The position numbers were made by a program, and so were the translations under genes. Positions 1-64,000 of a DNA stretch of 64,000 bases are shown here, in pieces (the first letter of the stretch is position 1; each line of letters opens with the position of its first letter). The notes below the pieces were generated by a model, which saw only the letters and a program-made list of their open reading frames with translations, was not told the origin of the DNA and did not search any database. Source of the DNA: Blastocystis sp. Blastoise (lineage: Eukaryota > Protista > Bigyra: Opalinata); contig JBBPEB010000015.1 of NCBI GenBank assembly GCA_039096225.1, forward strand, positions 992,001 to 1,056,000, written 5' to 3'.

Positions 1-47
1 TTTAATTAATATATATAATCGTTGTTATACTCTTATATACTCTATAG

Positions 48-1143
48 ATATATGGAATCAGTCAATATTCCGCTGATGTTGAAAAATATTATGGCAAACC
101 AATGGATATGGAGTTTTGTATATATAAAGATAAGATATACATTGTTCAAGCAAGACCTATTACTACTTTATTAGATTTACCTGAAGGTAAATATTTTTTT
201 TTTTAATTTATTTATTGCTTATTTATATAGATATGGATCCATTATCTCCTAATTATAAATATTTATATCATAATTGTCTTGGTTATCAATATGTGCAACT
301 TTTAAATAAACCTTGGAATTATTTAAGTTATTCTTGTTATAATAATATCTTTTTTAAGAATTATAATTATTTCCGTTGGATAGGAGGTTTTCCTTTTATT
401 GAAATTAATCATATAGTAGCTAATAAAACATTTGAAAATATTTTAGTTACTTTATTTGGTCGATATGAAGATAAAGAAATTGCTTATGTATATTATTTAT
501 TATTAGGTTGGTTAGGCTAATTTTTATTATAATATTTATTAGGTTTATTATTTTTATTATTATTATTGTATTTTAGTATAATATTTATTATTATTATATT
601 TATATTTATATTTATACCCTTTATATAGGCTACGGATGAATGGTATAAGAATGATTTATGTTATTTTAATAAGGGTTTATCTACATGGCCATTTATGAAG
701 CATTTCTTATCTTTTATTGGTTCACATTTAGGTTCCTATATTTGGAATTATTATTTATTCTTTTCACCTAAAAGACTATGTTATAGTTTATCAACTTATC
801 TTAATAACTGTGTTGATAAATATAATCAAATACTAGAAGATGTTCGTAGTAATGATAATACAAAAATTACTTTAAGATCTTTACAACAAGATGATTTTTG
901 TTTCTTTAAATATTTTGATGATAATTTTGTATCATTATTTTCTGCTGCTAAAGCAAAAATATTGGTATTAAATCTTTTAAAGAAATATAATATGGGTTCT
1001 GATGAATTACAATCGATGTGTGAAGGAAGAGAACAAAATTTAGCTGCTCAATTAAATTATAAAGTATCCATATTTAAATTACAAATAAAACTTTGTGATA
1101 ATATTAAACATGGATTTAGACAAAATCTAGATGTATATACTTG

Positions 1144-1182
<39 letters not shown>

Positions 1183-1588
1183 TATAAATATTTTTTTATT
1201 TGTTTATTATGTGTTATTATAGGAATTGGTAGAAGATGAAGATGAGAAAGGTATTTTTGATTTATTTAATTCCTTAGAAACTTCATCTATTGTTGAATTC
1301 AAAGAATTGTCGAATCAATGGTTAGAATTAATGGATACTTTCGGTAGAAGAGGTACAGGAGAAATTCTTATTAGTAACCCAAGGTATATATATATAGTAT
1401 ACTTATCATTGTTATATATTAATATATTGATGTTTATTATTTTAATAAGACTCTATCAATATTGTAACTATAGATTTATTGAAAAACCATCAATTTTAAT
1501 AGGAATGGCATTAAATACATCTTTTAAAAATACTGATGATAAATCACCAAGAAGTATAAGTATAAAAGCAGATGAAGCTGTAGATGAA

Positions 1589-1625
<37 letters not shown>

Positions 1626-2391
1626 TTATTATTATTATCTTTTATTATATATATTATTATTATTATCATTTATATAGATATGTTCCTCTATGTCTTCAAG
1701 AGATGCTAGTAAACTTCGTTATTATCTTCCTTTAGTAAGATTAATTATGGCTTATAGAGAACATCATAAATATATTGGTATTACTATCATATATGCTGAA
1801 AAAATTTTAATTCAGAAAATAGCAAAAAGAATGATAAAAGAACATATAATTCAAAAAGAAGATGAAATCTATAATTTTTCTCTTGAAGAATTATGCGATT
1901 ATGATGAAGGAAAACTTGATATTCATTCTATTCAAGAAAAATTATTATATAGAAAGAATGTTTATACAAAAGCTTTTTCTATGTCTTCACCTCGTCTTAT
2001 TGTATCTCCTTTTGCTGCTTGTATTAATTTATCTCAACAAACACAAGAAGAAATCAGAAAATTACCTAATAATATCTTAAAAGGAATGCCTACTTCTGCA
2101 GGTATAGTTGAAGGAAAAGCAGTAGTTGTTACTGATCCTAAGAATGCTCATTTAAAGAAAGGAGATATATTAATAGCTGAATCTGCTGATCCTGGTTGGA
2201 CTCCATTATTTGTACCTGCTTCTGGTGCTGTTATTGCTGTTGGTGGTCCTCTTACTCATGGTTCTATTGTAGCTAGAGAAATGGGTATTCCTTGTGTTGT
2301 TAATGTTACAAATGCTATGCAAAAGATACATACTGGCATGAATCTTAGAGTTGATGGTACCAAAGGTATTGTTGAAATTCTTAGCGAATAA
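48..2391 (+). CDS. Rifampicin phosphotransferase (RPH)-like / PigC-like PEP-utilising dikinase; spliced, 5' end outside the window
   Basis: Exons 48-186, 231-487, 629-1132, 1223-1383, 1474-1588 and 1678-2391 join in frame through GT-AG introns. Motifs: end of ATP-grasp domain (VEKYYGKPMDMEFCIYKDKIYIVQARPITTL); central domain (FGRRGTGEILISNPR, AYREHHKY); C-terminal phospho-His swivel domain (DPGWTPLF, GGPLTHGSIVAREMGIPCVV, LRVDGTKGIV). This domain order is RPH/PigC-type, not PEP synthase/PPDK-type. Confidence 0.85.
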
Positions 2392-3145
2392 ATCAATAAT
2401 ACTCATAATAATCTATCTATATATATTGATCTATATTTTTCTTTTCATTATACATAATATATATATTTTTTATATTTATCTTTTTTATCTTTTACCTTTT
2501 TCTTTTCATTATATATAATGAAGTAACTAACATTTTATTTTCAAAATAGAAGTTTTGCTATTTTTAATTTATAAATAACAATAAAAATTTTTTTTAATCA
2601 CTTATATGTAGATATATATTAAGATGTGTTGGTTAGAAAACTTATAATACAGTTTTCAAACTACTTTCTTGACAATCTATTCAATTTTTGAAGTAATCAC
2701 TATGAAAAATAGATATACTGTATACACACGAAGTAATAAGTTATATAATTAATATATACATAATTGATAACAAAAAAAGATTATAAACACTATTAGAATA
2801 GATTACAAAGCAGAAATAGCAACATACTCTATCTTCACATCTTCGTGAATTTTATTTAGAATACTTGAATTGTTTCAAAGCCTATAAAATAGTCAGTTAC
2901 AAAGAAATTAATTATTACTATCGAGTAATCACAGTGTAACGCATCTATTTCGTTGTTTCTAGTTATTCCCATTATCTTCAGCTTGTTTTCATAGTCATTC
3001 ATACAGTTTAATCACAATTGCAACTAACAACTATAGAATAAAAAACTTTGAGTATTAAAGAAATATAGCCATGCTTTACTTATCCCTAAAAATAACAAAA
3101 TAAAACATTGTGGAATATTAGTAACAAAACAAGGAACAAAAAGAA

Positions 3146-4722
3146 ATGAAACTCATTTTTTTTCAAATACAGAACATGCAATTTGAAGGATTAATTAAGC
3201 AAAAGTAAATTTTCAATTATATATTTATATCTATATCCTTACACTATAAAGTTGTGAAGATTTCATTGTAGATGAAATAAATGTTGGTGGTATTATTGCT
3301 AAAATAACGAATCAGAACATACCTTCATTACCCGAAGATTATTATAAAGCCGAATCAGCGGATAGAAATAAACCCTGTATATATAATTATCCTTTTTCTT
3401 ATTGAAATAGCTGCAGAAAATAAGCAAATAAGTGAGTTGCTCAGTCGGGAAGACATTGAGAATATCAAAAACTTTGCAGACAAAGCAAATTCCAAAGATT
3501 TCCACGAAATACTGGATATTCCATCATATGAAGACAAGGATGACCGAACTGCTATTTTTGGATATATAGCAGTATATTTTGATATTTTTTTGAATATTTT
3601 GATTAGACAAATTATCCCCATTTGTCAGCAATAACAGATAAGAAAACAAATATGATTCATTTACAACGAAATTCTACATGGGATCTTTTTGAAGAACTTG
3701 TTTCCAAAGAGGATCTTAAAGAATTAAGAGTATTCTTTTTTATTTTATTGTCATTCTATTGTTATTATATGTTTTTTTATGTAAATAATATAGTTATTAT
3801 ATGTTTTTTTCAAATACTATTGTTATTATCTATACATATATATATATAATTTTTTATGCAAATACTAATGTTATTATCAATATCTATTATTTTTTGATAT
3901 GAAATGTATATTATTTTGTGTATGTCTAGATATTTTTTACGTATAATCCATTAGTATCTTCTTTTCTTACAGAGAATCGTTCATTACAACTGTCTCCTCA
4001 AGACGATAAAGAGAAACGAACACAAATTCATCATTTACTTCAGGAAACTTTTCCTTATATAATAACAACAACAAATAATTCAAATTGTATTATTATACGT
4101 TGTAAAGTATATTAAAGATTTATATATATCATATATTCATGATGTAATAAATAGTTATTTTGTCACTCTCTTATATATATATAAATATTTATAGCCAAAA
4201 GGTAAGAAACGATTTGCTAATAATATTAGTTCAAAGAATGAAATATCGATATATAATACACAATTAACTATTGAGAAGAATGGAATAGAAACTACAGAAT
4301 TAATTAATTCTATTTCAACTGTATTAAAAATACCTCAAAGTTGGATTTCTATTGCAGGAATAAAAGATAAAAAAGCTGTAACAACTCAATATATGAATAT
4401 ACGAAATGTACAATCAGGTATATAGATATTTATATAGTTGAATACATATATATAATTATAATAATTCTCATTCAGTTATCCAATATGTTATTCACGATTA
4501 TATTTAATTTAAAGATATATACATAATATATATATATAGGTATAATTAAGAATAAATTAGAAACTATACCAAATATAAGTGTAGGGAATTTCTTATATAC
4601 AAAAGACATGCTTTCTGTAGGTCAACTTTGGGGTAATCAATTTACTATACTTATTCGAGATATTAATAGTATTGTCTCTAATGATTCTATTGACAGGGTG
4701 TTCAAAACAATTGTTGAAGAAG

Positions 4723-4759
<37 letters not shown>

Positions 4760-7700
4760 CATTAATCATTTTATTTATTAGTCTATTTAATTATTTAAAA
4801 AGTATATATATATATATATATATAGGTTTCCAAATACTTATGGAAGTCAAAGAGTAGGTCAAGAAAAGTATATAAATACAGCTCCGTTAATAGGGAAATA
4901 TATTATTGAAGAAGATTATAAGCATGCTATTGATTGTATACTTACTCCAGAAAACACTGTATATAGATATATTATAAATATATTTTTGGATATTATTATT
5001 ATTATTATTATATATAGGGTGATGATCGATTAAATGAAGGTTTAACAATATATAAAGAGACGAATAATATCAAAGAAGCACTTCAACGTATACCTAAACA
5101 ATATCATGTTATTATTGATGTTCTTCATGTATATTATATATATATATATATTACTATTATAATTATTTTAAATTTGATAAGTATATTATTGTATATAATT
5201 TATATGATGATGTATATATATTAAAAATAGTTTATATTCTTTATATTCTATAGAACATTCGTCGTTATGGAGACACTAATGATGAGCTTGTATTCAATCA
5301 TATTTCTTCTTTAAATAAACAAATATATGTTCGTAGTTATCAATCATCATTATTTAATCAAGTAACAGAGTATTTATATTATTATTATTATCTGTCAAAC
5401 GCGTATTGTTTTTTTCTCAAACGCGTATTTTCTCAAGATTATTTTCTAAAATAAAAGAATAACTGTGATATTTTTTTCTTAGCTATATAACTTTTTATGT
5501 CAAGCTTCAGTGCTATTACACACAACATATGATTAAATATTTCATTAGTGCCTTATGAAGAAGAAAAATAAGAGTCAAATTGTATTCATTTCAAGGGTGT
5601 ACTCTGTCAAACTTTGTTAGGTCATTCTGATTTCGTAAATACACATAGAGAATGAGTTCTGACATAATCTTGTCGACAAATAAGTCTTTGAAACTGTCTT
5701 CTAGGTCGTGATACTGAACTTCATATTCTTTGTTTGTTTTAATTTATTATGATTTACTTTCTACAGAGTACTTTAAATATATTGTAATGACTTAAAAGCT
5801 AAATATATGAGATAAAATTTTGAATGGGTTGAAATCCCTATTATAAATAATCAGATTCTTCTCAAATTGATTTCAACTATTGTACTATGATTAAATGATT
5901 GAACTAATTAATAAAATAAATAAAACAATAAATATATTTGTCATGTCATAATTATCATTTTCAGGTTTCTGTCTTTTATTTCAGACAGTCATATTTTTAT
6001 TTTTAGGTTGCATATGACGTGAATATTTTTCATAATAATTTTTGTAGATTATAAAATATTTTATAATTATTAGAATTGTAAATGATTAACTTCCAATATC
6101 ATCAAACTAAAAATAATTATATTTTCTTGAGTACCAAATACTTTTGACTACAACAATAAGCAAAAAACATAAAAATTAGTTCTTCATAGTTTATTAACAC
6201 TAAACAGAAAATTTGATTTATTATGGATTTGCAAGCGTCTAGTTTCACCAAATTGATTTATTTATAATTTTAATTTATAGTTATAAGATATATGTTATGT
6301 GAACTTTAATATTATGTTAATAAATATCTTTTTAATATTTTCCTTATGGAGAAAAATAATCATTTTCAATTGACGTTAAAGTGTTTTTCTAAAAAAGGGT
6401 TGTTACACTTAGTGATAGTTCTTGATAATTATTGAATTAAAAACAAAAAAAATATATTCTTATATATTTAACACTCTCTTATATAAATATTCAAATGATA
6501 TTTTAAAAAACAAATAATTCTTACTGGTATAAAGAAAGCTGCTAAAAGAAAGAAAAAGCCAAAAAAAAAATGATTTTTTTCTGTTATTAATTAATGTCAG
6601 GTTACCTATCTCTTCATGTAGATTGGGAACAGTTTATATATATTAAATTAGTACAATGTTAAGTATCTCTATTTAGTAAAATATAGATTTATATATAAAT
6701 ATTTTAATATTTATTAACACAAAAGAAATTATATGTATATGGCTTTTTGAGTTTTTTACACTTTTTTCTTTTTTTCCCATATTGAAAAATAGAAATTCAA
6801 AAGTATGTGCAGTTTCAAACTGTTTATATGCTTGCTATTACATTATGATAGTGAAAATTCTAGAATCAATACATTATGATACAACACAATGAAATGCATT
6901 TTTTTCATACTTTTTGACAATAAAGTAATATAAATTATAAATAAATTTCAGAATTTTAAATTATTTAAAAATGATAGATATTCGACTATAGTTGCAAAAA
7001 ATATAATAAAGAGAAATAAACACATAAAGAAAACATATATATATTTGACATAATATACATTTTTTAAAAACTCGTTTTAGGGTATTGTTATCATGCCCTT
7101 GAATCAATAAATATTTCATTAATTGTTTTCAAGGTTTATATATATAATATAGATTGATAGATGCATAATATACCAAAATTTCAATACTCTGTGACTTATT
7201 ATTAACCGTCAAAATATCATAGTTAGTTAGTGTTTTTATGAAAAACAATAAAAAATGTAAAAAAAAATAAAATCCTCTTTTTGAAACACTAAATTTAATT
7301 TCAAATATTTTAATATAAATAATATAAATAAGCACGGCTTATATTTTATACATATATAAAAATAGAAACTAGTTAATCATTCTATGAACTTCAGTAATCA
7401 GGAATATTCATGGAGTAAAGGAATGAGTGTGAAATTTTTTGTTGTCTTTTTCATTATTCTTAATTTTTATTATATGTTTATACATAGATATTATTTTATA
7501 AATAACTTGACATATTATTTCTTTAACTAATTTATTTTATGAGTAGGATTGTTAACTCAATATATAAAACTATAAAAAACAGTTGTTAATTGTGTGTCTA
7601 AAGGTAGTGTATTTCTTAATGTTAAGTGATTATTTTATCATTTATATTAGTCTTGATTTAGGGTTGATTATAATATCCAACAAATAATGATTTTTAATGA

Positions 7701-8537
7701 TAATAATATGAGAATTAGCACTAAATTATTGATAAGATATTACTAATTTTTAAGATAGATACGTTAACAATAATTGCAGACGATATAGACCTCATTTATG
7801 TTGTAATAGACTAATTTTGAAAGAACATTATTCAAGTGATACTTGCTCAAACTCATTTGAGTGAAAATTATTTGTATATTCTTGAAGATAAACATATTCT
7901 TATATATTTTTTAGATTAACTCTTTTTAATAAGTCGCTCTTGTCATTAAAAAAGTTGGTACTATAAAATAAGACGAGCAACTTTGTGTACTGATTTTTCA
8001 TTGTGTATTATGTGTATACACTTCATATTTATGAAGTAGTCTCTGATAGATTAGAAAAGAGTTTATGCAAAAAATTATTTAAAAAAAATAAATATCAACT
8101 GAGTTCAACCAAAAACAAAATACACACAAAAACATAAAAATACGCGTTTGAGAAAAAAACAATACGCGTTTGACAGTTATTATATATATATATATTATTA
8201 TTACTATTTTTCTTTTTATTATGATTAGTAGTGTCTTTTAGTATGTTTCTTATTATTATTATCTTTCTATTGAATACAATTTATTTAGATGGAGAATTCA
8301 GACATATGGAACACAAATTTTTGAAGGTGACCTTATATTAACCTCAAATTCCCGTGATTATGATGATGATTCCATTGATGATTCAACACCTGTTCCTATA
8401 AATAATAATAATTATAAAGAAAAACGAAAAGATATAAATAATAATATTAGTAAAGTATATCGCATAACAAAAGAAGATATAGAATTAAAACGATATACAA
8501 TAAAAGATGTTGTTCTTCCTTTATTAGGGTATATATA

Positions 8538-8569
<32 letters not shown>

Positions 8570-9108
8570 TTATTATATTTATAATATTTATTATTATTAT
8601 TCTTATTATATATTATCTATAAAATAAATATATTAGTATGAATATGGAATATCCTAATAATACTATTGGAGATTATTATAAGAATATGATTCAAGAAAAG
8701 CTCACTATTTCTCAAGAAAAACTCAAACTACTTAGAACTAACGTATATATATTATATATAATATATTATATATATATTCTATAATATATAGTATGCTTTA
8801 AATGGTGGCTATCGTCATATAATGTCTATTCCTCAACATGTGAAACATATATATGTATCAAATGATATAGATCCTTCTTTATTACTCTCTTTTCATGACC
8901 AAATGATTTCCTTTGAAGGTATGTTAATATTATTATATATTATTATATATTATTATATATTATAGAAGCTTCAAAACAATCTTTCTTTCCTCTACCAACT
9001 ACATCTTCATCTCAAAAAGCTCTTTTATGTCAATTTCAACTAATAAAAGGATCGTATGCAACAGAACTTCTACGTTATCTCTCTCATGGAGGTATTCAAC
9101 AACAATAA
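3146..9108 (+). CDS. PUS7: Pseudouridine synthase TruD/PUS7 family (multi-exon; start approximate)
   Basis: Spliced motifs FEGLIKQ|NCEDFIVDEI, catalytic AGIKDKKAVTTQ (~4355-4390), GQLWGNQFTILIR, GFPNTYGSQRVG, YVRSYQSSLFNQVTE|WRIQTYG, YTIKDVVLPLLG, LNGGYRHI and KGSYATELLR; stop TAA at 9106-9108. Confidence 0.92.
5392..5431 (+). repeat. Left TIR of the intronic transposon
   Basis: CTGTCAAACGCGTATTGTTTTTTTCTCAAACGCGTATTTT, containing two direct copies of TCAAACGCGTATT. Confidence 0.95.
6570..7830 (-). pseudogene. Decayed CMC/EnSpm-family DDE transposase
   Basis: Collinear minus-strand remnants across changing frames: VYIVCNYC* (~7770), LPLDTQL (~7595), TLTNYDILTVNNKSQSIEI (~7200, first Asp region), IFIDSRA...KCILCQ (~7050-7110, second Asp plus CxxC), FETAHTF (~6810), LHEEIGNL (~6610). 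The order matches the intact transposase at 34047-37298. Confidence 0.65.
8137..8176 (-). repeat. Right TIR of the intronic transposon
   Basis: Exact reverse complement of 5392-5431. Confidence 0.95.
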
Positions 9109-10007
9109 GAAAAATATATTTTTTTTAATCTTTATTATTTTATATAAATAGTATTTATATTTGTAAAACAACAATTGTTGATTTGTTAATTAAAAGTTTC
9201 ATTTAACAACTATATTCTTTCATTAATAATAATAGTTAGCTGATTTATTTTAAATGTAGTATAATTCGTGTAAATGGGTTCAAATATAAATATATGAATA
9301 AAATTCAAATATAAATATATGAATAAAATATAACAAAACATAAAATATAAAAATGTATATATATATTTAGTAAATGAAAACATATATAAAACAAATAATT
9401 ATGGATACTACTATTGACAACACATTATAGAAGTGAATCGAAAGAGAAAAAAATAAATAAAAATAAAATAGAAATGAGAATCAAAAAGCAATACAAATAA
9501 AATATATAATATACACAGCATATGATACTTATATAATAACGAGCAGCTGGAATTAAAAAAGTGCACGATGAAAATGGAAAGTTTTCAATTGTTATACAAA
9601 TATAGATATTAATATAAAGAAGAGAAATAGAGATTATTATAAATAATAATTTCATATAAATAGATAACGTTTTATAACTATATATATGTATATATATAGT
9701 ATACTTACATATCTAAGAAATTTGTAAATAAATTCATTATATATATTATATATATATAATGATAAAGAAGAAGAGGAAACTAATAATATAAATATCTATT
9801 ATATAAATATCACATAATAAAATAACCATATTCATATATATAAAGACTATTAAATAAAACTAATGCTATAAATAAGTATATATATATATATATATATATA
9901 AATCTTAAGATATAAATAAGAACTATATGATCTATAATATATATAAAACAATACATGAAAGATCAATCAACTATCTATTAAATATTAATTAGAAATAGAT
10001 ATTTAAA

Positions 10008-10056
<49 letters not shown>

Positions 10057-10347
10057 GAAAACTTATAAAAAAATGTATATATAAAGGAATGAGGAAGATA
10101 AGATATAGAAAGCATATATATAATAATTAAAACTAAAAAATAAGTAAAAAAAAAGAGAATGGAATAAGTTTTGTAGTTACACGAAACATAATAGATATAT
10201 ATTATATATATATGTAAAGAATACTTTTATCAAGTCATTTATATAATTAATGAAAGAATCGCAAAATAAATATATAAATGACTGAAAATATAGATTACTT
10301 TTAATAAATAGATACTATTTATTATATATATATAGAGCCTAAAATGT

Positions 10348-10546
10348 TTAGTAAATACGAGCATCAGGAGCAGGAGGACATATATAAACAACTGAATGAT
10401 CTGTTGTATTTCTTAATTTCTGTATATATTCATCATATAAATCCTTCATAGCTACTTTACCAAGTGACCACTGAGATCTCCAATCAATAGCAAAGTGAGA
10501 ACTATATATATATAATGATTATTATGTATATATTTAATATAATAAT

Positions 10547-10586
<40 letters not shown>

Positions 10587-10826
10587 TATATACTCCGGAT
10601 GAGGAATATCAATAGCATAAGATTGAGAGAGAACAGCGAATTTATATCCACTATATCTTAATGTTTCTATCCATTGCACTTTATTAAAACCATAATTAAT
10701 AAAACGAGAATCAAAATAAGGAAGAGAAGGAGTCTTCTTTAACATAATATATCTATAATAATTATATATTATAATTAATGTATATATTTTATATATTATT
10801 CATTAGATTATAAAGAATTATATGTA

Positions 10827-10858
<32 letters not shown>

Positions 10859-12011
10859 AATAAATATATGGTTCTTGGCCTATATTAGGGAAACAATTGA
10901 CATAAGTGAGAGAAGTAGTAGCAGGAAGAGTATGCCAACCAGGGAAATGATAAGCATGTGTATAAGATTCATTACGGAAAGGAGCACAATTACCGGTATT
11001 CACACAATGTGTTAGTTCAGATTTAGTAGCAGGAAATTCATCCTTAATACTATATATATAAGTATAAATATAGAAATATAATATAAATATAATAACAATA
11101 AGTATAACAATAACAATAATGAAATCTATATATTTATACAGTAAAGCACAAGTGAGAACAGAGAGACATCCATTAATAGAATAATAAGATTTATAAGAAA
11201 AGGAGGGAACAATAACCGCCAAAGAATCATCTGCTAAGAACTTACGAGGTAAACCAGATAAAGTTTGATATAAATCCCAATTAGGCCACATGTCCATATC
11301 AGCAACCCAGAAATGAGATGTTTCAATTCCTTCAATAGCGATATTTCGAAGTAAATTAATAGGATATATCTTAGGATCTTTAGGAATATGAAGAATAATC
11401 TTAACACGAGAAGGTAATTGTAAAAGAGATAAAGTCTCTTCAATCATTTGACGCTTCTCTTCAGGACAATATACAGCAATAGCTATATTCCTATATATAT
11501 CAATATATATAAAAAAAATACAAATAATTTAAAAAAAATAAAAAATACAAATAATTTAAAAAAAATAAAAAAAAAACAATAATAATTTTAAAAAAATAAA
11601 AAAATGTGTATAAATATATACCCAATCCATCTTTCCTTAATATATTTCAAATAGAATAATCTGTCTGAACTATAAAAACAGAATTCATATAAAAAAATAA
11701 TTTTCTTTTAAAAAAATACGACGTTTGTGATATCATAGTTACATCAAATTCTTTCTCAGCACCACGAATTAATTTCTTTTCAGCTAGTCTTCTTCCCTAT
11801 ACACAAAAGAATACTATAAAAAAAAAGAAAGAAACGAAAAAACTTACATAGAACGATGCAGCAGGTGTTGGTGTTTCATTCGAACCGAAACTACTATATG
11901 TGATAATAATAAGAATTCAAAGAATTCAAGTATTTACTTCATAGAAAAATTGACAATGGTTATAAGAAACCCAAAGAATAGAATTGAGAACACAGTAAGA
12001 GATCGATTCAT
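10348..12011 (-). CDS. Glycosyltransferase family 49 (LARGE/B4GAT1-like), type II membrane protein, multi-exon
   Basis: N-terminal hydrophobic anchor (MNRSLTVFSILFFGFLITIVNF); motifs YPINLLRNIAI, DMD (DxD), QEPY, LPYFDSRFINYGFNKVQW and IDIPHP; stop at 10348-10350. Confidence 0.88.
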
Positions 12012-12793
12012 TCTGAAAATTAATTTGAAAAGTAAAAGAAGAGATAAGAAAAGATAGATGTAAATATCAGTACTTTTGTAAGACTCAATGGCTGGAAGAA
12101 TCGATGATGATCGAAATTATACCATAAAAACTTCAATTCCCATGAAAATCGATTGGAGTCATTGAAATACAAAATGAGCCAATCATTTTTCTATTTTCAA
12201 TAAAAACCACGAATGATGAATGGTTATTCTTTAAAAAATAAACATTTTTAAATAATGTGTTTTTAATAGTGTCTTTTTTCTCTTTTTTTTTAGTTTTTTT
12301 AAACTGTATAGATTTAAGAACATAAAATATTGTTCAGAATAATGAGGAGTGTTTAGGTTAGAAAATGAGATTCATTTTAGAACGGAAATGAATAATAAAT
12401 AACGGATCAATTGTTAATCTCGAATAGTGACGATATTCTTATAAAAGTATAGTGCACAAGATGTGCTTATAAGAGAAAATGAACTAACAAAAAAAATGAA
12501 ACTGAAATAAAAAATATTTTGTGATAAAAGGACGCTAAGAAATAGAATTGAACTAGAGAATATGAAATGAATCGATAGTTATTGTTAGATAAAAGAAATG
12601 TATAACTAATGATATAAATAAAAATAAGAGATTTGAATAAAAAAAGAAATGGCGTAGATAAAATAAAAATGAATAATTGATCAAATACTATAGACGAAAC
12701 ACAACATTAAAAAAAAAATATATATATATATAATAAAAATGACTAGTAAAAGACGCTAGGCTAGTCATTCAATAATTTCAAATGAATTTATTA

Positions 12794-21976
<9,183 letters not shown>

Positions 21977-22812
21977 TTATGATATTTCTAACAGTTAATA
22001 TATATTTTTCAATATTCTTCTTAATGTTTATAAATTCAAACAGAGAGTATTTATTAAATATTTTTTGAAAATCAATATTTTTTCCAGATATACTGTCCAA
22101 TAATCATGGTTATCTATTTGAGTTTTAGTGAAATACAAAAAAATACTAAGAAAAAATTAAATTATAAAATTACTTTTCGACTCTTCTTGAACAAAATAAG
22201 AGTTCTTAACCAAAAACATGTATCGTGAAAGATCATACCATGTCATTATACGTAGAAAATGATTTTCAATTTCCATATGACTAGATTGAATACAATAAAC
22301 CAAAAGGAAAATTATTTTATTTTGCTATTTCGATGAATGAGTTCTTCATATTTAAAATATAAATCAAAAGTCTAGTCATATTCAAAAGATGAGTGTCATA
22401 AAAAAATTTCTTTGAACAAGAGTTTTTTATGTCAATATTATTTTCGAAATATATGTATATTTATTTATTTATTGAAATAAAAAAAAAGAATGAAATGTCC
22501 GTGAATATAATCATAAATCAAAGTATATTCGATAAAAGATTAGTGAAAGCAGAAAAATAGTTTCGATCATAGATTAGATGATAAATAGCAGTCTCTTCCC
22601 AAGTCATTGGACGGAATTCCACAAAAGTCAGAGAAGGCTTTGAAATAATAAGTATCAAAACAAAGAAAAATTTAACAAGATGAATATAAACAATACTAAA
22701 TAGCTTTACAAAAATAAATAAACAATACTAAACAACTATATAAAAAATATAAACAATATTAAATAACTTTACAAAAAATAAAAGCAATTTATAATAACAA
22801 AACATATAATAA

Positions 22813-25800
22813 TTATATAGGAGCAACATTTTGGATTTGTACAGGTGCAACTACAGGTGCAACTACAGGTGGAACAGTATGTGGTTTTAACTTTCTATTC
22901 TTTTTTGATTTCGTTGTAATTAATAAAATACAAGTAATTATTAAAGCCACAATAAGTATTATAATACTTATAATTAAGATTATAGTAATAATTGAGATAG
23001 AATTACCTGTTGATACTATTTCTCCATTAATTGAAATACCAGTAATTCTCTTAAGATTAGAATCAGTACTTGCTTTACATGATTTAAAAAGAATAGAATC
23101 ACTACCTGTAAATAAAGTATTTATATCATTCTTTATATTATCTTCATCAGATTTATTAACAGTTATTCTTACATTAACTGAAACACCATCAGTATAAGTA
23201 GATATACTAGAAACACTAATAATCTTTACACTAGAAGAAGGAATAGAATAACTAGCAAGAGATTGAACTATAAGTGTTCTAAAGGTTTCAGTAGTAGAAG
23301 GAACATTAAAATCAGTATCAGTTAATCCTTCAAGTTTAATGGAAAAATTAATAAAGACTTTATCATCAGTAGGATTTTCTTGAGAATTATACATAAAACA
23401 ATCAGAACTATCAGCAATTTGCCAAGAAGCAGTACCAACACCTGTATTTTGACAAACACGACTTTGAATACCGGATTGACCTAAAGGACATTCAAGATAA
23501 GCAGTTATACCTCTTTCAGTAATAGGCCAAATACCATCAGAAGGACATTTAACAATACTTATCGTAATAGTAATAGTAGCAGTTGATTCTCCTCTAGAGT
23601 TAGAAACAGTAATAGAATAACTATTAGTAGAAGAAGAAGTAGGTGTACCATATATCAAACCATTTTGAGTATTAAAAATGAATCCATCAGGAAGAGAAGG
23701 AGATATAGTAAGATCATTAAGACTACCACCAGTAATAGAAGCAATAATAGGAGTAATAGCATCATTTTTATATCCAATAATAGTATTTGTATTGTAAGAA
23801 ATTGAAGGCATCTTTAATTCGCAATTATTAATAATATCTCCCCAAACAGCAGGATATTCAAGTTTACATAACCTTGTTCTGAATCCTTCATAATTAATAG
23901 GGTCTTCACAAGGTAATGTGATTTGTTGACCAATATCTGTAATTGGCCAAATACTTTGAATGGGACATTTAGCAATACTAATAGTAATGGTAATAGTAGA
24001 AGTTGCTTCTCCTCTAGCATTAGAAACAGTAATAGTATAGCTTTCAGAAGAAGCAGTGGTAGGAATACCATATATAAAGCCATTTTGAGTATTCAATATT
24101 AATCCATCAGGAAGAGAAGGAGAAATAGTAAGATCATTAAGACTACCTCCAGTAATAGAAGCTACAATAGGAGTAATAGCAATATTTTTATAACCAATAA
24201 TAATAGTATTCGTATATGTTATAGAAGGTAATTTGAGTTGACAGTTATTTCTAATATCTCCCCAAATAGCAGGACTTCCTATTAAACATATTCTTGTTTT
24301 AAATCCTTCATAATTAATAGGATCTTCACAAGGTAAAATAATTTGCTCTCCAACTTCTGTTACTGGCCATATATCTTCCAAAGGGCAACTAGTTGTGTTT
24401 ATAGTAATAATAATATCTGTAGTAGTTTCTCCTTTTTCATTAGAAATAGTTATAGTATAAGAACCAGAAGAAGAAGTAGTAGGTGTACCATAGATAATAC
24501 CAGTAACAGGATTAAGTAATAAACCATTAGGAAGAGGAGGAGATATAGTAAGAGGATTCAAATTACTTCCAGTTATAATAGCAGTAATAGGTATTATAGG
24601 AACATCTTTATATCCAATAGTTGTAGATACAGTATATATTATAGTTGGCATTATTAATTGACAATTATTAACAACAGAACCCCAAACAGCAGGATAACCA
24701 ACTTGACATGATCTGGTTCTATAACCTTCATAATTAATAGTGTCTTCACAAGGTAAATCATATTTTTGGCCAATTTCAGTAAGAGGCCAATTACCTTCAG
24801 AAGAACAAAATACTAAATCAATATAAACCAAAATAGCAGTAGAAACAGAACCAAATTCATTAGTAGCAGTAATAGTATAAGTAGTAATATCAGAATTAGC
24901 AAGAGGAGTACCAGAAATCGTGCCATTAACTTGATTAATAGCAAGACCATTAGGAAGAGCTGGATCAATTGTATATGTCAATTCAGCACCAACTATAATA
25001 GGAGAAAGAGAAACAGGTATATTTTTATGGAAATTAAAAGGAGAACCAACATAGGAAAGATCAGTAGGAGCAACTAAAGTACAAAGAATTTCAACATCAC
25101 CAAATACACCAGCAGTACATAATCTTCTTTGAATACCAGCATAACCATTAGGACATTCTTGGAATGAATAACCACCTTCAACAGCAGGTCCCCAAATACC
25201 ATCAGCTACACAAGAAGAAGGAGTATTAGTAATATACAAACCAAACTCAGATAATTGAAAGCCATCACTACAAGTCTTTCCATCAAGAGAAGAATTATCA
25301 CATTCAGTAGCAATAAATCTATAAGAATTATAAGATTGAAAAGAATAGAAGTCATAAGAGAATGTTTGTTTATAAGAGGTAAAAAATTGTTGGTGTTCAT
25401 GATCTAATAAAGTCCAAGTAATACCATTATCATTAGAACCTTCTATTCTCCAACTAGAAGGAGATTTTTGATTGCAATTATTGCCATTTGTAATCTTATA
25501 ATGATTGATAAATTCTTTACGACCATTATTGAATGCATATTGATAAATAGCACCAACGCATCGTGGACCACTAACAACCTTTGTATTTAAATTATTATCA
25601 AATAACTTATCAGTACCTTCAGAATCAGTCTTTTCAATATCAGACCAAGCAACACCATCAGATACTCTGTATTCACCAGAAGCAATAAAAGAAACAACAC
25701 TTGTGAAATCATTAGTAGCAGGAAGAGTATCTTTCTTGTGAATCTCAATAGCAATAACATTAGTACCAGCAACAAGAATAGGGTTAATAAGTGTAGAAAC

Positions 25801-28800
25801 AGAACTAATAAAAGAAGTACTAGAAGTATATTCATCAGTAGCAACAGTATTATAATTAACAGCACCAGTAGGCATATTAATTCTTCTGACTTCATGACCA
25901 TTAAGATAAACAATCATACCAGCATAAGTACTAGCACTAATATCAATACCAGCAAAATCAGAATTCATAGTAGAAAGAGTGAAAGTAGTTCTATAATATT
26001 GAGTAGTACCAGTAGGAACAGATAAAGATCCAGCAATACCAGAAGTCCAAGCAGCATCAGAGAAAGTAACAGTATTCCAGTCAGAAGGAGCTTCAGAACC
26101 AGAATTTAAATATTGCCAAGTCGCATTACTAGAAAAAATCCTACCAATGCTTAGAATAGCAGTCTTAGGAGATTCATCTCTGGCAACAGTACCAGAAACA
26201 AGAGGTGTGGTGTCATCTTCAATATAAACAGAATAAGTACCAGAACCCCAACCATCATTCTTACTATCAGCTAATTCTAAATAATATGCACCAATATTTT
26301 TACAATAAACGAAATCTTGTGTAGAATAATCAACAGAAGTAGATCTTGAATCGACAACTTTATCATTAGAATCTTTAAGAGTCCAAGAAGCATCACTAGC
26401 ATAATTAGTAAAATAGAAAGATAATTTGAATAAATTATTAGGATAAGAACAAGCAATTACAGAGAAAGTAATATCAAAAGTTACATAACTACCTTGAAGA
26501 CTCCTAGCACTAATTTTATACGTAATAGGAGTTAATAGAGTAGTAGGAATACCATTGAAATGGCCATTAGAAGAATCCATAGTAATACCAGTAGGAGGAA
26601 GAGGAGCAATACTAAAATCATAATAATATTCAGAAGAAACCAAAAGATCAGGAATTATAGCATCTTTATAAGCAACAAGATTAGAAGGAGTGAAACTAAA
26701 ATCAGGAATAACAAGAGAATTAATATCTTCAATTAAGAATTCCCATTCAGAGAAAGCATATCTATTTTCATCCATAATAACAGCAGCTTTTGTAACAGCA
26801 ATTTTATAATTAGTATAAGCTTTAGTAGTACCAAGAGCATAGAAACATTTTCTTTGTTGTCTTTCTTTCCAAGAATTATTAGTTTGAGAAGTAATAGAAG
26901 TCCAAGTAATACCATCCATAGAACCATAAATAGTCCAATCAGCAGGATCATGACTAGGAGCATCTCTGTTGGAATAAATACAATATTTATTCATATAAAT
27001 AGCTCTCTTATTATTAAATTGAACGGAAACCCATTTTTCACTTACAGAATCATGAATAGGAGTAATCCAACGAGTATAAGGATTAGAATCAAAAAGATTA
27101 GCAGGATCACCATCTGTAAACACACCACTAGAAGCATAATAGCCATCAGAAGCATTTTGAATGACATTAGAATCGCCAAGAAGATGGAATATGCCATCGA
27201 AATCAAGTTTATAAGAACCACTGCCAATATTAACAAGAACAATAGCTACAGTAATACCATCACCATCAGAAAGAGTAGTCATAGGACCAGATACAGATCT
27301 CCATAAGAAAGAAGAATCACCATCAGTAGCAACAGTAGTTGTAGTAATTTCACCAGCAGCAATATTATATCTATAGACTTCATTACCATTCACATAAATA
27401 ACACAGCCAGCTTTAGATTTAAAGAATAATTCCCAACCAACCATATTAATCTTAGAAATAATAGTAAAAGTACTTCTAAGAAGAATAATACTTTGAGTAA
27501 CAGAAACAAGAGGATTATAGTAAAGTTGAGACCAAGATACATCAGAGAAAAGAGCAGTCTTCCAATTAGCATCAGTAGGAGCACCTTGTTGATATCTCCA
27601 AGCAGATTGAGGAGCAAGATCAAGACGAGTATTAACATAATAAGTAGTAGTAGTACCAGATAATAAATACATACGAGCAATTCTATGTTCAGTAGTAAGA
27701 TCATATTTTATAGAAACATCAAGATAAGCACCTTTTTCCCAGCCATCATTATTATCATCGAAAAGAACAAATTTCCAACGACCAGCAACTTGACATTCAT
27801 CTAATACTTGATTCGCACCATTATTAACACCATTAAGAGTACCAATTTGAGTATTATCTTCAGTATAAAAAACAACACGTTCATCTTTAGAAGTCGATTT
27901 ATTCACTTTAGTAATAACTATTTGAGCCATAATAGGTTGTTCACAAATAATAACACTAATAGTCATAGTAAAAGTAGTAGCAGCATTATTAGTACCATCA
28001 ATACCACTAATAGTATATGTTTTAGTGGGTGAAGTTACAGTTACAGAACCATATAGAACACCATTATTAGAATTAAAATTTAATCCAGTAGGTAAAGCAG
28101 GAGTAATAGTATAAGTATGAATACCACTTGAAATAGGAGCAACAGATATATATGCATTGGTATTAAAAGTTAGAGTATGAGAAGGATATTGAAGACCAGG
28201 AGTAACAAGAGGTTGACTTGTAACAAAAGTACGAATTTCAGCTAATTGAGTAATACTATTGCCATTATTATTTAATATATCAAATTTAATAAGATTAAAA
28301 TATTTCCTATTCGAAGGAATATTAAATATATAGCTAGTACTTCTAGCAGCAAAACTATTATTCATAACATGGTCTAAGAATGTCCAGGTAACACCATCAT
28401 CTTCAGAACCATAGAATTTCCATTCTTTTGGATCTCGTCCAATATAATCATTACCAGAAGTAACTTGATAAGCATTAAACCAAGTTTTAGATCCATTAGG
28501 AAGAGCAATAGTAATAGTACTAGAAGTACCTGTAAATAAATATTTAGTAGAATCAGAATCATCAGCAACGTTTCTACAAACTTCAATTGTATTATCGCCA
28601 TCAACAGAACAAGTAGCAGTACCACCAGAAGTCACAACTTCACCAGCTAGAATAATTTTAATGATAATAAAATACTTTTTTTTAATATATTATAATATTC
28701 GTTTAATAAAAATAGATTTATAAAAAAGTAAAATAAGTTAATAATAATATACTATTTGAAGAGATAGTATTCACATAAGCATCAAAGACATCAATAGTAG

Positions 28801-30023
28801 ATAATTGAGAGGAATGAGAGTGAATTTCAACAGCAATAGTAAAAGTAGTACTTGATATGAAATATTCAGAAAGAGGAATAGCTACTCTGTATAGAATATA
28901 GTATAAATAGAATTACATATTCTTTAGAAATATTTATACTAAGTATATACATACGTTTTCCAAGAAGCATTAGTTTCAGAAGTTAGAGAAATAGTATTAG
29001 AATTAGTTATACTATAGATATATTTTAGTATTATGATTCATAAAAGTTGAATATAGAAGATAGAATAGAATATATAAATATGAGATAGAATAAAATATAT
29101 ATATATAATAAAACATACGTAGGTAAACCAACACGAGAAGCTTCTTTACCGTTTATATAAACAATAAATCCAGAATTTGTTTTAATATTAATACGTAGAG
29201 CATAGGCGGCAGTATCAGTAAAAGAAGAAGAATATCTATAATAGCGAGTAGTAGTAGAAACAAGAGGGAAAATGCCAGGAGAATAAGAATTCCAATTGGA
29301 ATCATCAAAATTCATTTGAGTCCAATAGGTACCAGTTTGAGCACTAATAGAAGATTTCCAAACTGAACCAGGAAGAATAGGAAAATTTACTATTAGAAAA
29401 TATATAGAATAATTATTATTTAAATATTAACAAATTATTATGTTTATATATAAATAATACTATTAATAGCAATAAAAATATATACAAGTGAATTGTTGTA
29501 ATTTAGGAGTACCTGAAGAAACTTCACCATTATTGAGTCTCATCGTTAAAATTATAACATTATTATAAACAATATAAAGATAAGAACCAGCAGACCATCC
29601 ATCATTGTAACTAAAATTAGTATATAATTATGATAATTATTTTTTTTAATTAAATAACAAAAATAAGAAAAAAAATTTAGTTTTTTTAATAATAATGATT
29701 TGAACATACCTGTCGTACATTGCCACAGTATAAACACTATCCATTTCAAAACAGACTTCGAATTCTACAGTACTACCACTGATATTGCTAGAAGAACCCT
29801 GTCCTTGATGAATTAGAGTACCACTTGTATCTGTGCCTTTGAAAATTGTCCATGATTCTTCACTAGCATAGCTACCAAACTTTCTTTTAACAATAATAGG
29901 TAAATTGGGAGCGACACATTGTGATTGAACTATTTTTTAGGAGTTAAAAACAATAATATATATCACAAATATACCTAAAGATATCAATTCTAAAATGCAA
30001 AGTAGAGCAACGAATTGTTTCAT
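22813..30023 (-). CDS. Large type I cell-surface protein with F5/8 type C (discoidin)-like, putative Ig (He_PIG) and Cys/Trp HRM-like repeats
   Basis: Signal peptide MKQFVALLCILELISL at ATG 30023; several short 5' exons, then one ~5.8-kb exon. Discoidin motifs (RDPKEWKFYGSEDDGVTWTFLD, DPADWTIYGSMDG, SPSSWRIEGSNDNG), Ig repeats (PxLPxGLxxNxxxGxIxGxP), CPxxxxWPxTxxG...LPC...RxC modules, and a C-terminal TM helix followed by KSKKNRKLK. Confidence 0.9.
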
Positions 30024-30968
30024 ATTATTATGTATATATGTATATAAGTTTTCTTTAGATCTTTATGTTTAAAAGATCAATGTTTTTACTAAAAACAAGA
30101 AAACTTTTGTTAGCGAAAACAGATGAGTTAATGATCGCTTTTAAAAATAGTATTTCAAAAATATTTAAACTTTATTGGATCGAATTTTAGCAATTAATTT
30201 TAGTAATTTTATTATAATCCCGAAAAAACAACTATAAAAGTTGACCGAAAAAAGTAATAACTGAGTATTCATGACTTATTTATTCTTATATTTAGGAGTT
30301 TTTAGTATACTATACGATGAGAAAAGGATTCTTAAACTGATGCGTTAACCAATTCATTTAAACGTTTGAAAAACCAATTTTCAGAATTTCTAATTGTTTA
30401 ACAACAAGAGTGGTTCATCAGTTTGAATATTTAATAGTTTTCTATAATCTAAATATAAATTTCTCATATTCAATTGTATTCTATGCATAAAAAATGACAA
30501 TTTTGAAGAATTCTTTGTAATGTTATAAAGTAATAGTTTCTAAGTATTCTTTATTTGTTGAGGAGATTTACATGATTATGGATATCATGAATAATAGCGA
30601 ATTTATGAATTTAAAAAACATTTATCGAAACAATTTTTTGTCACTAGTGGTATTTCTCAAGTCAAAATTATCCTTTCCTTTAAACTAAGAAAAACATATA
30701 TTTCCACTGTTTTTTCTTATGTAATTATCTTTCAGCAATTTTCATAGATTGTTTATTTTTTTAAATCGATACTATAAAAATGCCTTCCAAAAGACTTTTT
30801 TAATGGCGCCTCAATTGTCACAAAATGTTGAATATTTCGATAAATACAATTAAAAAACACACAAAATAACAAAAACAATAACAATAGTAAGCGAAACCAA
30901 TAATTTTTTTTAATTTCTTAAAATTATATATATCTTTTCAATTATTTGTTTTTAAAGTGTTTAAAAAA

Positions 30969-31946
30969 ATGAAGATTATATTACTTGTGTTCCTTTTATA
31001 TTCTTGTTTCTCATTAGAATATTCAAATGTTTATTATCAAAATCAATTTGGCAATTATCAATCACTTTTTAATAAAAAGTATTCTGGATTGGAATTACAA
31101 TATAGACTTCAAGTATTCTCTAAGAATCTTGATTTTATTAATAATGAAAATAAGAAAAATCATACGTATCTTCTTGGTTTCACTTCACTTACTGATTTAA
31201 CAAATGAAGAATATCAGCAAAGTAAACTCTGTGGTTGTGCTGCACCTAAGCCAAATGAATACCTTCGAAAAACTCAAGCTACTTCAATTCATCGTTCTCT
31301 TCCTGAATCTATTGATTGGAGAGAAAAAGGAGCTGTTAATCCTATTCGAGATCAAGGTGACTGTGGATCTTGTTGGGCTTTTGCTGCAGTTGCTAGTATT
31401 GAAGGTGCTCATTTTCAATCTACTGGAGAATTATTATCATTATCTCCACAACAACTTGTAGATTGTGATCCTTCATCTTATGGTTGTGAGAGTGGTCTCG
31501 TTGAATATGCTTTTCGTTATATTATAAGTAATAAAGGTATCTGTAGTGAAGAAGATTATCCTTATACGGCTGTTACAGGTACTTGTAACGATAAGAAATG
31601 TAAACCTGCTACTTCGATATCTTCTTTTTCCATAGTACCTCGTTGGAGTGGTGAAAGTATGCTTACTGCTATTTCAGAACGAGTTGTATCATTAGGAATT
31701 GCTTCTCGAAGTGATGTCTTTCAACATTATTCTAGTGGAATTCTTGACTCTGAAGATTGTGGTACAAATATAAGTCATTATGTAGCTGCTGTAGGATATG
31801 GAGAAGAAAATGGAAAGAAATATTTTATTATTCGTAATACATATGGTGAAAATTGGGGTGAAAAAGGATATATACGTCTTGCTTATACAGAAGAAGGAAT
31901 GGGAATGTGTGGTATTTATATTGATGGAAAGTATCCTATTATGTAA
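30969..31946 (+). CDS. Papain-family (C1A) cathepsin L-like cysteine protease, intronless
   Basis: Signal peptide MKIILLVFLLYSCFS; I29 prodomain with ERFNIN-like motif; LPESIDWR; QGDCGSCWAF (catalytic Cys); SHYVAAVGYG (His); IRNTYG (Asn). Confidence 0.96.
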   Translation: MKIILLVFLLYSCFSLEYSNVYYQNQFGNYQSLFNKKYSGLELQYRLQVFSKNLDFINNENKKNHTYLLGFTSLTDLTNEEYQQSKLCGCAAPKPNEYLRKTQATSIHRSLPESIDWREKGAVNPIRDQGDCGSCWAFAAVASIEGAHFQSTGELLSLSPQQLVDCDPSSYGCESGLVEYAFRYIISNKGICSEEDYPYTAVTGTCNDKKCKPATSISSFSIVPRWSGESMLTAISERVVSLGIASRSDVFQHYSSGILDSEDCGTNISHYVAAVGYGEENGKKYFIIRNTYGENWGEKGYIRLAYTEEGMGMCGIYIDGKYPIM

Positions 31947-32066
31947 ATGGTAAATAATAGTGTTTATATAATAATGTAAAACATATGTACTATAAAATAT
32001 ATGTATTTTTATATTCTTGTAATCTACATATTGTCATAAGTTATACTTATTAAATATATTTCTATT

Positions 32067-32074
32067 TGTTTGTT
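32067..32074 (+). terminator. TGTTTGTT candidate 3'-end/polyadenylation motif of the cathepsin gene
   Basis: Exact Blastocystis-type motif 120 bp after the stop; function inferred. Confidence 0.45.
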
Positions 32075-32082
32075 TTTGAATT

Positions 32083-32095
32083 CACTATCAGCGAT
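32083..32095 (+). repeat. Left CACTA TIR
   Basis: CACTATCAGCGAT preceded by ATT. Confidence 0.93.
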
Positions 32096-33062
32096 TTCCA
32101 TGAATAAAAATGGCCTTCTTTGTCACGTTTTGCTTTTTGGATTTAAGATTTTTTCAGAACAATTAAACAAGGAAAAAAAATACCCTCCACAGAATAAACA
32201 ACAAAAAGCATAAAAAAACCCAATGAAGATTTTTAGTATATACACGATGATTATTTTTGGTCGCTCTTTGAATAATTAATTTAAAAACTATTTAATGATT
32301 TAAATTTATCTTTGTTATTTTCATAAACTACTCTATACGCAACTATGGCTTTAACCATTATAACAAAAATTAGAAAACAAAACGAGTAAATTGTAAATAA
32401 ATTCTAATTGTGAAATAACATTAAAACATTTTTTTAAATCTATCTACTGGTGGTAATTACTTCTGTCTATAAATACTCTATATAAAAAAAATAAGTTAGA
32501 ATTATTCAAATCAATAAATAGTTATACATACCTAATTCACATCGTTAAAGATAGCTGTCATTTCAATGCACGTTACAATTTATATGAAGCAACTAAAGAA
32601 AGGGATATTGATAGTTAATTAAATAATAGTAACAAAGAATTATAGAAATACGAAACAAAATACTTGCTACCCTTGAATAATCAAACACCTGACATTCTAT
32701 ATAAAAAGATGTTATGATATTTTACAACATTATATACATTAACAAGATAATTGATTCGAAAATTGATAGACACCTAGACACAATAATACTTTAATACTGT
32801 TTAAAAGTAAAATACATTTTCAAAGAGTATAGTTATTGAATATGTTCATTGATATTTTTGTTGTGAGATAAACAAAGCAATAAAATAAAATATGAATGTA
32901 TGGTGTAAAACAAAAAATAAAGTCAGCATAAAAATATATTCTATTAAAAATACTTAGCCAATCATTTTAATATAAATCAAAAGAATTATAGTGTAGAAGA
33001 TAAATAGCCAATCATTATGAAATAGAATAAAGGAATAAAGAAAAATAGAATAATTCAAAGAT

Positions 33063-33849
33063 TTATCCTGAGAATGGTAGAATCTCTTGGCATTTCTGCA
33101 AATTGTTTATTATTGTTTCATAATGTATATATGTATAAGAACTTGTATTTGGAAAAGGACTAATTGGAATCCATTTGCCAAACTAAAAATAAAGAATATT
33201 ATATAAAAGAATGATAAAAGAAACGTATAAAAGCATACAATCTCAGAGGATCCTGAGTCATGTATTTCTATTTCTCTATCTAAATGAAACCCAAAGAATT
33301 GAGGAAACGAGCCTTTTCGACGACGATTAGTAATACATTCACGAACACAAACCATTATAATTTCATCACTATAATTATCTTGTTTCTCATATGTATGCAA
33401 ATAAAGACGAGCAAGACGACAAATATATATGTAGACCTCTGACTCATGATCTAAACATATATTATTCTTTTTTAATGTAAACATGGATTTTGCATTTTTT
33501 CGTATAGCTTCAGGTAAGCAAAAAGGAATTACCTTTATTATAGTCTATTGAATTAAACATTATATATGTATACAATAAATACTTTTAATTTATTTGAATT
33601 CAACTTCTTGTTTCTAAATGGAATATCTCTTTTAATGGAAAGTCTTCTTATCATAGCCTCACATTCTATAAAAACATCTGAGCAACGAATAGTCTTTTCT
33701 AAATAATTATTACCAAAGAATTAAATTGAAATACCATTTGTCTCTTCACCTTTTAATTCGTTAAAATAATGTTCGATAGCTTTATAGATATCTTCTTGAA
33801 GACTATCAATTTTATTTCTTTCTAATGAAGATAAAGTAGATGATTCCAT
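33063..33849 (-). CDS. Transposon second gene (~218 aa), putative accessory/DNA-binding protein
   Basis: ATG at 33849; GT-AG introns 33699-33734, 33545-33582 and 33183-33238 give an open 657-nt CDS ending in TAA at 33063-33065. C-terminal half contains IMVCVRECITNRRRK. Confidence 0.7.
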
Positions 33850-34046
33850 GAAAAAGAAAGTAAAAGAAAAAATATATATGAAAACCGTGATAATAATCAG
33901 TAAAATTCTACAGAAGAAATGAATTTTATTTTTTTTAATAAACATTTTTCATAGTATTTGTTATAATGAATAATTATAGACATAAGATATCTAATAAGAA
34001 GAAATCAGGAATAAATAGTAAGATATAAAAATAAGAAATAACATTA

Positions 34047-37000
34047 ATGATCATAGCAACATTATTATCTGAGAGACATGACACTTATCATAGATCAACT
34101 ACCTTGATTGCAGATGAAATCAACAATGTGAATATTTCTTTAAATAATGAGAATACACCAATTGAGATAGAAAATGGTGATATTATAAGGCAGATCATGC
34201 AACTCATCTTATCACAAAAAGTATACGGTTTATATTAATATATATATAATATATACCTCTCTTTTAATATAAGCCATTATTATATTTCTTCAACACAATA
34301 CCTACTAATCATTTTATCTAGATAATTCATGAGAAAGTGAGTACAAAAGAGGATGCCATGAATGACCTAATTTTTGAGTGTTGGAGAAAACTAGGTATTA
34401 GCTTTCAAAAAGTAGCAAATTTGTATGAATTAATAAATAATTTAATAAGCGAATTTGACATTGATCTTCCTATATTAACAATACCCAAATGCTCACAAAA
34501 TATTGTAAGAAAATATGTTAGAAATTCTATATATAAGCCTCTTCATATAAATATATTTTCATGTAATAAGTGTCATGTAATACATACATATAATACAATA
34601 CAAGCATATCCATTATTTAAAGATATAACATGTAGTAATCCTATATGCAACGGAAATATATGTATATATTTCTAGAAGTAGTTATATATATATATATATA
34701 TATCACAAAACATTATATAATTCTTATATAGGTAACAAACAAGTTATTATTCCACTAATTCCCCGACTTCAAGCCATACTTTCATCTCCATATTATATAC
34801 AAGATATTGAATTTTATCGAAAAGATGAGATAGAACAAATATATAGTAGTCTTAATAATAGTAACCTAGATTCAATGATTCAAAATATACCAAATTACAT
34901 GCTAGGAATGAATTATAAATCATATCTTAGAGATTGTGCCAATAATGGTGATATCATTTTATCATTCAACGTTACTACAGACGGTATATCGATGTTTGAT
35001 AAGGCTGTTACTAAGCAGAATAGTTCTTCAAACCCAATTTTGATCCAATTATTAAATTATAAGAAATTTAGAAAGTACGATAAAAGAGAGTTCTATATGT
35101 ATACTTGCGTAGATGAGCCTTCTATTGACTTATGCCTTGATATACTGATGGCTGAATTCAAGTTACTCCAAGCTGGAATAAACATGGATATTTATCTTGA
35201 TGGGAGATTACAGAATAGGAAAGTAGTTGGCATATTAATTAATACATTTGGAGATTCTGCAGCATTATCTCATGTAGGTAAATTTTTAGGTCCATCATCT
35301 ACATATCCTTGTAGATTTTGCGATATGCAAAGCGATAAGCATGCTGAACTATTACATGAAGGTATGAAGTGTTCCTATTCTCATGTATCTATATCAGTTC
35401 AAAAGTCGAATACTGGAGTCCATATATATATTCCATGTTATCAGTTTCTTCTTAAATGGATTAATAAAACGAATACTTATATAAATAGTAAACCATATAT
35501 CATGTACAAATCCTTTTCGAAGAGTTGTAAGTTATATGAAGATTCATTTACTAATATTAGATACAATCCATATTCTAAAGAAGTAATTACTGAAATAAGA
35601 AGTAGTAATAATGATAATCCATCCTACAATAAAGGAATAAAAAAGGTAAGAAGTACTTCTGAACAACTTAGCTACTTTAATCCTTCAACATCATTTCCAT
35701 TAGATACTATGCATCTTTTTGGAAATGTTTGTAATACTTTATTAAGTTTATTATTTGGATTCAAGAAGGAAAATAAAAATAAAAGTAAGAAGAAGGAAGA
35801 AAGTAATAAAAGTAAGAAGAAGAAAGAAAGTAATAAAGGTAAGAAGAGGAAAAATAGTAATAAAGGTAAGAAGAAGAAAGATAGTAATAAATGTAATATG
35901 AAGGAAGATAGTAATGAAAGTAATATGAAGGAAGATAGTAATATGAAGGAAGATAGTAATGTAAGTAATATGAAGGAAGATCAATCGAATAAAAAGACAT
36001 CCTCAAATGAAAAAGAAAATGATAATACTAAAGAAAACCAGAGGAAACCATTTGAACTAAACCCAACAAATAAAAGCATTTTGGAAACACGTATCTCAGC
36101 AGTTAATAGTATATATGGGGATTGTGAATACCAGTTTCGTTATATACTAGATGAAACAATGTTCAACAAAATAAATACACACACGAAAATATTTTTCGTT
36201 TCTAAAATATTACCATTAATATTATATGATTTTAATTCAAAAGACAGTCCTATAATACCTCTTTTCGAATTATTAGCTTCTATTATTCATGATTGCCATA
36301 TATATAAAGCGAATGATATCGAAGACTTGGAAATGCTTGAAAAGAAATGTTTTACATTCACATTTCTCTGTGAGCTTATACTGCCAAAGCAATTAATTAC
36401 ATCTCAAATACATTCTATCCAGCACTTGGTCTCATGTTTAAGAAATACAGGAAGCTTATCAGTAACATCAACTTGGAAATCAGAATCATATTATTCTAAA
36501 ATTAAGCACTCATCTCATTCTCGCAATGAATTTAATATTTCCTGCTGCATGTCATCAATAACCAAAGAAACAATTTTAGTATCTAATGATCATCAAGGAA
36601 GATCCAATAACAGAAACGAAATAAGTAATATATCTCAACCATGTGAAGATATGCAACATGATAAGAATACTATTTACTATAATCCTGTTGGAAACAATAA
36701 AACATATATATATTCTGCTAGTTGTTCTCATTATTCTGAACCGATAGAGATGCCAGATAAAGTACTTTTCCAGTTTCTCAAAATAATTCTTGAAGAAGGA
36801 TCTCAAACACTTATTAATTATCTAATAGATGGTATTATTGGTTGGACAGGAGAAAATAGAAATTATAATTTAAACTTATTTATAGAAAATAATTTTCATC
36901 AGTTGAAGGATAATTATAATAAACTATCTGTTAGTTTCTATGATAGAATCCTTGTTAATAACAAACTTATATATACAACCAGCCAAGTTGATGATGGTGT

Positions 37001-37298
37001 ACATAGAATAGATAATTCATACTTGATATATTATGAAAAAGAAAATAATCATCAGCCACATCTTGTAAAGGCCTTAAAATATATAAAGGTGAATGATTCC
37101 ATATTTGTAATGAATTACGATTATGGTCCAGCATTATCATCTGCAACAGGATTATATTATCACTTTATGGACAGTCAAGGGTTTCAAGGATTCCAAAATA
37201 TTAACATATTTCTTGCTTCAAACGTTTTAGTAATGGATATACATACAAATAAAACCCCTGATGACATTCTTTGTGAAGTATATACTTATATTAATTAA
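34047..37298 (+). CDS. CACTA/EnSpm-family DDE transposase (TnpD-like), ~1026 aa, apparently intact
   Basis: Exons 34047-34220, 34322-34661 and 34732-37298 total 3081 nt in frame. Motifs CNKC..CSNPIC, IIPLIPRLQAIL, LSFNVTTDGISMF (D1), GDSAALSHVGKFLGPSSTYPCRFC (D2+CxxC), LDTMHLFGN, HSIQHLV...GSL...WKSESY (E). Confidence 0.92.
35765..35985 (+). repeat. Coding tandem repeat (~24-nt unit, KKKESNKG/MKEDSNES-like) inside the transposase
   Basis: Repeated AAGAAG(G/A)AAGA(A/T)AGTAAT units in frame. Confidence 0.85.
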
Positions 37299-38349
37299 TA
37301 ATAAATAATAATATATTCATATTAGTATCATAATAAATACATCGTATGTATATTAGTAATAGTTATTTAGTATCATTTTTTATATTTCATTGTGTAGATA
37401 AATCTTTTAATTACTAATATAATAATTATTATAATGAATTCATTTTACTTTTATATATATTTAATTATCAGAATGATTACCTTCATCTTTATATGCATAT
37501 ATATATTCTTAATACTAATTATTTATATATTATTAACTATAAAAAATTTTGTCAAATAATATCTTTTATTGTTTCTATACTTTATTCTTCTTTATATAGG
37601 AAAAACAAACCAAAGAAAAGACTATCCAAAGGTCTACGTTGACAGTAACTTCAGAAGATGTTTATACTTATACAACATTTATACCAAAAGACTACATGCA
37701 TGTGAATGGGTACATTTCCATGTAAATACTTATAAAATTATATGTATAATCGTATTTAAACTTTGACTTTTTTATAATTTATATTTTTAATGTATAATTT
37801 CATACATATTATCTCTTATAATCACTTTTTGGTTGTTCTTGTTATTAATGAATTTCATAACATAAAAGCAGATCATAGTAGGTTTTTCTAACTTAATTCA
37901 ACTTCATAATAGTTAAAATTACAGTGAATAAATGTTTTAAATAATACATAAAAAAATGTTCAAATTCATATCTATTTACAACTTTTTTCACCAATAATCT
38001 ATATATATGAAGCAATAATCATCGAACTTTTCAAGTATCTAATATTATATCGAATAATATATATATTATATTGATTTGTACTAAATTCATTCATATTTAC
38101 TGAATATATCCTTATTTCATTGTATTTTTCTATCCATAATAATAAAGCATCTTATTTAAAAACTATTACATGTTCTATTCAAAATAGAATGAGCATAGAC
38201 TTATTTAATTTAATCTTCTAAATTCTCATATATTTTTTTAAATGTTTAATATATAATCCTATTTTATTGTTATTAATTCATAAAGTAATTATTACAGTAA
38301 TATATGTTTTCTATATATTTTACTAAACCATTTTCAATAACCATATTAG

Positions 38350-39200
38350 TAGATCTTTTGTTACTAATAAATGAAATATTAATGGCAAACCATAATGAGT
38401 AATATATGATTTTTGTATGAACAGTCATATGATGAGAGTAAGAAAAGAGATAGAAGAAAAAATAATTAAAAGGAGAATCTGCATAGCAATACTATATTAT
38501 AATCTCATTAATCTATAGTATTATTAGTAGTAATAATAGACATTCATTGATAGTTGTGATAGAACTATTTATGATCTAAGATCAGTAGAGGTTATAAAGA
38601 AAGTAATAGTACTTCAAGTATTATTACTTATGGTATTCTTTCTTTAAAGATATGATTACGAAAACCGAATTACATATTGATATCATAACATTTTTGGTAT
38701 TTAAATTAATTTAAAAACTGTTAGTAAAGGAGGTACAATCATTTAATGACATAGCATAATATTTTAATTGATTCAAAATGTAAGAGAAATTAGAAAACAA
38801 GAATAGAAAACATAATTATAATCTTATCATTGTTCTTATTAATAACTACTATTATACGTAGTATTAGGAGAAGAAAGAGGAAAAATATAAAAGGTATTGC
38901 ATAGTAGTATATTCCAAATATATAAGTATTAACAATATTAGAAGCAATAGACAGAAAAAGGATTTGGTGTATAATAGTTTAAGTAGCAGAATATCATTAG
39001 TATTAGATATAGTATTATTGGAATAAGAATGTAAAAAGACATGACACATATAAAATATCTTTAATATCATTACAACTAGACATAATAATAACGGTAGTAG
39101 TAGCACAAAATATTTCTATTATATTTAAGAATTCTTATAATTATTATGAGCATGCGTATTATAACGAAAACAAGAAGAAAATTGTAGGAGTTTAGTAATA
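38350..39200 (-). pseudogene. Probable heavily decayed 3' part of the captured exportin-7 gene
   Basis: Residual motifs in expected order: LLLPLL...ISNTNDILLLK (cf. exportin-7 TTPVLK...SSPNGILLFR) and LKKEYHK**YLKYYYFLYNL (cf. YPKL..xYY..LE.L). Many stops; assigned by eye. Confidence 0.45.
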
Positions 39201-39599
39201 GTAGTAGTGTCATCATCAGCTTATTATATAAAAATACAAGGAGACATAACAGTATGGGTATGTTCTAACAAGAGGAAGATTATTTTGAAGAAATATTTGT
39301 ATTACGATGAAAATATAATCAGTTGTTAGAATAAAAAGGCTTATACTAGTAATACTATTATACTTCATGATCTTCTGATTGTTATATAGAGAAGACTATT
39401 AATATTATTGATTCTTTATTAGTATTAGTATATGTACTATTATTTATAATCTTAGTATCTTAGTATTTGCATCCAAATTACTGATTCTTAATATAGCATT
39501 CATTCTTCTTCATGCTTTATTATTATTCTTATTGTTAATACACTTGATATGACTTTTGTTTTTGTTATTAATAACTGTAATATACAGCAGTAATATATG

Positions 39600-42240
39600 G
39601 AAGTAATAATATTTAAGGATGTAGTAATAATAGTATCATAAAGAAGTAATATTATCATAAAGAAGTAATAGTATCATAAAGAAGTAATAGTATTATAAAG
39701 AAGTAATAGTATTATAAAGAAGTAATAGTATTATAAAGAAGTAATAGTATCATAAAGAAATAAAAGTATTGTAAAGAAGTAATAGTATTGTACAGAAGTA
39801 ATATTATTATAAGGAAGTAGTTACATTATAAGGAAGTAATAATATTATAAGTAAGTAGTTAAATTATAAGTAAGTAATATTATAATGAAGTAGTAATATT
39901 ATTATTATAAGTAAGTAGTAACATTATAAGTTATATTATTAAAATGAAGTAATAATATTGTAATGAAGTAATATTATAAGTAAGTAGTAATAATATTATT
40001 ATAAGTAAATGGTAACATTATAAGTTATATTATTATAATGAAGTCATAGTATTATAAGGAAGTCATATTATAATGAAGTAATAATATTATAAGGAAGTAA
40101 TAATATTATAAGGAATTAATATTATTATAAGTAAGTAGTAATAATATTATTATAAGTAAGTAATAATATTATAATGAAGTAATAGTATTATATAGATGTA
40201 ATAATATTATAAGGAAGTAATAGTATTATAAGGAAGTAATAATAATATAAGTAAGTAGTAATAATATTATTATAAGGAAGTAATAATATTATGAGGAAGT
40301 AATAGTATTGTAAAGAAGTCATAGTATTATAAGGAAGTAATAGTATTATAATGAAGTAATAATATCATAAAGAAGTAATATTATTATAAAGAAGTAATCT
40401 TATTATAAAGAAGTAATAGTATTATAAGGAAGTAATAGTATTATAAGGAAGTAATAATATTATGAGGAAGTAATAATATTATCATAAGTACTAACATTAT
40501 AAGTTATATTATTATAGGTAAGTAATAATATTATAAGTAAGTAGTAACATTATAAAGAAGTAGTAACATTATAAAGAAGTAGTAACATTATAAAGAAGTA
40601 GTAACATTATAAAGAAGTATTAATATTATAAAGAAGTAATAATATTATAAGGAAGTAATAGTATTATAAGGAAATAATAGTATTATGAGGAAGTAATAAT
40701 ATTATAAGTAAGTAGTAATAATATTATAAGTACTGACATTATAAGTTATAATATTATAAGGAAGTAATAGTATTATGAGGAAGTAATAGTATTATGAGGA
40801 AGTAATAGTATTATAAGAAAGTAATAGTATTATAAGAAAGTAATAGTATTATGAGGAAGTAATAGTATTATGAGGAAGTAATAGTATTATAAGGAAGTAA
40901 TAGTATTATGAGGAAGTAATAATATTATAATGAAGTAATAATATTATAAGTAAGTAGTAATAATATTATAAAGAAGTAATAATATTATAAGGAAATAATA
41001 ATATTATGAGGAAGTAATAGTATTATAAAGAAGTAATAGTATTATAAGGAAGTAATAGTATTATAAGGAAGTAATAATATTATAAGGAAGTAATAATATT
41101 ATAAGTAAGTAGTAATAATATTATAAGTACTAACATTATAAGTTATAATATTATAAAGAAGTAATAATATTATAAGGAAGTAATAATATTATAAGTAAGT
41201 AATAATATTATAAGTAAGTAGTAATAATATTATAAAGAAGTAATAGTATTATGAGGAAGTAATAGTATTATAAGGAAGTAATAGTATTATAAGTACTAAC
41301 ATTATAAGTTATATTATTATAAGTAAGTAATAATATTATGAGGAAGTAATAGTATTATGAGGAAGTAATAGTATTATAAGTACTAACATTATAAGTTATA
41401 TTATTATAAGTAAGTAATAATATTATAAGTAAGTAATAATATTATAAGGAAGTAATAGTATTATAAGTAAGTAATAATATTATAAGGAAGTAATAATACT
41501 ATAAGTACTAACATTATAAGTTATATTATTATAAGTAAGTAATATTATTATAGGAAAGTAATAATATTATAAGTAAGTAGTAACATTATAAGGAAGTAAT
41601 AATATTATAAAGAAGTAATAATAATATGAGGAAGTAATAATATTATGAGGAATTAATATTATCATAAGTAAGTAGTAATAATATAAGGAAGTAATAATAT
41701 TATAAGGAATTAGTATTATCATAAGTAAGTAGTAATAATATTATTATAAGTAAGTAGTAATATTATTATAGGAAAGTAATAATATTATAAGGAAGTAGTA
41801 GTAATAAGGAAGCAATTACAATATTATTATAAAGAAGTTGTAATAATATTATAGGTAAGTAATATTATTATAGGTAAGTAATAATAGTATTATAGGAAAG
41901 TAATAATATTATAAGGAAGTAGTATTAATATTATTATAGGTAAGTAATAATATTACAGGTAAGTAATAATATTACAGGTAAGTAATAATATTATAGGTAA
42001 GTAATATTATTATAGGTAAATAGTAATAATATTATAGGTAAGTAATAATATTATAGGTAAATAGTAATAATATTATAGGTAAGTAATAATATTATAGGTA
42101 AGTAATAATATTATAAGGAAGTAATAATATTATAAGGAAGTAGTAGTAATAATTTTATAGGTAAGTAATAATATTATAAGGAAGTAGTAGTAATAATAAT
42201 AGTATAAGTAATAGTATTATAAGGAAGTAATAATACTATT
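39600..42240. repeat. Complex ~19-bp minisatellite (ATAAGGAAGTAAT[A/G]ATATT variants), 2.6 kb, inside the CACTA element
   Basis: Well over 100 variant units with higher-order blocks and extreme strand skew (almost no C on the + strand). Confidence 0.95.
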
Positions 42241-42446
42241 ATTATCGCCAAAAAAGTTAATTTCATCATTCATATTATTCTTCTTAGTTATAACATTAAT
42301 ATAATTCTTATCATTATTATAAGATAATATATTATTATTATAATTAGTACCTATAAGGCACTCATACTTATATTCTTATTATTTTCTTTACATGATTCTT
42401 TTTATTCTTATTATAATATCATAAAATCTAGAAGTGAGAAATAAAA

Positions 42447-42508
42447 TTATGAAAAGCAGAATCTATAGAATGTAAATAAATATTTCTGTGTAACGCTTGT
42501 AATAATAA

Positions 42509-42544
<36 letters not shown>

Positions 42545-43890
42545 TATATGTTTCAAGTGGATATTGAGTAGTTGATATATCTAATAGTAATTGAGAGCAG
42601 GCATGATCATTACAGAGATTAAGGAATATATCTAAGCAATTTTTAATAATCACTGTATTATCTTCCCAATAACGAAGGTTATTCAAAATTACATCGATTA
42701 AGTGATTTAATATATTACTCTTCTTACATCTAGACAAAAAATAAGATAAATCATCAATGCAATATTGATAAATTATTTATATATATATTTAATTTCTATC
42801 TATTAATACATAGCCAATAAATATATATAATTGCTCTTTTCGAGAGGAATTCATATCAAGAAAGGTATCATCAGGAAGACGCTTCTTATTCTCATATATA
42901 TATCTATATTTCTGAATTGTTCAAAGAAAATTTAATGATAATTCCATGTTGGAATTAATCCTACTAAATCAATTCTATATATATATATTTATACATATAT
43001 ATATATACTGTAAAAACGAAAGCAAAAACAAATGTAATAATATATAATAATATATATAATAATATATAATAACATATTATAATATAGTTTATATATATTT
43101 ACGTTAAGTCAATAACTAGCATTATGTTTAAGTTGAATAACTTCTGTACCTATTAATGATAGTTATTTTGAACCTGTGTTTGCTGAATACTTGATTAATA
43201 AAAACAGTAACAACAGTATTACAAAACCACGAAAGACAGCCTATAAATAATTGTTTAAGAATATATATATTGCTCAATAATTGTTTTATTCGCCAATTCT
43301 TGATAATCTGTAGTATTTACTCATACTTTAGAAAATTGATAAAGAAGGGTCTAGAAATACACGAGAATAGAAGTAATAAATATAATAATGAATATAAATA
43401 TAAACGTATATTTAAATGCAAATATAAACAAAAAAAGAGATTATTATAATAATACTATATACATTATATTCTTCATTAAGAGGATCAAAGCAGTTACATA
43501 TATATGTAGTATTCACTTAAAAAAATATCTGACTATTTGAGGTAATTGTTGCATTTCTATGGCTAAGCTTTCTGTATCACTAAGAGGGTTATTCATATCA
43601 TCATCAACATAATCATCTACACTTTCCATTTTACCATTAATATATGCTTGTATTAATTGATGAACAGATTCATTAAAACAACTTGTATTATCAATATCTG
43701 AACCGATCTGAACATAACGTTCAGCACAAATCAGTCAACTCCATAAAGTAAGTAAATAACTAAAAGAATTACTACACCATTGCCAATTCTTAAAGGAATC
43801 AATAGTAAAATTTGTTAAAAGACGAATAAATTCACTATATCGTGGAGTTCTGAAAAGTTCTGATAACTGGAAATTAGCCTAAAGAAATAG

Positions 43891-43935
<45 letters not shown>

Positions 43936-44610
43936 TTATAGTATAATATATTCGTATATAGAATTCATATAATACATTAATAATAATAATAATAAATATA
44001 TCTATATACTTTAAGTTTTCATAATAATTGACAGAACATATGATAAGTATCTTTATCATCAAATGCATGACTACGAGTTAATTGTTCAAAAACCTCTTCA
44101 ATTAATAATTTTAAGAATTCTAAACGAGATTCAGGTTTAACAAAGAGATAACGTCTCATAGAAGTCATCATTAATAAACAATGTAAACAAGTGACTGTAG
44201 TAGGAGGATAGCAGGAGTAATAACTAGATAAAGAAGATAATGATGACAATAATAATAAGTATAATAATAAGTATAATAATGATAGACATCTATTATATAA
44301 TATATATATATAATAATTACTATACAATGATTTTTAGTAAAGTTAAATAAATGAATAAATACAGAAAAGTATGTAATCTTAAATCAGAACAAAACATGAA
44401 TTTAATTTTTGCACAAAAACATATTCTGTTCTTGTTTAATATGATTAGACAAGCCGTAGACAATAGTAACAATCATAAAACTTAACCGATGTAGTTAATT
44501 CACAAAAGAATTGTGGCAGCATAACTTCTTAAATACTCTAATAAATATCCAAAACCATTATTGAAAGGCATAACTTCATTAACAACTGTAAACATCGAAA
44601 GGAAAAACTA
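42447..44610 (-). pseudogene. XPO7: Captured exportin-7 (RanBP16/17 family) gene segment, introns retained, disrupted
   Basis: Exons read CLHCLLMMTSMRRYLF...YHMFCQLL, ANFQLSELF...RLLTNFTIDSFKNWQWCSNSFSYLLTLWS*L, QAYINGKMESV...NPLSD and ILNNLRYWEDNTVIIKNCLDIFLNL, collinear with exportin-7 (LASVRRSLF, YHEFCRLL, NYQLGEL, NSVHYLLSLW, NLKYW). In-frame TGA at 43735-43737 and a frameshift near 43500-43525. Confidence 0.85.
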
Positions 44611-45686
44611 AAAAGACAACAGATTAACAACAACATATAAAAAAATCTATAAGATTATAAAGTAATACGTGTAGCAATTATATCTATAATAATCAAACAC
44701 ATTTATCAATTTAAAATAAATTATGACATTTTGTTAACAATAATTATAATAAAAATTCTTCGTTTAAAAAAAACGAAGAAAACTCGCTGTTTTTTACAAA
44801 AAAATTTTTCTTCGTTTTTTAATCATTCATTGACCTAATTCAAATGTTACAAGCTGTTCGTCATATAGAATAAAAATTAGTTGTGTCTTCTTACTTTTAA
44901 ATAAAAACTAACAAATTATATTGATTTACTCAAAATCGATATGAAATAATTTGGGCAACTATAATGTTTATAGCATATAATTTAGGGTGATTATGCTATG
45001 ATACAATTGTGAAATCAACACACAAACAAATATTTGAATCTGATGCAAAATATTCTATTGACGCATCATTAAGGGTGTCTTGTGGCTCATATACTCATAT
45101 CTGATATGAAATGAGTCTTAAAACAATTTTCAATTATATTTAGACATGTTTTAATTCAAAAATAGAAATAGACCAAGTTTTGAATGGGAAAAACATTCCC
45201 GTAAGTATTTCAAAAATTTAAGACTCTGGTCTGACTGTCCATCAAACAAATAGGCTCGGTTATTTTTTTTCACTGAAAAAAAAATAACAAAATTTGAATT
45301 TTTGGCTGAAATTTGGTTTTGAGCCATAGCGGCCATTTTATTAATTTTTATTCGTATATATGACTCTTAAAAATCTTTTACTCCAAACACAACTATAAAA
45401 AACTTTATAATATGGACCCGATGAATTAACCAAATTTCGACTTAAAACAAACTAAAAACGTTTTTGATATTATGTGACATTCTAAGACGAGAAAATAATG
45501 TCAATTTTTTAATAAAATATGTCTAATATGGTTTTTTATACCTAAGAAAAACTAAACTGAAAAAAAGTGTCAAAATTTTGTCAAAATTCACGATTTTTGC
45601 CTAAGTCGCTGAAGTAAATCTCATTCCATTGGTGGAACAAGTTTTGAACCAAAATCAACCAATCAGATACATTTAATAATTAAAAT

Positions 45687-45699
45687 ATCGCTGATAGTG
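45687..45699 (-). repeat. Right CACTA TIR
   Basis: ATCGCTGATAGTG followed by ATT. Confidence 0.93.
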
Positions 45700-46378
45700 A
45701 TTTCATATTCATTAAGAAAAGAATATATGTAATAATTTTAATATATTAAATAATTAAAATAAAGACGAAACAAATTATATTTAAGAAAATAAGAAAAATA
45801 GTGATATAAAAAAAGAAGATTAAAAGCATTAAAAAAATACCATAAATTTATCTAACAAAATAAAAACAAAAGTAAAAACTAAATTCTTTTTCTATTGATA
45901 TATATATGGATATAAATCAATAAGATATATATATATTAAACACAGTATAGAACTACAAATAAAAAAATACTATTAATTATGAAAAAAGAAAATAAAATAT
46001 AACATAACAAAAAAGATCCATATATAGAAAAAATAGAAAAAAAGAAAATATATAATAATGATGGTATTAAAAGAAAGAAAAGAAATATATAGAGTATAAG
46101 AATTTATATATGTAAAGATCTTTATATTACGAAATTATATAGAATTCATATCAATTTACCTATAAAGAAGGATGATTATTATAATTATTATAATAATATG
46201 TTATAGTTATTATATATACAGAGAGATATAGCTTAGATTGTAACCATTTCTATAGAGGGACAATCTGTTCTACATGAAAGATGAATAAAGTAGTATATTA
46301 ATAATATAATAATATAATTATAATAATATAACACTATAATGTATATCAATATATATATATATAACTCTTAAAAAATAT

Positions 46379-53244
<6,866 letters not shown>

Positions 53245-54601
53245 TCTCGTCTATATTCTATATGGAACTATACGAAATATCAATACACTATTGATTACAA
53301 AGGCAAAAATGATGTCAATTCTTATTTTTTAAATTCTGTATTCAGTATATAGTTCACGATTATTATGAAAATCTTTAGTTAATCTTGTGTTTTCCCCACA
53401 GAAAAACTCTAATGTTGTTGTCGAATTCGGATTTGTTGCAAGTAACAAAAATGACTTCAGGTTTAAACAAAATTCGTTTTCAAATCATTTTTTGGATACA
53501 TTCTCATTTAAATCGTGTATTGATTTCTTTTGATTTGTTTTCTGAAAGGAACAACTTGAATTGTATAATCAATGTTAGTATTATTTAGAATCACTTAAGA
53601 TTGATCAAACCGAAATGATTTAAAGAAAAACAGTTATAATTCCATTTGAAATTTCTGAAATAATTATTAAAACAAATATAAAAGCAATTTTATAATTCAT
53701 TCTTAGTTGCTTCAGATTGTATTCACTCCATATACGTATACTTGCATATTCTTTAAAAACAAACGAAAAACAAATTTGTTTTTCATGAATGAATATATGT
53801 ACTTAGTTATGTACATTCATCTCTATATCTCAAATTGCTATTAGAATCATTTTTATAATAATCTTATTTTTATAAATATCTATTTTTATGATCTTCAAGA
53901 GATATACAACGATAAATCATTATCCGATATTTATCTTACTTCAAACCTTGTATAATATGTTGTAACTTGAGAAATTCATATGAAAAAGGAATCTTTTTAT
54001 TTTTTGTGCTAACAATTGATTTATTTTTTTTAATAACAAACTTAGCATCAAATGATAATAGGACTCCATATCAAACTATGAGACTTTTATACTTTTTAAT
54101 AGTATTAAAATAATGAAATAGAAACAAGAAAAGTAAATACTTTTTTTATAGGGAAAAGTGTGTCCCAAGAAAACTTTCTTGTAATACAAAAGTTTGAAAA
54201 GCACCCAATTCTTCGATACTTGCTATTTTCTGAGCAAAAAATACTTTCTTGGAATGAATACCATGAATTATCATCTTGAAATTGCTGATGATTCACCGAA
54301 GAGTTCCATTCTTTTTATTATTCACGTTTTTCTTGTTTATTCTCTGCTTTTCTCATGGGAAAATATTTATACGGACATTTTGACTGCGAATAAAATAAAC
54401 ATGACTCTTAATAATTTCCAAGCGAAAAAACTAAAATAAATGGAAAATATTCTCTGAAAAAACTATAACTACATAGTTTAATCATAAATACTAAAAAAAA
54501 ATAATTAATTAATTATAATTCCGATAGTAAGGAATAAAAATATTCGTTATTAACAAGATTCAAGACATTTTTGTTGTTATCTTCGCTTGAAATAAATCAA
54601 A

Positions 54602-56255
54602 ATGGCCGAAAGAGTACAACAATTGTCGCTAACACAAATTGATCATTTGTCTGAACTGTCAGATAGATTAAAATCAAGGAGCATGTCTTGTATCTAAGCT
54701 ATATATACTTTTATTTTATTGATTCTATATTCTTTTTTGTTGTTTATAGTAGCAGAGATTCGTTCCGTATCTCCTTCTGTTAGTGTGATTAGTGATAAAT
54801 CAGAGAATAGGGCGAATGTATCTATTTTGTTTATTCATGATAGCCTATTTGATACTCACATTCTCAAAACTTTTTTTTGTAACAAATATTATGATGAATT
54901 ATATATATAGTTAACTGCCCATAGACTAGAAGTTTTAAGACAAGAAAGAAAAGAAACCAAATTAAGAGCTGATATGGATATAAAGAAGATTACAGCTAAA
55001 CTTGATGAAAAGATGAATATATACTTTGAACAAATGGAATTCAGACAATTATCAACTCTCAACAACTTTATGCAACTATGTATATCATGAATATATTCAA
55101 TAGAATAACTTTAATTTGTTTTTTCTATATAGGTTCTCATTTCGTTGAATTACCCTATGCTGGTACATCACAAAGAGTATTAAGATCTGTTATTGAAAAG
55201 ATGAAAGTATATATATATATTATATATTCTCTTCTTTTACAGATATATAATAATATATTTTTTCTATATATAGGAATATAGTAATTTTTTTGATAATGAA
55301 AGTTTACCAAATCCAGCAGCTAAAGTGTTATATATTATTTCCCCTTTATTACGTATATATATGTTATTATTAATATATATATTATTTATGTTATTATTAA
55401 TATATATATTATTTATGTTATTCTTTATATATATACTATTTATGTTATTCTTTATATATATATTATTTACGTTATTCTTTATATATCTATTAGAATAATA
55501 ATATATAATAATATATATATATAGGTTTTAATATAGAAGAGGATGATGTGTTGATAGATAGTCGTGAGACTGAGACCCCTGATGTTACTAAACATGATAT
55601 AGAAGAAGTGATGAAGAATAGCATACAATGGAAAGATTGGGGTGATGAATGGATTAAAGAACAGAAGGAATTATATCAAGAAGAAGAACAAAAACAACCT
55701 GAAGAGAATTTATTATTATGTAGAATATGTGAACAAAAAATAGAAGCAAGTAAAATGGAAGAACATACTATTTCTTGCTCTCAGTATATATATATATATT
55801 ATTTTTATTATTATATGGTATGTTATAAATATATTTATATAGAAATATGTTAGTTTATTCTTCGAATTCTACTATAAATAAACTCACACGACAATTTACA
55901 TCAACAATCAAACGAATTAATGATTGTGTCACGAACCAGAAACACAATTTATCAATAACTGATCAACAATACCTTATTCAAGGTCAAAGTAATTTACATA
56001 TATATATTTTTTTTATTGTTTTTTTTTTAATATAAAATCTTTTTTTAATCATTTATTATATTTATATTTATATTCATAATATTTCTCTATAGAAGTATTA
56101 TCGTTGATTCTCTCTGGAATATCTACTTTAGTATATAAAGATGAAACTACTGTTGATATAACAAGTCAAAGAGATACCATGTTGCAGGTACTTTATATTT
56201 GTGAAGAACAATTTCAATATCCTATTATTGAAGTTGCTACTCTTTGCCAAAGCTG

Positions 56256-56306
<51 letters not shown>

Positions 56307-58347
56307 CAATCAAACTAATTTTCTTTTATATATTATCATATTTTTAACATTCATGTTTATATATTATTTATCATAGTTCTATTATTACCTAAATATATAT
56401 ATATAAAGTGTATAACACAAAGATTAAAGATTTTAGAAACAATATCTCCAAATGTATTTATAACACATAATAAGATTCCTTCTAAAGTTATAAGTAAACC
56501 AAGTATACGTGATTTCCAACTACTAAAACCTATTTCAAGAGGTGCTTATGGTAAAGTATTTTTAGCAAAGAAGATTACAACTGGTGATTTATATGCTATT
56601 AAAACTATGAATAAACGTGAATTAATACGTAAGAATCATGTAGAATCTATTCAAGCAGAACAACGTATTATGTCACAAACAAATAATCCTTTTGTTGTTA
56701 AATTATATTATAGTTTTCAAAGTCGTAATCATTTATATTTAGTTATGGAATTTGTTAATGGTGGTGATTTATTTTCTATGCTAAAAGGTGTTCATTGTCT
56801 TCAAGAATCTGCTGTAATCAAATATGGTGCAGAAATTGTGTTAGCTTTAGAATATTTACATGATACTTTACATGTAGTTCATAGAGACTTAAAACCTGAT
56901 AATATATTAATATCCAAAAAAGGTCATCTGAAATTAACTGATTTCGGATTAAGTTTGATAGGTATTGCTGAGCGTCATGCTGATCGTCATGATGACGATA
57001 CTATCGGTTGTACTCGTAATCGATATAATAGTAGTCAAAGTTTTATTTATGGTAGTAGCAGTTTTAGTAGTTATGGAAGTAATAATAGCGATAGTAATAG
57101 TTTCAGTATCTGTAAACATAGTTTAAGTCGTAATTCATCTACTTCACCTATATTAAATACTGTTCTTTGTAGTAATATGAATACAGATATTCATAAAAAT
57201 GATAATTATAAACAAAATATGAATAATAAGAATAAGAATATTAATAATAATACTGTCAATCTAAGTGATTCTTCAAGTTTTCTTAATGATGATTCTATTG
57301 TTCATAATCAAATTATAGACAGAGTCTCTAGAACTGATAGTACGAGTACGAATTCCCGTGGGAGTGAGTCTCCTGATCCTTCTGATTCTTTATATACTGA
57401 TCATTATCATACTTCTAATAAAAACTATGAAATGGATATACCTCCTTTTATAAATACAACTTCAAATACTTATGATCGAAATAGAAATGAAACAAATAAT
57501 AATTTCTTAGAAGAATTGAATGAAGTTTTAGAAGTAGTTAAAATTGAAGAACAAATTAATACAGATAAGAATACTATTAAACAGAATCCACAAATCAATG
57601 AATGTATTATAGATGAGAAAATAAAGAAACAAAATATTGAACGTTATTTCCATATGCGTGAAGATCATTCTTCTCCTTGTGGTACACCTTTTTATATGGC
57701 TCCTGAATTACTATTAGGAGATCATGTTGGCCCTTGGACAGATTGGTGGTCCTTTGGTATATTATTATTTGAATTATTAGTAGGAGTCACACCTTTTGAT
57801 GATAATACTAAAGAAAATGTTTTTGATAGAATTATTAATGGTAAACTCACTTGGCCAGATGTATATATAGATCTTATTTTCTTATTTTTATTGCTTTTTT
57901 ATCTTTTTATTGCTTTTTTTATCTTTTTATTTTATTTATTTATTTATTGTTTTTTTATTTTTTTAATTTTTTTATTATTTATTTATTTTTATTTTTTTAT
58001 TTATTTATTTATTATTATGAAATTTTGAAAGTTTTATTTGATTATCATAATTAATAATTCTTCTATATATAGTATAGATTGTATATCATTCTGTATATAT
58101 ATATAGGCATTTGAGGATCTATCTCCAAATGCTAGTGATTTGATTCAACGATTATTGGATTATGATATTACTACCAGACTTGGAAGTCAAGGAACATTTG
58201 AAATTAAACAACATCCTTTTTTCGAGAGTATTGATTGGGATGCACTAAGTAATCAAGTATATATATTTATATTTATATTTATATTTATATTTATATTTAT
58301 ATTTATATATTATTGTTAATTCTATATAATTATTTTCATGTATATTA

Positions 58348-58397
<50 letters not shown>

Positions 58398-58527
58398 ACA
58401 GAAGCTTGTTTTATTCCTGAATTAGAGAGTCAAACAGATACTTCGTATTTTGAAGAAAGATCCAATGAGGATAATATCTATTCTGGATCGGATTCTAGCT
58501 ATAATGATGATGATGATGAAGATGAAG

Positions 58528-58601
<74 letters not shown>

Positions 58602-58740
58602 GGTTTATATAATCTTTCCATAAATACAAAGAAGAAAGGTATGACAGTATCCAAGCGATCTCATAATATTATTGGGGATCCAGAAATAGAACATAAAAGT
58701 CAATTACATTATTTACATTGCGATAGTGATAGTGACAGTG

Positions 58741-58838
<98 letters not shown>

Positions 58839-59183
58839 GATTTATCTATGGAGAACTCACAATTATTCCTTAGTTTTGATTATAGTAATGTATATAATTT
58901 ACAAGGAATTAATTCAGAAATATTGTCTTCTAATACTCCTCTTGCTTCTCCTGTTCTTAATAGTCGATCTAATTCTATATTATCATCAAATGAGACGATA
59001 TATATAGATTCTAATAATAATAATAATAATACTCATCTTAATGAATCTGAAATCAATGCTCTACTTGAAGATGAAGAATTAAATAGTTTGCCTCGTGGAC
59101 GACGTGATTATCAACCAGAAAATCAGCAATCATTTGATTTCACTTCTGTTCCTGATCAATTATTAAGTGAATTTCAGTTATAA
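54602..59183 (+). CDS. AGC Ser/Thr kinase of the Greatwall/MAST/IRE/Rim15 group, multi-exon
   Basis: C2HC finger CRICEQKIEASKMEEHTISC; KPISRGAYGKVFLA, YAIK, HRDLKPDN, DFGLS, ~240-aa activation-segment insert, GTPFYMAPE, DWWSFG, HPFF..IDW, FIPELESQTDTSYF; poly-Asn tail; stop at 59181-59183. Confidence 0.93.
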
Positions 59184-59481
59184 TCAATTATTATTTATTT
59201 ATTTATTTATCCTCTCTATTACTCACAATCATCTATTTTCATATTAAACCTTTTCCCTTCATCTTCTTCTTCTCTTTTTAATTGTCATTTATGGCATCTT
59301 TTTTTTAATTACCTATATTTGCTTGTTTTATTTATATCTATATACTGTATAAATTTTACAGTATAATTCAATTTTAATTATCAGTTATATATTTATATAT
59401 AATTAAGTTATTTTATCAACAAATTATTTCAATCAATTATTTTCATATTATTTTATATATTATTATTTTGTTATTATCATC

Positions 59482-59575
<94 letters not shown>

Positions 59576-61062
59576 CGTATTATTATTATTATTATTAATA
59601 ATATAAATATCCTAATTATGAATAGTATTACAATCCTCTTTATTTATTCAATATTTCTATTTACAACTTTTAAAAATTTGTTTTTCCATTTTTTTTAAAT
59701 ACTCTGTAATCGCTTTTATCTATTTTTTTTTTTTAATTACTGTTTTTATATAGTGTATAATAATGTTTCCATATATCATTTTTTTTTCTACAACCAAATT
59801 TGTTTTCGTTTTATAATATATATCTCTAAAGCATATAATTAATTATTTATTTATAAATTAACCATAATTATATCCGAAATGAGAATTTTAATATAAGAAA
59901 TCCTATTGATTCATTACATACCGTTTTTTTTTTTTAATTATTTATTTTGATTATCATGATATATTTTTTTACATTTTTTTTTAACATATTTGTATAAATG
60001 TTATTTTCTGATCTTTTTTGTATATGTATAGTTTATTATCACATTATTTTATTTTTTCATTTATTAATATTTTTATACTCTTTTTTTTTGTACTATATGT
60101 ATATATATAGCATATATATTATGGAACTATAACAATAGTTCTCATATAATAATATATACAAGCAAATATAATATCATTATGTGTTCCATATGTATATCTA
60201 TATATATTTTTATTACTATACATTATATTTATTTTTCTTTATTATATGCTACAATAAACTGTTTTTCTCTCTTACAGGATTTCTATTTCCTTCATATATC
60301 ATGATCATTATTCACATTATTTCAATAACTCTATATTCATTTTGTAACTATTCATATAGATGTTTTATGTATATACTTTTTTTTTATTTATTTCTATTTT
60401 ATGTTTTTTTAACAATGATTATATATATATTTGTTATTTATAGACTTATTTCTTTATTCTTTTTTTTTTAATTATTTTTGCCATGTGTTTACTATTCTTT
60501 CGTATATATGTATATATTGCGTAATTCTTTACATATTATTTATATATTATTCTCATTATTTATAACAATAGTTTTTCCAGATTCTTATTCAGTTTTATAT
60601 TTTATATATATAATATTTCTTTGTATTTTATAGTTATTTTAGTGAAATTTATATATTTTTTTAATTTGTATATTCAAATATTGTTTCCATTATTTCCTTC
60701 CTATATGTTATCTTATATCTATATTAAGTAATATAATATATTTTGTATTTTCTTATAAAGTTAAACTATTTATTATTTAATTTTATACTTACATTTCTAA
60801 AATAATAGAAACATATATTCATTATTTTCATTTATTCTTCTATTTTTTTTTATATACTATTTTTAATATTTTATATTTAGTTTCATCAGAAAATCAACTA
60901 TCTGTTATTCGCATTAAGAATAAATATTTTATTAGTTGATTTTGATTATTTTTAATAAATAGAGTCTTTATTTGCTTTTAGTTTAGTTTAATTCAATTTA
61001 ACAAGAAAACAATAATCTGTTTGTGTTTAAATAGTTGCTTCTGCAAATAGATAAAATAACTT

Positions 61063-61070
61063 TGTTTGTT
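61063..61070 (+). terminator. TGTTTGTT candidate 3'-end motif of the kinase transcript
   Basis: Exact motif at the point where T-rich + strand sequence switches to A-rich sequence between convergent genes. Confidence 0.4.
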
Positions 61071-61269
61071 TAAAATATATAAAGAAATAAATATCAATAT
61101 TTAAAGTAAACTAAGTAAATAAATAGTTTAAAAGCATGCTACAAGACAATGAATAATATATAGAAAAGAAAAAGACTAAAAAAGGAAAAAAGGAATTATA
61201 CTAACTGAAAAATGAAAAATAAAGTTATTACTGTATTATATATATATAAATTAAACAATTAGAATAAAT

Positions 61270-61408
61270 TTAAAATTTTCCATTATCTTTTAAATACTGA
61301 AGAGCTTTCTGTGCATCTTCCCAAAATACTTGTTTTCCCTATATATGCAATGACATGATAGTTGATTTATTATTAATAAATATAGTAGTAATGTATTAAA
61401 AACAAGTG

Positions 61409-61458
<50 letters not shown>

Positions 61459-61484
61459 CTAAGAATAATAATAATAATAAAAGG

Positions 61485-61518
<34 letters not shown>

Positions 61519-61889
61519 TATACTCGAATAGTTTCTCCGACAATCGCATAATCAGGAATATTTACTGCTTTTTTAGTTTCAACTGCTTTTTGGAATAAAG
61601 GAATAAAATTAGAAATATAATGTAATAACTCTGGTAAATAAGGAGATGAGACTCGATGGGGGTTATTCAGATCATTTGAGGGAGGTATTGCCTTTTGAAT
61701 AGATTGTTGTTGAACATATATTTGTGACGGGGATTTTATATTTAGGCTACTATCAGTAGTAGAATTTGTATTCTTATTCGTATTATTATTATTCGTAGTA
61801 GTATTATTATTATCCATAATAGTTGCATAGGAAGTAGCATTCTATAGAATAATATAAATAGAGTTATATAGATAAAAATAATAGTTAAG

Positions 61890-61930
<41 letters not shown>

Positions 61931-63182
61931 GTTATTATTTGATATATAATATGTATTTGCATTCGGTTGTGAACTCTTCATATAAATATCTGAAGTAGTT
62001 GGGTCAACATTTCTTCTATTAAAGAACGCTGGTATTGTTTTTTCTCGTGTTATTTCATCATTTACAGATTGAGAGGTAACAGAAATAGCTATATACACGT
62101 ATATATATATAATTAATGAATAAATATAATTAATTAATATATATATATATACGTGTTTGGTAAGCCACAGGAGTTGACCATTTATATTGTTCAGGAGTTG
62201 TATTATGACTATATAATAATTAAAAGTCAATACTATATAATAATTCTAAATATATATATACAATAATTTAGCTTCATTTGATTGTTCCTCTTTCATACGA
62301 GCAGAAAAAGATTTATTATTTCGAGTAGTATCAGGATTCTCTTCTTCTTCGATAATAAATACTTGTTCCAACTGCGAATCAGGCTTAAAGGAAACATGAC
62401 GCATATTCTATATATAATAATATATAATAATATATATAATAATATATATAATAATATATAATAATAATAATATTCTATATATAATAATAATAATAAAAAA
62501 TAATAAAATATATACTTTCTTCTTAAGTAGTTGTTGTTCTTCGAAAGATAATATACTAAATGTTTCTAATGCGGGAATAACTGTATTAGATATAGTAGTT
62601 GGTTCCTTCGTAGATATATCTTTATATTCTTTAGAATGATCTATACTTATATTATTTGTGTCAGTAGAAGATGTGATTGGTTGATTAATTGCATTATTAT
62701 TAGAATTGATATCACTTGATAAATCATCAGTAAATGATTGTGTTTCATCAATTATAGAGCCAGAATTGATTGATGGAATACTATTCATTTGTGTCTCAAT
62801 AGCAGAATGTAAAGGATCTAAAAGAGGAAGAGCAAGAGAAGTGGAAGGTATATAGTTATAATTATATGTCATATCTGTATTATTATTAAGTGTATTAATA
62901 GAAGAAAGAAGAGTAGATGATGAATTTGAGTTCTTTAATTCTTTATGTTCCTGTATATTATTCTGTGTATTTAGATTTAAATTAGGAAGAAGAGAAGAAG
63001 GAGTTGTTCTAGATAATTGAGAATTATTTGTATATATAGACACTTGCTTCTGTTTCGATGGAAGCATCTATATTATTAATATAGAAGAGTGAATAAAATA
63101 GAAGATAAAATAATATAAAATAAATAAATAATAAATATTCATATATATATATATGATAAAATCCTAATAAATAATGAATAAA

Positions 63183-63224
<42 letters not shown>

Positions 63225-63773
63225 TTCATTATTTGTTCTCTTTATAGTAGTAGAACGAGGTATATCTTGATTATTAATAATAGTAGTTGATTGATTAGTA
63301 GTAGCTATTGAATCATTCTTCTTATTTAATATTCTCATCCATTTCTCTTTTATTTGAGTTGCTAAGGGGCTTGTTTCTATATATATATATATATATATAT
63401 AATTGAATTAAAATAACTACTTTAAACAACATTATTACTATTATATTCAATTAAATATATAAATACAATATAAAACTAATTATAAATAAAATAGAATACT
63501 ATATATATATACGAGGAGAACCTATTTTAATAACTTTCGTAACAAGTTTTGGGAATTTAAATACTTTTTCTTTTATAATAGTTTCAGTAACAGGAATGTT
63601 ATAAGCCACTTCTAATATACTTTTTACTAAGAAATCAAGTTGGGGAAGTTGATAAGAAGAGAGAAGCCACTGAGTTAATACTTCAAAGATATTATAATTT
63701 ACTAATACTTGTTGAATAGATACAGATTGAACGTCTTTTAATATATGAAGAACCAATGATTTCTCATAAATCT
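61270..63773 (-). CDS. PNUTS/PPP1R10-like PP1 regulatory subunit (TFIIS N-terminal domain plus RVxF motif); 5' end not located
   Basis: TFIIS-N-like VLTQWL...SILEVAYNIPVTETII...IKEKWMRIL; KKK|NMRHVSFKPDSQLEQVFII (RVxF plus hydrophobic pair); KSFSARMKEE; SQSVNDEITREK; last exon GKQVFWEDAQKALQYLKDNGKF* ending at 61270. Confidence 0.72.
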
Positions 63774-64000
63774 ATATATATATATATATATATAATAAGA
63801 TTTTTATTTTTATTTTTAAAGTTTGTCAAGACGGTATACAATAATAAATAATAAACAATAAATAATAATAATAAAAAAAGAGGAAAACAAATATAAAGAA
63901 ATAGATTCTATTTGTCTTTCATAAAATATGTTTTTAAAAAAGAACAAATTCATGTTTTTAATTTTCTTTATGTCATTATTTTCTTAGAAAATGTTTTAAC

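Follow-up and report, generated by a model that had tools for sequence, protein, structure and literature searches.

The rifampicin phosphotransferase of Listeria monocytogenes (RPH-Lm; structures 5FBS/5FBT/5FBU and 5HV1) is a three-domain enzyme in which the residues needed for both half-reactions were defined by mutagenesis (Stogios 2016, PMC4844700). It binds rifampicin mainly through unspecific hydrophobic contacts, and RPH enzymes do not phosphorylate pyruvate (PMC4844700). A phospho-histidine relay also operates in the prodiginine-condensing enzymes PigC, RedH and HapC (NF052631, NF052632; PMC13534948). Bacillus subtilis YvkC, a structural homologue of RPH, is a flavonoid phosphate synthetase with a broad range of plant flavonoids, according to the account of Hsu et al. 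2023 given in PMC13099321. A literature search found no paper linking Blastocystis to RPH-like enzymes, and the isolate's genome paper (Lind et al. 2025) does not name the family described here among the transfers in its main text.

Gene structure of WA158_001152

WA158_001152 is listed at NCBI as a 'hypothetical protein' of Blastocystis sp. 'Blastoise' (the Rus-B isolate, whose host is a Russian tortoise). The gene consists of eight exons encoding 916 aa, with the ORF closed by TAA. Exons 3-8 occupy positions 48-2391 of the window, the whole 64,000-nt stretch of DNA that was analysed, and all features given here lie on the (+) strand. Exons 1 and 2, which the preliminary description had expected upstream, were recovered outside the window, about 0.9 kb to its left (G000:C4:991081-991098 and G000:C4:991142-991984), and complete the 916-aa ORF. 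Residue numbers refer to the 916-aa model unless marked P0156, the public annotation. The joined model was used for alignments and trees only; database, family and fold searches used single exons or P0156.

Exon 3 (48..186; residues 288-333 plus one base) encodes the end of the ATP-grasp domain, including the QARPIT motif and the Mg-binding Glu309 (codon at 111-113), which aligned with Glu297 of RPH-Lm. Splice sites border it on both sides, the acceptor TATAG (43-47) and the donor GTAAAT (187), which opens intron 3 (187..230; 44 nt, phase 1, GTAAAT..TATAG); the position of this intron (333, phase 1) is common to the paralogues P0152, P0153, P0155, P0004 and P0044. Exon 4 (231..487; residues 334-419) corresponds to the central domain's arm-1 subdomain and includes Gln356, which matches Gln337 of RPH-Lm. 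Intron 4 (488..628; 141 nt, phase 0) separates it from exon 5 (629..1132; residues 420-587), which contains the apex and arm-2 subdomains; no other part of the gene is as divergent. Intron 5 (1133..1222; 90 nt, phase 0), exon 6 (1223..1383; residues 588-640 plus two bases), intron 6 (1384..1473; 90 nt, phase 2), exon 7 (1474..1588; residues 641-679) and intron 7 (1589..1677; 89 nt, phase 0, 4% GC) follow. Exon 8 (1678..2391; residues 680-916 plus the TAA stop) completes the central domain and encodes the His-swivel domain; the YREHHKY motif lies at 1753-1773 (Arg706, Glu707 and Lys710), and the catalytic His873 of the THG motif has its codon at 2257-2259. Introns of the gene are 43-141 nt long with 4-17% GC, and its exons have 29% GC. 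The six exons in the window are bounded by GT..AG and are in frame when joined, with Pfam domains on exons 3 and 8, which bore out the intact spliced ORF that had been proposed for this segment.

P0156 is 932 aa long and differs from the 916-aa model solely by 16 extra residues, which arise at intron 4, where the annotated exon is prolonged to 510 and a 26-nt micro-exon is placed at 542-567. The inserted stretch (P0156 residues 421-438) is the sole part of the AlphaFold2 fold with a pLDDT below 50. The paralogues and a metagenome homologue on contig L088 splice exactly at the 487|629 junction of the 916-aa model, and in L088 a 30-nt intron occupies the same codon boundary as intron 4; these junctions favour a simple 141-nt intron over the annotated micro-exon. 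One sequencing run, whose RNA type is a guess, contained 41% of the gene's sampled words. Judged from its sequence, WA158_001152 is a real, intron-bearing eukaryotic gene. Contamination was rejected as a source of the gene, which lies on a 2.5-Mb contig and has seven spliceosomal introns and a host-like base composition.

Domain architecture and catalytic residues

The protein has an N-terminal PPDK_N ATP-grasp domain, an Rph-type central domain and a C-terminal His-swivel domain, in that order. Pfam PPDK_N was matched on exons 2 and 3 (E 4.5e-64 and 7.6e-11) and Pfam PEP-utilizers on the last exon (E 2.8e-22), where the NCBIfam PRK06241 and RPH models aligned up to their C-terminal ends. Exon 5, searched alone, had no match in Pfam-A or NCBIfam. 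Precomputed Pfam annotation of P0156 places PF01326, PF27448 (Rph_4th) and PF00391 together in one chain, and this combination in a chain of about 850-930 residues marks the PRK06241 / Rph_4th superfamily. The AlphaFold2 model of P0156 had a pLDDT of 90.1 and a pTM of 0.89. Its sole whole-length structural match by Foldseek was RPH-Lm (5HV1; TM 0.77/0.84), and PEPS, HpeI and PPDK were matched on single domains only. The best PDB sequence match was likewise RPH-Lm (5FBS/5HV1, E 7e-102).

All residues required for both half-reactions in the RPH-Lm mutagenesis are kept in WA158_001152. His825, Arg666, Glu667 and Lys670 of RPH-Lm (THG and YREYPKY) correspond to His873, Arg706, Glu707 and Lys710, and the ATP-site residues Lys22, Arg117, Thr136 and Glu297 correspond to Lys22, Arg119, Thr138 and Glu309. 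As Lys22 pairs with Lys22, there is no N-terminal extension relative to the bacterial homologues. These alignments and the fold agree with the RPH or PigC/RedH architecture, and with the retained THG histidine and YREHHKY motif, described for this gene from the exons in the window.

Paralogues and origin of the family

The Rus-B genome carries 13 such loci, including WA158_001152, and these account for all 13 PF00391 matches in the genome. WA158_001152, P0152, P0155 and P0044, which is the most divergent copy, share all seven introns in position and phase. Identity among the paralogues fell from 0.65 in the ATP-grasp domain and 0.67 in the swivel domain to 0.32-0.34 in the central domain; the Bacillales RPH group gave 0.72, 0.81 and 0.63-0.66 for these domains. 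For exon 5, mean identity was 0.26 when compared with five paralogues and 0.10 when compared with Bacillales RPH.

Homologues were also found elsewhere. The B. hominis ST7 protein CBK20672.2 / XP_012894720.1 clustered with P0019, and metagenome contigs L006, L088, L090 and L092 carry further copies. The L006 and L088 homologues have GT..AG introns of about 30 nt and the same phase-0 intron after codon 6, and a TGTTTGTT motif lies downstream of the stop codon in the L006 and L090 homologues. Intron size, shared intron positions and this poly(A)-site motif suggest that the contigs are Blastocystis-like. The L088 neighbours (Mo25 and enoyl-CoA hydratase) are 39-52% identical to Rus-B genes located elsewhere, with no synteny, and the gene neighbouring the L006 homologue had no match in the Rus-B genome. 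By these comparisons, the RPH-like family is present across Blastocystis.

In the phylogenetic analysis, the Blastocystis genes and the metagenome homologues formed one clade (99% SH-aLRT, branch length 0.45) that was separate from every bacterium and archaeon sampled and was nested in no named bacterial group. The best matches outside Blastocystis were prokaryotic, with 26-32% identity over the whole length, and two word searches and one exhaustive search of representative proteins returned, among close matches, no named eukaryote except Blastocystis. A profile search of genome contigs with the paralogue alignment, based on generic ATP-grasp patterns, returned only distant matches (about 25% whole-length identity) and short archaeal proteins. 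Because all close relatives outside Blastocystis are prokaryotic, lateral acquisition explains the family's origin most economically; since the tree has no root, the direction of transfer is taken from taxonomic distribution, not from topology. The 13 paralogues and the spread of the family across Blastocystis indicate that the transfer was old and not peculiar to Rus-B. These observations suggest a likely ancient transfer from a prokaryote to Blastocystis, probably on one occasion, and the seven spliceosomal introns and the host-like base composition would have been acquired before the family expanded.

RPH-like genes named 'PEP synthase' appear to occur in arthropods too, which would be a point for a family ancestral to eukaryotes or stramenopiles that descended vertically and was lost elsewhere, with no lateral transfer. 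One such arthropod gene is mentioned in a mite paper. The long branch of the eukaryotic clade, which lies outside and not within all sampled prokaryotic groups, and the age of all seven introns would fit vertical descent as well. However, everything beyond the Blastocystis clade among the close matches was bacterial or archaeal, and vertical descent would demand loss from nearly all other eukaryotes, making it quite unlikely. The preliminary description had proposed a laterally acquired, intronised gene to be placed in a phylogeny with RPH. The introns, the prokaryotic relatives and the likely transfer were upheld, and the Blastocystis clade proved separate, with prokaryotic relatives; the proposal needs amending in that the gene is one of 13 old paralogues rather than an isolated single acquisition, and that no nesting in a named bacterial group was found.

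Function and relation to known enzymes

We consider it probable that the product of WA158_001152 is a cytosolic phosphotransferase with three domains, a member of the RPH / PRK06241 superfamily that uses ATP to phosphorylate small molecules; the gene would be one of 13 copies derived from a single prokaryotic entry, and the enzyme would act on a substrate other than a rifamycin. The conserved RPH-Lm residues and the whole-length fold match lead us to expect a two-step mechanism in which phosphate passes from ATP to histidine to substrate. Homology to Listeria RPH suggests that His873, carried by the C-terminal swivel, attacks the beta-phosphate, with AMP and Pi leaving, and that the swivel domain next docks on the central domain. 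At that site, Arg706, Glu707 and Lys710 of YREHHKY, together with Gln356, would position the phospho-histidine, and the phosphate would be handed to a hydroxyl of a small molecule in the central-domain cleft. Because the paralogues differ in the substrate-binding domain roughly twice as much as in the two catalytic end domains, they may have diversified towards different hydroxylated compounds in the gut, either metabolites or xenobiotics, that derive from bacteria or plants. The divergence of the central domain could instead mean relaxed constraint, not new specificities.

WA158_001152 has a MATE transporter and an adhesin-like ORF as neighbours; the MATE gene, WA158_001151, shares an intergenic region of 412 bp with it. 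At two or more loci a copy of the family adjoins an intronless MATE exporter of bacterial type. It is conceivable, if rather doubtful, that one bacterial RPH-type dikinase gave rise to an expanded xenobiotic-phosphorylating family that works with MATE exporters as a 'phosphorylate-and-export' defence against plant or bacterial secondary metabolites in the herbivore gut. If true, this would be a type of detoxification not described in protists.

Three other functions were weighed against the proposed non-rifamycin phosphotransferase. A true rifamycin phosphotransferase, an enzyme that by definition transfers phosphate from ATP to the C21-OH of a rifamycin, might protect Blastocystis or modify rifamycins for another reason. 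It would be consistent with RPH-Lm being both the closest solved structure and the best PDB sequence match, and with the retained catalytic histidine and Arg-Glu..Lys triad; a divergent pocket might still take rifampicin, given the unspecific hydrophobic contacts in RPH-Lm. However, the protein scored 423 bits against the RPH model NF041857 (cut-off 999) and 285 against NF000283 (cut-off 1700), and its best NCBIfam model is that of another subfamily, NF004878. Among the 11 rifampicin contacts of RPH-Lm (Gln336, Tyr351, Thr354, Pro356, Ala357, Met359, Val368, Leu387, Leu478, Phe479 and Met673), only Tyr351 and Phe479 were identical, in an alignment that is approximate and of low confidence in the central domain. 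Gln336, which is Gln in all six Bacillales RPH proteins (6/6), is Val here, a state that most non-RPH members share. A tree constrained to unite the Blastocystis genes with Bacillales RPH was 97 log-likelihood units worse and was rejected (p-AU 0.0017). Thirteen divergent copies also fit poorly with a single drug. Rifamycins target bacterial RNA polymerase, and a eukaryote would therefore have little need of protection from them. On this evidence WA158_001152 is not an RPH orthologue, a rifamycin is probably not to be expected as its substrate, and a rifamycin phosphotransferase is highly improbable; the rifamycin inactivation suggested in the preliminary description is not supported by the sub-cut-off model scores, the contact residues and the AU test.

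A PEP synthase (PEPS) or pyruvate phosphate dikinase (PPDK), as implied by some publications and database names, is the least probable reading of all and can be given hardly any credence. Bacterial homologues do carry the name 'phosphoenolpyruvate synthase', and the Rus-B genome has no further PEP-utilizers swivel gene outside the 13. Both Denoeud 2011 and Rio Bartulos 2018 attribute PEP synthase to Blastocystis: Table S4 of the former lists a Blastocystis 'Phosphoenolpyruvate synthase', and the latter says that PEP synthase replaces pyruvate kinase and describes a PPDK-activity assay in extracts. However, the protein lacks the PEP/pyruvate-binding TIM barrel PF02896, which also had no match in a six-frame search of the Rus-B genome, a search that was positive in 14/14 control genomes. 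The same kind of search found two intron-split pyruvate kinase genes in Rus-B, which indicates both that it was sensitive enough and that pyruvate kinase is present. The swivel domain forms the last ~100 residues of the chain and does not lie mid-chain, RPH enzymes leave pyruvate unphosphorylated, and Abrahamian 2017 reports PPDK to be absent from Blastocystis. A biosynthetic enzyme of the PigC/RedH/HapC type would pass phosphate from ATP through His to the substrate in the same way, but so as to activate a hydroxyl or carbonyl group for condensation; it would make a secondary metabolite, not inactivate one. The domain order is identical, the NCBIfam PigC and RedH models matched over the full length (E 5.6e-96 and 1.8e-86), and PKS/NRPS genes are reported for Blastocystis ST7 in the abbreviation list of Denoeud 2011. 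Nevertheless, the protein reached just 322 and 291 bits where the cut-offs are 1300 and 1350, less than it scored with NF041857 (423) and NF004878 (511), and no biosynthetic genes were seen beside WA158_001152; such a role is improbable.

The name 'phosphoenolpyruvate synthase' is likely a misannotation of this family. At least one paper rests a glycolytic argument on a Blastocystis PEP synthase, and Rus-B has pyruvate kinase and no PEP/pyruvate-binding-domain protein. Blastocystis is the eukaryote most often found in the human gut, and to the gene transfers that shaped it the family adds a large, intron-bearing group of enzymes of likely prokaryotic derivation. Should gut metabolites or drugs be among their substrates, these enzymes could influence the response of Blastocystis to antibiotics, plant polyphenols or bacterial toxins.

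Compared with known systems, WA158_001152 shares with RPH-Lm the three domains, their order and the overall fold, and conserves Lys22, Arg117, Thr136, Glu297, Gln337, Arg666, Glu667, Lys670 and His825 (RPH-Lm numbering). It differs in that overall identity is just 26-27%, with 10-25% to Bacillales RPH in the central domain, where P0156 residues 349-637 could not be aligned by phmmer and alignment resumed at 638; Thr523 of RPH-Lm is Ala. Unlike Bacillales RPH (NF041857), the Blastocystis family is eukaryotic, has seven introns and 13 copies, and is phylogenetically separate. With PEPS and PPDK it shares homologous ATP-grasp and His-swivel domains, but it lacks the PEP-utilizers_C TIM barrel, its swivel is C-terminal and its central domain is unrelated. 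The bacterial PRK06241-type 'phosphoenolpyruvate synthase' NF004878, a subfamily for which we know of no function, is the best-scoring curated model and matched from end to end in one alignment (P0156 residues 15-931 on positions 15-890 of the 891-position model), yet the score of 511 bits against a cut-off of 945 makes the protein a non-member by the NCBI rule. PigC, RedH and HapC have the same domain order and phospho-histidine relay, but WA158_001152 is set apart from them by its sub-cut-off scores and by having no biosynthetic gene context. YvkC, likened here by description and not by sequence, offers a precedent within the superfamily for substrates that are plant metabolites rather than antibiotics.

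Gene model and catalytic residues of the RPH-like gene

The Blastoise assembly comprises 33.3 Mb in 34 contigs (~22% GC); Lind et al. 2025 (PMC12129017) reported 33 contigs, 33.3 Mb and 23.1% GC for isolate Rus-B from a Russian tortoise. The window corresponds to C4:992001-1056000. The gene resembling rifampicin phosphotransferase (RPH) was assembled by reading the DNA and joining exons by script, and is predicted to contain eight exons encoding a 916-aa product. Positions 48-2391 of the window (plus strand) correspond exactly to exons 3-8, and exons 1 and 2 were recovered to the left of the window on the same contig (C4:991081-991098 and C4:991142-991984). The seven introns (GTA..TAG) are 43-141 nt long with 4-17% GC, and the exons have 29% GC. 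The intact spliced ORF proposed in the preliminary description was therefore upheld and extended upstream.

The public protein, WA158_001152 (P0156, 932 aa), served as the full-length sequence for searches and fold prediction; it is identical to the 916-aa model save for 16 residues contributed by an annotated 26-nt micro-exon (window 542-567) inside intron 488-628. These residues are hydrophobic and lack a counterpart in the paralogues. The simple 488-628 junction is favored because the paralogues splice there rather than via the micro-exon, a metagenomic homologue is interrupted at that codon boundary by a 30-nt intron, and the insert is the only segment of the predicted P0156 fold with pLDDT < 50. 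The annotated micro-exon is likely a mis-splice in the gene model.

In exon-by-exon Pfam searches, PPDK_N matched exons 2 and 3, PEP-utilizers matched exon 8, and the three middle exons had no match; the NCBIfam PRK06241, RPH and PigC models matched at both ends only. Full-length P0156 contained PF01326, PF27448 (Rph_4th) and PF00391. Its top PDB sequence match was the Listeria monocytogenes enzyme, RPH-Lm (5FBS/5HV1, E 7e-102), aligned at residues 15-348 and 638-930, with the intervening 290 residues unalignable. An AlphaFold2 model of P0156 (70-sequence alignment as input; pLDDT 90.1, pTM 0.89) was matched by RPH-Lm over the whole chain in Foldseek (TM 0.77/0.84, 27% identity), and by PEPS, HpeI and PPDK in the ATP-grasp or swivel domains only. 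The Pfam domains and the whole-chain match confirmed the proposed order of ATP-grasp, central and C-terminal His-swivel domains.

RPH-Lm residues functionally tested by Stogios et al. 2016 were mapped to the window gene via Bacillus RPH in an L-INS-i alignment. Lys22, Arg117, Thr136 and Glu297 of the ATP site correspond to Lys22, Arg119, Thr138 and Glu309; Gln337, Arg666, Glu667 and Lys670, which act in the second phosphotransfer, correspond to Gln356, Arg706, Glu707 and Lys710; and the catalytic His825 corresponds to His873. Both the catalytic histidine and the central Arg-Glu pair are retained, as first described. The conserved residues and fold make the RPH relay the most likely mechanism by homology: ATP would phosphorylate the histidine with release of AMP and Pi, and the phosphoryl group would then pass from phospho-His to the hydroxyl of a substrate. 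No N-terminal extension was found in the protein, which is therefore expected to be cytosolic.

Paralogues and origin of the family

The RPH-like family occupies 13 loci in the genome, the only 13 PEP-utilizers swivel matches there. The window gene, P0152, P0155 and P0044, the copy that has diverged furthest, share all seven introns in position and phase, indicating that the introns are older than the family expansion. One family intron is missing from P0153 and four of the seven from both copies of P0001, which are near-identical, inverted and ~42 kb apart (C32:89961-93090 and C32:134846-137851). P0154 and P0002, also inverted copies (~55 kb apart; C19:126640-129147 and C19:70185-72593), lack most of the ATP-grasp domain, matching only residues 6-89 and then 288 onward. 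In the annotated P0151 model (1105 aa, C1:316082-319388), a SAP domain (PF02037) is added at the N-terminus. Exact splice mapping within its locus did not reproduce this model, in which two genes may have been fused by the annotation.

In P0044 (WA158_006502, locus L096; C25:760959-765485) the catalytic His is retained, as are Lys, Arg and Glu of the ATP site, and Ser/Gln/Leu stand at RPH-Lm positions Arg666/Glu667/Lys670, Phe at Gln337 and Pro at Thr136. These residues would make it a pseudoenzyme or else an enzyme whose second half-reaction is altered. Among six paralogues, identity was 65-67% in the ATP-grasp and swivel domains and 32-34% in the central domain, a central-to-end ratio of ~0.5, compared to ~0.9 in Bacillales RPH (NF041857 group) orthologues. 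This strong central-domain divergence fits substrate diversification, and may also reflect relaxed constraint.

Horizontal gene transfer into Blastocystis is well established. The nearest proteins outside this genome were metagenome ORFs on contigs with eukaryotic gene structure. On contigs L006 and L088, exon 1 has six codons, and the intron after it, at the shared phase-0 position, is of GT..AG type and 29-31 nt long; the homologous genes on L088, L090 and L092 had been split by a prokaryotic gene caller; and a Mo25 gene adjoins the homologue on L088. Just 3' of the stop in L006 and L090 lies TGTTTGTT, a motif of the kind that Lind et al. sought at Blastocystis transcript ends. One metagenome-ORF cluster includes the B. 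hominis (ST7) 556-aa gene model CBK20672.2 / XP_012894720.1. In both full-length and C-terminal-half trees, Blastocystis genes and metagenome ORFs formed one clade (99% SH-aLRT, branch 0.45), opposite all sampled bacteria and archaea. The best matches beyond the clade, at 26-32% identity, came from Bacillota, Myxococcota, Chloroflexota, Actinomycetota and archaea; P0138, from the one bacterial contig that falls beside the clade in some trees, is a long branch. A single old prokaryote-to-Blastocystis transfer appears the most economical explanation; the trees are unrooted. The earlier proposal of lateral acquisition is supported by the prokaryotic best matches beyond the clade, but not as one acquired gene, given the 13 loci and the presence in B. 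hominis ST7.

Family members are already public as hypothetical or 'PEP-utilising enzyme' proteins. Among the papers searched, none linked Blastocystis with RPH-like enzymes, and the family is unnamed among the transfers in the main text of Lind et al. 2025.

Neighboring genes and the published PEP synthase

An intronless MATE transporter gene, WA158_001151 (Pfam MatE, 549 aa; C4:989022-990668, L005:5022-6668, minus strand), lies left of the window, head-to-head with the RPH-like gene and 412 bp upstream of its ATG. The genome has six intronless MATE genes, and a second one (C32:85884-87410) lies 2.5 kb upstream of P0001, first copy only. Chance is an unlikely explanation for two such adjacencies given 6 x 13 genes, but both may derive from one duplicated segment; the orientation of the gene pair differs between them. 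Since the nearest non-Blastocystis relatives of the MATE genes are bacterial MATE proteins (21-31% identity), these genes may represent a second transfer. Superfamily substrates include plant flavonoids (YvkC, as cited in PMC13099321), prodiginine precursors (PMC13534948) and rifamycins, and a 'modify-and-export' pairing of enzyme and transporter is offered as a lead only.

Farther left, an intron-free 1161-aa ORF (L005:22-3507, C4:984022-987507, plus strand) combines numerous Cys-containing repeats with a hydrophobic C-terminal segment and looks adhesin- or receptor-like. Within the window, a minisatellite at 39594-42239 (~138 copies of the 19-bp unit TATAAGGAAGTAATAATAT) accounts for an extreme GC skew of 0.82; a (TAT)69 microsatellite occupies 15907-16113; and 23525-24757, made up of 2.9 repeats of a 420-bp unit (77% identity), is possibly a repeated coding domain.

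Identity of the window gene as PEPS or PPDK was rejected, as PEP-utilizers_C (PF02896) is absent from the protein. A six-frame search of the entire genome found no PF02896, and the same method recovered two split pyruvate kinase genes (C22:566478-567641 and C20:725735-727561). Judging from sequence, the RPH-like proteins would lack the known means of binding pyruvate or PEP. Denoeud 2011 (Table S4) lists the family as 'Phosphoenolpyruvate synthase'. The 'PEP synthase' of published Blastocystis metabolism is probably these RPH-like genes, and misnamed family members are the probable basis of published claims that pyruvate kinase has been replaced by PEP synthase in Blastocystis.

Comparison with rifampicin phosphotransferases

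A role in inactivating rifamycins, raised in the preliminary description, was not supported. P0156 scored 423 against NF041857 (cut-off 999) and 285 against NF000283 (cut-off 1700); its best NCBIfam model, NF004878, represents an uncharacterised subfamily and also scored below cut-off (511 vs 945). An AU test rejected one clade of Blastocystis genes and Bacillales RPH (delta lnL 97, p 0.0017). The window gene is probably not an RPH. Its identity to Bacillales RPH is 0.35-0.40 in the end domains and 0.10-0.25 in the central subdomains, and it shares only 2 of the 11 rifampicin contacts of RPH-Lm. At Gln336, all six Bacillales RPH sequences have Gln, and the window gene has Val, like most other family members.
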